Part shown: in pieces, positions 1 through 64,000 of the stretch | Layout of the letters: the number at the start of each line of letters is the position of its first letter | How positions within the stretch are numbered: the stretch's first letter is position 1 | Assembly (NCBI GenBank): GCA_038231135.1 | Contig: JBBRLX010000007.1 | Span: 65,475 to 129,474, forward strand | Length of the DNA stretch: 64,000 nucleotides | Direction: 5' to 3' | Origin: Candidatus Eiseniibacteriota bacterium | GTDB taxonomy: Bacteria > Eisenbacteria > RBG-16-71-46 | Notes under the pieces: model-generated | The model's input: the letters and a program-made list of their open reading frames with translations, nothing else | Database searches by the model: none | Told to the model about the DNA's origin: nothing | Position numbers and translations under genes: made by a program

Positions 1-1816
1 CGGTCGCGATGCCGGGTGCGGCGGCCGGCTCCTTCACCACGCCCGCGCACATCACGATCGGCGACGGCGGAATCGCCCGCGTGCCGGTCTGGTTGTAGAG
101 GCTGACGTTCCCGCTCACGAACGGCAACGCCGCGCCCGGCGCGGCGAGGCCGCCGAGCGCCTCCGCGGCCACCGCCAGACCTTCGAGCGTCGCCTCGAAT
201 TCACCCATCACCAGCGGATCCTCGGGGCTGCCGGAATTGAGACAGTCGGTGAGCGCCCACGGCCGGCCGCCGGTGCACGCCACCTTGCGCGCCGCCTCGG
301 CCACCGCGTGACGGGCGCCCAGCTCGGGATCGGCGTCGCACCACCATGGATTGCCGCCGACGGCGAGCGCGACGCCAAGATTGCGGCCGGGCGCGGGCAC
401 GAACAGCGCGGCGTCGCCTTCGCCCGGCCTCAGCCAGGTACGGCCCTGCACTTCGCTGTCGTAGTGGCGGAACAGGTAGTCGCGCGCACCGCCGTTCACT
501 GACCCCAGCAGCGCGAGCAGCGCGCCCCTTGGATCGGGATGCGGGCGCCGCAGCTTGCGCGGCGCCGCCGGCACGCGGCGCCGGGACGGACGCGCGATGC
601 GGCGTCCGGCGGTGATCGCGTCCACGTCGCAGTCCACCACCACGACGTCGCGCCAGGTCACGCGGAACCGGCGCGCGGTGGTGGCGCGTCCGATCACGCG
701 CGCGCCGGCGCCGGGATGCACGTCGCCCAGCGCGAACTCGCGCTCGTAGATGCCGCACAGCTCGGCTGCGAACGCCTCCGGCACCACCCAGCAGTAGCGC
801 TCCTGGGTCTCCGCGCACAGCAGCACCTCGGGCGGCAGCTCGCGCGCGACCCGGTGGAGATCGTCGAGCACGAGTTCGGCGCCGCGCCCGCCGGCGGCCG
901 CCAGCTCGCTCACCGCGCACGCCACGCCGCCCGCGCCCAGATCCTTGAGCCCCGCGCGCACGCCGCGCGCGCGCACCCGGGCGAACGCCTCCTCGTTCGC
1001 GACGTTGAGCACGCGCGCCAGGAACGGGTCCGGCAGCTGGACTGCGCCGCGCCGGTCGCCGTCGTGATCGAGCGTCCCGGACGCGAACGCCGCGCCCCCG
1101 AACCCGCTGTCGTCGGTCGGCTTGCCCACCAGCACGAACACCCACGGCCCGGCGCCGTCCGGCACGCGGCTGCGCAGCACGCCGTCGCGCGGCGCGATGC
1201 CCACCGCCATCACGTTGACGAGCACGGCGCCGTCGAACCGCTCGTCGAAGCACGTGTCGCCGCCCAGGTTCGGGACGCCGAGCGGGTTGCCGTAGCCGGC
1301 GATGCCCTCGACGACGCCGCGGATCACGTCGCGCACGTGGACCGCGGCGGCGGGATCGCCGAACCGCAGCGCGTCGAGCACGCCCGCGACCGTGGCGCCC
1401 ATGCACACCACGTCGCGCACGATGCCGCCGACGCCGGTCGCGGCGCCCTCGACCGGCAGCACCTGGCTCGGGTGATTGTGGCTCTCGTGCGCCAGCACCA
1501 GCGCCAGGTCCTGGCACGGCACGGGCAGCGCCACCACCCCGGCGTCCTCGCCCGGCCCGATCAGCACCTGGGGCGCCGCGGACGGCAGCCGCCGCAGCAG
1601 CGCGCGCGTCGACTTGTAGGAGCAGTGCTCGCTCCACAGGATGCCGAACAGCACCGCCTCGGCCTCGAGCGGCGCGCGGCCGAGCAGCGCCGGCAGCAGC
1701 GTCACCTCCTCGGCGTCGAGCGCGATGCCGCGGGCCGCGAGCGCCCGCGACACCGCCCCCGGGTCACGCGCCTGTTCCAGCGTGTAGGCCCTGGTCGCCG
1801 CGCCGAGCAGCGTCAT
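1..1816 (-). CDS. purL: Phosphoribosylformylglycinamidine synthase subunit PurL. The N-terminus is in the window and the C-terminus runs past the left edge.
   Basis: Hand translation of the minus strand from the ATG at 1816 gives MTLLGAATRAYTLEQARDPGAVSRALAARGIALDAEEVTLLPALLGRAPLEAEAVLFGILWSEHCSYKS, which includes the PurL signature WSEHCSYKS. The frame has no stop before position 1, which explains why it is missing from the ORF track. Confidence 0.8.
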   Translation of the reverse strand, partial: MTLLGAATRAYTLEQARDPGAVSRALAARGIALDAEEVTLLPALLGRAPLEAEAVLFGILWSEHCSYKSTRALLRRLPSAAPQVLIGPGEDAGVVALPVPCQDLALVLAHESHNHPSQVLPVEGAATGVGGIVRDVVCMGATVAGVLDALRFGDPAAAVHVRDVIRGVVEGIAGYGNPLGVPNLGGDTCFDERFDGAVLVNVMAVGIAPRDGVLRSRVPDGAGPWVFVLVGKPTDDSGFGGAAFASGTLDHDGDRRGAVQLPDPFLARVLNVANEEAFARVRARGVRAGLKDLGAGGVACAVSELAAAGGRGAELVLDDLHRVARELPPEVLLCAETQERYCWVVPEAFAAELCGIYEREFALGDVHPGAGARVIGRATTARRFRVTWRDVVVVDCDVDAITAGRRIARPSRRRVPAAPRKLRRPHPDPRGALLALLGSVNGGARDYLFRHYDSEVQGRTWLRPGEGDAALFVPAPGRNLGVALAVGGNPWWCDADPELGARHAVAEAARKVACTGGRPWALTDCLNSGSPEDPLVMGEFEATLEGLAVAAEALGGLAAPGAALPFVSGNVSLYNQTGTRAIPPSPIVMCAGVVKEPAAAPGIAT

Positions 1817-1853
1817 GGTTGACGCGTAAGGCGGCCGCTCGCCGTGCGTCGGC

Positions 1854-3125
1854 TCACGCCGGCGCGTGGGCGCGCGCGAACAGCGAGTCCACGCCGCGCA
1901 GATAGGGTTCGAGCGTGAAGCACTCGGCCAGCCGGTCCGGCGTGAGCGCCTGGCGCACCTGCGGGTCGCGCTCGAGCGCCGCGCGGAACTCCTCGCCGCC
2001 GTCGAGCGCCGCGAGCGCCAGGCGCTGGACGATCCCGTAGGCGTGGTCGCGCGCGAGGCCGGCGTCGACCAGTGCCAGCAGCACGCGCTGCGAATGGACG
2101 AGTCCGCCGCCGGCCTCGAGATTGCGCCGCATCGCGTCGGGCCGCACGCGCAGCCCCTCGAGCACCCACGCGGTCTCCGCCGCCATGAAGTCCAGCACCT
2201 GGAACGCGTCGGGCAGGATCACGCGCTCGACCGACGAATGGCTGATGTCGCGCTCGTGCCACAGCGCCTGATTCTCGAACGCGGCCTGGGCGTAGCCGCG
2301 CACCAGCCGCGCCAGCCCGCAGATCCGCTCGCTGCGGATCGGATTGCGCTTGTGCGGCATCGCCGACGAGCCTTTCTGGCGCTCGGCGAACGGTTCCTCG
2401 GCCTCCCGCACCTCGGTGCGCTGCAGGTGCCGGACCTCGAGCGCGATGCGCTCGAGCGTCCCCGCCGTCACCGCGAGCGCGGCCAGCAATGCCGCGTGGC
2501 GGTCGCGCTGCACCACCTGCGTCGCCACCGGCTCGGGCGTGAGCCCCAGCGCCGCGAGTGCGGCGGTCTCGAGCGCGGCGTCGATGTGAACGAGCGTGCC
2601 CACGGCGCCCGAGAACTTCCCCACCGCGCAGTCCGCGAGCGCCGCGCGCACGCGGCGCACGCCGCGCCCCAGCTCTTCGCTCCATACCAGGCACTTGATG
2701 CCGAACGTGATCGGCTCGGCGTGGACGCCGTGTGTGCGGCCGGCCATCGGCACGTCGCGATGCCGCTGGGCGAGCGCCCACGCCGCGCGCCACACGCGCT
2801 CGAGTTCCGCCGTGAGCATGGCGCCCGCGGCGCCGATCTGGAGCGCGAGCGCCGTGTCCACCAGATCCGACGACGTCATGCCGGCGTGCAGGTGGCGCGC
2901 GTCCTCGCCCGCCGACTCCGCGATCATGGTCAGGAACGCGATGACGTCATGCTGCACCTCGGCTTCGATCGCGAGCATGCGCTCGGCGTCGATGTGCGCC
3001 CGCTCGCGCACGCGCGCCGCGGTGCCGGCCGGCACCAGGCCCCGCGCCTCGCGCGCGGCCGTGACGGCCAGCTCCACGTCGAGCCAGCCCTCGAGCCGCG
3101 ATGCGTCGGACCAGATGCCGCGCAT
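1854..3125 (-). CDS. purB: Adenylosuccinate lyase
   Basis: This is the C-terminal 424 aa of track ORF 1854..3779, starting at MRGIWSDASRLEGW, which matches PurB along its whole length. The ATG at 3125 was checked in the sequence. The N-terminal Arg-rich part of the track ORF is run-on. Confidence 0.9.
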   Translation of the reverse strand: MRGIWSDASRLEGWLDVELAVTAAREARGLVPAGTAARVRERAHIDAERMLAIEAEVQHDVIAFLTMIAESAGEDARHLHAGMTSSDLVDTALALQIGAAGAMLTAELERVWRAAWALAQRHRDVPMAGRTHGVHAEPITFGIKCLVWSEELGRGVRRVRAALADCAVGKFSGAVGTLVHIDAALETAALAALGLTPEPVATQVVQRDRHAALLAALAVTAGTLERIALEVRHLQRTEVREAEEPFAERQKGSSAMPHKRNPIRSERICGLARLVRGYAQAAFENQALWHERDISHSSVERVILPDAFQVLDFMAAETAWVLEGLRVRPDAMRRNLEAGGGLVHSQRVLLALVDAGLARDHAYGIVQRLALAALDGGEEFRAALERDPQVRQALTPDRLAECFTLEPYLRGVDSLFARAHAPA

Positions 3126-3148
3126 CCCGGGCCGGCTCAGGCGTTCGA

Positions 3149-4300
3149 TCACGGTTCGCCCCGCGGCGCCTCGACCAGTGTCAGCGTCACTTCGAGCTCC
3201 TTGCCCGCGCGCTCGAGCGTGAACTTGAGCCGGTCGCCCACCGACGCGCCGTAGATGCTCTTCTGCGCGTCGTCCACGGTGTCGATCGTCACGCCGTTCA
3301 CCCGCCGCAGGCGGTCGCCGACCCGGACCCCGGCCGCGGCGGCGGGACCGTTGGGGTCGACGCGCGTGACGACGAGGCCGTGGATGTCCGCGAACCCGAG
3401 CCGCTGGGCGAGATACGGTGTGAGCGGCTGCACCTGCATGCCGGGCCACGCCGACCGCACCCGGCCGTAGGTGCGGATCTCGTCGAGCAGCCGGCGCGCC
3501 AGGTTGATGGGGATCGCGAACCCGATCCCGAGCGAGCCGCCGCCCTTCGTGAAGATGAACGTGTTGACGCCGATCACCTCGCCGTCGCCGTTCACCAGCG
3601 GCCCGCCGCTGTTGCCGGGATTGATCGCCGCGTCGGTCTGGATCATGTTCTTGTAGACGCCGGATTCGGTGGCCTCGGACTTGACGTCCCGGTGCATCGC
3701 GCTGACCACGCCGGCCGTCACGGTGGGCTGGGTGTCGTTGAGCAGGTAACCGAACGGATTGCCGATCGCGATCGCCCACTCGCCCACCACCAGCTGATCG
3801 CTGTTGCCGAGCGGCGCCACCGGCAGCCTGGTGCCCGACACCTTGATCACCGCCAGGTCGTAGGTGGAGCTCGCGCCCAGCAGCTTCGCCGGCAGCTGGC
3901 GGCCGTCGTTCAGGGTGACGGCGATCTGCTCCGCGTTGTGGATCACGTGCTCGTTCGTGAGCACCGTGCCCGCGGCATCGATGATCACGCCGGAGCCGAG
4001 CCCGCTGATGCGTTCCTTGTATTCGGTGGGCGGATAGAACCGGTCCCAGAACTCGTCGCGGAACGCGCCGCCGAACGGATCGGTGCGCACCACGCGCGTC
4101 GCCACGACGCTCACCGACACCACCGCCGGGCTGACGCGCTCCGCCGCGGTGACGATCGACGTGCGGCGGCTGGCCGGCAGCGACTCGGCGGCGTCCACGG
4201 TCCCGTGCCGGCCCGTCCGTTGCAGCACCCCGAGCGTCCCCGCCACCCCGACCAGCAGCCCGAGCACGAGCCCCGCGGTCCAGCCGCGTCCCCTGCTCAT
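3149..4300 (-). CDS. htrA: HtrA/DegP-family periplasmic serine protease, with a trypsin-like domain and a PDZ domain
   Basis: The product has a signal/TM segment (MSRGRGWTAGLVLGLLVGVAG), an HVIHNAEQ motif, the GNSGGPL catalytic motif and a C-terminal PDZ domain. The ATG at 4300 was verified, and it overlaps the truA stop by 4 nt (ATGA). Confidence 0.85.
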   Translation of the reverse strand: MSRGRGWTAGLVLGLLVGVAGTLGVLQRTGRHGTVDAAESLPASRRTSIVTAAERVSPAVVSVSVVATRVVRTDPFGGAFRDEFWDRFYPPTEYKERISGLGSGVIIDAAGTVLTNEHVIHNAEQIAVTLNDGRQLPAKLLGASSTYDLAVIKVSGTRLPVAPLGNSDQLVVGEWAIAIGNPFGYLLNDTQPTVTAGVVSAMHRDVKSEATESGVYKNMIQTDAAINPGNSGGPLVNGDGEVIGVNTFIFTKGGGSLGIGFAIPINLARRLLDEIRTYGRVRSAWPGMQVQPLTPYLAQRLGFADIHGLVVTRVDPNGPAAAAGVRVGDRLRRVNGVTIDTVDDAQKSIYGASVGDRLKFTLERAGKELEVTLTLVEAPRGEP

Positions 4301-5046
4301 GATGCCGCCTCCGCGTCGTAGCTCACGTGCTCGAGCGACAGCCCGCGCGCGGGCGCCGTGCGGGCCGCCGCGGCGCGGTCGCGCGCCGCCAGCACCGCGA
4401 GCATCGCCGCGCCCGGATCGCGGGTCCGGGCGGCGTCGACCACGGTGCCCACGATGTTGCGCACCATGTGATAGAGAAAGTGATCCGCGGCGATGTCGAG
4501 GCGCGGGCCCGAGTCCGACCCGGACCATGCGGCGAGATCGATGCGGCACACGGGATCGGCGGGCGAGCTGCCGGTGGCGCGGAACGACGAGCAGTCGTGG
4601 CAGCCGAGCAGCGGACGGGTCGCGGCGGCGAGCCGGTCGAGGTCGGGGGTGTGCCGCGGCCACCATGCAAACCGTCCCAGCAGCACGTCGTCGTGATCGA
4701 GCAGCCGGTACTGGTAGCGGCGCGCCCGCGCCGAGTGGCGCGCGTGGAATCCCGCGTGGGCCTCGGCGGCCGCCCGCACCCGCACGTCCGCCGGCAGCGC
4801 CCGGTCGAGCAGCGGGCGCAGCGCCTGCGCCGGCAGCGCGGTCGCGCTGTCGAACGACGCCACCTGGCCCCGCGCATGCACGCCGGCGTCGGTGCGTCCC
4901 GCCGCGTGCAGCGCCGCGACCGGTCCGCCCAGCACCCGGGCGAGCGCCTCCATCAGCGTGCCCTGCACCGTGCGCAGCCCGGGCTGCGACTGCCAGCCAT
5001 GGAACCCCGTGCCGTCATAGGCCACGAGCAGGCGGAACACCCGCAT
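4297..5046 (-). CDS. truA: tRNA pseudouridine(38-40) synthase TruA
   Basis: The product contains LVAYDGTGFHGWQSQ, GRTDAGVHA and the rest of the TruA fold motifs. Confidence 0.9.
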   Translation of the reverse strand: MRVFRLLVAYDGTGFHGWQSQPGLRTVQGTLMEALARVLGGPVAALHAAGRTDAGVHARGQVASFDSATALPAQALRPLLDRALPADVRVRAAAEAHAGFHARHSARARRYQYRLLDHDDVLLGRFAWWPRHTPDLDRLAAATRPLLGCHDCSSFRATGSSPADPVCRIDLAAWSGSDSGPRLDIAADHFLYHMVRNIVGTVVDAARTRDPGAAMLAVLAARDRAAAARTAPARGLSLEHVSYDAEAAS

Positions 5047-5047
5047 G

Positions 5048-5902
5048 TCACGCCCGCCACAGCGCCGCGACTCCCACCACGAGCCAGCCCAGCAGCGCCG
5101 CGGCCCTGCCGCCTCCCGGCGCCGCCACCGGGCGCAGCCGGTAATGGCGCGCCTCGAGCCCGGTCGCGACCCGCTCCGCGGTCTCGATCGCGGCGACCAC
5201 CGCCGGCACCGCGACCGCGCGCCGCGCCGCCAGCGTCTCGCGCCAGCCCCGGGGGGCCCGGCCGGCGCGCAGCGCCTGGAGCCTGGCGATGCGCCGGCAC
5301 TCGGCGGCGAGCAGCGGCGCGAACCGCAGGGCGAGTCCGATCATCGCGCGCGCCTCGCGCACCGGCACGCCGGCGCGCTCGAGCGGCGCGACCCGCACCG
5401 CCAGCTCGTCGGCCGCACGCTCCGCCGGCCACGCGGCGCGCAGCGCGTGAACCGCGAGCGCCGCGCCCGCGAGCCGCAGCGTGAGCAGCAGTCCCGCGGC
5501 GAGGCCGGGCAGCGTGGCCGGCGCGCCGAACACCCGCGGCAGCTCGAACGCCGGGGCCTGGCCCAACAGCGGCACGCGCAGCGGCGTCCCGCGGATCAGG
5601 TAGAGGTTGAGCACGATCGCGAGCCCGCCGCCCCAGGCGAGCGCCGTCCACCACGGCCGGCGCGGCACGCCCGCGCCCGCCAGCGCCGCGCCCACAGCAC
5701 CCACGCCGATCGCCAGCGCCGCGGTTTCGAACCGCCCGGCGATCATCGCGGCGGCGAGCGCTCCCAGCAGCACCGAACCCAGGCCTGAGTTGCGGTCGTG
5801 ACCGACCCGCTCATGAGTCGCGGGGTTCGCGGGGGTCGCGGGCTTCGTGGCGGCCGTCACGGCCCCGCCGATCGCCTCCGGCACCAGCGCATCGACGCTC
5901 AC
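5048..5902 (-). CDS. ecfT: Energy-coupling-factor transporter transmembrane subunit EcfT (CbiQ family)
   Basis: The product is a multi-TM protein ending in LRFAPLLAAECRRIARLQALRAG ... AAIETAERVATGLEARHY, which matches the EcfT motif alRFiP..e..i..AQ.aRG ... AMeaRgY. The gene order ecfT-truA is conserved in many bacteria. The proposed GTG start at 5902 overlaps the asd TGA stop (GTGA). The N-terminal 340 aa of track ORF 5048..6919 is run-on through the asd antisense frame. Confidence 0.6.
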   Translation of the reverse strand: MSVDALVPEAIGGAVTAATKPATPANPATHERVGHDRNSGLGSVLLGALAAAMIAGRFETAALAIGVGAVGAALAGAGVPRRPWWTALAWGGGLAIVLNLYLIRGTPLRVPLLGQAPAFELPRVFGAPATLPGLAAGLLLTLRLAGAALAVHALRAAWPAERAADELAVRVAPLERAGVPVREARAMIGLALRFAPLLAAECRRIARLQALRAGRAPRGWRETLAARRAVAVPAVVAAIETAERVATGLEARHYRLRPVAAPGGGRAAALLGWLVVGVAALWRA

Positions 5903-6915
5903 GCCGCCGCCACCCGCTCGCGGCACCACGCCTCGGCGATCTGGATGGAGTTGAGTGCGGCGCCCTTGCGCAGGTTGTCGGAGCACACGAAGAACACGAG
6001 GCCCCGCGGGTCCGTGAGATCGCGGCGCGCGCGGCCGACCAGCACCGGATCGCGACCGGCCACCCGCAGCGGCGTCGGGTATTCGAGCGCCAGGGGATCG
6101 TCGACCACCTCGATCCCCGGAAACGCGCGCCACAACTCGCGCGCCTGGGCCGGCTCGATCGCGCGATCGAACGTGGCCGTCACCGCGGCGGCGTGGCCCA
6201 CGCGCACCGGCACGCGCACCGCTGTCGCGGTCACCTTGAGATCCGGCAGTCCGAGGATCTTGCGCGACTCCCACACGATCTTCATCTCCTCGCGGGTGTA
6301 GCCGTTGTCCTCGAACCGGTCGATGTGCGGGACCACGTTCCAGCCCAGGGGCGCGAGCCCGCCCGCCCGCGCCGGCGGCGCGCCGTCGAGGCCGTCGCGG
6401 ATGCCGCGCTCGAGGTCCGCGAGCGCCTCGCTGCCGGCGCCCGACACCGACTGGTACGTCGCGACCACCAGCCGCTCGAGCGCGGCCGCCGGCCGCAGGG
6501 CGGCGAGCGGCAGCACGATCGCGATCGTCGAGCAGTTGGGATTCGCGATCAGCGTGGGCCTCGACTCCAGCAGCCGCCCGTTGATCTCGGGCACGATGAG
6601 CGGCACGGCGTCGTCGTAGCGGAACGCGCTGCTGTTGTCGATCACGACGGCGCCCGCGGCGCGCGCGACCGGCGCCCACTGGCGGCTGACGTCGTTCGCC
6701 GACGCGAACAACGCGAGGTCGATGTCCCGGAACGCGGCGGGTCCCACCGGCTCGACGGGCAGTTCGGCGCCGCGGAACGGCAGCGTGCGCGACGCCCCGC
6801 GATCGCTCGCGATCAACCGCAGGGCGCCGAGCGGGAACGCGCGCTCTTCGAGCAGCGCGAGCGTGGTGCGGCCGACGAGGCCGGTGGCGCCGAGGATGGC
6901 GACGCGACGGGTCAC
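5899..6915 (-). CDS. asd: Aspartate-semialdehyde dehydrogenase
   Basis: The product starts with the NAD-binding motif MTRRVAILGATGLVGR, has the active-site region NPNCSTI, and has an Asd C-terminal domain. Confidence 0.9.
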   Translation of the reverse strand: MTRRVAILGATGLVGRTTLALLEERAFPLGALRLIASDRGASRTLPFRGAELPVEPVGPAAFRDIDLALFASANDVSRQWAPVARAAGAVVIDNSSAFRYDDAVPLIVPEINGRLLESRPTLIANPNCSTIAIVLPLAALRPAAALERLVVATYQSVSGAGSEALADLERGIRDGLDGAPPARAGGLAPLGWNVVPHIDRFEDNGYTREEMKIVWESRKILGLPDLKVTATAVRVPVRVGHAAAVTATFDRAIEPAQARELWRAFPGIEVVDDPLALEYPTPLRVAGRDPVLVGRARRDLTDPRGLVFFVCSDNLRKGAALNSIQIAEAWCRERVAAA

Positions 6916-7012
6916 ACATCCCCCGTGGACAGGATCACCATGAGGAAACTCCGCGCGAAGGTGCCGGATGAACTGCGACGGCGTTCATGGTAGTCAGCCG
7001 TTTCGAACGCTG

Positions 7013-8503
7013 TCAACGCGCAGGCCGCGGCGGGCGGCGACGGAAACCCGCGAGCGCGATCAGCGCCGTCACCACCACCGCCAGCACGCCCGGCCAGTCG
7101 CCGAATCGAGTGTACAGCGTCGGGATGCCGGGCACGCCGAGCCGGCCCACCAGCACGCCCGGCCGCCACACCGGCAGCCGCCGCGTGACGCGCCCGTTCG
7201 CGTCGATCAGCTCCGTCAGCCCGGTGTTCGCGCAGCGCGCCAGCGGGACGTGGTTCTCGGCCGCACGGAACACCGCCATCGCGGCGTGCTGGTACAGCGC
7301 GGAACTGTTGCCGAACCATTCGTCGTTCGTGATGTTCACGAGCCAGCGCGCGCCGTGGCGCACGTCGTCGCGGGCCAGGTCCGGGAAGATCGACTCGAAG
7401 CAGATCAGCGTGCCGAACGGTCCGGGCGCGGCGTCGAACAGCACGCGTGCGCGGCCCGGCGTCCACTCGGCCTGGCCGAATTGCAGCTTGCCGAGCGCGG
7501 GCACCACCGACTGGAACGGCATCCGCTCGCCGAACGGCACCAGGTGCCGCTTGGCGTAGATCCTGCCCGTGGCGCCGTCGGGCTCGAACATGCCGGCGGC
7601 GTTGTAATAGCGCACGCCGCCGCCCGGCTCGAGCTCGTAGTCGGGGAATCCCGAAAACACCTGCACGCGGGCGGCGCCCGCGAGCGCCACCACCTGCAGC
7701 GCCTGATCGACCTGGAGCCGGAGATACGTGCCGGTCGCGGTCTCGGGCCAGATCACGATCGACGGCCGCGTGCTATCGGCCGCGGCGGCGCGCGTGAGCG
7801 CGAGGAACCGGTCGAGGATCTCCTTCGTGTGATGCCCGGACCATTTCATCTCGCCCGGCACGTTGCCCTGCACGAGCGCGACCGCCGGACCCAGGGTCCG
7901 CGGCGCGGCATCGAGCACGCGCTGCCCCCAGAACCACGGCAGCAGCACCGCCAGCACGGCGCCCGCCAGGGCCCGCGCCCGGCCGCCGCCACGCCACGCC
8001 TGCCAGATCAGCACGTTCAAGCCCAGCACCCACAGCGTCACCAGCGTGATGCCGCCCACGCTCGCGAGCTGGACGATCGGCGCGTACGCGTGCTGCGTGT
8101 AGCCGGGCTGGAACCACGGGAACCCCATCTCGCCCGCGGCGCGGAATTCCTCGACCACGAGGAACGCGAACGGCAGCACGAGCGCGAGCGGCGCCCGGGC
8201 GCGGCGCGCCAGCCATCCGGACAGCCAGGTGGCGAGGCCCGCGAACAGCGCCAGGTAGGCGGCGGCGAGCACCCACGCCGGATACTTGAGCCACGGCGTC
8301 GTCATCGCCACGTCGGCCAGCAGCGCGATCCAGTGCGTGCCGATCAGGAAGAACACCAGGCCGAACACGTAGCCGAGCCGGAACCACGCGCCGGGGCCCT
8401 GACCCGTGCGGACGCGCCGCTCGAGCGCCGCGAACAGCGGCACGAATCCGAACCACGCGAGCACGCCGAACGGGCCGGGCAGGAACGCGGCGCCCAGCAG
8501 CAC
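7013..8503 (-). CDS. lnt: Apolipoprotein N-acyltransferase
   Basis: The product has an N-terminal multi-TM domain followed by a CN-hydrolase domain (VIWPETA ... ICFESIFP ... ITNDEWFG), which is the Lnt architecture. Confidence 0.85.
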   Translation of the reverse strand: MLLGAAFLPGPFGVLAWFGFVPLFAALERRVRTGQGPGAWFRLGYVFGLVFFLIGTHWIALLADVAMTTPWLKYPAWVLAAAYLALFAGLATWLSGWLARRARAPLALVLPFAFLVVEEFRAAGEMGFPWFQPGYTQHAYAPIVQLASVGGITLVTLWVLGLNVLIWQAWRGGGRARALAGAVLAVLLPWFWGQRVLDAAPRTLGPAVALVQGNVPGEMKWSGHHTKEILDRFLALTRAAAADSTRPSIVIWPETATGTYLRLQVDQALQVVALAGAARVQVFSGFPDYELEPGGGVRYYNAAGMFEPDGATGRIYAKRHLVPFGERMPFQSVVPALGKLQFGQAEWTPGRARVLFDAAPGPFGTLICFESIFPDLARDDVRHGARWLVNITNDEWFGNSSALYQHAAMAVFRAAENHVPLARCANTGLTELIDANGRVTRRLPVWRPGVLVGRLGVPGIPTLYTRFGDWPGVLAVVVTALIALAGFRRRPPRPAR

Positions 8504-8537
8504 GCCGGACGCCGCGGCCCCGATCAGATCCCGCCGC

Positions 8538-9551
8538 TCAGCCGAGCCGCACTTCCTTTCCCTGATCCGCCGACCGGTAGATGGCGTCGATCGATTCCAT
8601 CACCGGCAGGATCTCCTCGCCCGTCCCCATGGGCTTGGTGCCGCGGCGGAGCGCCTCCGAGAAATGCAGCACCTGCGTCTCCAGCGCCTGCTTGTACTGG
8701 TAGCGCGACGTGTCGAGCGTGGGCGTCACGTTGACGAGCGAGCCGTGCATGCCCTTGTGCACGCGGAACGGATTCAGCAGTGCCGCGCCCCCGGCGCCGA
8801 ACAGGTTCAGGTACGCGAAGTCCTTCTCCATCAGCAGGCCCCACGTCAACTCGAGCGTGAGCGTGGTGCCGTTGTCGAGCCGCAGCAACGCCGTGGCGCT
8901 GTCCTCGACCTCGTCCTTGCGCAGCCGGTGGACGCTGGCACTCACCGACACCACCGCAGGATTGCCGAGCACCCACAGCGACAGATCGAGCATCTGGAAG
9001 CCGAGGTCGAGCACCACCCCGCCGCCCGATTCGCGCTTCTGCCGGCGCCACTCGTCGGAGTCCCATTCGGTGCGCTGCCGCAGCCAGCCGGCCTTCGCGA
9101 AGAAGATGTCGCCCAGATCGCCCTTCTCCACGAACTTCTTGAGCAGCTGGGCGTCGGGGCGGAACCGGTGCTGCACGGCGCACAGCAGCAGGCGGTCGGC
9201 CTTCTTCGCGGCCTTGACCATGTTCGCCGCCTCTTCGGCGCGGCGCGCGAACGGCCGCTCGCACAGCACGTGCTTGCCGGCCTCGAGCGCCGCGATCGCC
9301 ATCGGCGCGTGCAGGTAGTTCGGCGTGCAGATGTCGATCGCGTCGATGTCCTCGGCCGCCAGCAGGTCGTCGAACCGGTCGAACGCGTGCTCGATGCCGA
9401 ACTTCTGCGCCACGCGCGCGGCCTTCTCGGGATCGCGGTCGCACAGCCCGACCAGCTCGAGGCCTTCGGTCTTCTTGAGCGCCGGTATGTGATTGATCTG
9501 CGCGGCCGCACCCACGCCCACGAGTCCGATTCGCACGTTCTTTCGCGCCAC
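8538..9551 (-). CDS. Gfo/Idh/MocA-family NAD(P)-dependent oxidoreductase
   Basis: The product starts with a Rossmann fold (VRIGLVGVGAAAQINHIP) and ends with a GFO_IDH_MocA C-terminal domain. The proposed start is the GTG at 9551, with GAGGG about 9 nt upstream. The upstream part of track ORF 8538..9926 is Arg-rich run-on. Confidence 0.8.
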   Translation of the reverse strand: MARKNVRIGLVGVGAAAQINHIPALKKTEGLELVGLCDRDPEKAARVAQKFGIEHAFDRFDDLLAAEDIDAIDICTPNYLHAPMAIAALEAGKHVLCERPFARRAEEAANMVKAAKKADRLLLCAVQHRFRPDAQLLKKFVEKGDLGDIFFAKAGWLRQRTEWDSDEWRRQKRESGGGVVLDLGFQMLDLSLWVLGNPAVVSVSASVHRLRKDEVEDSATALLRLDNGTTLTLELTWGLLMEKDFAYLNLFGAGGAALLNPFRVHKGMHGSLVNVTPTLDTSRYQYKQALETQVLHFSEALRRGTKPMGTGEEILPVMESIDAIYRSADQGKEVRLG

Positions 9552-9604
9552 TGGGGAGGCCCTCACGGGTGGAGCCGGCACATTACGGAGCGGGTTCCGG
9601 AGCG

Positions 9605-10618
<1,014 letters not shown>

Positions 10619-10657
10619 CCCGGCCTCCTCCCTGCCACCCGTGGCGGAGCGATCCCC

Positions 10658-11677
10658 TCACCCCTGCCATGCCACCCCCCGCGTGCCGGCCTCGAGCGTG
10701 CCGATCACGTACACCGTTTCCCCGGCGTCGCGCAGCGACCGCTCGACATCGGCGGCGCGGTCGGGACCGCACACGGCGATCATGCCGATGCCGAGATTGA
10801 ACGCCTGCCGCGCATCGTCCTCGGGCACCGCCCCCGCCTGGACGAGCCAGCGGAACAGCGCCGGGCGCGGCCACGCCTGCGATCGGATCACCGCGCGCAC
10901 GCCGGGCGGCAGCACGCGCGCCAGGTTGTCGCCGATGCCGCCGCCGGTCACGTGGGCGAGCGCGTGCAGGTCCGAGCGCTCGAGCACCGGCACGAGCGCC
11001 GGCCCGTACCAGCGATGCGGCGCGAGCAGCGCATTGCCGATCGAGACTCCCGCGCCCCCGGGCAGCGGGTCCTCGAGTGCATGCCGCGTGCCCTCGACGA
11101 TGCGGCGCGCCAGCGAGAAGCCGTTGGTGTGGAGCCCGTCGGACGCGAGGCCCAGCACGACGTCGCCGGGTGCCGCCGCCCCGCCGTCGAGCACGCGGTC
11201 GACGGCCACGGTTCCGAGCATGCAGCCGGCGACGTCCACCACCCCCGGCAGATACGTGTCCGGCAGCTCCGCGGTCTCGCCGCCGAGCAGCACCGCGTCC
11301 ACTTCGCGGCAGGCCCGCGCCAGCCCGTCGACCACCGCGCCCACCACCGCGGGATCCAGTTGCGCCTGCGCGATGTAGTCGAGGAACGCGAACGGCCGCG
11401 CGCCATGGACGAGCAGGTCGTTGGCGCCGTGCCGCACCAGGTCCTGGGCGGCGTCGCCGACGCGCCCCTGGGCCAGCGCCACGTGCAGCTTGGTGCCGAC
11501 GCCGTCGAGTGTCGCGGCGATCAGCCGCGACCCGCCCCCCGGCACGTCCAGCACGCCGGCGAATCCGCCGGGCAGGTCGCGCACCCCCCTGGTCCACGTG
11601 GAGCGCGCGGCGCCGACGATCGACTGCTTGAGCGGGGCCGCGCGCTCGACGTCGACCCCGGCGTCGCGATAGCGCAT
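10658..11677 (-). CDS. purM: Phosphoribosylformylglycinamidine cyclo-ligase (AIR synthetase)
   Basis: The product starts MRYRDAGVDVE, contains the motif GGFAGV ... GVGTK, and has the PurM N- and C-terminal domains. Confidence 0.9.
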   Translation of the reverse strand: MRYRDAGVDVERAAPLKQSIVGAARSTWTRGVRDLPGGFAGVLDVPGGGSRLIAATLDGVGTKLHVALAQGRVGDAAQDLVRHGANDLLVHGARPFAFLDYIAQAQLDPAVVGAVVDGLARACREVDAVLLGGETAELPDTYLPGVVDVAGCMLGTVAVDRVLDGGAAAPGDVVLGLASDGLHTNGFSLARRIVEGTRHALEDPLPGGAGVSIGNALLAPHRWYGPALVPVLERSDLHALAHVTGGGIGDNLARVLPPGVRAVIRSQAWPRPALFRWLVQAGAVPEDDARQAFNLGIGMIAVCGPDRAADVERSLRDAGETVYVIGTLEAGTRGVAWQG

Positions 11678-12999
11678 CAGCGGTGGATCCGCAGCGGGCG
11701 GACGCGAAGCTGCTGCAGGTCCTCACTGCTGGGACTGGGCACGAGCGGGAAGCGGCCGGCGACATGGAGCCGGAGCAGGCAGCGCACCACCTCGGGGTCG
11801 AACTGCGTGCCGGCGCCACGCTCCAGCTCGTCGAGCGCCTCGGACAGCTCGAGCGCGCGCCGGTACGGACGGTCGGAGGTCATGGCGTCGAACGCGTCCG
11901 AGACGTTGAGGATGCGCGCGCCGACCGGGACGTCCTCGGCGCGGAGCCCGTAGGGATAGCCCTTGCCGTCCGGACGTTCGTGGTGGGCGCGGATGATCTC
12001 GGACGACTTGTGCAGCGCGCGCACGCGCTTCACGATCTCGGCACCGGCGCCGGGGTGGCCGCGCAGCGTGCGCTGCTCCTCGTGCGACAGCGCGCCCGCC
12101 TTCTGGAGGATCACCTGGTGCTGCGGGCCGATCTTGCCGAGGTCGTGGACCAGCGCCGCGTACTCGATCTCCTCGACCTCGCCCTCGCGCAGCCCGAGTC
12201 CGCGCGCCAGCACCACGGCGTACTGGGCCACGCGCATGGAATGGTGGCGGGTGTAGGGATCCACTTCCTCGAGCACCTCGGTGAGCGTGCGCACGAAGTC
12301 CTTGAGATCCGAGCGGATCTCGACGTACTGGCGGAACGCGTGGCGGGCGACCCAGAACGGCACCGCGAACAGCACGAGCCCCCAGCGGCCCGAGCTGAAC
12401 CAGGTGACGGTCGCGAGCGCGCCGAGCACGATGAACGAGCCATGGTGGAAGATGCCGTTCAGGTAGTTGCGCTCGAACACCCGCCCCGGACTCGGACCGT
12501 GGGCGATGCCGACGATCATCGACGCCAGCGTCGAATTGACCACGAAGTAGCTGACTCCCATCGCGAGCAGCGGCACGACCTGGCGGGACAGCGTGAACCC
12601 GGCGGCGCTGCCGCCGGCCGCACGCCACGCGAACCCCGCCGACAGCTGGGTGAGCACCGCGATCGCCATGTTGTGGGCCACGCGCACCGGCGACCGGCGC
12701 CGCACCAGCGCCTGGCCGGTGAACGTGCTCGCGAGGTCGACGAGCGCGGTCCACGCCGGCCCTAGGATGACGAGACACGGCAGATCGACGACGGCGCTGG
12801 CGGTGGCGTAGCCGCCGCCCGGCAACTCGACCGGCGTCAGCTCGTTGAGCAGCATGAGCAGGCCGGCGATCACGAGCACGGCGAGCGGCGGGCGGCCATC
12901 CCACGGCGCGAACCACAGCGCCGCGCCGGCCGCGAGCACGACGCAGGTGTAGTAGGTGTAGAAGAGCCAGGGGCGCCGTGCGGCGAGCGTCTCGCTCAT
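11677..12999 (-). CDS. Membrane-anchored HD-GYP-domain c-di-GMP phosphodiesterase
   Basis: The N-terminal ~220 aa contains 6-7 predicted TM helices. The C-terminal part is an HD domain (HSMRVAQYAVVLA ... HDLGK) with the HD-GYP signature HHERPDGKGYPYGL. Its stop overlaps the purM start by 1 nt. Confidence 0.8.
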   Translation of the reverse strand: MSETLAARRPWLFYTYYTCVVLAAGAALWFAPWDGRPPLAVLVIAGLLMLLNELTPVELPGGGYATASAVVDLPCLVILGPAWTALVDLASTFTGQALVRRRSPVRVAHNMAIAVLTQLSAGFAWRAAGGSAAGFTLSRQVVPLLAMGVSYFVVNSTLASMIVGIAHGPSPGRVFERNYLNGIFHHGSFIVLGALATVTWFSSGRWGLVLFAVPFWVARHAFRQYVEIRSDLKDFVRTLTEVLEEVDPYTRHHSMRVAQYAVVLARGLGLREGEVEEIEYAALVHDLGKIGPQHQVILQKAGALSHEEQRTLRGHPGAGAEIVKRVRALHKSSEIIRAHHERPDGKGYPYGLRAEDVPVGARILNVSDAFDAMTSDRPYRRALELSEALDELERGAGTQFDPEVVRCLLRLHVAGRFPLVPSPSSEDLQQLRVRPLRIHR

Positions 13000-13286
13000 G
13001 AACTCCGGCTCGGGATGGTGGGCTGTGGGATTGACACGAGACCGACATCCGGTCGGAGGGCCGGTGTCGCTACGTCAAGAGTACTGCTCGTTGCGTATCT
13101 TCGAAACCAGGTAGCCTAACCCTACCAGCCGCCCTTACCGAAGATATTGATCAGCTCCAGGATGAAGTCCACGAAACCCCACCTCCTTCAAGACAATTGC
13201 GTTGCGACCAGGGAGGAACGTATTCCTTACGAACGTTGGGTGGGATCCGCTTCGCTTTTCCGGATTTGATCGCTTCGCTTCGCCTC

Positions 13287-14102
13287 CTATGAAGATGTCG
13301 GTCTCAATACGTATTCGGTGGGTTCCTTGCCGGGCAACCCACCCACAATCCGATTCAGCGCGGACAACGTGGCCAGCACCACGGCTTCCTGGGCATCTTG
13401 CTCCACCGCACAGGATCCGGCCAGCCTTTTCTGGGCCCGGTGGCCGAGCAACTCGACCACCACCAGCGCCACCTCGCCCCGGCCCACAGGCAGGATCTGT
13501 ACCGAGTCGAGGCTGAACGCCACCTCGCCGTCCAGGAACTCGAGCACGGTGGCGACCGTGGCCTGGGCCACGAGCTTGAGCGCACCATCGCGCGTGCCCC
13601 AGCCGGACGCGCTGCCCATGCGGGGCACGCCCTTCCAGCGCAGTTCCACTTGCGCCTGGGCGCGCCGGCCGGACACGTACAGGTTGACGCTCGAGAACCG
13701 GATCCGCTCGTCGGACTCCGCGTCGTCGGACTCCGCGTCGTGGGACTCCGCGTCGTGGGTCGTGGGCTCCTCGGTCACCTCGGGACGAATGTCCGTCTCA
13801 TCCGTGGGACCGTTGTGCGGCGGCGCTGGAATCCCCTCGGGCGCCGGAACCGGCTCGGGGCCCGAGACACGGTCGGTGAACGCCACCGACACCACGCGAA
13901 AGTCGATCGGCCGCTGGAACCGCGTCAGCAGCAGCGTCTGGATGTCCCGCACGATCTGCTTCGCGGGGCGGCGGGACGACGAAACGACGTGGATTTCAGT
14001 GATGTCATCGCCCGCGGTCTGGATGTGGACGCCGTCGATGTCGCGCAGCGAGCGAATCGCGGTTTCCGCGAGCGGGATCCAGGTGGAGTGTGTGGTATCC
14101 AA
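13287..14102 (-). CDS. Hypothetical protein made of two related ~85-aa domains joined by an acidic linker with tandem repeats; the gene is low in GC
   Basis: The ORF is 271 aa with GC3 noticeably lower than its neighbours. The linker reads HDAESHDAESDDAESDE, encoded by 3 x 15-bp tandem repeats. The N- and C-terminal domains share a pattern of a hydrophobic beta-strand followed by an amphipathic helix ending in R(F/I). I do not recognise the family. Confidence 0.55.
   Translation of the reverse strand: MDTTHSTWIPLAETAIRSLRDIDGVHIQTAGDDITEIHVVSSSRRPAKQIVRDIQTLLLTRFQRPIDFRVVSVAFTDRVSGPEPVPAPEGIPAPPHNGPTDETDIRPEVTEEPTTHDAESHDAESDDAESDERIRFSSVNLYVSGRRAQAQVELRWKGVPRMGSASGWGTRDGALKLVAQATVATVLEFLDGEVAFSLDSVQILPVGRGEVALVVVELLGHRAQKRLAGSCAVEQDAQEAVVLATLSALNRIVGGLPGKEPTEYVLRPTSS
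13711..13755. repeat. 3 x 15-bp perfect or near-perfect tandem repeat inside the hypothetical gene; it encodes the (H/D)DAES repeats
   Basis: The plus strand at 13711-13755 reads tcggactccgcgtcg / tcggactccgcgtcg / tgggactccgcgtcg. Confidence 0.8.
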
Positions 14103-14112
14103 TGGGCAGCCG

Positions 14113-14151
14113 GTCTCCAGGGGGGGGAGTTTTGGAGACGCGATTTTAGCA
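14113..14151 (-). promoter_or_regulatory. A 7-bp-stem hairpin (GTCTCCA / TGGAGAC) next to an extended -10-like TGCTAAAAT, between the PfkB kinase stop and the start of the hypothetical gene
   Basis: The plus strand reads ggtctcca-ggggggggagttt-tggagacg, then attttagca, which is TGCTAAAAT on the minus strand. This could be a weak terminator for the kinase gene, or a promoter and 5'-UTR structure for 13287..14102. There is no U-tract. Confidence 0.25.
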
Positions 14152-14178
14152 CACGCCGAAAACCCGACTCCTAGGAAT

Positions 14179-15123
14179 TCACCCGAGAACCGTGGGGTCC
14201 AGCTCGAAGTCCACCATCCGGTGCAGCACGGTCATGCGTTCGCCGATTTCCGCACGGTTGGTTTCCAAAAGTCTCATGGGACTGAACCCCTCGATGGCGA
14301 TCGACGCCATCACCGATCCCGCGACCAGCGCCTGGCGCACGACACCGGGCTCGGCACTGCCCGCGCGTGCCACCCAGCCCAGGAACCCGCCGGCGAACGA
14401 GTCGCCCGCCCCGGTGGGATCGTTGAGCGACGCTACAGGATATGCGGGAGTGATGAACCGGTCGTCCCGCGACTGGTACAGCGCGCCATGCTCGCCCTTC
14501 TTGATGATGACCGCCCGGGCGCCGTGTTCGAGCAGCCGGTCGGCGGCGCGGATCAACTGCGTCTCGCCGGACAGCGCCCGCGCCTCCTCCTCGTTGAGCA
14601 GCGCGATGTCGACTTCGCGCAGCACCTCGAACACCCGGTCGGGCTTGCGCGCGATCCAGTAGTTCATGGTGTCCGACAGCGTGAGCCGCGCGCCCTTCGA
14701 CTGGCGCAGCACCTCGAGCTGCAGTTCGGGATCGATGTTCGCGAGGAACACGAACGGCGTGGAGCGATGCGTGGCATCGAGCCGCGGATGGAACGTCGAG
14801 AACACGTTGAGCTGGGTCTCGAGCGTATGCGCGTGCCCGAGCTCGGCGGAATATTCCCCGCGCCAGCGAAACGTGCTGCCGGGAGCGGTCTCGAGGCCGC
14901 TCAGATCGATGCCGCGCGATTCGAACCGGGCCCGGTGCTCGGCGGGAAAGTCCTCCCCCACCACCGCGATCATGCTCACGGCCGCGAAATGGCTCGCCGA
15001 CAGCGAGAAGTACGATGCCGAACCCCCCAGCGCCTCGACCGCCTCGCCGAACGGCGTGCGCACCGAGTCGAGCGCCACCGAGCCCACGACCAGGATCGAG
15101 GGTGGCCGCGATTCGGGCGTCAC
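14179..15123 (-). CDS. PfkB-family carbohydrate/nucleoside kinase (ribokinase-like)
   Basis: The product contains SILVVGSVALD and the ribokinase-family signature DPTGAGDSFAGGF. The GTG start at 15123 overlaps the argS TGA stop (GTGA). The upstream part of track ORF 14179..15474 is run-on. Confidence 0.8.
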   Translation of the reverse strand: MTPESRPPSILVVGSVALDSVRTPFGEAVEALGGSASYFSLSASHFAAVSMIAVVGEDFPAEHRARFESRGIDLSGLETAPGSTFRWRGEYSAELGHAHTLETQLNVFSTFHPRLDATHRSTPFVFLANIDPELQLEVLRQSKGARLTLSDTMNYWIARKPDRVFEVLREVDIALLNEEEARALSGETQLIRAADRLLEHGARAVIIKKGEHGALYQSRDDRFITPAYPVASLNDPTGAGDSFAGGFLGWVARAGSAEPGVVRQALVAGSVMASIAIEGFSPMRLLETNRAEIGERMTVLHRMVDFELDPTVLG

Positions 15124-16856
15124 GATGCCAGCTCCGCCGGCCGTTCCATGCGCTCGGGCGCGGTCACGCCCAGCAGCGCCAGGCCGTTGGCGATCACGAT
15201 GCGCGTCGCGTCGACGAGCTGGAGCCGCGCGCGCGACAGCTCGGCATCGTCCCCCACCACGCGGCACTGGTGATAGAACCGATGGAACTCGGCGGCGGTC
15301 TCCATCAGGAACAGCGGGATGCGCTGCGGCTCGCGCGCGAATGCGGCGCCGCGCACGACCTCGGGAAACGTCGACAGCATGCGCGCCAGCGCCCGCTCGC
15401 CGTCCGCCGTCCACGGCCGCTCGGCGGTCGCCGGCTCGAGGCCGCGCTCGCGCGCGTAGCGCAGGATCGAGCACACCCGCGCGTGGGCGTACTGCACGTA
15501 GTAGGCCGGGTTCTCGTCGTTCTGCTGCTTCGCCAGATCGAGGTCGAAGTCCAGGTGCGTGCTGGTGCCGCGCATCAGGAAGAAGAACTTCGCGCAGTCG
15601 GCCCCCACCTCGTCCATGAGGTCGCGCAGCGAGACGAACTCGCCGGCGCGCTTGCTCATCTTGACCGGCTGGCCGCCGGCCATGAGGTTCACCTGCTGGA
15701 CGATCATCACCTTCAGGAAATCGGCCTCGAGCCCCAGCGCCTCAAGCGCGGCGGCGAGCGGCAGGATGTGGCCGTGATGGTCGGGGCCCCACAGATCGAT
15801 CGCGTGCCGGAACCCGCGCCGGCGCTTGTCGCGATGATAGGCGACATCGGGCAACAGGTAGGTCGGCGCGCCATTGCCCTTGACGATCACGCGGTCCTTG
15901 TCGTCGCCGAACCGGCTGGTGCGGAGCCACGTCGCCTCGCCTGAATCCTCGGGCTCGACGCCGCGATCGCCCGCCGATTTGTCGACTTCGGGCTTCACCG
16001 CCCGGTACGTCATGTCGCGACCGATCAGCTCCTCGAGCGTGCGGGCCACGTCGCCCGACGCGTGCAGCTGCGATTCGCGGAACCAGTTCGCGAACTCGGC
16101 CCCGTAGTCGTCGAGATCGCGGCGCTGCCACGCCACCATGCGGTCGAGCGCCTGCTCGCGGAACCAGCCCAGGTCGCCCCGCGCGAGCGCCGCGCGAGCG
16201 GGCGCCTCGGGCAGCTGCCGCGCCAGGTCCGCCAGGTATTCGCCGTGGTAGCCGTTGGCAGGGAACTCCGCCGCCGTGCCCACCCGCTCCGCGAACCGCG
16301 CGGCGACGGACGCGCCCAGCAGATCCACCTGGTTGCCGGCGTCGTTGATGTAGAACTCGCCCTCGGCGTCGTGGCCGGTCGCGCGCAACAGCCGCACCAG
16401 CGTGGCGCCCACCGCGGCGGCGCGCGCGCTGACCACGTTGAGCGGCCCGGTGGGGTTGGCGCTCACGTATTCGATCTGGATGCGCAGGCCGTGCGCGTGA
16501 TCGTGACAGCCGAACTCCGCACCCAGAGCCCGGATCCGGTTCGGCAGCCCGGCCAGGAACTCCGGCGAATAACGGAAGTTGACGAACCCGGGGCCCGCGA
16601 CCGTGACCTCCGCGAACCGCTCAGGGTCGGGCGGGAACGCCGCCGCAATGCGCTCGGCCAGCGCCCTGGGCGGCTGCTTCAGTTCGCGCGCCAGCGGCAT
16701 CGCCAGATTGGACGTCCAGTCGCCGTGCGTGGCGTCGCGCGGCACGGCCAGCTCGATCCTGCGCTCGCGCTCCTCGCTCCACAGGCCGAGCGAACGCAGT
16801 GCCGCGGCGAGCCCGTCAGTCAGCGGTTTCCAGACCAAGATCCACGCTCCGTGCAT
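15120..16856 (-). CDS. argS: Arginine--tRNA ligase
   Basis: The product has an ArgS N-terminal domain, class-I catalytic core motifs (SANPTGPL, KMSKR as QPVKMSKRAG) and a DALR anticodon-binding domain at the C-terminus. The true start may be slightly downstream of 16856, because the track ORF overlaps rsfS by 41 nt. Confidence 0.85.
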   Translation of the reverse strand: MHGAWILVWKPLTDGLAAALRSLGLWSEERERRIELAVPRDATHGDWTSNLAMPLARELKQPPRALAERIAAAFPPDPERFAEVTVAGPGFVNFRYSPEFLAGLPNRIRALGAEFGCHDHAHGLRIQIEYVSANPTGPLNVVSARAAAVGATLVRLLRATGHDAEGEFYINDAGNQVDLLGASVAARFAERVGTAAEFPANGYHGEYLADLARQLPEAPARAALARGDLGWFREQALDRMVAWQRRDLDDYGAEFANWFRESQLHASGDVARTLEELIGRDMTYRAVKPEVDKSAGDRGVEPEDSGEATWLRTSRFGDDKDRVIVKGNGAPTYLLPDVAYHRDKRRRGFRHAIDLWGPDHHGHILPLAAALEALGLEADFLKVMIVQQVNLMAGGQPVKMSKRAGEFVSLRDLMDEVGADCAKFFFLMRGTSTHLDFDLDLAKQQNDENPAYYVQYAHARVCSILRYARERGLEPATAERPWTADGERALARMLSTFPEVVRGAAFAREPQRIPLFLMETAAEFHRFYHQCRVVGDDAELSRARLQLVDATRIVIANGLALLGVTAPERMERPAELAS

Positions 16857-17199
16857 CGCCCCACAGGCGATCCAGCATGTAGTACTCGCGCGTCTTCTCG
16901 TGGAACACGTGCACGACGATCTCCACGTAATCGAGCAGCACCCAGCGCCGCCCGGCGAGACCCTCCACGTGCCACGGCCGCGCCCCGCGCTCCCGCAGCG
17001 AATCCTCGACGTGCTCGGCGATCGCCTTGACCTGCACCTCGCTCGATCCCGAACAGATGAAGAAGTAGTCGCACACGCCGTCGAGTTCGCGCAGGTCGAG
17101 CGCCAGCGGCTCGTGCGCCTTCTTCGCCACCGCCGCCTGCGCCGCGCTGCGCAGCAGTTCGAGCGTGGTGAGCTGTGCCTTGGTCCTGGGCCGGGTCAT
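16816..17199 (-). CDS. rsfS: Ribosomal silencing factor RsfS (Iojap family)
   Basis: From MTRPRTKAQLTTLELLRSAAQ onward the product contains DYFFICSGSSEVQVKAIAEHVEDSL and matches RsfS. The ATG at 17199 was verified. The upstream 66 aa of the track ORF is run-on. Confidence 0.85.
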   Translation of the reverse strand: MTRPRTKAQLTTLELLRSAAQAAVAKKAHEPLALDLRELDGVCDYFFICSGSSEVQVKAIAEHVEDSLRERGARPWHVEGLAGRRWVLLDYVEIVVHVFHEKTREYYMLDRLWGDARSVDLGLETAD

Positions 17200-17230
17200 G
17201 GGCGACGACTCCGGATGCGCCGTGACGCGC

Positions 17231-18235
17231 TCAACGGGTGCGCCGTACGGCGTATTCGATCGCGTGGTCGAGCGCGCGATGCGCGGCACGTGCGCCGGCC
17301 CGGCCGTTCGCCGCGGCCAGCTGGCCGTTCGCGAGCGTGCGGGCGCGCGCCGCGAACTCGTCGGCGCGGCGGCGGGCGTAGTCGAAGCCGCCCGCACGCT
17401 CCATGCGCTGCCGCAGGTCGTTCCACTGGCCCTTCGTCCACCGCGTACGCGACGCCAGCTTCACGAGCTGCCGGCGCTCGGCGCCGCCGGCGTTACGGAG
17501 CGCCGCGATCAGCGGCAGCGTCACCTTGCCCTCGGCGAGATCGGCACCCACCGGCTTGCCCGTGACCTCGGGATCGCCATGCCAGTCGAACAGGTCGTCC
17601 ACGATCTGGAACGCGGTGCCGATCGCCTCGCCGAACGCCTTGAACCGCGCCCGCGCGCGCCGGTCCCTGCCACCGCCGTTCATGCTGCCGCCGATCTCGG
17701 TGGCGGCGCCGATCAGCGAGCTGGTCTTGGCGCGCACCACCTCGAGGTACTGGTCCTCGGTCACGTCGAGGTCGCGCGCGTACTGCAGCTCCAGCGCCTC
17801 GCCGCACGACATGTCGGCCACCACGCGCGCCAGCACCTCCATCGCGATCTTCAAGTCGTGCTTCACGAGAATCGCCATCGACTGGGCGTACAGGTAGTCG
17901 CCCATGATGATCGCCATCTCGTCCGACCACAGGCCGTTCACCGTGGGATGGCCGCGCCGCAGCTCGCTCTGGTCGACCGAGTCGTCGTGGATCAGCGCTG
18001 CCGCGTGCACCATCTCGATCACGGTCGCGCACCGCACCGCGTCGCGGTCGAGATGGCCGTTCAGCTTCGCCACCAGCAGCAGCAGCGTGGGCCGGAACTT
18101 CTTCCCGCGCGTCGCGAGCACGTGGCCGCCGACCTGGTTCAGGATCGGAATCGGCGTCTGGAACGATTCCCGCAGCAACTGCTCGACCTGCATGAGCTGG
18201 CGCCGTACGGGTTTCTGGACCGCGGTCATCGACAT
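17231..18235 (-). CDS. Polyprenyl diphosphate synthase (trans-IPP synthase, IspB-like)
   Basis: The product has two DDxxD motifs (LIHDDSVD and QIVDDLFD) within a polyprenyl-synthetase fold. The start is taken at MSMTAVQ. Confidence 0.85.
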   Translation of the reverse strand: MSMTAVQKPVRRQLMQVEQLLRESFQTPIPILNQVGGHVLATRGKKFRPTLLLLVAKLNGHLDRDAVRCATVIEMVHAAALIHDDSVDQSELRRGHPTVNGLWSDEMAIIMGDYLYAQSMAILVKHDLKIAMEVLARVVADMSCGEALELQYARDLDVTEDQYLEVVRAKTSSLIGAATEIGGSMNGGGRDRRARARFKAFGEAIGTAFQIVDDLFDWHGDPEVTGKPVGADLAEGKVTLPLIAALRNAGGAERRQLVKLASRTRWTKGQWNDLRQRMERAGGFDYARRRADEFAARARTLANGQLAAANGRAGARAAHRALDHAIEYAVRRTR

Positions 18236-18385
18236 GGAATGGGCTTTCCAGACGGAGAGGAGGGGTTGCCGAGCACACGAAAGCGAAGCGATGGAGGATA
18301 CGGGGGGCATGCGAAAAGTGTCAAACTGTTAGGCGTTTCGACCACGTTTCGCCGCGGCGCGATCCACGCAGGCTGCCCGCCCGGT

Positions 18386-19840
18386 CTAAGGCCCTCCCCC
18401 GAGTTCCGCGAGCAGCCGCTCGCGGGTGTTGAGCGCCGGATCGTCGAGCACGCGCTCGAGCAGCCGCTCGAGCGTGGCGCCCACCTCGGGCCCCGGCGGG
18501 ATCCCGCGCACCCGCATGACATCTGCGCCGCCGATCGCGAGATCCCGCACGTCGAGCGCGTCGTGCTCGGCGAGCTGCCGTTCGATGCGCGCGCGCAGCT
18601 CCTCGAGGTAATGCGGGAACCCGGGCTTGAGGCCGTTGCCGCGATGATCAGCGAGCCTCAGATCGAACAGCTCCGCCACCGCGTCGACGCCGACGCGGCG
18701 GAGCCAGCGCCGCACCGCTGCGTCGGTCCACTCGGAGCTGTAGCCGAACATGTGCTCGCGCACCAGGTGCACGATCGCGCGGCGGTCGTCGAGCGGCGTG
18801 CGGAGCCGCTCGAGCACCCGGTCCGCGATCGCCGCGCCCGCGAGCTCGTGACCGTAGAACGTCGCGTCACCCCGGCGCAGCTCACGCGTCCCCGGCTTGC
18901 CGAGATCGTGCAGCAGCGCCGCCCAGCGCACGCGCGGCTTCGCGGCCGGGGCGGCGTCCACGGTGCGCAGGGTGTGCTCGTAGACGTCCCACGCGTGATG
19001 GCGGTTCTGCAGGACGCCGTAGGCGCCCGCCAGCTCGGGCAGCCACAGCTCGAGCAGCCCGGCCTCGCGCAGCAACTCGAGCCCCACCGACGGCGACGGC
19101 GCGACGAGCATGCGCCGGAACTCCGCTCCCACGCGCTCCCATGCGATGAGCGGCGCGCGATCCGCCACCGCGGCGAGCGCCGCGCGTGTCCGGGGTTCGG
19201 GTGCCATGCCGAGCACGGCGGCGAGCCGCGCGACGCGCAGCGGGCGCAGCGCGTCCTCGCGGAACCGCGCGACCGGATCGCCGACCGCGCGCAGCACGCC
19301 CTGCGCCAAGTCCTGGGCGCCGCCGTGGGGATCGAGCAGCTCGCCCGCCGCCGGATCCCACGCCAGGGCGTTCACGGTGAGATCCCGCCGGCCCAGGTCC
19401 TCGATGGGATCGAGCGTGAACTCGACCCCGTCGGGGTGCCGCGCGTCGGTGTAGCCGAGCTCGCGGCGCAGGGTCGTGCACTCGATCGCGACCCCGTCCG
19501 AGAGGATCAGCACGGTGCCATGGCGGAGCCCGATCGGCTCGACGCGCTCGAACCGGCGCGTCACCTCCGCGGGCTCGAGGTCGGTGGCCACGTCGAGCGT
19601 CGTGTCGCCGTCGCGCCCCAGCACCACGTCGCGCACCGTGCCGCCGACGAACCACGCCCGGCCGCCGCCGGCGCGCAGCCGCGCCAGCGCGGCCAGTGCC
19701 GGGGCCGGCCAGCGGTGCTCGCGGAGCCGCGTCGCGGCCGCGGCCCGCAGCGTCACGAGGTCGGTCGTCCTGGCGCCCCGCCTCCCGGCCTGCCCGAGCC
19801 GCTCACGAACCGCCTTCCACCAGCCGATAACCCGGGTCAC
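18386..19840 (-). CDS. cca: CCA-adding enzyme / tRNA nucleotidyltransferase with an HD domain
   Basis: The product has the class-II nucleotidyltransferase head motif (GGTVRD ... DGDTTLDVATD), an RNA-binding neck, and an HD domain (HHAWDVYEHTL ... LLHDLGK). The proposed GTG start at 19840 has GGGGGGAG upstream. The first 110 aa of the track ORF are run-on. Confidence 0.75.
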   Translation of the reverse strand: MTRVIGWWKAVRERLGQAGRRGARTTDLVTLRAAAATRLREHRWPAPALAALARLRAGGGRAWFVGGTVRDVVLGRDGDTTLDVATDLEPAEVTRRFERVEPIGLRHGTVLILSDGVAIECTTLRRELGYTDARHPDGVEFTLDPIEDLGRRDLTVNALAWDPAAGELLDPHGGAQDLAQGVLRAVGDPVARFREDALRPLRVARLAAVLGMAPEPRTRAALAAVADRAPLIAWERVGAEFRRMLVAPSPSVGLELLREAGLLELWLPELAGAYGVLQNRHHAWDVYEHTLRTVDAAPAAKPRVRWAALLHDLGKPGTRELRRGDATFYGHELAGAAIADRVLERLRTPLDDRRAIVHLVREHMFGYSSEWTDAAVRRWLRRVGVDAVAELFDLRLADHRGNGLKPGFPHYLEELRARIERQLAEHDALDVRDLAIGGADVMRVRGIPPGPEVGATLERLLERVLDDPALNTRERLLAELGGGP

Positions 19841-19870
19841 AGGCAGTGTCTCCCCCCTGGAGGTGCCGCG

Positions 19871-20260
19871 ATGACGATTCGAAGCCTGGGCCTCGCGCTC
19901 GCGCTCAGTTGCGGTGTCGTGACCACGGTCGCTGCGGCCGAAGCGCCGCCCGCCGTGTCCGCCCCTGCGCCGCTGCCCGCATCCCGCGCTCCCGGGTTCC
20001 CCGAGCCGCGCGTACGCGCATGGCAGCTGGGACTTGCGCGTCCCGATCGGCTGCAGCACGCGGCGTTCTCCTACACCGCCGGGCTCATGGTCGGTCTGAC
20101 GTCCGAATCCCCCGCCGCCGCCGCGGCCGGCGCATTCACGCTGGGCGTCGCGAAGGAGCTGTGGGACCTGCACCGCAGCGGTTTCGACGTGATGGATCTG
20201 GTCGCCGACGCGGTCGGAGCGGCCGGGGCCGCCGCCACCACGCGCCGCCTCACGCGCTGA
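19871..20260 (+). CDS. Small exported hypothetical protein. It is the only plus-strand gene I can support in the window.
   Basis: The ATG is preceded by GGAGG at -8. The product has a signal peptide (MTIRSLGLALALSCGVVTTVAAAEA) and high GC3. It is divergent from cca with only ~30 nt between the two starts, so one of the starts may be misplaced. Confidence 0.45.
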   Translation: MTIRSLGLALALSCGVVTTVAAAEAPPAVSAPAPLPASRAPGFPEPRVRAWQLGLARPDRLQHAAFSYTAGLMVGLTSESPAAAAAGAFTLGVAKELWDLHRSGFDVMDLVADAVGAAGAAATTRRLTR

Positions 20261-20268
20261 TCAGCGCG
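20253..20268. terminator. A 16-bp perfect palindrome, CGCGCTGATCAGCGCG, that contains the abutting stop codons of the two convergent genes (TGA|TCA)
   Basis: The plus strand reads cgcgcTGATCAgcgcg. The stops of 19871..20260(+) and 20261..20707(-) lie back-to-back inside the palindrome, which could act as a bidirectional stem-loop. Confidence 0.3.
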
Positions 20269-20707
20269 CGGGATGGGCAGCCGGCGGGGGCGTCTTGCCA
20301 CCGCCGCTCGACGGATCGCCGTTATTGGAGTTGCGGCTCACGCTCAAACCCCCGACGATCACCGCCAGCGCGACGCCGCCGCCGATGAGCCCGGTGCGGT
20401 ACCAGTCGAGGCCGCGACCCTCGAGGTGGTCGACGTCGTCGAGCGCCATGCGGACCGTGGCGAATTCGTCGACCGCCCCCTCCACGTCGCGCCGCCGGTA
20501 GCCGAGCAGCGAGTCGCCCTGGACCTTGGCCACATCGAACTCGTAGACCAGTCCATCGTGTGTGACCACGCGCACATCCTTGCGCTCGGGCTGCGCCCCG
20601 AACTCGGACCTCGGTATCTCGCGCAGCGACGTACACCCCGAACCCGACAACCACAGCGCGGACACGACGAACCACACGGTCCGGGAACCGATCCTCGACA
20701 AGGGCAC
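20261..20707 (-). CDS. Putative exported protein or lipoprotein
   Basis: The product has an N-terminal signal sequence (MPLSRIGSRTVWFVVSALWLSGSGC) with a Cys at a lipobox-like position, and a C-terminal hydrophobic segment followed by a Gly/Pro-rich tail. Confidence 0.5.
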   Translation of the reverse strand: MPLSRIGSRTVWFVVSALWLSGSGCTSLREIPRSEFGAQPERKDVRVVTHDGLVYEFDVAKVQGDSLLGYRRRDVEGAVDEFATVRMALDDVDHLEGRGLDWYRTGLIGGGVALAVIVGGLSVSRNSNNGDPSSGGGKTPPPAAHPAR

Positions 20708-20808
20708 ACTCCTCCACCGGTCACGTTCGTTCAGGCACTTACCCGCCCGGCTCGAACCAGCATATCAGAGGGAGCGGCCCGGCGCCGTCACGGGACACGA
20801 AGGGCCCG

Positions 20809-21144
20809 TCAGCCCCAGTAGAGGATGCGCCCGCACGACTCGCACAGCGTGAGCGCGCCGGACGGATTCGTGACCGAGGTGGGCAGCCGGATATGGCAGC
20901 CCTGGCAGGACCGCTCCTTGACCGGGCACACGCCACGGCCATAGCGACCGCGCGCTCGTTCGTACAGGTAGCGCCAGCGCCGGTCGACCCCCAGCAGCGC
21001 CCGCTCCCGCTCGCGCGTCACCGCGGCCCGCGGCTCGATCGCGAGACCCAGCCGCCGCAGCCGCGGCGCCGTGCCCGGATCGGCGAGTTCGTCCTCCAGC
21101 AGGTGGAGGTCGTGCAGCCGCAGCAGGTCCAGGCCCTCGCTCAC
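20809..21144 (-). CDS. Short C4-type zinc-ribbon domain protein
   Basis: The C-terminus is a CxxC...CxxC zinc ribbon (CPVKERSCQGCHIRLPTSVTNPSGALTLCESCGRILYW). The GTG start at 21144 overlaps the ptsN-like TGA stop (GTGA). The upstream part of track ORF 20809..21456 is Arg-rich run-on. Confidence 0.6.
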   Translation of the reverse strand: MSEGLDLLRLHDLHLLEDELADPGTAPRLRRLGLAIEPRAAVTRERERALLGVDRRWRYLYERARGRYGRGVCPVKERSCQGCHIRLPTSVTNPSGALTLCESCGRILYWG

Positions 21145-21608
21145 GCGTCGAACTCGCGCAGCAGCGCGGCCATGGCCGGCGCGTCCCTGGCCTCGAGCAG
21201 CTTCTGGCGCTGCTTCTGGAGCCGCACGAACGCGATCGCGCGGCCGATGAACTCGTGGTGCGCCTCGATCGTGTGATCGGCGGGCGACAGCACCAGCACC
21301 ACGAGCTGGACGGCGATGCCGTCCGCGGCCTTCCAGTCGATGCCGCGCGGCGAACGCGCGATGACGAGGCGGGGGTCGATCACCGCGATCGAGCGGGCGT
21401 TGGGCACCGCCACACCCTTCCCGACGGCGGTCGCGCCGAGACGCTCGCGCAGGCACAACGTGTGATGGAGCAGCGCGGGATCCCGGACCGCCCCCGCGAG
21501 ATGCGCGCGGGCGGCCAGCTCCTCCAACACCGTGTCTCTCTTGCGCGGGCTCAGGTCAGGGATGCAGAGCGAGAGGTCGTGAACCGAAGCGCCGATCGAA
21601 ATGGTCAT
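21141..21608 (-). CDS. PTS EIIA type-2 (PtsN / EIIA-Ntr-like) protein whose phospho-His is replaced by Asn
   Basis: The product aligns to E. coli PtsN across REKMGSTGIGNGIAIPHGK and RERLGATAVGKGVAVPNAR and onward to the LVPAD region. The ATG at 21608 (MTISIGAS) was verified. Confidence 0.8.
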   Translation of the reverse strand: MTISIGASVHDLSLCIPDLSPRKRDTVLEELAARAHLAGAVRDPALLHHTLCLRERLGATAVGKGVAVPNARSIAVIDPRLVIARSPRGIDWKAADGIAVQLVVLVLSPADHTIEAHHEFIGRAIAFVRLQKQRQKLLEARDAPAMAALLREFDA

Positions 21609-21633
21609 CGGACGTTCCCCCGAAGGGGTCACC

Positions 21634-22224
21634 CTAGCAGACCGGCACTCCGCGTTCCACGGATTCCGGCGGCGTGCGCACACCACGATGCGAGGTCCAC
21701 CACGCGGCGACGTATCGCGCCAGGATCAGCCCGACGGCCGCGCCCACCACCACGTCCGAGAACCAGTGGCGGTCGAGATAGATGCGGGAACCCGCCATGC
21801 AAACGGCAAGTATCCACATCGGCACCGCGAACCGGCGGGAGCGCCGCGCGAGCACCGCGGCGATCGCGAACACGTTGGCGGAGTGGCTCGACGGATAGGA
21901 CGCGTTGCTGCGCTTGTGGTCGCCGTCGGGCCGGGTGCGGAACGTCAGCCGCTTCACGGCCTCCACCACGGCGTTCACCGGCAGCAGCGTGGCGACACTG
22001 AGCTGGGCGGTTTCGACCCCGGCCGGTCCGCCGAACACGCAGAACGCCAGCAGCACGCCCAGCGTCACGTCCGGACGCCCGAGGCGGTTCGACAGCAGCT
22101 GCGCCGGCCCTTCGAGCCACGGCTGGCGTGCGTGCTGGACTGCGTCGCGCACCGGCACGTCGAGCCATCCCGCGGCGGGGCCGAGCGCCGCGAGCCCCAG
22201 CAGCAGCAGCAGCGTCCGGATCAC
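21634..22224 (-). CDS. PAP2-family (type 2 phosphatidic acid phosphatase) membrane phosphatase
   Basis: The product has the PAP2 motifs KRLTFRTRPDG, SYPSSHSANVFA and SRIYLDRHWFSDVV. The GTG start at 22224 overlaps the batD TGA stop (GTGA). Confidence 0.8.
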   Translation of the reverse strand: MIRTLLLLLGLAALGPAAGWLDVPVRDAVQHARQPWLEGPAQLLSNRLGRPDVTLGVLLAFCVFGGPAGVETAQLSVATLLPVNAVVEAVKRLTFRTRPDGDHKRSNASYPSSHSANVFAIAAVLARRSRRFAVPMWILAVCMAGSRIYLDRHWFSDVVVGAAVGLILARYVAAWWTSHRGVRTPPESVERGVPVC

Positions 22225-24560
22225 AGCGATGCCACGCGCCGCAGCACATCGGGCGGCAGCCAGCCCTCGACCCCGGGGCCGACCCACACCTGCTCGCGGC
22301 CGCCGCGCGCCCCGCGGTCGCGGACCACGCGCCCGGGCTCGAGGTCGATGTCGCTGCCGCCGAGCCGCACTTCGCGCATCACCACCGCCTCGTTGCGGCC
22401 GGCGACGAGCGCATCGCGCACCGGCACCGCGGCGGCGCATGCCAGCAGCAGCACGGCGCACACGGCGGCGGCGGCGCGCCGCAGCCACAGCCAGCCGCCC
22501 GCGAGACCCGCGGCCAGCGCCAGCATCACCCACTCCACGCGCCGCACGGGCACGGCCGGCGGCGTGGCGCCCGCGAGCCCGCCGGCCTCGCGCACGCGCT
22601 GCTTCACCCATTCCAGCACCGGGTCGCGGGCGTCGTCGCGCTCGCCGCGCAGCACCCACAGCGATGCCGCCGCCACGTCCTCGTCCTCGAGCCGGCACCA
22701 CGCGAGCCGGGCCGCGAGCCCGGGACTGCGCACACCCTGGTGCCACAACTCGCGCCACCCGCGCTCGGCGCCGGCGAGGTCCGAGGCCCGCGCGCGCTGG
22801 GCCGCCGCGGCGGCCGCCGGGCGCAACGCCAGGGCGCGAAGGTCCGCACCCGGCCAGCCGCCGGGCAGCGCCCACACCGCGCACCCGGCGGCCACGATCG
22901 CCAGCGCGGCGCCGGCCGCGGGCCTCAGCCATGCCGGCGGCGCTGAGCCGCCGGGAGCGGTCGCCAGCGCCTGGAGCAGCTTCACCCGCACCGGCTCGGG
23001 ATTCACGCGCGCCCCGCCATACCGCGCCGCAGCGACCTCGGCGCGGAGCCCGGCCACATCGGTGCCGCGCGCCGCGAGCCATTCGCACGCGCGATCCGCC
23101 GCCAGCCACAGCGAATCGCCGGTGGCCGCGCGCAGCGCCGCCACGAGCCGGTCGACCGCGTCGCGGTCCTGGGCCCCGCTCCGCCGCTCGGCCGGGCGCA
23201 ACAGCATGATCGCCCAGGCCAGGCACGCGCCGGCCACGGCCGCCCGCCACGGCTCGGCCGGGCGCGCGCCGGGGTCGAGCGGGTGCTCGTCGAACACCTC
23301 GGGCCGCATCGCCGACGACTGCGCCGCATTCGGCGCCGCGGCCGCGGTGACCTCGACCGTCAGCGGCGCCAGCTCCGCCACGCGATAGCCACCCGTCCGG
23401 GGATCGAACCATGCGAACGGGGGCGGTACCAGCGTCAGCGTGCCCACCGAACGCGGCAGCACCGTCCAGCGGAACGACCGCCGGCCCGGCGCGACGGTGC
23501 CCGGCGCGCCGAGGCTGTCGTCGACGGTGCTGCCGAACACCTCGAAGCCGGGCGGCTGGAACTCCGGAGTCTTGATGAGCGGCAGATTGCCGGACCCGCG
23601 CACGTCGAGGCGCACCGTGACCGGCTGATCCTGCGGCGTGCGGGCACGATCCACGCTGAAGCGCTGAACCAGCGTGCCGACGGCACCGCCGAATCCCGCG
23701 GGCGCACTGGCCGGCAGCGGCCGCACGTGGACCGCGACCGGCGGGCTCTGGATTTCGAGCTGGCGCCGCGAGCTGCCGCCGAACCAGCCGAACGGATCGA
23801 ACGGCGTGCCGCCCGCCTCCACCACGAGCATCGCCGACGCCGCGCCCACCGTCTGGTTGCCTGCGGCGAGCGGATAGAGCCGCGTGCGCGTCTCGGTGAC
23901 GAGCACCCGTGCGCCGCTCTGGACGCCGTAGTACGACTCGGGCTCGCTGGGCCGCTCCGCCCAGAACCCGGGCGTGGGCGGCGGCGAATAGCGTGGGTCC
24001 TCGGCGAGCGGCGTCCGCTGCACCAGCCGCACCCGCAGCAACGCGGGCTGGCCGACCCACGGATCCCTGGGGTTGACCTCCACGAGCAACGCCGCCGGCG
24101 CATTGGCTCCGCGCGCCGTCTCGGGCATGACGTTCGGCTGCCCGCCGCCTGCGCCCGGCCCCGGCGCCTGGCCCGCGAGTGCCGTGATCGTGAACGCCGG
24201 ACACAGGTACGCCTGATCGCCCACGCGCACCTGGATCGGGCCCACCGTATAGGTGCCGGCCACGTGCGGGACCAGTTCGTAGCGAAACGCCACCTCGCTC
24301 GAACTCTTGCCGTTGACCCAGGAGAAACTCTGCGAACGCCCGCTCGACGTGACGTCGAGGTTGGCGGGCGGCTCGAACGCCGGTTCCGCGACGCCGCCCC
24401 CCGCGCCGTGCACCGTCACCTCGAGCGTGGCCGACTCGCCGAGCGGCACGGTGTGGCGCGACACCTGCGCCTCGACCGTGACCTGCGCCGCGGCCGGGTG
24501 CGCGAGAAACACGACGCCGAGGCTCGCCGCCGCGAGCATGGCGACGAGCGTGCGGCGCAC
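22221..24560 (-). CDS. batD: BatD-family aerotolerance protein, with a signal peptide, a BatD domain and a long TM-containing C-terminal extension
   Basis: The signal peptide is RRTLVAMLAAASLGVVFLAHPAAAQ, and the gene sits in the last position of a moxR-DUF58-batA-batB gene order. The start is taken at GTG 24560, with an alternative ATG at 24539. The ~240 aa of track ORF 22221..25283 upstream of that start are run-on. Confidence 0.65.
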   Translation of the reverse strand: MRRTLVAMLAAASLGVVFLAHPAAAQVTVEAQVSRHTVPLGESATLEVTVHGAGGGVAEPAFEPPANLDVTSSGRSQSFSWVNGKSSSEVAFRYELVPHVAGTYTVGPIQVRVGDQAYLCPAFTITALAGQAPGPGAGGGQPNVMPETARGANAPAALLVEVNPRDPWVGQPALLRVRLVQRTPLAEDPRYSPPPTPGFWAERPSEPESYYGVQSGARVLVTETRTRLYPLAAGNQTVGAASAMLVVEAGGTPFDPFGWFGGSSRRQLEIQSPPVAVHVRPLPASAPAGFGGAVGTLVQRFSVDRARTPQDQPVTVRLDVRGSGNLPLIKTPEFQPPGFEVFGSTVDDSLGAPGTVAPGRRSFRWTVLPRSVGTLTLVPPPFAWFDPRTGGYRVAELAPLTVEVTAAAAPNAAQSSAMRPEVFDEHPLDPGARPAEPWRAAVAGACLAWAIMLLRPAERRSGAQDRDAVDRLVAALRAATGDSLWLAADRACEWLAARGTDVAGLRAEVAAARYGGARVNPEPVRVKLLQALATAPGGSAPPAWLRPAAGAALAIVAAGCAVWALPGGWPGADLRALALRPAAAAAAQRARASDLAGAERGWRELWHQGVRSPGLAARLAWCRLEDEDVAAASLWVLRGERDDARDPVLEWVKQRVREAGGLAGATPPAVPVRRVEWVMLALAAGLAGGWLWLRRAAAAVCAVLLLACAAAVPVRDALVAGRNEAVVMREVRLGGSDIDLEPGRVVRDRGARGGREQVWVGPGVEGWLPPDVLRRVASL

Positions 24561-24660
24561 GTGCGCGCGCGTGCGGCGCGGCGGCAGCTGAGACGACGCC
24601 ACGCGCGGCGTCGTGGGCGCGCGCGTCGTGCGCGGGCGGGTGCCCGTCACCCGCAGGGCC

Positions 24661-26448
24661 TCACCAGTCACGGCCACGGCGTTCCTTGAGCACGCGTACC
24701 TTGTGCTGGCGCTGCTGATCCATGCGCTGCATCTCCTGCAGCGCGTCGAGGATCTGTTCGGCCTGCGCGCGTCCCATGCCCTGGCGCGGCTGCGGCGCGC
24801 CCTCTGGCTGGGGCTCAGGACTCGGCGCGGGCGCCTGGCCGGGATTCGACTGCGGACTGGGCTGCGGGTTCTGCTGCGGTTGCGACGGCGAGGTCTGTGA
24901 CGGCGACGGCTGCGGCTGCGGGTTCTTCCGGGGCTGCTGCGATTGTGACTGCTCCCGCCGGCGCGCCAGCACTTCATAGTTCCAGCGCGCGTCGGCGTCC
25001 TCGGGATTGCGCTCGAGCGTGCGGCGCAGCGCACCCAGGGCGGGCTCGTATTGCTTCGCGTCGCCGAGCAGCGTGCCCAGGTTGTAGCCGGCCTCGTGAC
25101 CGGTGCGGTCCCCGCTCTGGGACAGGGTTTCCAGCTCGTGAATGCCCTCGGGTCCGTGGCCCGCGAGCGCGCGCGCCGTGGCGCGATTGACCCGCACGCC
25201 GGCGGGCGCATGCGGATCCTTGAGGCGCAGCGTATACAGCGACTCCGCCGCGGCGTAGCGGCCGGCCCGGAACGCCTGGTCACCGCGCGCCCACGCGCTC
25301 TGCGCCCGGACGTCGCGCGGCGCCAGCGCGGTCGCGGCCAGCGCGAGCGCCAGCAGCACCGCCGCCGCCGTCCGGCGGCGCTCGCCGCGGCCGCGCGCGC
25401 GCCGCACCGGAGTGCGGGCCGCGGACGCGGCGGCGAGCGGCGCCGCAGCCGCGCGGCGGCGCCCCGCGCGCGTGCGCTCGATCATGAGCAGCAGCGCGGC
25501 CAGCAGCGCGCACAGCGGGAACCGCCCGATCGGTCGCTCGATCAGCCGGTTGCCGCGCCCCGACTGCGCCACCGCGCCGAGCGACGCCAGCAGGCGCGGC
25601 AGCTCGCCGCCCGGACGCGACGCGGCGAAGTAGCCGCCGCGCGACCGTCGCCCGATCTGGCGCAGCAGGTTCTCGTCGAGCCGGCTGCGCACCGCGCTGC
25701 CGTTCTCGTCGCGCTTGATGTCGACGGCGCGCCCCTGGTCGTCCGTGACCGGCACCACGTCGCCGGCCGGCGTGCCGACGCCGACCGCGAACACCCGCAC
25801 GCCGCTGCCGACCACCTGGTCGAGCGCGCCCGTCGCGCCCTGCTCCAGGTCCTCGCCGTCCGTCCACAGCACGATGACCTGCTCCTCCCGATGCCCGGGC
25901 GGCAGCATCTTGAGCGCGGTGCGCAACCCCTTGCCGAGATCCGTGCCCGGTTCCGCGATCGTGAGGCTCGTGAGTCCTTCGATCGTGAGCCGCGCCGCGG
26001 CGCGGTCCAGCGTGAGCGGGCACAGCCGCACCGCCTCGCCGGCGAACCCGACGACCCCCACGCGGCTGCCGCCCAGCCGGTCGACGACGGCGAGCGCCTC
26101 GCGGCGGGCCTCGTCGATGCGGCTCGGCGGCACGTCGCGCGCGTCCATGCTCGCCGACACGTCCACCACCAGCACCACGTCCGAGCCCGTGGAGCCGCGG
26201 CGCACGGCCTCGCGGCCCCATTCGGGACGCGCCGCGCCGAGGATGAGGAACGCGAGCGCCACGAGCCGCAGCGTCGCGCCGATCGCGCGCTGGCCCGGAC
26301 GCAGCTGCCCGAGCAGCGCGTGCTCCGGACGCCCGCCGACGAGCCGCGCGAGCGCCGCCGCCGCGCGGCGCGCGGCGAACGCCTCGAGCAGCGCCACCAC
26401 CGGCAACGCCAGCAGCGCCATCAGCCAGCGCGGGTCGGCGAATGTCAC
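24661..26448 (-). CDS. batB: BatB-BatC fusion: a VWA domain with TM helices joined to a TPR repeat protein with a Pro/Gln/Ser-rich tail
   Basis: The N-terminus is BatA/BatB-like (VTFADPRWLMALLALPVVALL), followed by a VWA MIDAS motif (VVLVVDVSASM), a TM helix, a second signal/TM segment (TAAAVLLALALAATALA), TPR repeats and a PQ-rich low-complexity C-terminus. There is no stop codon between the BatB-like and BatC-like parts. The GTG start at 26448 has GGAGG 7 nt upstream. Confidence 0.7.
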   Translation of the reverse strand: MTFADPRWLMALLALPVVALLEAFAARRAAAALARLVGGRPEHALLGQLRPGQRAIGATLRLVALAFLILGAARPEWGREAVRRGSTGSDVVLVVDVSASMDARDVPPSRIDEARREALAVVDRLGGSRVGVVGFAGEAVRLCPLTLDRAAARLTIEGLTSLTIAEPGTDLGKGLRTALKMLPPGHREEQVIVLWTDGEDLEQGATGALDQVVGSGVRVFAVGVGTPAGDVVPVTDDQGRAVDIKRDENGSAVRSRLDENLLRQIGRRSRGGYFAASRPGGELPRLLASLGAVAQSGRGNRLIERPIGRFPLCALLAALLLMIERTRAGRRRAAAAPLAAASAARTPVRRARGRGERRRTAAAVLLALALAATALAPRDVRAQSAWARGDQAFRAGRYAAAESLYTLRLKDPHAPAGVRVNRATARALAGHGPEGIHELETLSQSGDRTGHEAGYNLGTLLGDAKQYEPALGALRRTLERNPEDADARWNYEVLARRREQSQSQQPRKNPQPQPSPSQTSPSQPQQNPQPSPQSNPGQAPAPSPEPQPEGAPQPRQGMGRAQAEQILDALQEMQRMDQQRQHKVRVLKERRGRDW

Positions 26449-26479
26449 GGACGGCCTCCGTCGGGATGCGGGACGCGGA

Positions 26480-27454
26480 TCATGGCAGCCGGAACGCGAA
26501 CGTGGTGCTGCCGAGCGCATAGGCGCCCATCAGGATCGCGGCGGCGCCGAGCAGCGCCGGACCCAGGTCGAAGTACTCCTTGTACTCGATCGACCGGATC
26601 GGCGCCCGCTCCAGCCGGTCGATCTGGGCATAGATGTCCGACAGCGCCGCGGGATCGGTGGCGCGGAAGAACTGGCCGCCGGTGCGCCGCGCGATGTCGC
26701 GCAGCGAACCCTCGTCGACGTCCATGCGCACCATCTCGGTGCGCCGGCCGAGCATGGGATCGTCGACCGGCACCGGGACCACGCCGCCGCGGCCCGCCAG
26801 CACGGTGTACACCTTCACCCCCATCGCCTTCGCGAGGTCCGCGGCGGTGAGCGGATCCACCGCGCCCCGATTGCTCTGGCCGTCCGTCAGCAGGATCACG
26901 ATCTTGCTCGGAGTGCGGCTCTCACGCAGCCCGGCGACCGCCGTCGCGAGCCCCATGCCAACGGCCGTGCCGTCCTCGGCCAGCCCGAAATCGAGGTTCT
27001 GCAGCAACTCCTCGAGCGCGTCATGGTCGAGCGTCAGCGGGCACTGGCTGAACGCGGTGCCCGCGAACCCGACGAGTCCGATGCGGTCGTGCTGGCGCTG
27101 GCGGATGAAATCCCGTGCGGTCTGCTTCGCGATAATCAGCCGGTTCGACGGCTGGAAATCCTCGGCGGCCATGCTCGGCGAGATGTCGATCGCGAGCATG
27201 ATGTCGACGCCCTGGGTCTCGACCTCGCTCTGGCGCAGCCCCTGCTGCGGCCGCGCCGCCGCGAGCAGCGCCAGCGTCATCGCGGCCCACGGCAGCAGGT
27301 CGAGCCCGCGCACCACCAGGCCCGCCAGTCCGCCCCGGATGCCGTCGGTGCGCACCCACAGCACCGAGGCGCGGCCGCCCTGCCGCCGTCCCCACAGCGC
27401 GGCGACCGGCACCAGCAGCAGCAGCGGCAGCAGCCACGGCATCTCCCAGCGCAT
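26480..27454 (-). CDS. batA: BatA: a VWA-domain aerotolerance protein with N- and C-terminal TM helices
   Basis: The product starts MRWEMPWLLPLLLLVPVAALW, has a VWA MIDAS motif (IMLAIDISPSM) and a C-terminal TM helix. The ATG start is at 27454 by track frame arithmetic. Confidence 0.8.
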   Translation of the reverse strand: MRWEMPWLLPLLLLVPVAALWGRRQGGRASVLWVRTDGIRGGLAGLVVRGLDLLPWAAMTLALLAAARPQQGLRQSEVETQGVDIMLAIDISPSMAAEDFQPSNRLIIAKQTARDFIRQRQHDRIGLVGFAGTAFSQCPLTLDHDALEELLQNLDFGLAEDGTAVGMGLATAVAGLRESRTPSKIVILLTDGQSNRGAVDPLTAADLAKAMGVKVYTVLAGRGGVVPVPVDDPMLGRRTEMVRMDVDEGSLRDIARRTGGQFFRATDPAALSDIYAQIDRLERAPIRSIEYKEYFDLGPALLGAAAILMGAYALGSTTFAFRLP

Positions 27455-28467
27455 CACGCCGCCCTTCCGACCGGCGACTCGGCCAGTTGCCGCACCAGCC
27501 GCTCGACCGCGGCTTCGGCGCGGACCGCCTCGTCCGGCGTGGAACGGCCGCGCGCGAACTTGATCCGGTCCCACATCCGCAGCAACCCGCCCAGCACCTC
27601 GAGCTCCGCCGGGGCGAGGCGGCTGGCGCCGAGTGCCCCGAGCAGCTCCGGGGTGGTGTGGCCGGGCCGCGGCACGTGCGTCACCGCCTCGAGGTAGCGG
27701 CGCAGGATGCGCGTCAGCTCGAACGCGTGCACGTCGAACTCGCCGTGGGCCGGCAGCTGCCGCGCGCGCAGCACCGCGAGCTCCGCCAGCGCGCGCGCGG
27801 CCGGGTCGAGCACGATCTCGGCGGGCGCCGTCGCGGGAACACGCCGTCGCGCGCGCAGCCAGCGCACCAGCCCCACGATGGCCAGCAGCACCGCGAGGCC
27901 GAGCAGCACCCAGCGCCACGGCACCCGTTCGTACCACGGCGCGGCGATCGGTCCGCGCGCCGGCTTGAGCTCGGCGTTGCTGTCGGCCGCTGCGAGCACC
28001 GGCACCACCATCAGCGTCACGCCCGGCAGCCGGCGGATGGCGCCGCTGCGGCTCTGGAACCTGAGGCCCGGCAGCGTCACGGCGCCGAGCCGGAACGACT
28101 GCAGCGGTAGTTCGACGAACAGCGTCTCGCCGGCGCCGCGCGTCGCGGGCGCACGCCACGCCCGCGGCGCGCCCCAGGTCAGCAGCGAGTCCGGTTCGGG
28201 CGGCAGCCATTGCACCCCGGATGCGGCGCCCGGATACATCGCCATGCCGCGATAGAGCACGCGGTCCCCGAGCCGGGTTCGAGCCGGCGCCGCGGCGCTG
28301 CGCACCCGCACCGGGACCGGATCCATGAGGGACGTCTGCCCGCGCACGGCGCCGGCCACCAGCAGCGTCGCGAACCCCAGCAGCGGGAGCACACGCACGC
28401 AGCGGACGAGGCGGTCGCGCCCGGCGCGCGCCCCGCCCGGCCCTGCGTCCGGCGCGGGGACCGTCAT
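27454..28467 (-). CDS. Hypothetical membrane protein of the MoxR/Bat operon
   Basis: The ORF is 337 aa with an N-terminal signal/TM segment and an internal TM helix (WRWVLLGLAVLLAIVGLVRWL). It lies between DUF58 and batA, as in described bat loci. Its ATG overlaps the DUF58 stop (ATGA). Confidence 0.6.
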   Translation of the reverse strand: MTVPAPDAGPGGARAGRDRLVRCVRVLPLLGFATLLVAGAVRGQTSLMDPVPVRVRSAAAPARTRLGDRVLYRGMAMYPGAASGVQWLPPEPDSLLTWGAPRAWRAPATRGAGETLFVELPLQSFRLGAVTLPGLRFQSRSGAIRRLPGVTLMVVPVLAAADSNAELKPARGPIAAPWYERVPWRWVLLGLAVLLAIVGLVRWLRARRRVPATAPAEIVLDPAARALAELAVLRARQLPAHGEFDVHAFELTRILRRYLEAVTHVPRPGHTTPELLGALGASRLAPAELEVLGGLLRMWDRIKFARGRSTPDEAVRAEAAVERLVRQLAESPVGRAA

Positions 28468-29344
28468 CGCGCGCCCCGCCGGCCGCGCGCCGAGAAATAC
28501 CGGATCAGCACCGGCAGGTACGACCGATCGGTGCGGATCTCGATCACCGGACAGCGCGCCTCGGCCAGCGCCTGCTCGGTGCGCGCGCGCCGGGCGCGCG
28601 CCTCGCGCTGATACCGGTCCCGCACGCCGCGGCTCGAGGTGTTCACCAGCCGCCGCACGCCGGTCTCGAGATCCTCGAGCTCGACCCAGCCCACCGCCGG
28701 CAGCGCCTCGTCGCGCGGATCGCGCAGCGCGACGGCGGTCAGCTCGTGCCGGCGTCCGAGCACCCGCAGGCTGCGGCCGTCGAGCGGATCCTCGAAGTCC
28801 GAGATCCAGAACACCAGGCTGCGGCGGTGCGTGGTGCGCAGCAGGAACGTCGCGGCTTCGGACAGCCGCGTGTCGCCGGGCGGCGGCGCGATGCCGAGCA
28901 CGTCGCGCAGCATCCGCAGCAGGTGCGTGCGGCCGCGCCCGGGCGGCACGAAGTGCTCGACCTCGTGCCCCACCAGCACCAGTCCCACGCGGTCGTTGTT
29001 GCTGATCGCCGCGAACCCGAGGATCGCGCACAGCTCGGCCGCCAGCTCGCGCTTCTCGGCGCCGGCGGTGCCGAACCGCATCGAGCGCGACACGTCGACG
29101 ACCAGCATCACCGTGAGCTCGCGCTCCTCGACGAACCGCTTGACGTACGGCTGGCCGAGGCGGGCCGTGACGTTCCAGTCGATGTCGCGCACCTCGTCGC
29201 CGGGTACGTAGGCGCGAACCTCCTCGAACTCGATGCCGCGGCCCTTGAACACACTCACCGAGCGGCCGGCGAACAGGTCCTCGACCAGGTGCCGGCTGCG
29301 GATTTCGAGCCGCCGCACCTTGCGCAGCAGTTCCGAGGTCTGCA

Positions 29345-29345
<1 letters not shown>
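28464..29345 (-). CDS. DUF58-domain protein (MoxR-associated VWA-like protein)
   Basis: The product matches the DUF58 family across LEIRSRHLVEDLFAGRSVSVFKGRGIEFEEVRAYVPGDEVRDIDW. Its start is coupled to the moxR stop (TGATG). Confidence 0.85.
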
Positions 29346-30334
<989 letters not shown>

Positions 30335-30573
30335 CGCGATCTCCCCTGATGAGATACGAAGCGCCACCGGACCGGCCGGAGGCGCAAGGGGGCGCAGTAT
30401 AACCAGTTCGGGTGACGTGTCCCATCAACGGAACGTCAAGATCGAGACCCCGGTTCACGAACGCGGCCCCTCCCGCGTTGGATGCGGCGACGGCGGGAGC
30501 CGTGGACGGCCCCATCGCAGTCGTCAGGCGGCGCCGCCCGGGTCAGCCAGCGACCGTGGTTCCCATCCCACCG

Positions 30574-31086
30574 TCAGGCGGCACGAGCGAACCGTGGCAG
30601 CTCGGCGTCGGAGCCCGGATCCGTGGCCTCGCGGGCACCGAGCACCTGCCATTCCGTGGCCGTGGGCGTGGCCACCGCGGCCCGAGCCCTCCCCTCGGCG
30701 TGGCGCGCCTGGATCTGCCAGGTGCCGAGCAGCGCGTGCGCGTCGACGAGCTCGAACGGCGGCGCCGGGGACTCGATCGCGTCGAGTTGCATCAACCGAT
30801 GCTCGATGTCGAGACAGTATTCCGCTTCGCGGCGCGTCTCGGCGCCCGACAGCACGCGCGCCATGAGCTGGTGGGTGCGCACGCGGGCGATCGCCTCGAC
30901 TTCGATCTCGCGGCGATAACGCACCAGCGCCGCCTCGAACATGGCGTCGGCCGCCGCGAACCGGCGCTCGTGGAGCGCGCGCAGTCCGGCGCGATGGAAC
31001 CGCGCCCCGGCGCACAGGACGCCCGCCATGGACAGGAACAGCCGTTCGAGGTCGAGCACGGGGGGTGCTCCTGGGGGTCGGGCCAT
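30574..31086 (-). CDS. Hypothetical protein
   Basis: The ORF is 170 aa from MARPPGAPPVLDLERLF and has very high GC3 in this frame. I see no recognisable motif. The upstream part of track ORF 30574..31377 is probably run-on. Confidence 0.35.
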   Translation of the reverse strand: MARPPGAPPVLDLERLFLSMAGVLCAGARFHRAGLRALHERRFAAADAMFEAALVRYRREIEVEAIARVRTHQLMARVLSGAETRREAEYCLDIEHRLMQLDAIESPAPPFELVDAHALLGTWQIQARHAEGRARAAVATPTATEWQVLGAREATDPGSDAELPRFARAA

Positions 31087-31350
31087 GCGGCCGGGCGGGT
31101 GGCGGCGTGGGTGCCGACCGGTCCGGGCCGCGAGAGGGTGCGCCATGCACAGTGCACATCCGGGGCCACACAGGTCCGGTCCATGACAAGTCCGCAAACC
31201 ATTGCCCCGCTGCCCCTCGGCGCGGGTCATCCGACCCACGGAAACCCAACTCCCAGAACCACCGTGCGCAATCCAACGCGCCTCCCCGTGGAATGCACGA
31301 GGGTCTGAACCCGTGCCAACCCCCGGAGGTAGGTGCCATTCGTCCGGCAG

Positions 31351-31400
31351 TGACGAGCGACGCGGCCAACGCAGCAATCGACGATTTTCAGCGGTCTGCG
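31351..31400. repeat. Copy 1 of a ~50-nt dispersed repeat, overlapping the last 4 codons and the 3' flank of glyA
   Basis: The plus strand reads ga(c)gagcgacgcggccaacgCGCAGCAATCGACGATTTTCAGCGGTCTGCG. The 31-nt core is 28/31 identical to the copy at 42838..42868. The core has CGCAG...CTGCG inverted ends and an ATCG-N-CGAT palindrome. Confidence 0.6.
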
Positions 31401-32629
31401 AACAATGGATAACCGCTGGCGAGTTCCAGCACCTCCTGATCGACCCCTTTCGCCAGCTCGAGGTCGTCCGGACGGTCGAGGATGCGCGCGATCCAGTCCG
31501 CGATCTTCCGCATCTCGTCGATGCCGAACCCGCGCGTGGTGAGCGCCGGCGTGCCGATGCGGATGCCGCTCGTCACCCACGGCTTCTGGGGATCGTTCGG
31601 CACGGCGTTCTTGTTCACGGTGATGCGCGAGCGGTGCAGCGCCTCCTCGGCGACCTTGCCGGTGATGCCGCGGCGCCTGAGATCGACCAGCATCAGGTGA
31701 TTGTCGGTGCCGTCCGACACCAGGTCGAAGCCGCGCTCCATCAGGAAGCCGGCCAGCGCCCGGGCATTGTCGACGACGCGCTGCTGGTAGCCCTTGAACC
31801 CGTCGCCGAGCGCCTCGCCGAAACACACCGCCTTCGCGGCGATGATGTGCATCAGCGGCCCCCCCTGCAGTCCGGGGAACACCGCCTTGTCCAGCTTCTC
31901 CGCCCACTCGGCGCGCGCCATCACCACGCCCCCGCGCGGACCGCGCAGCGTCTTGTGCGTGGTGGTGGTGACGAGGTCCGCGTGCGGCACCGGGCTCGGG
32001 TGGAGTCCCGCGGCGACGAGTCCGGCGATATGCGCCATGTCGACCACCAGCACGGCTCCCACCTCCCGGGCGATCGCCCCGAACCGCTCGAAGTCGATCA
32101 CCCGCGGATACGCGCTGGCGCCGGCGACGATCAGCCGCGGCCGGTGCTCGCGCGCGAGCCGCTCGACCGCGTCGTAGTCGATGCGGCCGTCCTCGGGCCG
32201 CACGCCGTACTGCACCGGCTTCCACAGCTTGCCGGTCACCGACACCGGATGGCCGTGCGTGAGATGCCCGCCGTGGGCGAGGCTCATCCCGAGCAGCGTC
32301 TGGCCCGGCTCCGACGCCGCCAGGTACGCGGCCAGGTTCGCCGACGCGCCCGAGTGCGGCTGCACGTTCGCATGATCGCAGCCGAACAACTGCTTCAGCC
32401 GCTCGATCGCGAGCTCCTCGGCGACATCGACGAACTCGCAGCCGCCGTAGTAGCGCTTGTGCGGCAGGCCTTCGGCATACTTGTTCGTGAGCACCGAGCC
32501 CTGCGCCTCCAGCACCGCGTCGCTCACGAAATTCTCCGACGCGATCAGCTCGAGCGTGGTCCGCTGCCGCTGCTGCTCGGCGGCGATCGCGGCGTAGATC
32601 GCCGGGTCCTGCGTGGCGAGTGCGGACAT
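31388..32629 (-). CDS. glyA: Serine hydroxymethyltransferase
   Basis: The start is taken at [22 protein letters not shown], and the product includes the PLP-binding region ([14 protein letters not shown]). The end of the gene, ...[10 protein letters not shown], was verified against the sequence. Confidence 0.9.
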
Positions 32630-32642
32630 GGTCTCCTTCACG

Positions 32643-33104
32643 TCATGGCCGGGCGTCATGCGCGGCCTCGTAGTCGTGGATCTTGCGCAGGCGCGCCACG
32701 TGCCGGCCGCCCTCGAACGGGGTGTCGAGCCAGATGCGCAGCCAGCGCGCACACGCCTCGTGATCGGGATTCGTGCGGCCGCCGAGCGCCAGCACGTTGG
32801 AGTCGTTGTGCAGCCGGGTGAGACGCGCGGTGTCGTCGCTCGTCACCACCGACGCGCGGATGCCCGCCACCTTGTTCGCCACGATGCTCTCGCCGATACC
32901 GCTGCCGCCGAGCACGATGCCGCGGTCGGCATCGCCGCGGCTCACCATCTCGGCGACCGGAAAGCAGAAATCGGGATAGTCGACGGGCGGCGCCGCGGCC
33001 ATCGTGCCGAAGTCCGTCACCTCGTGGCCGAGCCGCTCGAGTTCGAGTTTGAGCCGCTCCTTGAGCGCGAACCCGGCGTGGTCGCCGCCGATCGCCACCT
33101 TCAT
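32643..33104 (-). CDS. rpiB: Ribose-5-phosphate isomerase B (RpiB/LacAB family)
   Basis: The product starts [16 protein letters not shown] and contains [17 protein letters not shown] and VLALGGR, matching RpiB. Confidence 0.85.
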
Positions 33105-33111
33105 GCGCGGG

Positions 33112-34077
33112 TCAGGCGCCGCGCGGCGCGGCCGCGACGGGCGTGCCGGACTTCTGCGGCACCCGGGCGAGCCAGCCGTGACGATCCGCGATGTCGCCGC
33201 GCACGATGCCGAAGAATGCCTCCTGCAGCACCTTCGTCACCGGCCCGCGCTTGCCGTCGCCGACGGTCAGCCGGTCGACGGACGTGATCGGCGACACCTC
33301 GACCGCGGTCCCGGCGTAGAACAGCTCCTCGGCGGCGTACAGCAGTTCACGCGGCATCGGTTCCTCGCGCACCGTGTAGCCGAGCTCGCGGGCGATGCGG
33401 ATCACCGAGTCGCGGGTGATGCCGGCGAGGATGCTGTTGTGCAGCGGGGGCGTCATCAGCTCGCCCTTCACCACCGCGAACACGTTCTGGCCGCTGCCCT
33501 CGCTCACGTAGCCCGTGACGTCGAGCGCGATCGCCTCCTCGTAGCCGTCGAGCTTCGCCTCCATCTTCATGAGCTGGGAGTTCATGTAGTTGGCCGACGA
33601 CTTGGCCATCGCGGGCAGCGTGTTCGGCGCCATGCGCTGCCACGTGCTGACCTTGACCGCCACGCCGTTCGTGAGCGCGTCGTCGCCCAGGTACTTGCCC
33701 CACGGGAACGCCGCCACTGCGACCTCGACCGGACTGCCGAACGGATTCACGCCGAGGTTCTCGTAGCCGCGATAGATCAGCGGCCGGATGTAGCACTCGC
33801 TGAGCCCGTTCACCGCCACCACCTCGAGGCACGCGTCGCGGATCTGTTCGCGCGTGAACTTCGCCTCCATGCGGTAGATGCGGGCCGACAGCATCAGCCG
33901 GTCCATGTGCTCCTCGAGCCGGAAGATCGCGGGGCCGCCCCTGGTGTTGTAGCAGCGGATGCCCTCGAACACGCTCGACGCGTAGTGCACCACGTGCGAC
34001 AGGATGTGGATCTTGGCGTCGTCCCACGCCACCCACGTCCCGTTCATCCAGATCTTGCCGGCCTTCTGCAATGCCAT
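33112..34077 (-). CDS. ilvE: Branched-chain amino acid aminotransferase (class IV)
   Basis: The product contains WMNGTWVAWDDAKIHILSHVVHYASSVFEGIRCY ... EGSGQNVF ... GITRDSVI, matching IlvE. Confidence 0.85.
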   Translation of the reverse strand: MALQKAGKIWMNGTWVAWDDAKIHILSHVVHYASSVFEGIRCYNTRGGPAIFRLEEHMDRLMLSARIYRMEAKFTREQIRDACLEVVAVNGLSECYIRPLIYRGYENLGVNPFGSPVEVAVAAFPWGKYLGDDALTNGVAVKVSTWQRMAPNTLPAMAKSSANYMNSQLMKMEAKLDGYEEAIALDVTGYVSEGSGQNVFAVVKGELMTPPLHNSILAGITRDSVIRIARELGYTVREEPMPRELLYAAEELFYAGTAVEVSPITSVDRLTVGDGKRGPVTKVLQEAFFGIVRGDIADRHGWLARVPQKSGTPVAAAPRGA

Positions 34078-34103
34078 GGTTCACCTCGCCTGTGGTGGGT
34101 GGA

Positions 34104-34586
34104 TCACATCGACTGGCTGCGCAGCGCCTCGACGAGGTGCGGCGCGACGCGCCGTACGTGGTGGCGGATCCGTCGCCAGGCTTCCTCGTACGCTTCCTGC
34201 GATCCACCGAACGGGTCCGACACTTGGAGCTCCGGTGCGCCGGGCGCGGGCCACTCGCTCAGCAGGTGGCTCCGCCCGGGCGCGGCACCCAGTGCGCGCA
34301 CGGCCGTAAGATGCGCCGGCTCCATCACCAGCACCACGTCCGCCGCCCGCACCAGCTCGGGCGTGAGCTGCCGCGAACGATGCTCACTAAGATCGATGCC
34401 GTGCGCGGCCGCGACCGCCACCGACGGCGGCGAGGCCGGGTCGCCGGTGCGCGCGCCGGTGCCGGCCGAACGCACCTCGAACCGGGACACGTCCGGACCC
34501 AAAGCGTCGAGCAGCGCCGCCACCGCCAGCGGGCTCCGGCAGGTGTTTCCGGTGCAGACGAACAGGACACGCCATTTCGGTTCCAT
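34104..34586 (-). CDS. Low-molecular-weight protein tyrosine phosphatase (or arsenate-reductase-like)
   Basis: The product has the CX5R P-loop CTGNTCRSP near the N-terminus (MEPKWRVLFVCTGNTCRSP) and a DPF motif. The ATG at 34586 was verified. The upstream 319 aa of track ORF 34104..35543 is run-on. Confidence 0.8.
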   Translation of the reverse strand: MEPKWRVLFVCTGNTCRSPLAVAALLDALGPDVSRFEVRSAGTGARTGDPASPPSVAVAAAHGIDLSEHRSRQLTPELVRAADVVLVMEPAHLTAVRALGAAPGRSHLLSEWPAPGAPELQVSDPFGGSQEAYEEAWRRIRHHVRRVAPHLVEALRSQSM

Positions 34587-34618
34587 GGAATCAGGATAGG
34601 GAGCGCCGCCGAAACCCG

Positions 34619-35278
34619 TCAACCGGTGCGCTCCGCCGTCAGATCCTCGTAGTCGCCGAGCTCGGCGGTGACGTCGACCGCGCCGCGGCGCAGCAGCCGC
34701 GGGCGCGCGTCGCTGACGTCGACCAGTGTCGACGCCAGTCCGCCCGGGCGGGGCCCGCCGTCGAGCACCAGATCGATCTGGTTGCCGAAGATGCGCACCA
34801 CGTCCTCCGCCGTCTCCGCCGGCGGCTGGCCCGACAGGTTGGCACTGCTCGACACCACGGGCCCTCCGATCACTCCGAGCAGCCGCTGGCACAGGTCGTC
34901 CGCCGGGCAGCGCAACGCCACCGTGCCCCCGGCGCCACGAACCTTGATCGGCACGATCGGCGCCGCCCGAAGGATCAGCGACAGCGGTCCCGGCCAGAAC
35001 CGCGACACGAGCCGTGACGCCACCGCGTTCACCTCGCTCGCCAGGCCGTGCACCTGCCGCGGCTCGGGAATCAGCGAGATCACGGCGAGCGACGGATCGC
35101 GGCGCTTGATGCGCGCGACCATCAGGACCGCCTCGACGTCGAACAGCGAACACCCGAGCCCGTACAGCGTGTCCGTCGGGAACGCGATCACGCCGCCCCG
35201 CAGCACCACCTCCGCCGCGGCGCGCAGCACGCGACCATCGGGTTGATCGGCATTCCAGCGCAGCAGCTCCACCGTCAT
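34619..35278 (-). CDS. tsaC: L-threonylcarbamoyladenylate synthase (TsaC/YrdC family)
   Basis: The product contains GGVIAFPTDTLYGLGC ... SSSANLSGQPP, matching the YrdC fold. The ATG at 35278 was verified and overlaps the purE stop (ATGA). Confidence 0.8.
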   Translation of the reverse strand: MTVELLRWNADQPDGRVLRAAAEVVLRGGVIAFPTDTLYGLGCSLFDVEAVLMVARIKRRDPSLAVISLIPEPRQVHGLASEVNAVASRLVSRFWPGPLSLILRAAPIVPIKVRGAGGTVALRCPADDLCQRLLGVIGGPVVSSSANLSGQPPAETAEDVVRIFGNQIDLVLDGGPRPGGLASTLVDVSDARPRLLRRGAVDVTAELGDYEDLTAERTG

Positions 35279-35754
35279 CTCCTCCCGGCGAGCCGCGCGC
35301 GATGGCGCTCGAGCCGGTTCGCCAGCGCCGCGTCCGACAGCGCCAGCACGCGCAGCGCGAGATGCGCGGCGTTGCGCGCGCCCCACGCGCCGATTCCCAG
35401 CGTGCCCACCGGCACTCCCGGTGGCATCTGGACGGTCGCCAGCAGCGCATCCATGCCGAGCAGCGGCGAGCTCGCGAGCGGCACGCCGAACACCGGCAGC
35501 GCGCTGTGGGCCGCCATGGCGCCGGCCAGATGCGCCGCGCCACCCGCGCCGGCGATGATCACGCGCAGCCCGCGCCGCTGCGCGCCGCGCGCCCAGCGCG
35601 CCGCCGCGTCGGGCGCGCGATGCGCGGAGCGCACCGCGATCTCGCTCGCCACACCGAATTCCGTCAGCACCTTCGCCGCCTCCTCCATCACCGCGCGGTC
35701 GGACTCGCTGCCCATCACGATCCCCACCCGCGCACCCGATTTCGCCGTCGCCAT
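35275..35754 (-). CDS. purE: N5-carboxyaminoimidazole ribonucleotide mutase
   Basis: The product contains VGIVMGSESD ... VIIAGAGGAAHLAGMAA, matching PurE. The start is taken at MATAKSGARVGIV. Confidence 0.85.
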   Translation of the reverse strand: MATAKSGARVGIVMGSESDRAVMEEAAKVLTEFGVASEIAVRSAHRAPDAAARWARGAQRRGLRVIIAGAGGAAHLAGAMAAHSALPVFGVPLASSPLLGMDALLATVQMPPGVPVGTLGIGAWGARNAAHLALRVLALSDAALANRLERHRARLAGRR

Positions 35755-35768
35755 CGACACTCCCCGGT

Positions 35769-37118
35769 TCAGCTCCGCGCCACATCCGTGGCGAGCGCTC
35801 CCGGCGGGGGCCCGCCGACCGCCGCGGCACGGCCGATGTCGCCGCGACAGCGCCACCCACGACCACCGAGCCGCGCCACCGCGCCATACGCCCGCTCGCG
35901 CGCCTCCGCCACCGAGTCGCCCACCGCGGTCACGAACGCCGCCCGGCCGCCCCGCAACAACCAGCGGTCCGCGGGCACCCCCGGCAACGCCGCAGCTCCG
36001 CGAACGATGCCGGCGCCCTGCACCGAGATTCCCCCCTGTTCATTGGACGCCGCTTCGAGCCGATCGATCCAGCTGCGGGACGCCGCGGCGCCGGGATGGG
36101 CTTCGGCAACGAGCGCAACCGACACCGCCGCACCCGGGCGGCGTCCGGCGCCCTCGAGGTCGAGCTCGCCCCGGGCGGCACCGGCCAGCAGCTCGGCGAA
36201 GTTGCCGGCGACGAGCGGCAGGATCGCCTGGGTCTCCGGATCGCCGAACCGCGCATTGAACTCCACGACCCTGACGCCGGCCCTGCCGATCATCAGTCCG
36301 CAATAGAGTGTCCCACGATACGGGGTGCCGCGCGCGGCCATCTCGCGCAACAGCGGGGCCACGATGCGTTGCGAGACCTCGCGCTCGATGCCGGCGTCCA
36401 CGGCGGACGCCGGCGCCACGGCTCCCATCCCGCCCGTGTTGGGACCGCGGTCGCCGTCGAACGCGCGCTTGTAGTCCCGCGCCGCCGGCAGCAGCACATG
36501 GCGTTCGCCGTCGCACACCGCCATCACCGAGGCCTCCTCGCCGTCGAGGAACTGCTCGATCACGACGCGGTTGCCGCCGTCGCCGGCAGGACCGCCCAGG
36601 CAGTCGGCGGCGAACGCGCGGGCCGCCGCGCCGTCGGCGGTGACCACCACGCCCTTGCCGCCCGCGAGACCATCGGCCTTCACCACATAAGGGGGCCCGA
36701 ACCGGTCCAGCGCCCGCTCCGCCCGGGCGGTGGTATCGCAGACCTCGGCATCCGCGGTCGCGATGCCGGCCGCCCGCATCACGTCCTTGGCGAACGCCTT
36801 GCTGGATTCGAGCCGCGCGGCGGCGCGGACGGGGCCGTACACCGTCTGGCCGAGCGCCCGCAGCGTGTCCACCAGCCCGGCGGCAAGCGGCGCCTCGGGT
36901 CCCACGACGACCAGATCGGCGCGCTGCCGGGCGGCGAGCGCCGCCCAGCCGGCGGGTCCGGCCCCATCCTGCGCGTCGGGCTTGGGAATCCAGTGCTCCC
37001 GCGCCATGAACTCGTTGCCCGGCGCCACCGCCACGCGCCAGCCGGGATCGAGCGCGAGCCGCGACGCCAGCGCGTGCTCCCGCCCGCCCGTGCCCAGCAC
37101 CAGCACGAGCGGCGTCAC
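35769..37118 (-). CDS. purD: Phosphoribosylamine--glycine ligase
   Basis: The product contains VLVLGTGGREHALA and an ATP-grasp domain, and matches PurD along its length (449 aa). The GTG start at 37118 overlaps the gatB TGA stop (GTGA). The N-terminal 319 aa of the track ORF is run-on. Confidence 0.85.
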   Translation of the reverse strand: MTPLVLVLGTGGREHALASRLALDPGWRVAVAPGNEFMAREHWIPKPDAQDGAGPAGWAALAARQRADLVVVGPEAPLAAGLVDTLRALGQTVYGPVRAAARLESSKAFAKDVMRAAGIATADAEVCDTTARAERALDRFGPPYVVKADGLAGGKGVVVTADGAAARAFAADCLGGPAGDGGNRVVIEQFLDGEEASVMAVCDGERHVLLPAARDYKRAFDGDRGPNTGGMGAVAPASAVDAGIEREVSQRIVAPLLREMAARGTPYRGTLYCGLMIGRAGVRVVEFNARFGDPETQAILPLVAGNFAELLAGAARGELDLEGAGRRPGAAVSVALVAEAHPGAAASRSWIDRLEAASNEQGGISVQGAGIVRGAAALPGVPADRWLLRGGRAAFVTAVGDSVAEARERAYGAVARLGGRGWRCRGDIGRAAAVGGPPPGALATDVARS

Positions 37119-38575
37119 CGGCGCTCCCCCGCGGCGAGCAGCTCGAGCGCCGCGCGCAACAGTTCCTGCACCGTCTGCGGCACCGCCTGCCCTCCGCTCT
37201 TCTTCATCACCTGCCCGACGAGGAACCCGAGCGTCGCGGTCTTGCCGGCGAGGTACTGCTGCACCGGACCCGGATGCTCGGCGATCACCTCGCGCACCAG
37301 CGGCTCGAGCGCTCCCGCCGACGACTGCACCTGGACGCCATGGCGACGGAGCAGCTCCGGCACGTCGCCGTCCTCGTCCGCCATCCACGCGAACGCCTGC
37401 TTCGCGAGCGGCCCCGGCAGCTCGCGCGACGCGATCCGGTCGAGGAACCCGGCGAGCCGCGCCGGCGGCACCCGGGCGACCCAGGTTTCGAGCGGCCACG
37501 CGCGCTCCTTCAGCACGCGCAGCACCTCGGTCATGATCCAGTTGCTCGCGAGCTTGGGTTCGCGCACCGCGCTCGCCTCGAAATAGTCGGCCAGCTCGCG
37601 GTGTTCGCGCAGCACGCCCGCATCGTACGCCGGCAGTCCGTACTGCTCGATCAGCCGCCGCTCGCGCACCCACGGCAGCTCCGGCAGCCGCGCCCCTGCC
37701 TCCGCGATCCACGCGGGGTCCACGACCAGCACCGGCAGGTCGGGCTCGGGAAAATAGCGGTAGTCGTGGGCGTGTTCCTTCGACCGCATCACCTGGAGTC
37801 GATCCTGGTCGGCGTCGTAGAGCAGCGTCGCCTGTTCGACGCGCTCGCCGCGCTCGAGCACGCCGCGCTGACGCTCGATCTCGGCCGCGATGCCCTTCTC
37901 GACGCCTTTGATCGAGTTCAGGTTCTTGAGTTCCGTCTTGGTGCCGAACGGGGTCGTGCCCGCGAGCCGCAGGCTGACGTTCGCATCGCAGCGCAGCTGG
38001 CCCTTCTCCATGTCGCCATCCGAGATGCCGAGCCAGCGCACCAGCCGCCGCAGCTCGCCGAGGAACGCTCCGCACTCGGCGGGCCCCCTGAACACGGGCT
38101 GGGTCACGAGCTCGAGCAGCGGCACGCCGGCGCGATTGAAATCGACCCGCGACACCCGCCGATCACCGTGACGCTCGGGATGGAACGACTTGCCGGTGTC
38201 CTCCTCGATGTGAATGCGCGTGAGCGCGAACGCCCGGGCCTCGCCGTCCACCACCACCGGCAGCGCGCCCCCCTCGCACAGCGGCAGGTCGTACTGGCTG
38301 ATCTGATAGTTCTTCGGCATGTCGGGATAGAAGTAGTTCTTGCGCGCGAACACGCTGTGCCCGCGAATCTCGGAGCCCAGCGCCAGCCCCAGCCGCAGCA
38401 CGCCGTCGATCGCCGCCCGATTCGCCCGCGGCAGCGCGCCCGGCAGTCCCAGGCACACGGGACAGGTGTTCGCATTCGGCTCCGCCCCGAACTCGGCCGG
38501 GCACCCGCAGAACATCTTCGTCACCGTCCGCAGCTGGATGTGGCACTCGAGGCCGATTACCGCTTCGTAGGCCAT
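37115..38575 (-). CDS. gatB: Asp-tRNA(Asn)/Glu-tRNA(Gln) amidotransferase subunit B
   Basis: The product starts MAYEAVIGLECHIQL and contains CPVCLGLPGALP and the GatB/YqeY C-terminal domain. The ATG at 38575 was verified in the sequence. The N-terminal ~224 aa of the track ORF is run-on. Confidence 0.9.
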   Translation of the reverse strand: MAYEAVIGLECHIQLRTVTKMFCGCPAEFGAEPNANTCPVCLGLPGALPRANRAAIDGVLRLGLALGSEIRGHSVFARKNYFYPDMPKNYQISQYDLPLCEGGALPVVVDGEARAFALTRIHIEEDTGKSFHPERHGDRRVSRVDFNRAGVPLLELVTQPVFRGPAECGAFLGELRRLVRWLGISDGDMEKGQLRCDANVSLRLAGTTPFGTKTELKNLNSIKGVEKGIAAEIERQRGVLERGERVEQATLLYDADQDRLQVMRSKEHAHDYRYFPEPDLPVLVVDPAWIAEAGARLPELPWVRERRLIEQYGLPAYDAGVLREHRELADYFEASAVREPKLASNWIMTEVLRVLKERAWPLETWVARVPPARLAGFLDRIASRELPGPLAKQAFAWMADEDGDVPELLRRHGVQVQSSAGALEPLVREVIAEHPGPVQQYLAGKTATLGFLVGQVMKKSGGQAVPQTVQELLRAALELLAAGERR

Positions 38576-40059
38576 GCGAACTCCGTCTCGTGGTCGCGGC
38601 CGAGCCGCGTGAGGTCGCCGCGCACCTCGAGCGCGCGGCCGGCGCGCAGCAGCACCGGCTCCGAGTCCATGGGCCCGAGCAGCTGCACCGCGCGCGGCAG
38701 GCCGTTCGCCGCCGGATCGAGCGGCACCGACAGGCCCGGGATGCCGGCGAGGTTCGCGCCGATGGTGAACACGTCGCTCAGGTACATCGCGAGCGGATCG
38801 GCGGTCTTCTCGCCGAGCCGGAACGGCAGCGTCGGCGACGCCGGCATCAGCATCAGGTCGCAGCGGCCGAACGCCTCGTCGTATTCGTGGCGGATGCGCG
38901 TGCGGGCGCGCTGCGCGGTGAGGTAGTAGGCGTCGTAGTAGCCCGCCGACAGCGCGTAGGTGCCGAGCAGGATCCGCCGCTGCACCTCGGGGCCGAAGCC
39001 CGCGCTGCGCGTGCGCGTGTAGAGCGCGAGCACGTCGGGCGCATCGGCATGCCGGAACCCGTAGCGCACGCCGTCGAACCGGGCGAGGTTCGAGCTGGCC
39101 TCCGCGGTGGCCACCAGATAGTACGTGGCGACGGCGTACTCGCCCGGCAGGAACTCGAGCGGCACCCGCACCCCGCCCGCGCGCTCCAGCGCGGCCGCCG
39201 CCTGATCGAGTCCTGCCACCACTTCGGGGTCGCAGCCGGCCTGCCACAGATTGGCGGGCCAGCCGAACCGGAGCCCGCGCACGCCCTGGTCCCAGCCGCC
39301 GACGTCGGGAGCCGGCGACCGCCGCGTCGTGGCGTCGAACGGATCGGGCCCGGCGAGGGCGGCATAGGTGAGCGCGACGTCGCCGGCGTGGCGCGCGAAG
39401 ATGCCGACCTGGTCGAGCGACGAGCCGAACGCCACGAGTCCGTAGCGCGACAGCCGCCCGTAGGTCGGCTTGAGGCCGAACACGCCGCAGAACGCCGCCG
39501 GCTGGCGCACCGAGCCGCCGGTGTCCGATCCGAGCCCGATCGGCGCGAGGCCGTACGCCACGCCCGCCGCGGGTCCGCCGCTCGAGCCGCCGGGCACGCG
39601 CGTCAGGTCGAACGGGTTCCGGGTCGGGCCGTAGCAGCTGAATTCCGTGGACGAGCCCATCGCGAACTCGTCCATGTTCGCCTTGCCCGTGACCACGGCG
39701 CCCGCCGCGCGCAGCCGGGTGATCACGGTGGCGTCATAGGGCGAGCGCCACCCCGCGAGGATCCGCGACCCGCACGTGGTGGGATAGTCGGTCGTGCACA
39801 GGTTGTCCTTGACGAGCACCGGCACGCCGGCCAGTGGTCCGTTCGGGACCGCGCGCGCCGCGGCCGCCGCGCCCGCGCGGCGCGCCGCGGGATCGGCGTG
39901 CACCACCGCGTGCACGTCCGCCTCCCACGCGGCCGCCGGCTCCTGCCACCCCGCTTCGACCGCGGCGGCGGGGCTCGTCCCCGCGCGCACCCGCGCCGCG
40001 AGCGCTGCGGCCGACAGCCGCCACAGCGGCACGCCATTGCCGGAGTCCGTTCGCGTCAT
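38557..40059 (-). CDS. gatA: Glutamyl-tRNA(Gln) amidotransferase subunit A (amidase signature family)
   Basis: The product has the amidase signature GGSSGGPAAGVAYGLAPIGLGSDTGGSVRQPA and matches GatA along its length (500 aa). Confidence 0.9.
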   Translation of the reverse strand: MTRTDSGNGVPLWRLSAAALAARVRAGTSPAAAVEAGWQEPAAAWEADVHAVVHADPAARRAGAAAAARAVPNGPLAGVPVLVKDNLCTTDYPTTCGSRILAGWRSPYDATVITRLRAAGAVVTGKANMDEFAMGSSTEFSCYGPTRNPFDLTRVPGGSSGGPAAGVAYGLAPIGLGSDTGGSVRQPAAFCGVFGLKPTYGRLSRYGLVAFGSSLDQVGIFARHAGDVALTYAALAGPDPFDATTRRSPAPDVGGWDQGVRGLRFGWPANLWQAGCDPEVVAGLDQAAAALERAGGVRVPLEFLPGEYAVATYYLVATAEASSNLARFDGVRYGFRHADAPDVLALYTRTRSAGFGPEVQRRILLGTYALSAGYYDAYYLTAQRARTRIRHEYDEAFGRCDLMLMPASPTLPFRLGEKTADPLAMYLSDVFTIGANLAGIPGLSVPLDPAANGLPRAVQLLGPMDSEPVLLRAGRALEVRGDLTRLGRDHETEFAWPTKR

Positions 40060-40349
40060 GGAGTCACGTTCTCGACGATCGGCGGCACGAGGAAGAACGG
40101 CCCGTCGGTCTCGGGCGCCCCCGCCAGCGCGGCGTCGGCGCCAAGCACCCGGCCGTCGGGAGCGTCGTCGCGCAGCGGCGCGTCGGCCGGCGCGAACACC
40201 ATCGGATCGCAGCCCGTGAGATCCAGCCGCTCGAGCGCCGCCACGAACTCGAGCACGCTCGACAGCTCCGCCGCCATGCGTGCGATGCCCGCCTCCGGCA
40301 GCTCGAGCCGGGCGAGCGTGGCGATGCGACGCACTTCGTCACGATCCAA
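40056..40349 (-). CDS. gatC: Glutamyl-tRNA(Gln) amidotransferase subunit C
   Basis: The product is 97 aa and contains RIATLARLELPEAGIARMAAELSSVLEFV. It sits in a gatC-gatA-gatB order with a 4-nt overlap into gatA. Confidence 0.85.
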   Translation of the reverse strand: MDRDEVRRIATLARLELPEAGIARMAAELSSVLEFVAALERLDLTGCDPMVFAPADAPLRDDAPDGRVLGADAALAGAPETDGPFFLVPPIVENVTP

Positions 40350-42663
40350 GCACGGCCTCCCCGGTCAGGAACCGGCCCAGCACCTTCTTCACGCGGGTGC
40401 CGAACCGCACGGTGTACTTGATCTCACCGCCGGCCTCCTCGGCCGCCACCACCACCCCGTCGCCGAACTGCTCGTGGCGCACACGCTGGCCGACGCGCCG
40501 GTCGGCCCGCGCGGCGGCCGACACGCGCAACGGCGTGCCCGGTGTGATCGTGTCGAGATCGTCGTACTCCCCCGCCTCGGCCGGCGCCGCGTCCTCGTCC
40601 CAGCGGCTCTTGTTCTCGCCCCAGCGCTCGCGCATATTCGGGCTCCAGCCGGGCCGCGTCTGGGCGGCATGGCGGGCCGCCGCCGACGGCCGCGGCGCGT
40701 CGAACCGCCGCCGGTCCTCGCGCACCAGCAGCGCTGCGGGGATTTCGTCCACGAATCGCGACACCTGGCCGCCGCGCGCGCCGTCGAACCGGCGGCGGAA
40801 CGCCGCGGCCGTCAGCAACAGCTCGTCCTGCGCGCGCGTGAGCGCCACGTAGAACAGCCGGCGCTCCTCCTCGAGCTGGTCCGCGCGCTCGAGCGACGAG
40901 GCATGAGGCATCAGTCCCTCCTCGAGGCCGATGATCACGACCGCCGGGAACTCGAGACCCTTCGCGTTATGGCCGGTCAGCAGCAGCACGCGGTCGCCGT
41001 TCTCGCCCGCGCGATCGGCGTCGGTGACGAGCGCCGCCTCGGCGAGGAATCCCGGCACCGTGGCGCCGGCTACGCCCGTGAACGTGCCGGCCGCCACCAG
41101 CAGCTCCTCGACGTTCGCCCGGCGTTCGGCCGCGTCCTCGCCGTCCCCCAGCGAATCGAGATAGCGGGTGTGCTCGAGCACTCGCGCCAGCACCCGGTCG
41201 ACCGGGGCGTCGAGCAGCGTGCCCAGTTCGTCGAGCAGCTGGAGCAGCTCGGTCGCGCCCCGCCGCGCCGCGGGGGCGATGCCCTGCTCCGCCACCAGCG
41301 CCCGCAACGCGGACGGCGCGGGCGCGCCGTTCGCCAGGACCCGCTGCTCGACCGCCGCGCGCACCACGCTGCCGAGCCCGCGGCGCGGCGTGTTCCAGAT
41401 CCGCCAGAACGCCGCGGCATCGGCGGGATTCGCCGCCACCCTCAGGTAGGCGATCAGGTCCTTCACCTCGCGCCGCTGGTAGAACGACACGCCGCCCACG
41501 AGTTCGTACGGGATCAGCGAGTGGCGCAGCTCGGTCTCGAGCGCCCGCGACTGCGCGTTCGTGCGGTACAGCACCGCGCAATCCGCGAGTTTCCCGCCGC
41601 GCGCCACGCGCGCGACCAGGAACTCGCGCACCCGGCGCGCCTCGTCCACCTCGTCCGCCGCCAGCACGAACCGCAGCGGCACGCCGGGGCCGCGCTCGCT
41701 CCACAGCGTCTTGCCCTTGCGCGCGCGGTTGTTCGAGATCACGGCGTTCGCCGCGTCGAGGATGCTCGTCGTCGAACGGTAGTTCTGCTCCAGCCGCACC
41801 ACGGCGGCGCCGGCGAACGTGGTCTCGAAGTCGAGCACGTTCCTCAGATCCGCGCCGCGCCAGCCGTAGATCGACTGGTCGTCGTCGCCGACCACGAACA
41901 CCGTGCCGCGATCGCCCACCAGCGCCTGGATCATGCGGAACTGGGCGTGGTTCGTGTCCTGGTATTCGTCGACCAGCACGTGCGAGAACCGCGCGCGGTA
42001 ACGGTCCCCCACGTCGGGATGGGTGCGGAACAACTCGACGGTGCGGGCGATCAGGTCGTCGAAGTCGAACGCGCCGCAGCGGCGCAGCTCCTGGTCGTAC
42101 AGCGTGTAGGCTTCCGCGGTGCGGCGATCCTGCGGCGAGAACGCCGTGCGCGCGAAGTCCTCGGGACCCACGAGCGAGTTCTTCGCGTCGCTGATCGCCG
42201 CCAGCACCGCTCCCGCCCGCCAGGTGCCGTCGGGCCAGCCGAGCCGCCGGGCGATATCCTTGATCAGCGACTCCTGGTCCTCACGATCGTAGATCGCGAA
42301 CGCCGCCGGCACGCCGAGCACGCGCGCCTCGCGCCGCAGGATGCGCACCGCCGTGGCATGGAACGTCCCGACCCACAGCTCCCTGGACACGTCGCCGACG
42401 AGGCTCGCGATCCGGGCGCGCATCTCGCGCGCCGCGCGGTTCGTGAACGTGAACGCCAGGATCGCCGATGGCGCCACGCCGCGATCCAGCAGCCACGCCA
42501 CGCGCGCCGTGAGCACGCGGGTCTTACCGCTCCCCGCCCCCGCGATCACGAGCACCGCCCGCGCCTCGTGCTCGACCGCCGCACGCTGGGCGCTGTTGAG
42601 ACTGTCCAAAAGCTGCAAGGGTACCTCGGGTAGTCGCAGGGGTTCCAAAGGGTTCCCCTGCAA
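40339..42663 (-). CDS. uvrD: ATP-dependent DNA helicase (UvrD/PcrA family, SF1)
   Basis: The product has a Walker A motif (AGAGSGKTRVLTARVA), motifs II-VI (VDEYQDTN ... VGDDDQSIYGWRGA ... GTFH) and a C-terminal Tudor-like domain (GQRVRHEQFGDGVVV). Confidence 0.9.
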   Translation of the reverse strand: MQGNPLEPLRLPEVPLQLLDSLNSAQRAAVEHEARAVLVIAGAGSGKTRVLTARVAWLLDRGVAPSAILAFTFTNRAAREMRARIASLVGDVSRELWVGTFHATAVRILRREARVLGVPAAFAIYDREDQESLIKDIARRLGWPDGTWRAGAVLAAISDAKNSLVGPEDFARTAFSPQDRRTAEAYTLYDQELRRCGAFDFDDLIARTVELFRTHPDVGDRYRARFSHVLVDEYQDTNHAQFRMIQALVGDRGTVFVVGDDDQSIYGWRGADLRNVLDFETTFAGAAVVRLEQNYRSTTSILDAANAVISNNRARKGKTLWSERGPGVPLRFVLAADEVDEARRVREFLVARVARGGKLADCAVLYRTNAQSRALETELRHSLIPYELVGGVSFYQRREVKDLIAYLRVAANPADAAAFWRIWNTPRRGLGSVVRAAVEQRVLANGAPAPSALRALVAEQGIAPAARRGATELLQLLDELGTLLDAPVDRVLARVLEHTRYLDSLGDGEDAAERRANVEELLVAAGTFTGVAGATVPGFLAEAALVTDADRAGENGDRVLLLTGHNAKGLEFPAVVIIGLEEGLMPHASSLERADQLEEERRLFYVALTRAQDELLLTAAAFRRRFDGARGGQVSRFVDEIPAALLVREDRRRFDAPRPSAAARHAAQTRPGWSPNMRERWGENKSRWDEDAAPAEAGEYDDLDTITPGTPLRVSAAARADRRVGQRVRHEQFGDGVVVAAEEAGGEIKYTVRFGTRVKKVLGRFLTGEAVLGS

Positions 42664-42818
42664 TCTAGCGGAATCCCGGGGTTACTTCCATGCAGTGGAG
42701 CTCACCGCGTCGCGGGTCCCGGAGCTTTCGGCCGCAGGTCCCTTTAGGCCGCTGAAAACGGTCGAGTGCAAGGCGGCAAGGAGCGACGAGCGCAGGCGTA
42801 TCGTCAGACACTCCGGGG

Positions 42819-42868
42819 CGAGGAGCGACGCAGCCGCCGCAGCAATCGACGATTCTCAGCAGCCTGCG
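42819..42868. repeat. Copy 2 of the ~50-nt dispersed repeat, directly 3' of the stop of the Omp85-chimera gene
   Basis: The plus strand reads gaggagcgacgcagccgccgCGCAGCAATCGACGATTCTCAGCAGCCTGCG, followed by the CTA stop. Confidence 0.6.
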
Positions 42869-45800
42869 CTAGAACTCCGGACCTACGGACACGTGCCAGC
42901 GGGGGCGGCTGGTGCCGGCCAGGTTGGTGTTCCACCCCGCGTCGACCTTGAGGATCAGGAAGTAGAGCGCCGTGCGGATGCCGGCGCCGAAGCCGAGCTT
43001 CAGGTCGTCGAGACGGCGGCGGCCGTCCTCCACGCTCGACAGCCGCACGCGGTCGGCGGCGTCCCACACGAATCCCGCGTCCGAGAACAGCGCGCCGCGG
43101 AGGTTGAACACTCCGACCGGGATCGGTCCCAGGATGCCGAGCTGCTCGATGAACGGGAATCGCAGTTCGGCATTGACGATCGCCACGCGCGAACCGAGCA
43201 GGTCGAAATCGGGATAGCCGCGCAGCGTCGAATACCCGCCGACCCGGAACGTCTGCCGGTCGGGGCCGTCGCTGCGGCCGGTGAGTACGCGGGTGGCGAA
43301 CGTATAACCCCGCGTGAGGTCCCAGTAGCGCCGCGCGTCGAACGTGACGGTCTGGTACTGCAGCGCGTCGTGGAGCACCGCGAACGCCGGCGCGTAGGTC
43401 AGGTTCCAGCGCTGACCGTTCACGGGGCCGTAGTAGCCGAACAGCGCATTGTCGCCGATCAGCGACAGCGACGGCGACGTGACGGCGCGGTACTGCCGGG
43501 TGGACTTGAAGAAGTTCCCGGCGTCGTCCTCGGCGAAGAACTGCCGGTCGACGAACATCTGGGTGAGGTTGAGCTCCGCGCGCCGGAACCGGTCGAACGG
43601 ATACGACGCCGTGACGAGGCCGCCGAACGTTCGCTCCGAGAACAGCCGCGTGCCGTCGAGCTGTTCGCCGAGCGTCGTCACCTGCGACGAGAAGTAGTCC
43701 TTGAAATGGAACAGCCCGGCGCCGAAGTCGACCCGCCGCTTGAGATAACTGTAGACCACGAGCGCGTTCGTCTCGCTGATCGAGCTCGAGAACAGGTCGG
43801 TCGCGACGTACAGGCTGTGGTCGCCGAGGAAGTCGCTGAACGCGAACTGGGTGCTGCCGACGAAGCCGAACCCGCTGCCGGCGTAGAACCCGCCCCCGGC
43901 GTAGTCCGGCGCCAGCCGCACGTGGTAGCGCGACGGTCGCTGCGCCAGCACCGAGTCCGGCAGCGCAAACGGGCCGCCGTGCTCGACGAGCGCGATGCGC
44001 GGCACGATCGCGGCCACGGTGTCCATCGGCACCGGCAGCCGGGTCTCGCCGGCGAACCGGTCGTCGATGGCGCCCCGGCCGGAGCGCCTGGTCCCGGCGG
44101 GCGGCCCGAGCCCGCCGGTCGCGGGGAACGCGAGCGTCGAATCCTCGTGCGTCACGGTCACGCTGTCGGGCAGCGTGCGCGCGAGCGCCGCCACTCGCGG
44201 CGGCGGCGCGGCCGAGTCGGCGGGCGCGCTCCGCGCGGTCGCCGAATCGAGCACCGCTCCCGGCGAGCGCCGGCGCAGCCGCTCGAACACCGCGTCGAGC
44301 GACAGCGGCTCCCTGACCGCGAACACGTCGAACCCGCCGCGGTTGAACGCCGCGAACACCAGCCGGTCGTTCTGCCGCGACCACGACAGGCTCTGCACGC
44401 CGCCGAGCACGTCGGTGAGCTGCACGTACGAGCGCTCGGCGACGTCGTACAGATAGACATTGGACGTGCCGTCACGGTCGCTGATGAACGCGAGCCGCCG
44501 GCCGTCGGGAGACCACGCGGGCGCGTGGTCGTTGCCGGAGGTGTCGAGCGTGCGGGTGATCGCGCCCGATGCCAGATCCAGGCTGTAGAGCGCGTAGCTG
44601 CCGAAGCCGCCCGCGCGGGCCGCCGGTTCGAGCACGACGGGCGCGAGCCGGTCGGAGGCGAACGTCAGCGTGCGGCCGTCGGGCGTCCACGCCGGCTCCT
44701 TCTCGTCCCAGGTGTCGTTCGTGAGCCGCGTGGCCGCACCCGTCGCGGCGTCCACCAGCCACAGGTCCGACCGGCCGTCCTTCACCCCGGCCACCGCGAT
44801 CGAGTCGCCGTGCGGCGCCCACGCCGGGTAGTACAACGCCTCGCACGGGAGCTGGATGCGCTTGAGCGTGCTGCCGTTGCGCGCCGACACCACGTACAGC
44901 ACGTCGCTGCCGCCGCTCTTCGCGGTGAGCGCGAGCCTCGAGCCATCGGGCGACCAGGTGATCGAGCTGCGGTACGACGGGATCGCCTCGTACTGGTAGT
45001 TGCGCTCGCCGCGGATCACGCGGTGCAGCACCTTGCCGTCGAACGCGGACATCACGTAGATGTCGGTGTACTGGCGGCGGTCCGAGAACCACGCGATGCG
45101 GTCGCCCTGCGGCGAGATCGCCGGCGCGGTGTTGAGCGTGCTCTGATCACGCCGGTGATCGGTGAGCCGCCGAGCGAACTCCTCGGGCGACTGCTTGTGC
45201 GCCACGGTCGGCCAGTAGCGCTTGCGCAGCCAGTTGCGCCACTGTTCGTCGAACTTCGGCACCGACAGTCCGACGCTGGCCTGGAACGCGCGCTCGAAGC
45301 CGTGGTTCTGCCGGATGCGCTTGAGGATATCGCGCAGCCGGTCCTCCCCGTAGCGCTCGACGAGATAGCCGAGCGCCGACTGCCCCTGCTTGTAGACGAT
45401 GTAGCCGCCCGAGTACATGAGCGGCGGCAGGTAGCCCTCGATGATGCCGTCGCGCAGGAACATCTCGGCGTTCGGTTCCATGCCGAGCGACAGGTACTCC
45501 GCCATGCCCTCGGCGAACCACAGCGGCACCGAATAGAAGCTCTGCCGCGCGATCAGCGCCGCCGCCGACCCGCCGTACAGCATGTCGAACATGATGGCAT
45601 GCGTGAGTTCGTGCACCACCACGTGGCGCAGGTCCTCGTAGGAGCCGGTGAACGGCAGCACCACCCGGTTGCGCAGCACCTCGGTGAACCCGCCGGTGCC
45701 GGCGTCGATCAGCTCGGGCGTGACGTTGGTCTGGGAGAACTCGTTGTGGGAGCCATACAGAATGATGGGGACGCGGCGCGACAGCACATGGCCCATGCGC

Positions 45801-46027
45801 ACCGACAGCACGGCGTGCGTCTTCTCGGCAAGGTCGAGCACCCGCATCGCGAGCGAGTCCTCGCCGGCGTAGAAATACACGTCGAAGTGGTCGGATTCGA
45901 TCGAGCGCCAGTCGTGGACGCTGTACTGGACCTTGTTCTGGCCGAAGTACTGGGCGTGAGCGGTCCCGGCGGGAACGAGGGCGAGCAGCGCGAGCAGTGC
46001 GCCCACGGCAATGTGCAGACGATGCAA
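42869..46027 (-). CDS. Outer-membrane Omp85-family (bacterial surface antigen D15) beta-barrel protein with an N-terminal zinc-metallopeptidase-like domain and a TolB-like PD40 beta-propeller; it has no POTRA domains
   Basis: It has a signal peptide (the proposed TTG start gives MHRLHIAVGALLALLALVPAGTAHA, with GGGGTGAG upstream). The N-terminal domain has an HEXXH motif (VVVHELTHAIMFD) and FAEGMAEY. The central region has PD40-type repeats (WSPDGSRLAL, WAPHGDSIAV, WTPDGRTLTF, WSPDGRRLAFISDRDG). The C-terminal ~330 aa aligns to the BamA barrel (RGY ... VNAELRFP ... ALFSDAGFVWD ... GFGAGIRT ... WHVSVGPEF, ending in an aromatic residue). Confidence 0.7.
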   Translation of the reverse strand: MHRLHIAVGALLALLALVPAGTAHAQYFGQNKVQYSVHDWRSIESDHFDVYFYAGEDSLAMRVLDLAEKTHAVLSVRMGHVLSRRVPIILYGSHNEFSQTNVTPELIDAGTGGFTEVLRNRVVLPFTGSYEDLRHVVVHELTHAIMFDMLYGGSAAALIARQSFYSVPLWFAEGMAEYLSLGMEPNAEMFLRDGIIEGYLPPLMYSGGYIVYKQGQSALGYLVERYGEDRLRDILKRIRQNHGFERAFQASVGLSVPKFDEQWRNWLRKRYWPTVAHKQSPEEFARRLTDHRRDQSTLNTAPAISPQGDRIAWFSDRRQYTDIYVMSAFDGKVLHRVIRGERNYQYEAIPSYRSSITWSPDGSRLALTAKSGGSDVLYVVSARNGSTLKRIQLPCEALYYPAWAPHGDSIAVAGVKDGRSDLWLVDAATGAATRLTNDTWDEKEPAWTPDGRTLTFASDRLAPVVLEPAARAGGFGSYALYSLDLASGAITRTLDTSGNDHAPAWSPDGRRLAFISDRDGTSNVYLYDVAERSYVQLTDVLGGVQSLSWSRQNDRLVFAAFNRGGFDVFAVREPLSLDAVFERLRRRSPGAVLDSATARSAPADSAAPPPRVAALARTLPDSVTVTHEDSTLAFPATGGLGPPAGTRRSGRGAIDDRFAGETRLPVPMDTVAAIVPRIALVEHGGPFALPDSVLAQRPSRYHVRLAPDYAGGGFYAGSGFGFVGSTQFAFSDFLGDHSLYVATDLFSSSISETNALVVYSYLKRRVDFGAGLFHFKDYFSSQVTTLGEQLDGTRLFSERTFGGLVTASYPFDRFRRAELNLTQMFVDRQFFAEDDAGNFFKSTRQYRAVTSPSLSLIGDNALFGYYGPVNGQRWNLTYAPAFAVLHDALQYQTVTFDARRYWDLTRGYTFATRVLTGRSDGPDRQTFRVGGYSTLRGYPDFDLLGSRVAIVNAELRFPFIEQLGILGPIPVGVFNLRGALFSDAGFVWDAADRVRLSSVEDGRRRLDDLKLGFGAGIRTALYFLILKVDAGWNTNLAGTSRPRWHVSVGPEF

Positions 46028-46190
46028 GAACTCACCCCTCTTGAGCCCCGGATTCGGGTTCGCCCGGCCGAAGCGCCCACACGATGATACCCCGGAACCG
46101 TCCCGGATTCCCAAACCTGCATCGGCAGTTCCGCCGGCCCCCGTGAGGTCATGAATTGCCCCGGCCGGCACTCCTAACCGGCCTGCCGCC

Positions 46191-49100
46191 TCAGTATTCC
46201 CACCGAGCCTTGAGGTTCACGTTGAAGTCCGGCGGCGACGTGCTGGAGACGTTGGCGGTGCCGGGCCGGTGCTGGGTGATCTCGGTGGTCAGATAGATGA
46301 ACCGGCTCAGCCGGTACTCGGCCTCGAGATCGCGCTCGAGGAACGTCGAGGTGCCGGGCCCGGTCGGGGTCCGCTCGAGCCCCGGCAGGTGCTGCCGGTA
46401 GCGCAGCGCGATCTGGGGGGAGACCTGGGTGCCGGCGGTGAGGATCACGCCGCCCTCCCCGCCGAACAGCCCGCCCCGGTCGCGGTCGATCTGCCACTCG
46501 TTGATGTAGCCGCGGAACGCGCGCGACATCTCCGACGAGAACGTGCGGTTGATCGCGCGCGTGATGTAGTTGTCGAGCGGGTCGCCGAGCGGCACGCCGG
46601 CGGCGCCGGCGGTGAGCCGGCTGAGCGTCAGGTTCTGGAGGATCTCCGCCTGCCCCCAGGCCGCCTCGTCGCTGCTGAGCACGATCTTGGGCTCGTTCGC
46701 GCGGCCGGTGATGTGCACCGTCACCTGCGACTGATGGGTCTGGCCGTTCTCGTACACCGGCACCTGGGTCACCGCCGTCGCGTCCAGCGTCGGGTTCACG
46801 CCGGACACGTTGTCGAACGTCAGGTCAACGTTCTGCACGTCGAACCGGTTGCTGAGGAAGTAGTACTTGCCGCGCAGCGCGTGCATCTCGCCGTAGAGCA
46901 CCAGCGCCTCGGGCCGCTGCTCGACGTCGAGATTCAGGTTGAACTCGATGTCGCCGTCGGGCGGCTGCCAGTGCACGTTGTTGTTCGCGGACAGGTGGAC
47001 GTTGTAGGTCCAGAACAACGGTGCCGCGGTCTGCGCCACCAGATCCTGCTCGCTGACGTTCGCGAAGTCGTACAGGATCACGGCGCGACGCAGCGTGGCG
47101 TTGCCGGTCACGTACGGCAGCCGCTGCCCGCGCACCACCGGGCCGTCGGTGATCTGGAACGCGCCGTCGAACAGCGCGGCGTACAGACCCGGCTCCGTGG
47201 TCGCGATCTCGGTGACGCCGAGCTTGAACTGGTAGCCCTTGAGCCCGCCGTTCGCGAGCTCCACGGTTCCGCTCCCGGTGACGCGGCCGCGATCGCCCTG
47301 CCGCGCCGTCAGAGTGTCCACGGTGATCTTCGCTTCGTCGAGCCGAACGCTCGCGGTGACGTTCTGGAACAGCTCGTCACGGCCGGTCATGCGCACGACG
47401 CCGTCGCTCACCTTGAGCGTGCCGTCCAGGTCCGGGTGCCGCGGTGTGCCCGTCACGCTGGCCCGCAGCTCGAACTTCCCCGCGGCGGTGCCGATCTGCG
47501 GCACCACCAGCCGCGCCATCGACAGGTCGCCGTTCGGGATGTCGATGCGCCACGCCATCGGCGACTCCGGCACCTCGACCGGGCGCCCCATCGCGAGCAC
47601 GAGCGGCATCGCGCCGGACGCCGTCGATTCGCGGCCGCCGCGCTGCATGTGCAGCTCCGGCACCGTGAGCTGCCCGGCGGCGTAGCGGGCATGACCGCGC
47701 ACGTCCTCGATGTCGATCGCCTGCCACGTCAGCTTGCTCGCGTCGAATGTGGCGTCGAGCACCGGCCGCACCGGACTGCCCTCGATGCCGATCCGCCCGC
47801 TCACCGTGCCGCCCCAGTCGTGCGCGGCGGGCACCAGCTGCCGCAGCCGGTCGAGCGGCAGCGCGGCTCCGGTCAGCTCACCGTTCCAGTCCCCCGCGCC
47901 TTCGATCCAGCGCAGGACGCCGGCCGCGGTCAGCGTGTCGGGCCAGGCGTGCGCCAGATGGTCGAACGCCAGCGAACCCGTCACGCTGCCGGCGGCGATC
48001 CGGAACGCGCCGTTGCGCACCAGCACCGCCCCCGGCCGGCCTTCGAGCTCGAACCGCAGCGAGTCGGCGGCGTGACCATCCCAGCCGGGACGGGACACCG
48101 CCGCCGCCATGTTCCAGTGGGGATCGCCGGCGGCCCCGCGCACCTCGAGCGTGGCGTCGGCGGCCCCCGCCAGGTGGACCTCGGGGGGCATGCCGAGCCG
48201 CGACAGATCGAGCCGCTCGGCCCGCGCCTGCCAGTCATAGCTGCCGCCCGGCACCGCCCAGCGGCCGGTGATGGTGACCGTGGCCAGGCTGTCACGCGCG
48301 ACCAGGCGGTCGAACGTGACGCCGCGCGCGTCACCGGCGAGCGTCACCGGCGCCTCCGCCCGCCAGTCGAACTGCGAGCTGCGCAGCCGCGCGCGATCCA
48401 GCGCCAGCTGCCATGCGCCGGCGTTCCAGTTCGACCGCCCGGCCATCGTCACCAGCGTGTCGCCCGCGAACGCCGACAGATCCTCGAGCGCGATCGTCTG
48501 GTTGCCGAGCAGGAACGGCGTCGCGACGCTGTCGAAGTGGAGGCCGAGGAACGTGACGTTGCCGAGCCGCGCGCGGGCGGCGAGGTCGGGGGCGGGCAAC
48601 AGCGCCCCCGACGCGTCGTCGAGCGCCCAGCGCGCCGCCTGCATCCCGAGCCAGCTCGTGCCGGTGCCGGTGAGGTTGCCGGTGACGAGCAGCGCCCCCG
48701 CCTTGCCCTCCACGGTGCCCTCGCCGTGGCCGAGCATTCCCTTGATGCCGCTGGCGCGGCCGTCGGGCCACTCCTCGAGCGGCAGGTTGTCGACGCGGTA
48801 GCTGCCGGTCCAGCCCTGCTTCGTGGTCATGGCCCGCAGCAGCATCGTGCCGCCGCGCCGCACCACGTTTACGGCGAAGCTGTCGGGGGCCGCGTTCGGG
48901 AACTCGACGTTCACCGTGCCGCCGTCCACGCGCCAGCCCTGCAGCTCGGAGGTGGTCAGCGTCGCGACGAGATTCGCGGTCTGCGCATGGCTGTGGGTAT
49001 CGACGGCGTAGCGGAACGTGCCGGCCACGACGCCCTTCGGCCAGCCGGTGATGCCGATCGCGCCCCAGCGGCTGGGATCGGCGGTCTCGACCGCGCCGCC

Positions 49101-50285
49101 GATGTTCCAGCCGGCCCTGGACCATTGGAGATCGCCCGCGAGATTGCCCGCCGCCGACACCAGGTGCAGCGGCTCGAGCTTCACCACCCCGTGATCCCAC
49201 CGCGCCACCCCGGAGGCCTGGGCCGGCAGGTCCTTCCACGTTGCGGAGCTCGTGAACTGCGCCGTCCACACCCGCGAGCCTGAGGCGGTGATCGAGCCGC
49301 GCGCCTCGCCCGGCACGTCGAGCGTGTGGTTGTCGGTGACCTCGGACAGCCAGCGCCACGACAGCCGCGCGACCTCCAGATCCACGTGCCGGATCCGCGT
49401 GGAGTCGGCATCGAGCCATTCGGCGACGCCCTTGAGCTCGAGATCGTCGGTATGCAGGCGGTCGAGCCGGATGCGGACGGTGTCGCCCTTCTCGACCGAG
49501 CCCTTGAGCTCGAGGTGCCGGGTCCGGAACGGACCCTGGGCCCAGCGCAGGTGGCGCACGACGCCGCGGGTGCTGGCGCCGATCGACACGCCGGCGTCCA
49601 GGTCCATGTCGCTCACCGGGTCGATCGCGGCGGCGATCGCCACCGAACCGTGCAGCACGCGCAGGTTGACGTCGAGCGCCGTGCTGCCGCCGGTGGCGCT
49701 GCCGCTCGAGCGCCACACCGGCGCCCGCAACCGCCCGTCCTTGCCCTTCGAGATCCGGATCACCGGCGACTCGATGACCACGTCGATCGTACGCCGGTCG
49801 CGACGCAGCCATTGCAGCGGCGAGTAGTTGAGCTGGATCCACGGCGCCTCGAGCAGCGCCGGCGTCTCGCCGTCGGTGAAGTACACCCGGGGCTTGATCA
49901 GCCGCACCCGGTCGAACGGATTGCCGCTGATGTCGTGGATCTCGACCTGCACGTCGCTGCGCTGCGCGAGTGCGCCGTTGATCACCAGCGTGAGCTCCTT
50001 CGCCACCAGCTCGGTGCGCCGCGCGAAGTACAGCAAGGCACTGACGATCGCGATCACCACCAGCCCCACCAGGATCAGCGCGACGAGCCCGATCAGCTTG
50101 CGCACCGTCCAGCGCACCTGCTTGGGCACATGCTCGACCACTTCCTCGACCGCGTGCCCCAGCTCCGCGACCTCGTGACGCAACTCCTCGACAATCCCCT
50201 GCGGCTCAGGCGGCGGCTCCGGCGCACCTCCGCCGGATCCCAATTCCGGGTCGCGCGGAACGAGCGGATCTTCCGGCGGAGTCAT
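46191..50285 (-). CDS. tamB: Translocation and assembly module protein TamB (AsmA-like / DUF490 family)
   Basis: The ORF is 1364 aa with an N-terminal TM anchor (LIGLVALILVGLVVIAIVSALLYF), a long beta-rich body and a DUF490-like C-terminus (GEMHALRGKYYFLSNRFDVQNVDLTF ... NLKARWEY). Confidence 0.8.
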   Translation of the reverse strand: MTPPEDPLVPRDPELGSGGGAPEPPPEPQGIVEELRHEVAELGHAVEEVVEHVPKQVRWTVRKLIGLVALILVGLVVIAIVSALLYFARRTELVAKELTLVINGALAQRSDVQVEIHDISGNPFDRVRLIKPRVYFTDGETPALLEAPWIQLNYSPLQWLRRDRRTIDVVIESPVIRISKGKDGRLRAPVWRSSGSATGGSTALDVNLRVLHGSVAIAAAIDPVSDMDLDAGVSIGASTRGVVRHLRWAQGPFRTRHLELKGSVEKGDTVRIRLDRLHTDDLELKGVAEWLDADSTRIRHVDLEVARLSWRWLSEVTDNHTLDVPGEARGSITASGSRVWTAQFTSSATWKDLPAQASGVARWDHGVVKLEPLHLVSAAGNLAGDLQWSRAGWNIGGAVETADPSRWGAIGITGWPKGVVAGTFRYAVDTHSHAQTANLVATLTTSELQGWRVDGGTVNVEFPNAAPDSFAVNVVRRGGTMLLRAMTTKQGWTGSYRVDNLPLEEWPDGRASGIKGMLGHGEGTVEGKAGALLVTGNLTGTGTSWLGMQAARWALDDASGALLPAPDLAARARLGNVTFLGLHFDSVATPFLLGNQTIALEDLSAFAGDTLVTMAGRSNWNAGAWQLALDRARLRSSQFDWRAEAPVTLAGDARGVTFDRLVARDSLATVTITGRWAVPGGSYDWQARAERLDLSRLGMPPEVHLAGAADATLEVRGAAGDPHWNMAAAVSRPGWDGHAADSLRFELEGRPGAVLVRNGAFRIAAGSVTGSLAFDHLAHAWPDTLTAAGVLRWIEGAGDWNGELTGAALPLDRLRQLVPAAHDWGGTVSGRIGIEGSPVRPVLDATFDASKLTWQAIDIEDVRGHARYAAGQLTVPELHMQRGGRESTASGAMPLVLAMGRPVEVPESPMAWRIDIPNGDLSMARLVVPQIGTAAGKFELRASVTGTPRHPDLDGTLKVSDGVVRMTGRDELFQNVTASVRLDEAKITVDTLTARQGDRGRVTGSGTVELANGGLKGYQFKLGVTEIATTEPGLYAALFDGAFQITDGPVVRGQRLPYVTGNATLRRAVILYDFANVSEQDLVAQTAAPLFWTYNVHLSANNNVHWQPPDGDIEFNLNLDVEQRPEALVLYGEMHALRGKYYFLSNRFDVQNVDLTFDNVSGVNPTLDATAVTQVPVYENGQTHQSQVTVHITGRANEPKIVLSSDEAAWGQAEILQNLTLSRLTAGAAGVPLGDPLDNYITRAINRTFSSEMSRAFRGYINEWQIDRDRGGLFGGEGGVILTAGTQVSPQIALRYRQHLPGLERTPTGPGTSTFLERDLEAEYRLSRFIYLTTEITQHRPGTANVSSTSPPDFNVNLKARWEY

Positions 50286-50353
50286 GAGCCGATCACCAGC
50301 CCGCGCAGCCGCGGCGCGGGAGCGCAGCCGACGAAACAGGCAACCACGTGCCG

Positions 50354-50504
50354 CGATGGCGTGCGGGGTGAGGTTCCGGAGGCGGGGACCGAGCGCAGCG
50401 CGCGAGTGCAGGGATGCGCGGAGCGCTGCGCGAGTAGCGAGGACCCGCCAGGAGGGCGGGTCCGAAGCGTCCCCGCCGTAGGAACCTCACCCCGCACGCC
50501 ATCG
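50354..50504. repeat. A 151-bp element with 35-bp terminal inverted repeats (32/35 matching) enclosing an 81-bp spacer that has inner hairpins, in the bamA-tamB intergenic region
   Basis: The left arm is cgatggcgtgcggggtgaggttccggaggcgggga (50354-50388). The right arm is tccccgccgtaggaacctcaccccgcacgccatcg (50470-50504), which is its reverse complement with 3 mismatches. An inner 8-bp-stem hairpin, gacccgcc-aggag-ggcgggtc, lies at 50442-50462. A 14-bp palindrome, TCACCGCGCGGTGA, lies at 50548-50561. The two short opposite-strand MACGVRF ORFs in the track mirror this repeat. Confidence 0.7.
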
Positions 50505-50577
50505 CAGCGAAGAACCCGTCCCCGCCGGGGGAATCTCACCCCGGTCGTCACCGCGCGGTGAAGGCGCAGAACACGCA

Positions 50578-52485
50578 TCAGAACGCCGGCCCAATCGCAA
50601 ACTGAAAAATTCCCCGCTGCCGCTTCCCCGTCTCGTCCGGCCGCGCCCACCAGGTGAAATCCACCCGCAGCGGCCCGAACGGCAGCTGCAGCCGCGGTCC
50701 GAAGCCGAACACGAACCGCACGTCGTTCGGCGTCATGCGGCTCGAGCTGATCTCGGGCACGAACCGGCCGCGCTTCACGGCGTCGAACCCCGTCCATACG
50801 TTGCCAGCGTCCACGTACAGCTCGAGCCCGAGCGGCCCCAGCACGTCGACGCGCAGTTCCACGTTGCCCTGCAGCAGCACGAGGCCGCCGTTCGCCGGCA
50901 GCTCGCGTTCGTCGTAGCCACGCAGCGAGTTTACGCCACCGATCTTGAACCGGTCGAACACCGGCACGCGCGCCACCCCGGGATCGGTGGTGGAGTCGCT
51001 GGAGAACAACACGTCCTTGCCGAACGGCCGGATGACGCCGCCGCGGGCGTGGGTCGCGAGCAGCCAGCCCGGACGCAGCGGCGTATACCACGACGATTCG
51101 AGGTGCTGCTTGGTGAAGCTCGACGTGCCCTGCAACGGGCCGCCCGCGACCTCGGACGTGAACGCCTGGTACGACCCCCGCGTCATGAGCACCGGATGAT
51201 CGCGCGTGTCGCGGGCGACCTCGAGCTGCAGCCGGTGCGTGGTATAGGACGGCTCGAGCAGCGAATCGCCGACCGTGGGGTCCGTCACCACCTGGCTCTG
51301 CGTCACCCACGCGTTGTCCTGGGTGAGCGCCAGCGTGGCGTAGCGGCCGAGCTGGCGCGACACCTGGAAGCTGACGCCGCGCGACTGGCTCTCGATCAGC
51401 CGGGGGGGGCTGGTGGGGCGGTCGTGCTGGTTCACGTAGTACAGCGTGAGCAGCCCGCGGGTACGCGTGGCGAACAGCCACGGCTCGAGCAACGTGGTCT
51501 CGATCCGGCTCAGGAGGAACCGCGCCTGGCCATCGAGCGCGAGCCGGCCGTCCACCGTGCCCTGGCGGCCGCTGCCGAGCAGGCTGCGGTGGCCCCATTC
51601 GCCGGTCGCCAGCACCCGTTCGCTGGTGCCGCTGCCGATGCCGGCGTCCACCCAGCGATGGCGGCGCTCGTGGAGGCCCAGGTCGAACTCCACGCGGGCC
51701 GCGGTCGAATCCATGAGCGGCGTCATCTGCACCTGGTCGAACATGCCGGTCTCGTACAGGTGCTCGACCGATTGCTGCACGCGGGTGGAGCGGTACACCG
51801 CGTCCGGCTTGATCAAGAGCTCGCGCCGCACGAAGTGCTCGTTGACCGACAGCTTGTCCAGGTCCGGGATGCGGACCTCGCCGAACCGGAACCGCTGGCC
51901 CTCGGTCACGTCGTAGCGCACGTTCATCGAGAAGTCGTGGCGCTCGGTGACGGCGTGGACCGAGGGGAAGTACCCGCGGTCCTTGTACGCCTCGGCGATC
52001 TTCGCGGTGTCGGCCACCAGGAAGTACGGGTTGAACGCCTTGTGCCGTTTCGCGAACAACAGGCGGCGCAGTGCGTCGCCCTGGATCGCCGTCACGCCCG
52101 TGAGGTCGATGCGGCCGATGTGGGTCTGGCGGCCCTCGATGATCTTGAACCGCACGATCACGGTGCCGGCATCGTGCCCGGGCACGAGCTCGTAGCCGGC
52201 GGCGACGTCGAGGTAGCCGTGCTGGTGGTAGACGTCCTCGATCGCCTGGACGTCGGCGCCGAGAAAGTCCATCCGCAGCACCGGCATCTGGCGCGACAGG
52301 ATGTGCCCGCTCGCCCGCGTCTTGAGCGCCTTCTTGAGGTCCTTCGCGTTCACGTGCCTGCGGCCTTCGAACCGAACCCCCGCGACGCTGGTGAGTTCGT
52401 TCGGCAGGCTGGTGGCGGCGCGCGCCAGGGGTGCGGGACCGAGCAGCATCACCACGAACGCAAACCGGGCCAGTGCCGTACGCAC
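50578..52485 (-). CDS. bamA: Omp85-family outer-membrane protein assembly factor (BamA/TamA-like) with POTRA domains
   Basis: The product has a signal peptide (ALARFAFVVMLLGPAPLARA), POTRA-like repeats, and an Omp85 barrel (FKIGGVNSLRGYDERELPANGG ... VELRVDV ... GNVWTGF ... IFQFAIGPAF). It sits in an rseP-bamA order, with tamB immediately downstream. The start is uncertain; I chose the GTG at 52485 because it avoids overlap with rseP. The track ORF start at 52698 would overlap rseP. Confidence 0.7.
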   Translation of the reverse strand: MRTALARFAFVVMLLGPAPLARAATSLPNELTSVAGVRFEGRRHVNAKDLKKALKTRASGHILSRQMPVLRMDFLGADVQAIEDVYHQHGYLDVAAGYELVPGHDAGTVIVRFKIIEGRQTHIGRIDLTGVTAIQGDALRRLLFAKRHKAFNPYFLVADTAKIAEAYKDRGYFPSVHAVTERHDFSMNVRYDVTEGQRFRFGEVRIPDLDKLSVNEHFVRRELLIKPDAVYRSTRVQQSVEHLYETGMFDQVQMTPLMDSTAARVEFDLGLHERRHRWVDAGIGSGTSERVLATGEWGHRSLLGSGRQGTVDGRLALDGQARFLLSRIETTLLEPWLFATRTRGLLTLYYVNQHDRPTSPPRLIESQSRGVSFQVSRQLGRYATLALTQDNAWVTQSQVVTDPTVGDSLLEPSYTTHRLQLEVARDTRDHPVLMTRGSYQAFTSEVAGGPLQGTSSFTKQHLESSWYTPLRPGWLLATHARGGVIRPFGKDVLFSSDSTTDPGVARVPVFDRFKIGGVNSLRGYDERELPANGGLVLLQGNVELRVDVLGPLGLELYVDAGNVWTGFDAVKRGRFVPEISSSRMTPNDVRFVFGFGPRLQLPFGPLRVDFTWWARPDETGKRQRGIFQFAIGPAF

Positions 52486-52604
52486 GGGCCCCAGTCTGCC
52501 GGCGACGAGCGTCCGCTTCCGGATTCGCGCCCTCGCCCATTCCAGTGAATCGTGTTGCGACGCTCCGGGTCCGCTATGGCGGAGTCGGGGCAACCGTGTT
52601 CTCC

Positions 52605-54002
52605 TCAGGGAGCGGAGGCAGGGGAGCGATGGGGGGCGGCGGAAGTCGCCGACGTCGACGTGCGACCGAGTGCGCGCTGGCGCTGCACCACGCGCCACGG
52701 ATCATTGGCCAGAATCAACACCAGCAGCGAGCCCATCATCACGAGACCCACCTGCTGGAACCGGGTGTAGGCCAGGGCGGAAATCTTCTGGCGGCGGATC
52801 GCCTCGATCACCGCGAGCAGGATGTGGCCGCCGTCGAGCACTGGCAGCGGCATCAGGTTGAACGCCATGATCGCGATGTTGATCATCGCGAGGAACTGCA
52901 GGAAGAAATCGGGACCGCGCTTCGCCTGTTCGCTCGCCACCTGGGCGATGAACAACGGTCCCCCGACGTACTCCCGGTAGTAGAGCGGGCGCGACACGGT
53001 GAGCCACATGCCGGCGTAGACGTTGCGGATCACTTCGCCGGTCGCGTGCCAGCCCATGTCGATCGACTCCAGGATGCCGGAGCGCTCGATGAACTTGCCC
53101 TGCCGCGGGGCTTCGATGCCAATCCGCGCGTTGTCGCTCTGCGCGCCCGTGTTCATCGGCACGATATCGACGTTAAACGTGCGTCCACCACGATCGACCG
53201 TCAAGTGCACGGTGCGATCGACATTGCCCCTCAAGGACAGCGGCAGATCGTCCCAGGTCGTGATTCGTTTGCCGTTCACCGCCAGAATGCGATCACCCTC
53301 CTTGATGCCCACCTTGTACGCCGGCATACCCGTTATGACGGCGCCGACGATCGGCAACGTTGGAGGCAGTCGAAAATTCGAGAACACGGGCTCGCGCCGG
53401 TCCGCCGGCACCGTGATCGTCAGGTGGCTGCTCAGGACGCCCACATCGGGCCGCTCGATGGCCAGCACGACCGCACGATCCTTCGGAACCCGGGAATATG
53501 CGTAGAACATCTGCTCCCAGGTCGACACCGGACTGCCGTTCAACGCCACCAGCCGATCCCCAGTACGAAAGCCGGCCTGATACGCGACGCTGGTGTCCGG
53601 CGTGGCCCCGAGCAAGTTCGGGTAGTCGGGACGGGATATCCCGATCATGCCGATCGTGCACAGGATGATCAGCGCGGTGAGGAGATTGCAGGCGGGGCCC
53701 GCGGCCGCGATCAGGATGCGGCCGTACCAGGGGTGCGACAGGAACTCCTCGTCCGAGTTCGGCATGTCGCCTTCGGGGCTCGGGCTGTCGCCCGCCATCG
53801 CGACGTAGCCGCCGAACGGGATCCACGCCAGGCGATACTCGGTGCCGCCCCGGGTGAACGAGAACATCGCGGGGCCGAATCCGAGCGAAAACCGGATCAC
53901 CCGGACACCCCGCCATTTGGCCATCAGGAAATGGCCGAGCTCATGGACAAATATGACCAATCCGAGCACCAGAATGCCCGGCAACACGAGATTCCAAGAC
54001 AC
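52605..54002 (-). CDS. rseP: RIP (site-2) zinc metalloprotease RseP, M50 family with PDZ domains
   Basis: The product has an HEXXH motif in TM1 (FVHELGHFLMA), PDZ domains and an LDG motif (LMPLPVLDGGHIL). The proposed GTG start at 54002 has AAGGA 7 nt upstream. The track 'M' at 54032 is a TTG codon. Confidence 0.8.
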   Translation of the reverse strand: MSWNLVLPGILVLGLVIFVHELGHFLMAKWRGVRVIRFSLGFGPAMFSFTRGGTEYRLAWIPFGGYVAMAGDSPSPEGDMPNSDEEFLSHPWYGRILIAAAGPACNLLTALIILCTIGMIGISRPDYPNLLGATPDTSVAYQAGFRTGDRLVALNGSPVSTWEQMFYAYSRVPKDRAVVLAIERPDVGVLSSHLTITVPADRREPVFSNFRLPPTLPIVGAVITGMPAYKVGIKEGDRILAVNGKRITTWDDLPLSLRGNVDRTVHLTVDRGGRTFNVDIVPMNTGAQSDNARIGIEAPRQGKFIERSGILESIDMGWHATGEVIRNVYAGMWLTVSRPLYYREYVGGPLFIAQVASEQAKRGPDFFLQFLAMINIAIMAFNLMPLPVLDGGHILLAVIEAIRRQKISALAYTRFQQVGLVMMGSLLVLILANDPWRVVQRQRALGRTSTSATSAAPHRSPASAP

Positions 54003-54222
54003 GGTCAAATCCTTATGGGCTAAGGTGTTCAACGCAGGCTACTGCCCGGGTTCCGAGCGGTCAAGCAGCGCCTCGAAGGGAATCGATACGGCAATAGTCC
54101 AATGACTAGGCAAGAGCCGGACCGCCGGCCGTAACCGCCCCGGTGAGTCGTACACCGTGACCCCGGCGGCATTCGCCTGCACCGGGTTGGATTCCCCCAA
54201 CCGGCGATTCGGCTCGCACGAT

Positions 54223-55347
54223 TCACGAACGCCGGTGCGATTGCACGACTTCCTGATATGCCGCGAGCGTGCGGATCGCCATGTTCTCGGCGGAAAACCG
54301 TGCGGCCGTGCGGCGCGCGGCCCCGGCCATGGCGAGGCGCAGCGGCGTCTCCCCCACCAGCCGCGTGATCGCCGCCGCCATCGCGTCTGCGACGACCGGG
54401 TCGGGGCCCTTTGGCACCAGCACTCCCGAGACCTGATCGTCCACCACCTCCGGCAGGCCACCCACACGCGTCGCCACCACCGGCACGCCGAGCGCCTCCG
54501 CTTCGACCGCGGCGCCGCAGAACCCCTCGTTGCGCGACGGCACCAGCAACAGCGCGCACCCGGCGACGAGCGCCGCGACGTCGTCGCGCGCTCCGAGCAG
54601 GATCACCCGTCCACCGAGCCCGCGCCGCGCGATCGCGGCCTCGAGCGGAGCGCGCAGCGGCCCGTCGCCCAGCCATACGAATCGCGCCTCCGCGGCGCGG
54701 CCGCCGGCCGCGCGCAGGCGCTCCGCGACGTCGAGCAGCAGCGCGTGGTGCTTCTCCGCCGTGAGCGCCGCGACGGTGGCGAGCAGCGGAGTCCCCGCCG
54801 GCACGCCGAGCCGGGCATGCAGGGACTCGCCGGGACGGCCGGCCGCGGCGCGCAGCGCCGCGAGATCGACGCCGCTCGGCACCACGATCGCGCGGCCGGC
54901 CGGCACCCCGGCACGGAGCAATTGCGCGCGCGCCGCCTCGCTCACGCACAGCCAGCGCGCCACCGGCAACCGGTACTTGAGTCGCGACCACGGGCTGTTG
55001 CCCACCGGGAACGCCACGCGGCGGCTCGCCACCACCGCGCGGATGCCGGCGATCCACGCTGCCGCCGCGCCGACCGCGTGCGCGCGCGCGCTGTGCAGGT
55101 GCACGACGTCGGGGCGCTCCGCCCGCAGCGCCGTGACCGCCGCCGCGAATGCGGCCACGTCGAGATCGCCGCGCGCGGACCACGCGCGCACCGGGACGCC
55201 CTGCGCCGCGAGCCGGTCGAACAAGGGACCGTGCGGCGCGAGCACCACGTTCGTCACGCCGTGCGCCGCGAGCCCGGGCACCAGCCACGCGATCTGCTGC
55301 TGGCCGCCGCGCCAGTCCCGCCCGGTATCCAGGTGCGCCACCTTCAT
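54223..55347 (-). CDS. Glycosyltransferase family 4 (GT-B, GT1/GT4 clan)
   Basis: The product has a GT4 N-terminal domain (MKVAHLDTGRDWRGGQQQ) and a C-terminal EX7E-type motif region (SRNEGFCGAAVEAEALGVPVVATRVGG). Confidence 0.8.
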   Translation of the reverse strand: MKVAHLDTGRDWRGGQQQIAWLVPGLAAHGVTNVVLAPHGPLFDRLAAQGVPVRAWSARGDLDVAAFAAAVTALRAERPDVVHLHSARAHAVGAAAAWIAGIRAVVASRRVAFPVGNSPWSRLKYRLPVARWLCVSEAARAQLLRAGVPAGRAIVVPSGVDLAALRAAAGRPGESLHARLGVPAGTPLLATVAALTAEKHHALLLDVAERLRAAGGRAAEARFVWLGDGPLRAPLEAAIARRGLGGRVILLGARDDVAALVAGCALLLVPSRNEGFCGAAVEAEALGVPVVATRVGGLPEVVDDQVSGVLVPKGPDPVVADAMAAAITRLVGETPLRLAMAGAARRTAARFSAENMAIRTLAAYQEVVQSHRRS

Positions 55348-56417
55348 CGCGCGCCCCGGAACTGCTCGAGGATCTCGGCCAGCGCGGCGCCGATTCGTTC
55401 GGGGGTCGCCACCTCGAGCGCGCGCGCGCGGCCGCGCTCGCCGAGCCGCTCGCGGGCCGCCCGGTCACGCACCAGTTGCGCGAGCACGGTCGCGAGCGCG
55501 GTCGCGTCGCCTGGCGGCACCGTGGCCAGGTGGATGCGCGGCGTGAACACCTCGCGCACCGCGGGGCTGTCGCCGGTCACGACCGCGCGGCCGGCGGCGA
55601 GACCCTGGTAGACCTTGTGCGGGATCACGCGCCCCGCCTTGGCGGTGGTGCCGAACGCGCCCAGCACCACGTGGGCGCCGGCGAACGCCGCCGGCGCCTC
55701 CGCATAGGGCCGTGGTCCATGGAACGTCACGCGCAAGAGCCCGAGCCGCGCAGCCTGTGCCCGCATCGCGTCGAATTCGATCCCGTTCCCGACCAGCTCG
55801 ATCCCATAGTCCGGCAGCGACCCCGCATCGCGCTCGAGTTCCGCCGCGGCCGCGATGACGTGCGCCACGCCGTGGAGCGGCAGGAACCCTCCCACGTACA
55901 GGATCCGCACCGGCCCCGCCGCGGGCGGCGGTCCGATGTCGAAGAATGCCCGCTCCGCCCCGACCAGCACGCGGCGCACGCGGGCGCGATCGGCGCCCAG
56001 CGATTCGAACAGCGCGCCGTGCTCCCAGGTGTCGCACAGCACCAGGTCCGCCGCGCGCAGCGCGGCCCGGTCGATGCCGCGATTCCAGCGCGCCTGCCAT
56101 GAGCCCCCGGCATGGATCGCCCAGTCCCCCACCAGCGTGTCCCAACGCGACACCAGCGGATCGAACGCCACGAGCCGCGGGCCCGCGAGCGCGCGCGCCA
56201 GCGGCACGTCCTTGTGACGGAACTCGGGCACGAACATCACGTCCGCGCCGCCGCCCACCCGCGCGAACCGCGCGGCGAGCGCCGGCCAGCGCCGGAACGC
56301 GCGATGCTCGCGCACGCGGCACTCGACGACGTCGACGCCGGCGGACGCGAGGCCGGCGCGCAGGATGCGGTTACGCGGATACCCGGGATCGTAGGCGCCG
56401 AAGAATGCGACCCGCAT
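55344..56417 (-). CDS. Glycosyltransferase (GT-B fold)
   Basis: The ORF is 357 aa from MRVAFFGAYDPGYPRN, and the product contains VGGFLPLHGV ... PHKVYQGLAAGRAVV. The ATG at 56417 was verified and overlaps the GT4 start (ATGA). Confidence 0.65.
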   Translation of the reverse strand: MRVAFFGAYDPGYPRNRILRAGLASAGVDVVECRVREHRAFRRWPALAARFARVGGGADVMFVPEFRHKDVPLARALAGPRLVAFDPLVSRWDTLVGDWAIHAGGSWQARWNRGIDRAALRAADLVLCDTWEHGALFESLGADRARVRRVLVGAERAFFDIGPPPAAGPVRILYVGGFLPLHGVAHVIAAAAELERDAGSLPDYGIELVGNGIEFDAMRAQAARLGLLRVTFHGPRPYAEAPAAFAGAHVVLGAFGTTAKAGRVIPHKVYQGLAAGRAVVTGDSPAVREVFTPRIHLATVPPGDATALATVLAQLVRDRAARERLGERGRARALEVATPERIGAALAEILEQFRGAR

Positions 56418-56422
56418 CGGAC

Positions 56423-57328
56423 TCACGCCGGCGGTGCGGTGTCGTGCGGTGGCGCGGGCGGCATGCTGCCGGAGCCTGGCGCCGGCGGTGCTTTGTCGTG
56501 CGGTGGCGCGGGCGGCCTGCTGCCGGGCGGTGACGCCTTTGGCGGGGCGCCCGCCGGGTCGGCCCACAACTCCGCGTACTTGAGGAACACCTGCGCGGCC
56601 GCGAGCGCGCACAGCACCGCGCCATGGCCGCCGTCGAGCACGCCCAGCTGCAACACGTACATGCGCAGGAACCGCAGCGGCGGCCGCGCCACCACGTCGA
56701 GCGCCGACGCCCGGCGCCCGCGCCGACGCGCGGCCTCTGCCCCGGCCCGCGCGTAGGGCACCAGCTTGTCGCGGCAATCGAACCAGTGGGCATAGCTGTG
56801 ATGGGCGAGCGACACCGGCAGCGCCGCGATCCCGCCGGACACGTGCACCGCCTCATGCACCGGGGCGTCGTCGAACCGCGCGCGCTCACGCCGGAACAGC
56901 CGCAGCACGCGCTCGCCGCGCCAGCCGCAGAACCGGATGCGCCGGCCGAGGAAGAACCCGTGGCGCGCGAGCGTGTACCCCGCGACCGCATTCGCATCGG
57001 TGGCGGAGGCCCCATCGGCTGCGGCAATCGCGGCGCCGAGGACCGCGGCCGCATCTGCGGGCAGGCGTTCGTCGGTGTCGATCCACAGCACCCACGGCTC
57101 ACGGCACCGGGCCAGCGCGAACGCGCGCTGGGCGCCGAAGCCGTCGAGCGGCCGCTCGAACACCCGGGCGCCATGGCGCTCCGCTTCGGCGCGGGTCGCG
57201 GGGTCGCTCGCCGTGTCCACCACCACCACCACGTCGCGCGCGAACGCGAGCGCGGGCAGCAATTCCGCGAGGTCGCGGTCCGCGTCACGCGCGAGCAGCA
57301 GGACCGAGATCGGGAGCGTGCCGGGCAT
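56423..57328 (-). CDS. Glycosyltransferase family 2 with a Pro-rich, tandem-repeat C-terminal tail
   Basis: The product has a GT2 N-terminus (ISVLLLARDADRDLAELL ... VVVVDTASDP) and a DxD-like motif (WIDTDERL). The C-terminus has 2 x 18-aa repeats, PPAPPHD(K/T)APPA... Confidence 0.75.
   Translation of the reverse strand: MPGTLPISVLLLARDADRDLAELLPALAFARDVVVVVDTASDPATRAEAERHGARVFERPLDGFGAQRAFALARCREPWVLWIDTDERLPADAAAVLGAAIAAADGASATDANAVAGYTLARHGFFLGRRIRFCGWRGERVLRLFRRERARFDDAPVHEAVHVSGGIAALPVSLAHHSYAHWFDCRDKLVPYARAGAEAARRRGRRASALDVVARPPLRFLRMYVLQLGVLDGGHGAVLCALAAAQVFLKYAELWADPAGAPPKASPPGSRPPAPPHDKAPPAPGSGSMPPAPPHDTAPPA
56427..56534. repeat. 2 x 54-bp tandem direct repeat that encodes the Pro-rich C-terminal tail of the GT2 protein
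   Basis: Unit 1 is gccggcggtgcggtgtcgtgcggtggcgcgggcggcatgctgccggagcctggc. Unit 2 is gccggcggtgctttgtcgtgcggtggcgcgggcggcctgctgccgggcggtgac. Confidence 0.75.
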
Positions 57329-58322
57329 GGCGTTCGATGTGGTCGAGGACGAGCTCGAACGCCCGGTCGGGCGCGAGCGAGGGCAGACAGTTCCAGTGCG
57401 GACACACCGTGCGATCGCAGCCGCGGCACGGCAGCTCCGTCCACCACCGGCCGTGCTCCGGTCCGGGCGGATTCCAGGTGTCGGGGTGGGTGGGACCGAA
57501 CCAGGCGAATGTGGGCACGCCGAGCGCCGCCGCGACGTGACGCGGGCCGCTGTCGGTGCCGATCACGGCCGCGAGCCGCTCGATCACCCCCGCGAGCTGC
57601 GGCACGTCGCACGGCGGCAGCACGCGTACGCCGGGCGCCAGTGCCGTGAGCGCGGCGATGACCGGCTCCTCGCCCGGCCCGGTGAGCGCCAGCACTTCGC
57701 GTCCGGCAGCCTCGAGGCGGCACGCGAGCGCGGCGGCGTGCGACACCGGCCAGGTCTTGGTGCCCCACGAGCCCGCGGGCACCAGGCCCACCGCGCGCGC
57801 CGGATCCGCGATGCCGGCCCGGGCGAGCAGGCGCGTGGCCGCAGCGCGCGAACCGTCGCTCACCGCGACGCGCGCGTCGAGCCCGTCGGGCACGCCGCCC
57901 ACCGCGACCGCGAGCCGCACGTGCACGGCGGCCGCGTACTCGCGCTCGCCCGAGGCCGGCGCGACGCTGCGCGGCACGCGGATCGTGTACGCGTTGCGCC
58001 GGCCCCTGAGGTCGTAGCCCGCGCGCACCGGCGCGCCGCTCGCGCGCGCGAGCAGCGCCGAGCGCGGATTGCCGAAGAAGTCCACCGCCACATCGTACCG
58101 CGTGTGCGACAGCTCGAGCGCGAGCCGAGTGGTGTCACGGGTGGTGCGCCCCATGGGGATCACGCGGGCCACGCCCGGCAGCCCGTGGAGCAGCCCCGCG
58201 TAGGGGCGCTCCGTCACGACATCGATCGCGGCCCCGGGCAGGCCGCGCGCCAGCGCCCGCAGCGCCGGCGTGGTGAGCACCACGTCGCCGAGCGTACGCG
58301 GACGGATCGCGAGCAGCTTCAT
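57285..58322 (-). CDS. Glycosyltransferase family 9 (LPS heptosyltransferase-like)
   Basis: The product contains MKLLAIRPRTLGDVVLTTPALRAL and a C-terminal GT9 region (TDSGPRHVAAALGVPTFAWFGPT), which is the WaaC/WaaF-type architecture. Confidence 0.8.
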   Translation of the reverse strand: MKLLAIRPRTLGDVVLTTPALRALARGLPGAAIDVVTERPYAGLLHGLPGVARVIPMGRTTRDTTRLALELSHTRYDVAVDFFGNPRSALLARASGAPVRAGYDLRGRRNAYTIRVPRSVAPASGEREYAAAVHVRLAVAVGGVPDGLDARVAVSDGSRAAATRLLARAGIADPARAVGLVPAGSWGTKTWPVSHAAALACRLEAAGREVLALTGPGEEPVIAALTALAPGVRVLPPCDVPQLAGVIERLAAVIGTDSGPRHVAAALGVPTFAWFGPTHPDTWNPPGPEHGRWWTELPCRGCDRTVCPHWNCLPSLAPDRAFELVLDHIERHARHAPDLGPAARA

Positions 58323-58750
58323 CCGCCGCGCGCGTGTCGTGCGCGCACCCGCTCATAGAGGCCACCCGCGCCGGGCGTGGTCGCCGCCGGCGCGTCCGCC
58401 GCGATGTCCAGGTCGGGCGCGAGCGAGCGCAGGATCGTGGCGGGGGTGCGATCGTGGAACACCACCACCAGATCCACCGCGCGCAGCGCAGCGATCACGC
58501 GCGCCCGCATGACCTCGTCCATCACGGGCCGGCCCGGACCCGCGAGCGCCGCGGCGGCCGCGTCGCCCATCACGGCGGCGACGAGCCGGGTGCCCCGGGC
58601 GCGGGCCGCCGCCAGCGCGCGCGCGTGGTCCACACCGGGCAGGTCGAACATGCCGTGCGCAAACACCACCACATCGCCGGCCGTCCGCCAGCGGCGGACG
58701 CGCTCCACCGCGTCCGGCAGCGACACGAGCTTGTCGGCGGCCCGCCGCAT
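58319..58750 (-). CDS. Cytidylyltransferase-like protein (RfaE/HldE domain-II-like heptose-1-phosphate adenylyltransferase); it looks divergent
   Basis: The ORF is 143 aa from MRRAADKLVSL, and the product contains VVVFAHGMFDL ... GPGRPVMDEVMRARVIAALRAVDLVVVFHD. The canonical HxGH motif is not obvious. The upstream 113 aa of the track ORF is run-on. Confidence 0.5.
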   Translation of the reverse strand: MRRAADKLVSLPDAVERVRRWRTAGDVVVFAHGMFDLPGVDHARALAAARARGTRLVAAVMGDAAAAALAGPGRPVMDEVMRARVIAALRAVDLVVVFHDRTPATILRSLAPDLDIAADAPAATTPGAGGLYERVRARHARGG

Positions 58751-58790
58751 CACCCGCGGCTCCGCGGCACGTCGCGGCGTGGCGCGCGCA

Positions 58791-59972
58791 CTACGCGCGG
58801 GCCCCGGTGCGCCGGGCGAGCTCGCGCGCCCACGCGTCCACCCGGCGGAGCTGCTCCAGCGATTCCACCGGTTCGACCGTGTGGGCGTCGAGCACGCCGC
58901 GCACGATGTCCGGCACCTGGCCCAGCGCGATCGCACCGTCGAGGAACGCGGCCACCGCCACTTCGTCGGCGGCGTTCGCCACGCACGGCGCCGTGCCGCC
59001 GGCACGGCCGGCGTCGACCGCGACGTCGAACGCCGGATAGCGGCCCGGCGCAATCGGCGTGAACTCGAGCCCCGCGAGCGCCGTGGCATCGAGCGCCGGG
59101 CCGGGATCGTCCCAGCGCTCGGGCCACGAACACGCGAGCCGGATCGGAATCGCCATGTCGGGCCGCGCGGCGGCGAGCACGGTCGAACCGTCGATGAACA
59201 TGACGAGCGCGTGCACGCGCGCCTCGGGATGGAGCACGGCGTCGAGCCGCTCCCACGGCACGCCGAACAGCACGTGCGCCTCGATCAGCTCGAGTCCCTT
59301 GTTGAACAGCAGCGCGGAATCGACGGTGATGCGCGGACCCATGCTCCACACCGGGTGCCGCAGCACCTCGTCGCGCGTGGCCTGCCGCCAGTCGGGATGC
59401 CGGCGCAGCGCGCCGCCCGAAGCGGTGAGCGTCATGCGCGCCACCTCGGCCGCCGGCCGGCCGCCCAGGCACTGCATGGCCGCGCCGTGCTCGCTGTCGA
59501 CCGGCAGCAGCTCGCCGCCGCCGCGCAGCAGCGCCGCCCGCACCAGCGGGCCGCCGACCACCAGCGTCTCCTTGTTTGCGAGCGCCAGCCGGGCGCCGCG
59601 CTCGAGCGTCGCGAGCGACGCCTCGAGCCCCGCGGCGCCGACGATGCCATTCACCACGATCCCTGTGTCCGGGAGGCCGGCGAGCCACGCCGCGGACCCG
59701 GGCCCGACCCGCACCGCGGCGCCCGGCGCCGCGGCCGCGAGCCGGGCGCGCGCCACCGCGGCATCGGCGGCGCGTTCGAGCGCCAGCGCCCGCGGCGCGT
59801 GCTCGCGCGCCAGCGCGCACAGGCCATCCAGGTCCTGGCCCGCGGCCAGCGCCGCGACGGCGAGCCGCCCGTTGGACGACCGCGCCACGTCCAGCGCCTG
59901 GCGGCCGATCGAGCCGGTGGCCCCGAGCACCGCGAGCCGGCGCGGGCCACCCGCGCCCGAGTCCGTGCTCAT
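58791..59972 (-). CDS. dxr: 1-deoxy-D-xylulose 5-phosphate reductoisomerase
   Basis: The product contains LAVLGATGSIGRQALDV ... LANKETLV ... NKGLELIEA, matching Dxr. Confidence 0.9.
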   Translation of the reverse strand: MSTDSGAGGPRRLAVLGATGSIGRQALDVARSSNGRLAVAALAAGQDLDGLCALAREHAPRALALERAADAAVARARLAAAAPGAAVRVGPGSAAWLAGLPDTGIVVNGIVGAAGLEASLATLERGARLALANKETLVVGGPLVRAALLRGGGELLPVDSEHGAAMQCLGGRPAAEVARMTLTASGGALRRHPDWRQATRDEVLRHPVWSMGPRITVDSALLFNKGLELIEAHVLFGVPWERLDAVLHPEARVHALVMFIDGSTVLAAARPDMAIPIRLACSWPERWDDPGPALDATALAGLEFTPIAPGRYPAFDVAVDAGRAGGTAPCVANAADEVAVAAFLDGAIALGQVPDIVRGVLDAHTVEPVESLEQLRRVDAWARELARRTGARA

Positions 59973-60847
59973 GGCGCCTGGAAGATCACGTACTTCAGGT
60001 AGTAGAACACGATCGGCGCGCCGAAGTAGAGACTATCGAACCGGTCGAGCACGCCGCCATGGCCGGGAATCAGGTCGGAACTGTCGCTGTGGCTGGCGTC
60101 CCGCTTGAGCAGCGACTCCACGAGATCGCCGACCTGCGCGAACACGCCGACCAGCACGCCGAGCGCCGCGGCGTCCCACAGGTGCAGGAACGGCGCGAAC
60201 CAGTACTTCGCCACGAACGCGGCGAGCAGCGCGCACGTGAAGCCGCCGACCGAGCCCTCGACTGTCTTGCGCGGCGAGATCGCCCGCCACAGCGGCGTCC
60301 TGCCGAACAGCCGGCCGAACGCGTAGGCGCCGGTGTCGCAGCTCCAGGTGAGGAAGAACGCCAGCAGCACGAACGCGGCGCCCAGGCTGTAGTCGGTGCC
60401 GGCCCGCCACGGCAACTCGCGCAGGAACACCAGGTGCGCCGACAGCCAGCCCACGTACAGCACGCCGAATCCGGTGGCGGCGATGCTCTCGGCGCTGCGG
60501 AACTGGGGCTGGCTGAGCGCGAACCCGAGCAGGCACAGCACGCCGCAGGTGACGAGCAGGTCGCGGGGCACCAGGTCGGGGCGGTAGGCGCTCACCAGCA
60601 GCAGCAGCGCCGACACGGTACCCACCGTGCGCTGCGGGCTCAGCCCCTTCGCGCGCGCCATGCGGTAGAACTCGGTGATGCCGAGGAGTGTCTGCAGCAT
60701 CACGAACGCGAGGAACGCCACGCCGCCCGCGCGGGCGAGCAGCACCAGCAGCGGCACGAACAGGATTCCGCTCGCGAACCGCAGCCTTAGCGACCACCGC
60801 TTCGCGCCGGGCGCGGCCGGCGCCTCCGCCGCCGTGGCGGGGCTCAC
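59969..60847 (-). CDS. cdsA: Phosphatidate cytidylyltransferase
   Basis: The product is a multi-TM protein ending in the CdsA signature SLLKRDASHSDSSDLIPGHGGVLDRFDS. The GTG start at 60847 overlaps the frr TGA stop (GTGA). The upstream part of the track ORF is run-on. Confidence 0.85.
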   Translation of the reverse strand: MSPATAAEAPAAPGAKRWSLRLRFASGILFVPLLVLLARAGGVAFLAFVMLQTLLGITEFYRMARAKGLSPQRTVGTVSALLLLVSAYRPDLVPRDLLVTCGVLCLLGFALSQPQFRSAESIAATGFGVLYVGWLSAHLVFLRELPWRAGTDYSLGAAFVLLAFFLTWSCDTGAYAFGRLFGRTPLWRAISPRKTVEGSVGGFTCALLAAFVAKYWFAPFLHLWDAAALGVLVGVFAQVGDLVESLLKRDASHSDSSDLIPGHGGVLDRFDSLYFGAPIVFYYLKYVIFQAP

Positions 60848-61401
60848 ACTTCCATCACCTCGGCGGTCTTCTTCTTCAGCAGCTCGTCGACCTGGCCCAC
60901 ATAGCGGTCGGTGAGCTTCTGCACCTCGAGGGTCAGCCGCTTCGCGTCGTCCTCGGACAACACGTGCTTGTCCTCCTCGGCCTTGATCTCCTTGTTCACC
61001 TCGTGCCGGACCTGCCGCAGGTGGACACGCCCGTCCTCGGCGAGCCGTGCGATCAGCTTCACCATGTCGCGGCGGCGCTCCTCCGTGAGCGACGGGATCG
61101 GCACCCGCACCAGCGTGCCGTCGTCGGTGGGGTTCACGCCCAGCTCCGAGGCCTGGATCGCCTTCATGATCGCCTTCACCAGCGACTTGTCCCACGGCTG
61201 CACCACGAGCAGCCGCGCCTCGGGTGCACTCACGCTGCCCACCTGGTTCAACGGCACCATGGTGCCGTAGGCGTCCACGCGCACCGCGTCGAGCAGCGCC
61301 GGCGACGCCTTGCCCGACCGGATGCCGCTGAACTCGCGGCGCGTCGACTCGAGCACCTTTTTCATCCGCTCCTCGGACTTGACGACGTGTTGATCGGTCA
61401 T
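60844..61401 (-). CDS. frr: Ribosome recycling factor
   Basis: The ORF is 185 aa from MTDQHVVKSEERMKKVLE and contains VRVPIPSLTEERRRDMVK. The ATG at 61401 was verified. Confidence 0.9.
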   Translation of the reverse strand: MTDQHVVKSEERMKKVLESTRREFSGIRSGKASPALLDAVRVDAYGTMVPLNQVGSVSAPEARLLVVQPWDKSLVKAIMKAIQASELGVNPTDDGTLVRVPIPSLTEERRRDMVKLIARLAEDGRVHLRQVRHEVNKEIKAEEDKHVLSEDDAKRLTLEVQKLTDRYVGQVDELLKKKTAEVMEV

Positions 61402-61406
61402 TCCCG

Positions 61407-62123
<717 letters not shown>

Positions 62124-62726
62124 CTAGTCCTGACCCAGCCGGAACCGCACGAACCGCCGGACCTGCACGTTCTCGCCGGTCTTCGTGCCGGCCTGGGTGA
62201 TCAGGTCCTGGATCTTGAGCTTGTCGTCGCGGATGTACGGCTGCTCGAGCAGGCACACCTCGGAATAGAACTTGTTGAGCTTGCCCTCGACGATCTTGTC
62301 GATCATGTTCGCGGGCTTGCCCTCGTTCGCGAGTTGCGCCGCGAAGATCGCGCGCTCGCCGGCGATGCGCTCGGCCGGCACCTCCTCGCGCCGCAGGAAC
62401 TCGGCGCCGGCCGCGGCGGCCTGCATCGCCACGTTGCGCACCAGCTCGCGGAACTCGTCGGTGCGGGCGACGAAGTCGGTCTCGCAGTTCACCTCGATGA
62501 GCACGCCCACGCGATTACCCGGGTGGATGTACGCCTCGACCAGCCCCTCGCTCGCGGCACGGTCGGCGCGCTTCTCGGCGCGCGCGGCGCCGGCCTTGCG
62601 CAGGATGTCGACGGCCTTCGCGACGTCGCCGGCGGACTCGCCCAGCGCCTTCTTGCACTCCATCATGCCGGCGCCGGTCTGCTCGCGCAGCTGGCGCACC
62701 TGATCGGCGGTGATCACCATCGTCAT
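62124..62726 (-). CDS. tsf: Translation elongation factor Ts
   Basis: The product contains VRQLREQTGAGMMECKKAL, which is the EF-Ts N-terminal UBA-like domain. There is GAGGAG 7-8 nt upstream of the ATG. Confidence 0.9.
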   Translation of the reverse strand: MTMVITADQVRQLREQTGAGMMECKKALGESAGDVAKAVDILRKAGAARAEKRADRAASEGLVEAYIHPGNRVGVLIEVNCETDFVARTDEFRELVRNVAMQAAAAGAEFLRREEVPAERIAGERAIFAAQLANEGKPANMIDKIVEGKLNKFYSEVCLLEQPYIRDDKLKIQDLITQAGTKTGENVQVRRFVRFRLGQD

Positions 62727-62745
62727 GGCTGCTCCTCGGTTCGTT

Positions 62746-62781
62746 GCGACGCCCGCCCGGGGTCACGCGGGCGGGCGTCGC
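62746..62781 (-). promoter_or_regulatory. A 14-bp perfect GC-rich stem-loop in the rpsB-tsf intercistronic region
   Basis: The sequence reads gcgacgcccgcccg-gggtcacg-cgggcgggcgtcgc. It lies ~20 nt upstream of the tsf RBS and has no U-tract. Position-wise it is analogous to the partial terminator/attenuator in the E. coli rpsB-tsf operon. Confidence 0.4.
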
Positions 62782-62820
62782 GGTGGATCCTGCAAATGGG
62801 TGAGTGGCGGGAGACGCCGG

Positions 62821-63591
<771 letters not shown>

Positions 63592-63717
63592 TGCGTTCCT
63601 CCTCAGGGGTTTTTCCGCCGCGCCGCCCCGGTCTCGAGACGCATGACCCACCGAAACCAGGCAACGGATCGGCGGGAACCCCAGCGTACGGGGACGGGCG
63701 TGGAGCTGAACTCGATG

Positions 63718-64000
63718 CTACCGCTTGCTGAACTGGAACCGCTTGCGGGCGCCAGGCTGTCCGTACTTCTTGCGTTCCTTCATGCGCGAATCGCGAGTGA
63801 GCAGGCCCTCGCGGCCCATCACCCCACGTAGCGACTCGTCCTCCCGCACCAGCGCCCGCGCCAGCGCCTGGCGCAGCGCGCCCGCCTGGCCGGTGGTGCC
63901 ACCGCCGTGCAGCCGCGCGATCACGTCGTACTTGCCCACGAGATTCGCCACCGTGAGCGCGTGGAACGCCGACTGCACCAGCGTCTCGCGCTTGAGGTAT
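63718..64000 (-). CDS. rpsI: 30S ribosomal protein S9 (C-terminal part; the N-terminus runs past the right edge of the window)
   Basis: The product ends in ...GGGTTGQAGALRQALARAL ... KKYGQPGARKRFQFSKR, which is the S9 C-terminal signature. Confidence 0.8.
   Translation of the reverse strand, partial: YLKRETLVQSAFHALTVANLVGKYDVIARLHGGGTTGQAGALRQALARALVREDESLRGVMGREGLLTRDSRMKERKKYGQPGARKRFQFSKR

Follow-up and report, generated by a model that had tools for sequence, protein, structure and literature searches.

A lineage-specific, possibly MITE-like palindromic insertion between bamA and tamB in a Candidatus Eiseniibacteriota genome

The window, i.e. the whole stretch of 64 kb of DNA that was analysed, has a G+C content of about 72% and carries nearly all of its genes on the minus strand, where rseP, a bamA-like gene, a long spacer and tamB follow one another in this order. 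The rseP gene (52605-54032, minus strand) encodes Peptidase_M50 and PDZ domains and lies directly upstream of bamA. The bamA-like open reading frame spans 50578-52698 and encodes Omp85 and POTRA domains, with BamA as its best NCBIfam match (TIGR03303, below the cut-off). In public data the Omp85 gene is represented by a protein of 671 aa (P0001; 50578-52593, minus strand), which ends in Phe-stop and is found once among public proteins at 100% identity. The next-best match to this protein has 67% identity, more distant BamA relatives (42-50% identity) are labelled Candidatus Eisenbacteria, and the homologues stem from uncultured bacteria; a close relative is absent from the data searched. The tamB gene (46191-50285, minus strand; 1364 aa, Pfam TamB) is preceded by a weak Shine-Dalgarno sequence of its own, GGTGA, 7 nt upstream of the ATG. 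Between the bamA stop codon (TGA, 50580-50578) and the tamB start codon (ATG, 50285-50283) there is a non-coding spacer of 292 nt (50286-50577, minus strand), the G+C content of which (73.6%) equals that of the genome.

Upstream of rseP, a block (54000-54066, minus strand) is conserved in five lineages, namely the window, L003, L006, L008 and L011. It contains TTGACC (54064-54059), followed after 17 nt by TAGCCT (54041-54036), and then AAGGA within a CCTTAGCCCATAAGGATTTGAC stretch ahead of a GTG start (54002-54000). By its sequence the block looks like a sigma-70-type promoter with a Shine-Dalgarno sequence for an rseP-bamA-tamB operon. A second conserved motif, CTCTTGC, is located ~50 nt further upstream, and the 5' region of rseP (53821-54020) has a low G+C content (0.56-0.61) and is a folding outlier (z -4.25). 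A scan of the bamA-tamB spacer for promoter-like sites found none. With a conserved promoter-like block before rseP and none in the spacer, co-transcription is the simplest reading, and we infer that rseP, bamA and tamB are transcribed together from the conserved promoter that precedes rseP. The gene that immediately follows tamB (42869-46171, minus strand) encodes a protein of ~1060-1100 aa that joins Peptidase_MA_2 and TolB/PD40/Tricorn-type beta-propellers to a C-terminal Omp85-type barrel. This fusion is kept in all relatives (L006 from 12345 onward, L008 from 7984 onward, L011 from 12131 onward), and its presence beside bamA-tamB is an unusual architecture.

The spacer is dominated by a long inverted repeat. 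Arm A (50350-50389) is G-rich on the plus strand and forms the 3' arm of the sense (minus-strand) RNA, and arm B (50469-50508) is C-rich on the plus strand and forms the 5' arm. The arms are 40 nt each, are complementary at 36 of 40 positions with a perfect core of 25 nt, and enclose 79 nt, giving an element of 159 nt (50350-50508). The first-pass annotation had described arms of 35 nt, and on re-inspection these are indeed reverse-complementary with three mismatches (32/35). When 40 sequences of 64 kb each were simulated with a first-order Markov model, the best 40-nt inverted repeat within 400 nt reached 27-30 matches, compared with the 36 of 40 of the real pair. Within the window the arm pair is the best-matched long inverted repeat, the others being 71-84% complementary.

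The same annotation overlooked a third, degenerate copy of the arm. Copy C (50517-50554) is a direct repeat of arm B at a period of 49 nt with 31/38 matches, and its complementarity to arm A amounts to 79%. By chance, the arm found at most 23-27 matching positions in 100 simulated sequences of 64 kb, and after copy C the next-best arm match in the window itself has 23. One unit is therefore present in the spacer three times, once inverted and twice in tandem. The base content of the unit is strand-asymmetric, with 22 G and 9 C in arm A and 20 C and 9 G in arm B, and both arms (50469-50505 and 50353-50389) read RNLTPHAIAA in one frame.

Further symmetric features lie inside and beside the element. 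The inner segment (50390-50468, 79 nt) contains two 9-bp hairpins that form a three-way junction with the arms. One of them (50441-50449/50455-50463, loop of 5 nt) was already recognized on first reading as a hairpin with an 8-bp stem; the hairpin is present, but its stem measures 9 bp. The other consists of the stem GCGCAGCGC/GCGCTGCGC (50393-50401/50423-50431, 9 bp), which accounts for the GC-rich quasi-palindromes reported there. A perfect palindrome of 14 bp, TCACCGCGCGGTGA (50548-50561), overlaps the outer end of arm copy C and begins 17 nt downstream of the bamA stop, so that its earlier placement just 3' of the stop codon is correct in the direction of transcription (minus strand).

Folding identifies the 159-nt element as the strongest structural outlier of the window (MFE as RNA -128.2 kcal/mol, z -15.6), in line with the structured character that had been attributed to the region. 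It ranks first on both strands among ~3200 sliding windows of 160 nt, with GC-corrected window z-scores of -6.1 and -5.6 on the two strands. The whole 292-nt spacer folds with -192.9 kcal/mol (z -7.7) as sense (minus-strand) RNA and with a z-score of -10.0 on the plus strand, while the 80 nt that separate the element from the start of tamB show no unusual degree of structure. In the predicted sense RNA, 28 consecutive pairs (one G-U) are followed by a 3x3 internal loop, a further 9-11 pairs and the three-way junction, which is closed by the arms and the two 9-bp hairpins. The DNA fold of the element has the same layout. G-U pairs were considered as a pointer to a selected strand and dropped, since one wobble is gained on each strand at mismatches and they are therefore uninformative in this respect. 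Equally good folding of both strands is expected of any DNA palindrome and is not specific to a selected RNA.

The composition of the spacer is that of non-coding DNA. The G+C content at codon positions 1, 2 and 3 is 0.69/0.48/0.92 in bamA and 0.70/0.50/0.94 in tamB, whereas the spacer and the two mirrored short open reading frames that the repeat gives rise to show a flat profile (0.70-0.79). When the spacer was translated in six frames and the concatenated product was searched against 5.8 billion proteins, no match at E <= 10 was returned. The flat codon-position profile together with the lack of homologues led us to reject a genuine small protein in the spacer, and the two mirrored frames (65 aa and 69 aa) are artefacts of the repeat, as the first-pass annotation had stated. 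Searches for tRNA and tmRNA genes in the spacer found none, and Rfam gave no match at gathering thresholds in the window, the best one in E-value mode scoring 15 bits against a required 43. Elsewhere in the window, a stretch of 88% G+C (25340-25537) contains an inverted repeat of 52 nt (25340-25391/25427-25478, 71%), and ARAGORN reports within it a “tRNA-???” with a four-base anticodon (25444-25537, minus strand), a probable false positive inside a gene region of the VWA/BatD type.

Comparison of the same locus in five related lineages (L004, L006, L008, L010 and L011; BamA 61-67% identical) indicates how the spacer arose. In three of them the bamA TGA and the tamB ATG overlap as TGATG (L006, 8063-8067; L008, 3685-3689; L010, 2587-2591), an arrangement that suggests translational coupling. 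The gap between the genes amounts to 9 nt in L011 and to 45 nt in L004, the closest relative (4590-4636). Since the genes overlap or are separated by 9-45 nt in all five lineages, and their tamB starts all align with the one at 50285, the 292-nt spacer is a lineage-specific insertion, which supports the insertion option among the explanations offered at first reading. As judged from these alignments, the insertion separated bamA from tamB. Across the loci of the relatives (~110 kb) there is no inverted repeat that is comparable to the element.

Both edges of the insert retain traces of the original junction. The window keeps TTCTGATG at the end of bamA and CTCATGAC at the start of tamB, such that the ancestral junction looks split, with an ATG on both sides (CTGATG ... 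CTCATG, 5/6). The CTCATG at the tamB start (50283-50288, minus strand) is thus a 5/6 direct repeat of CTGATG (50576-50581), which lies at the stop codon of bamA. With the complete insert of 292 nt between them, the two hexamers may represent a duplicate of the TGATG junction of the ancestor. “TGATGC” follows the bamA stop in L004 as well, and the 45-nt spacer of this lineage contains ATGACCGC twice. The duplication of the junction may therefore predate the palindromic element, for which reason the CTGATG/CTCATG pair was not counted as a target-site duplication of the element. Judging from these repeats, the bamA-tamB junction seems prone to small duplications.

The location of the element within a putative operon raises the question of what it does at the RNA level. 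Adjacent bamA and tamB genes are found in Spirochaetes, Acidobacteria and others, where they are presumably co-expressed (PMC4494059, PMC5582053), and TamB and BamA interact in lineages in which tamB lies beside bamA (PMC5582053, PMC4494059). The likeness of the present locus to these operons concerns the gene context and not the element, and here the pair is split by 292 nt. The first-pass annotation had considered an intrinsic terminator. However, the main stem ends at 50350 and the nearest U-rich run (CUGUUUCGUC) starts 11 nt later, so that no U-tract abuts the big stem and a canonical terminator is not supported. The sole match of a scan for terminator-like sites (50330-50354, minus strand) has a stem of 5 bp (GCGGC...GTTGC) followed by CTGTTTCGTC and lies directly after the 3' arm of the big hairpin; with one site found against 0.7 expected by chance, it is at chance level. 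The suggestion of a small structured RNA, as an independent transcript, found no support either: Rfam gives no match, the spacer lacks a promoter-like site and the relatives show no conservation. RNase III, by comparison, calls for a helix of at least ~20 bp, or about two turns, and the predicted helix has 28 bp, which makes the element a structurally plausible substrate in the modelled fold.

A selected cis-regulatory RNA, be it an attenuator, a partial terminator, a thermosensor or a processing site that sets the BamA:TamB ratio, would fit the extreme stability of the element, its long perfect helix on the sense transcript and its position between two functionally linked genes whose products interact. 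Arm copy C could even serve such an RNA as an alternative, weaker partner for arm A. Yet the five related lineages have an overlap or a short spacer in place of the element, and since it is absent from every relative there is neither conservation nor covariation to draw on. In addition, the main stem is not followed directly by a U-tract, no Rfam family matches, and the two strands fold equally well, as they would for a DNA palindrome. We therefore regard a selected regulator as improbable.

The reality of the sequence itself was assessed with independent assemblies. The right half of the spacer (50432-50577), comprising two arm copies and a hairpin, is base-for-base identical in Logan assemblies of two sequencing runs, L001 and L002, the contigs of which (k=31) run from bamA straight through arms C and B. 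Both contigs (L001, end 11474; L002, end 3529) stop at window position 50432, and the left half (50286-50431) lies beyond them and is represented by the contig of the metagenome-assembled genome (MAG) alone. Exact-protein look-ups of tamB, rpsB and tsf found no record, and a search for homologues of the TamB N-terminus did not yield the protein of the source genome. Position 50432 is 37 nt into the inner spacer and does not coincide with the edge of an arm, nor do repeats of at least 31 nt account for the contig ends; possible causes are reduced coverage of the GC-rich hairpin or a variant in the population immediately past this base. The restriction of the left half to one contig and the end of the Logan contigs of both runs at 50432 would be consistent with a fold-back or chimeric join in the MAG. 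Against such an assembly artefact, the right half is confirmed by the two independent assemblies, the sequence runs on into the expected syntenic tamB at the homologous start codon, and arm A differs from arm B at four positions and is therefore no mirror copy, all of which renders an artefact very improbable.

The coincident contig ends could also hint at heterogeneity in the population, as expected if the 40-nt arms acted as recombination sites of an invertible DNA switch. A short segment flanked by long inverted repeats has the outline of such a switch, but the 79 nt between the arms are very short compared with known invertible segments. Moreover, inversion would branch the assembly graph at the boundary between arm and spacer (~50481) and not at the observed break within the spacer. 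The 64 kb contain no recombinase or invertase, and the segment no promoter-like hexamers, so that a switch is scarcely credible.

If the element belonged to a mobile family, further copies might be visible elsewhere. In the window, with its ~50 genes, a mismatch-tolerant pattern search, blastn-short and an nhmmer profile built from the three arms detected no arm copies beyond the three known ones, and the loci of the relatives (~110 kb) contain no copies of the element. The inner-arm pattern common to the three copies had no match in 185,579 representative genomes (one per species), which implies that this collection does not include the source genome. The same pattern gave no match in JGI metagenomes, and a relaxed version gave one, inside a coding region. 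For the outer 20-mer of the arm, the representative genomes gave 22 single matches, which come from unrelated phyla, are all coding and are never paired. These are accounted for by the LTPHAIA reading of the arms in one frame, so that such coding matches are a trap for short exact-word searches for copies of the element. In viral contigs of IMG/VR the relaxed pattern yielded 18 chance coding matches with no inverted-repeat partner, and blastn against the plasmids of PLSDB returned nothing related. Two further results bear on copy number: the lack of any match to the spacer frames in 5.8 billion proteins argues against many gene-called copies in sequenced genomes, and the unbroken passage of two k=31 assemblies through arms C and B argues against near-identical arm copies in those samples.

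Marks of transposition at the locus are similarly sparse. The first-pass annotation had proposed a check for flanking target-site duplications, and no clean direct repeat abuts the arms of the 159-nt element. The nearest candidate is AACCACGT left of arm A with AACCCGT 4 nt right of arm B; the pair is offset and as a target-site duplication only suggestive. Pfam and NCBIfam searches found no transposase, integrase, recombinase or RAYT domain among ~40 open reading frames of the window, which belong to non-mobile families or to none. The former include purB, a DegP-like protease, lnt, purM, argS and cca as well as a Bat/MoxR cluster, glyA, purD, gatCAB and uvrD. Ends of the Tn3 type, as in TIMEs, were considered on account of arms of ~38 nt with GGGGTGAGG and rejected: the GGGG has inverted-repeat sequence on either side and is therefore no terminus. 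An integron attC site, a retron ncRNA and an IS200/605 guide RNA were likewise discarded, as there is no adjacent integrase, reverse transcriptase or TnpB. The parent IS of a MITE at this locus would be expected to end in GCGATGGCGTGCGGGGTGAGG.

These results can also be read as the outcome of a local event. A palindrome made in place, by template switching during replication or by duplication and inversion of a ~49-nt unit in a short pre-existing spacer, would be non-mobile, unique and neutral. All three copies would then be confined to one spacer, as is seen in the 64 kb, and nothing related would be expected in the genome, metagenome, viral and plasmid collections searched, which, however, lie outside the source genome. 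A local origin would also explain why there is no target-site duplication, no transposase among the ~40 open reading frames and no repeat-induced break in the Logan contigs at arms C and B. The tandem of B and C at a 49-nt period looks like a local duplication, and the doubled ATGACCGC of L004 makes the same junction seem prone to slippage. On the other hand, the source of the unit is absent from the neighbouring genes and the rest of the window, and ~250 nt of new sequence, including two unrelated hairpins, are left to account for. Furthermore, long terminal arms around a structured core are typical MITE architecture. Taken together, a local, non-mobile origin appears possible but rather unlikely. 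For the MITE-like insertion proposed at first reading, the insertion part stands on the comparison with five relatives, while membership in a MITE family is not established, with a single locus found.

Several traits of the element are nevertheless those of a MITE. It has terminal inverted repeats (40 nt, 36/40) far above chance, is small (159 nt; 292 nt for the whole insert) and non-coding and contains no internal transposase. Bacterial MITEs span a size range that includes both its length of 159 nt and its arms of ~40 nt. According to a recent review (PMC10969869), the copy number per genome is between 1 and 22 in some MITE families, and a low copy number thus does not exclude a MITE.

Among the described kinds, the Correia elements (CREE, NEMIS) of Neisseria are similar in being non-coding, ~100-200 bp long and composed of a core between long terminal inverted repeats. 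Often they are co-transcribed with the flanking genes, and their long hairpin is bound and cleaved by RNase III, which cuts co-transcripts at the inverted repeats (PMC2649163, PMC10969869). In contrast to the present element, they occur in >100 copies per genome and carry promoters and an IHF site; here one locus was found, which lacks a TA duplication and a promoter-like site and has no sequence similarity to them. A TA target duplication is characteristic of Correia elements, and their arms are ~26 nt long, compared with 40 nt here. ERIC sequences and other orphan intergenic palindromes are also imperfect palindromes (~127 bp) that are transcribed within operons, and the insertion of ERIC at gene 3' ends alters transcript levels (PMC10969869). 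ERIC is, however, a conserved multi-copy family, and no family is demonstrable for the element.

The REP and BIME sequences of enterobacteria and pseudomonads resemble the element in being extragenic and GC-rich, in their position within operons at gene 3' ends and in their clustering of units in alternating orientation. Each REP unit is itself an imperfect palindrome, though, and REPs are present in hundreds of copies and are associated with a RAYT transposase. The units of the element are strand-asymmetric, do not fold on themselves and pair only with each other, so that the element fails the REP definition. It was moreover found at one locus in 64 kb with ~50 genes, and there is no RAYT in ~40 open reading frames. 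Intercistronic REP stem-loops protect the upstream mRNA from 3' exonucleases, for example at malE-malF. In anatomy the element comes nearest to Correia/ERIC-type MITEs, and its layout of three units is closest to that of BIME-like clusters. It was accordingly filed as an orphan small intergenic palindromic or MITE-like element and assigned to no named family.

The explanation we prefer for the locus as a whole, held with about even confidence, is that a MITE-like insertion split bamA and tamB and that the resulting RNA helix probably lowers tamB relative to bamA. The ~290-nt insertion comprises a 38-40-nt unit in three copies, two of them direct and one inverted, as well as two small hairpins, and in its anatomy resembles a MITE- or BIME-like palindromic element accompanied by a solitary arm copy. 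It entered, or expanded, a bamA-tamB junction that was ancestrally overlapping (TGATG) or close. If the genes are co-transcribed, the sense RNA would form the 28-bp helix with the 3x3 internal loop, 9-11 bp more and the three-way-junction cap. Such a helix could act as an intercistronic barrier that blocks 3'->5' exonucleases or as a processing site that is cut by RNase III. Translation of tamB would then depend on its own weak GGTGA, with less TamB made per BamA. By analogy with Correia elements and REP stem-loops, the bamA message would be expected to be more stable or abundant and tamB to be lower. The origin of the element was probably selfish or neutral, rather than that of an evolved regulator.

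A more far-reaching version of the preferred reading would see in the element the first visible member of an undescribed MITE or palindromic family from an Eisenbacteria-like lineage of uncultured soil bacteria. The host would have put it to use as a barrier to exonucleases or a site for RNase III, by which the synthesis of TamB is uncoupled from that of BamA; we consider this version decidedly improbable. As documented here, the element is a single palindrome, restricted to one lineage and familiar in its architecture, and is probably of modest importance. Its main value is for annotation, in that the mirrored short open reading frames should be left uncalled and assembly breaks are to be expected at the element. 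If the proposed effect on expression is true, the locus would provide a natural experiment in which an overlapping or close gene pair has become two cistrons parted by a very stable RNA helix, with a changed stoichiometry of two interacting factors of outer-membrane biogenesis. A candidate phylum in which mobile elements are essentially undescribed would moreover gain an example of small palindromic elements.
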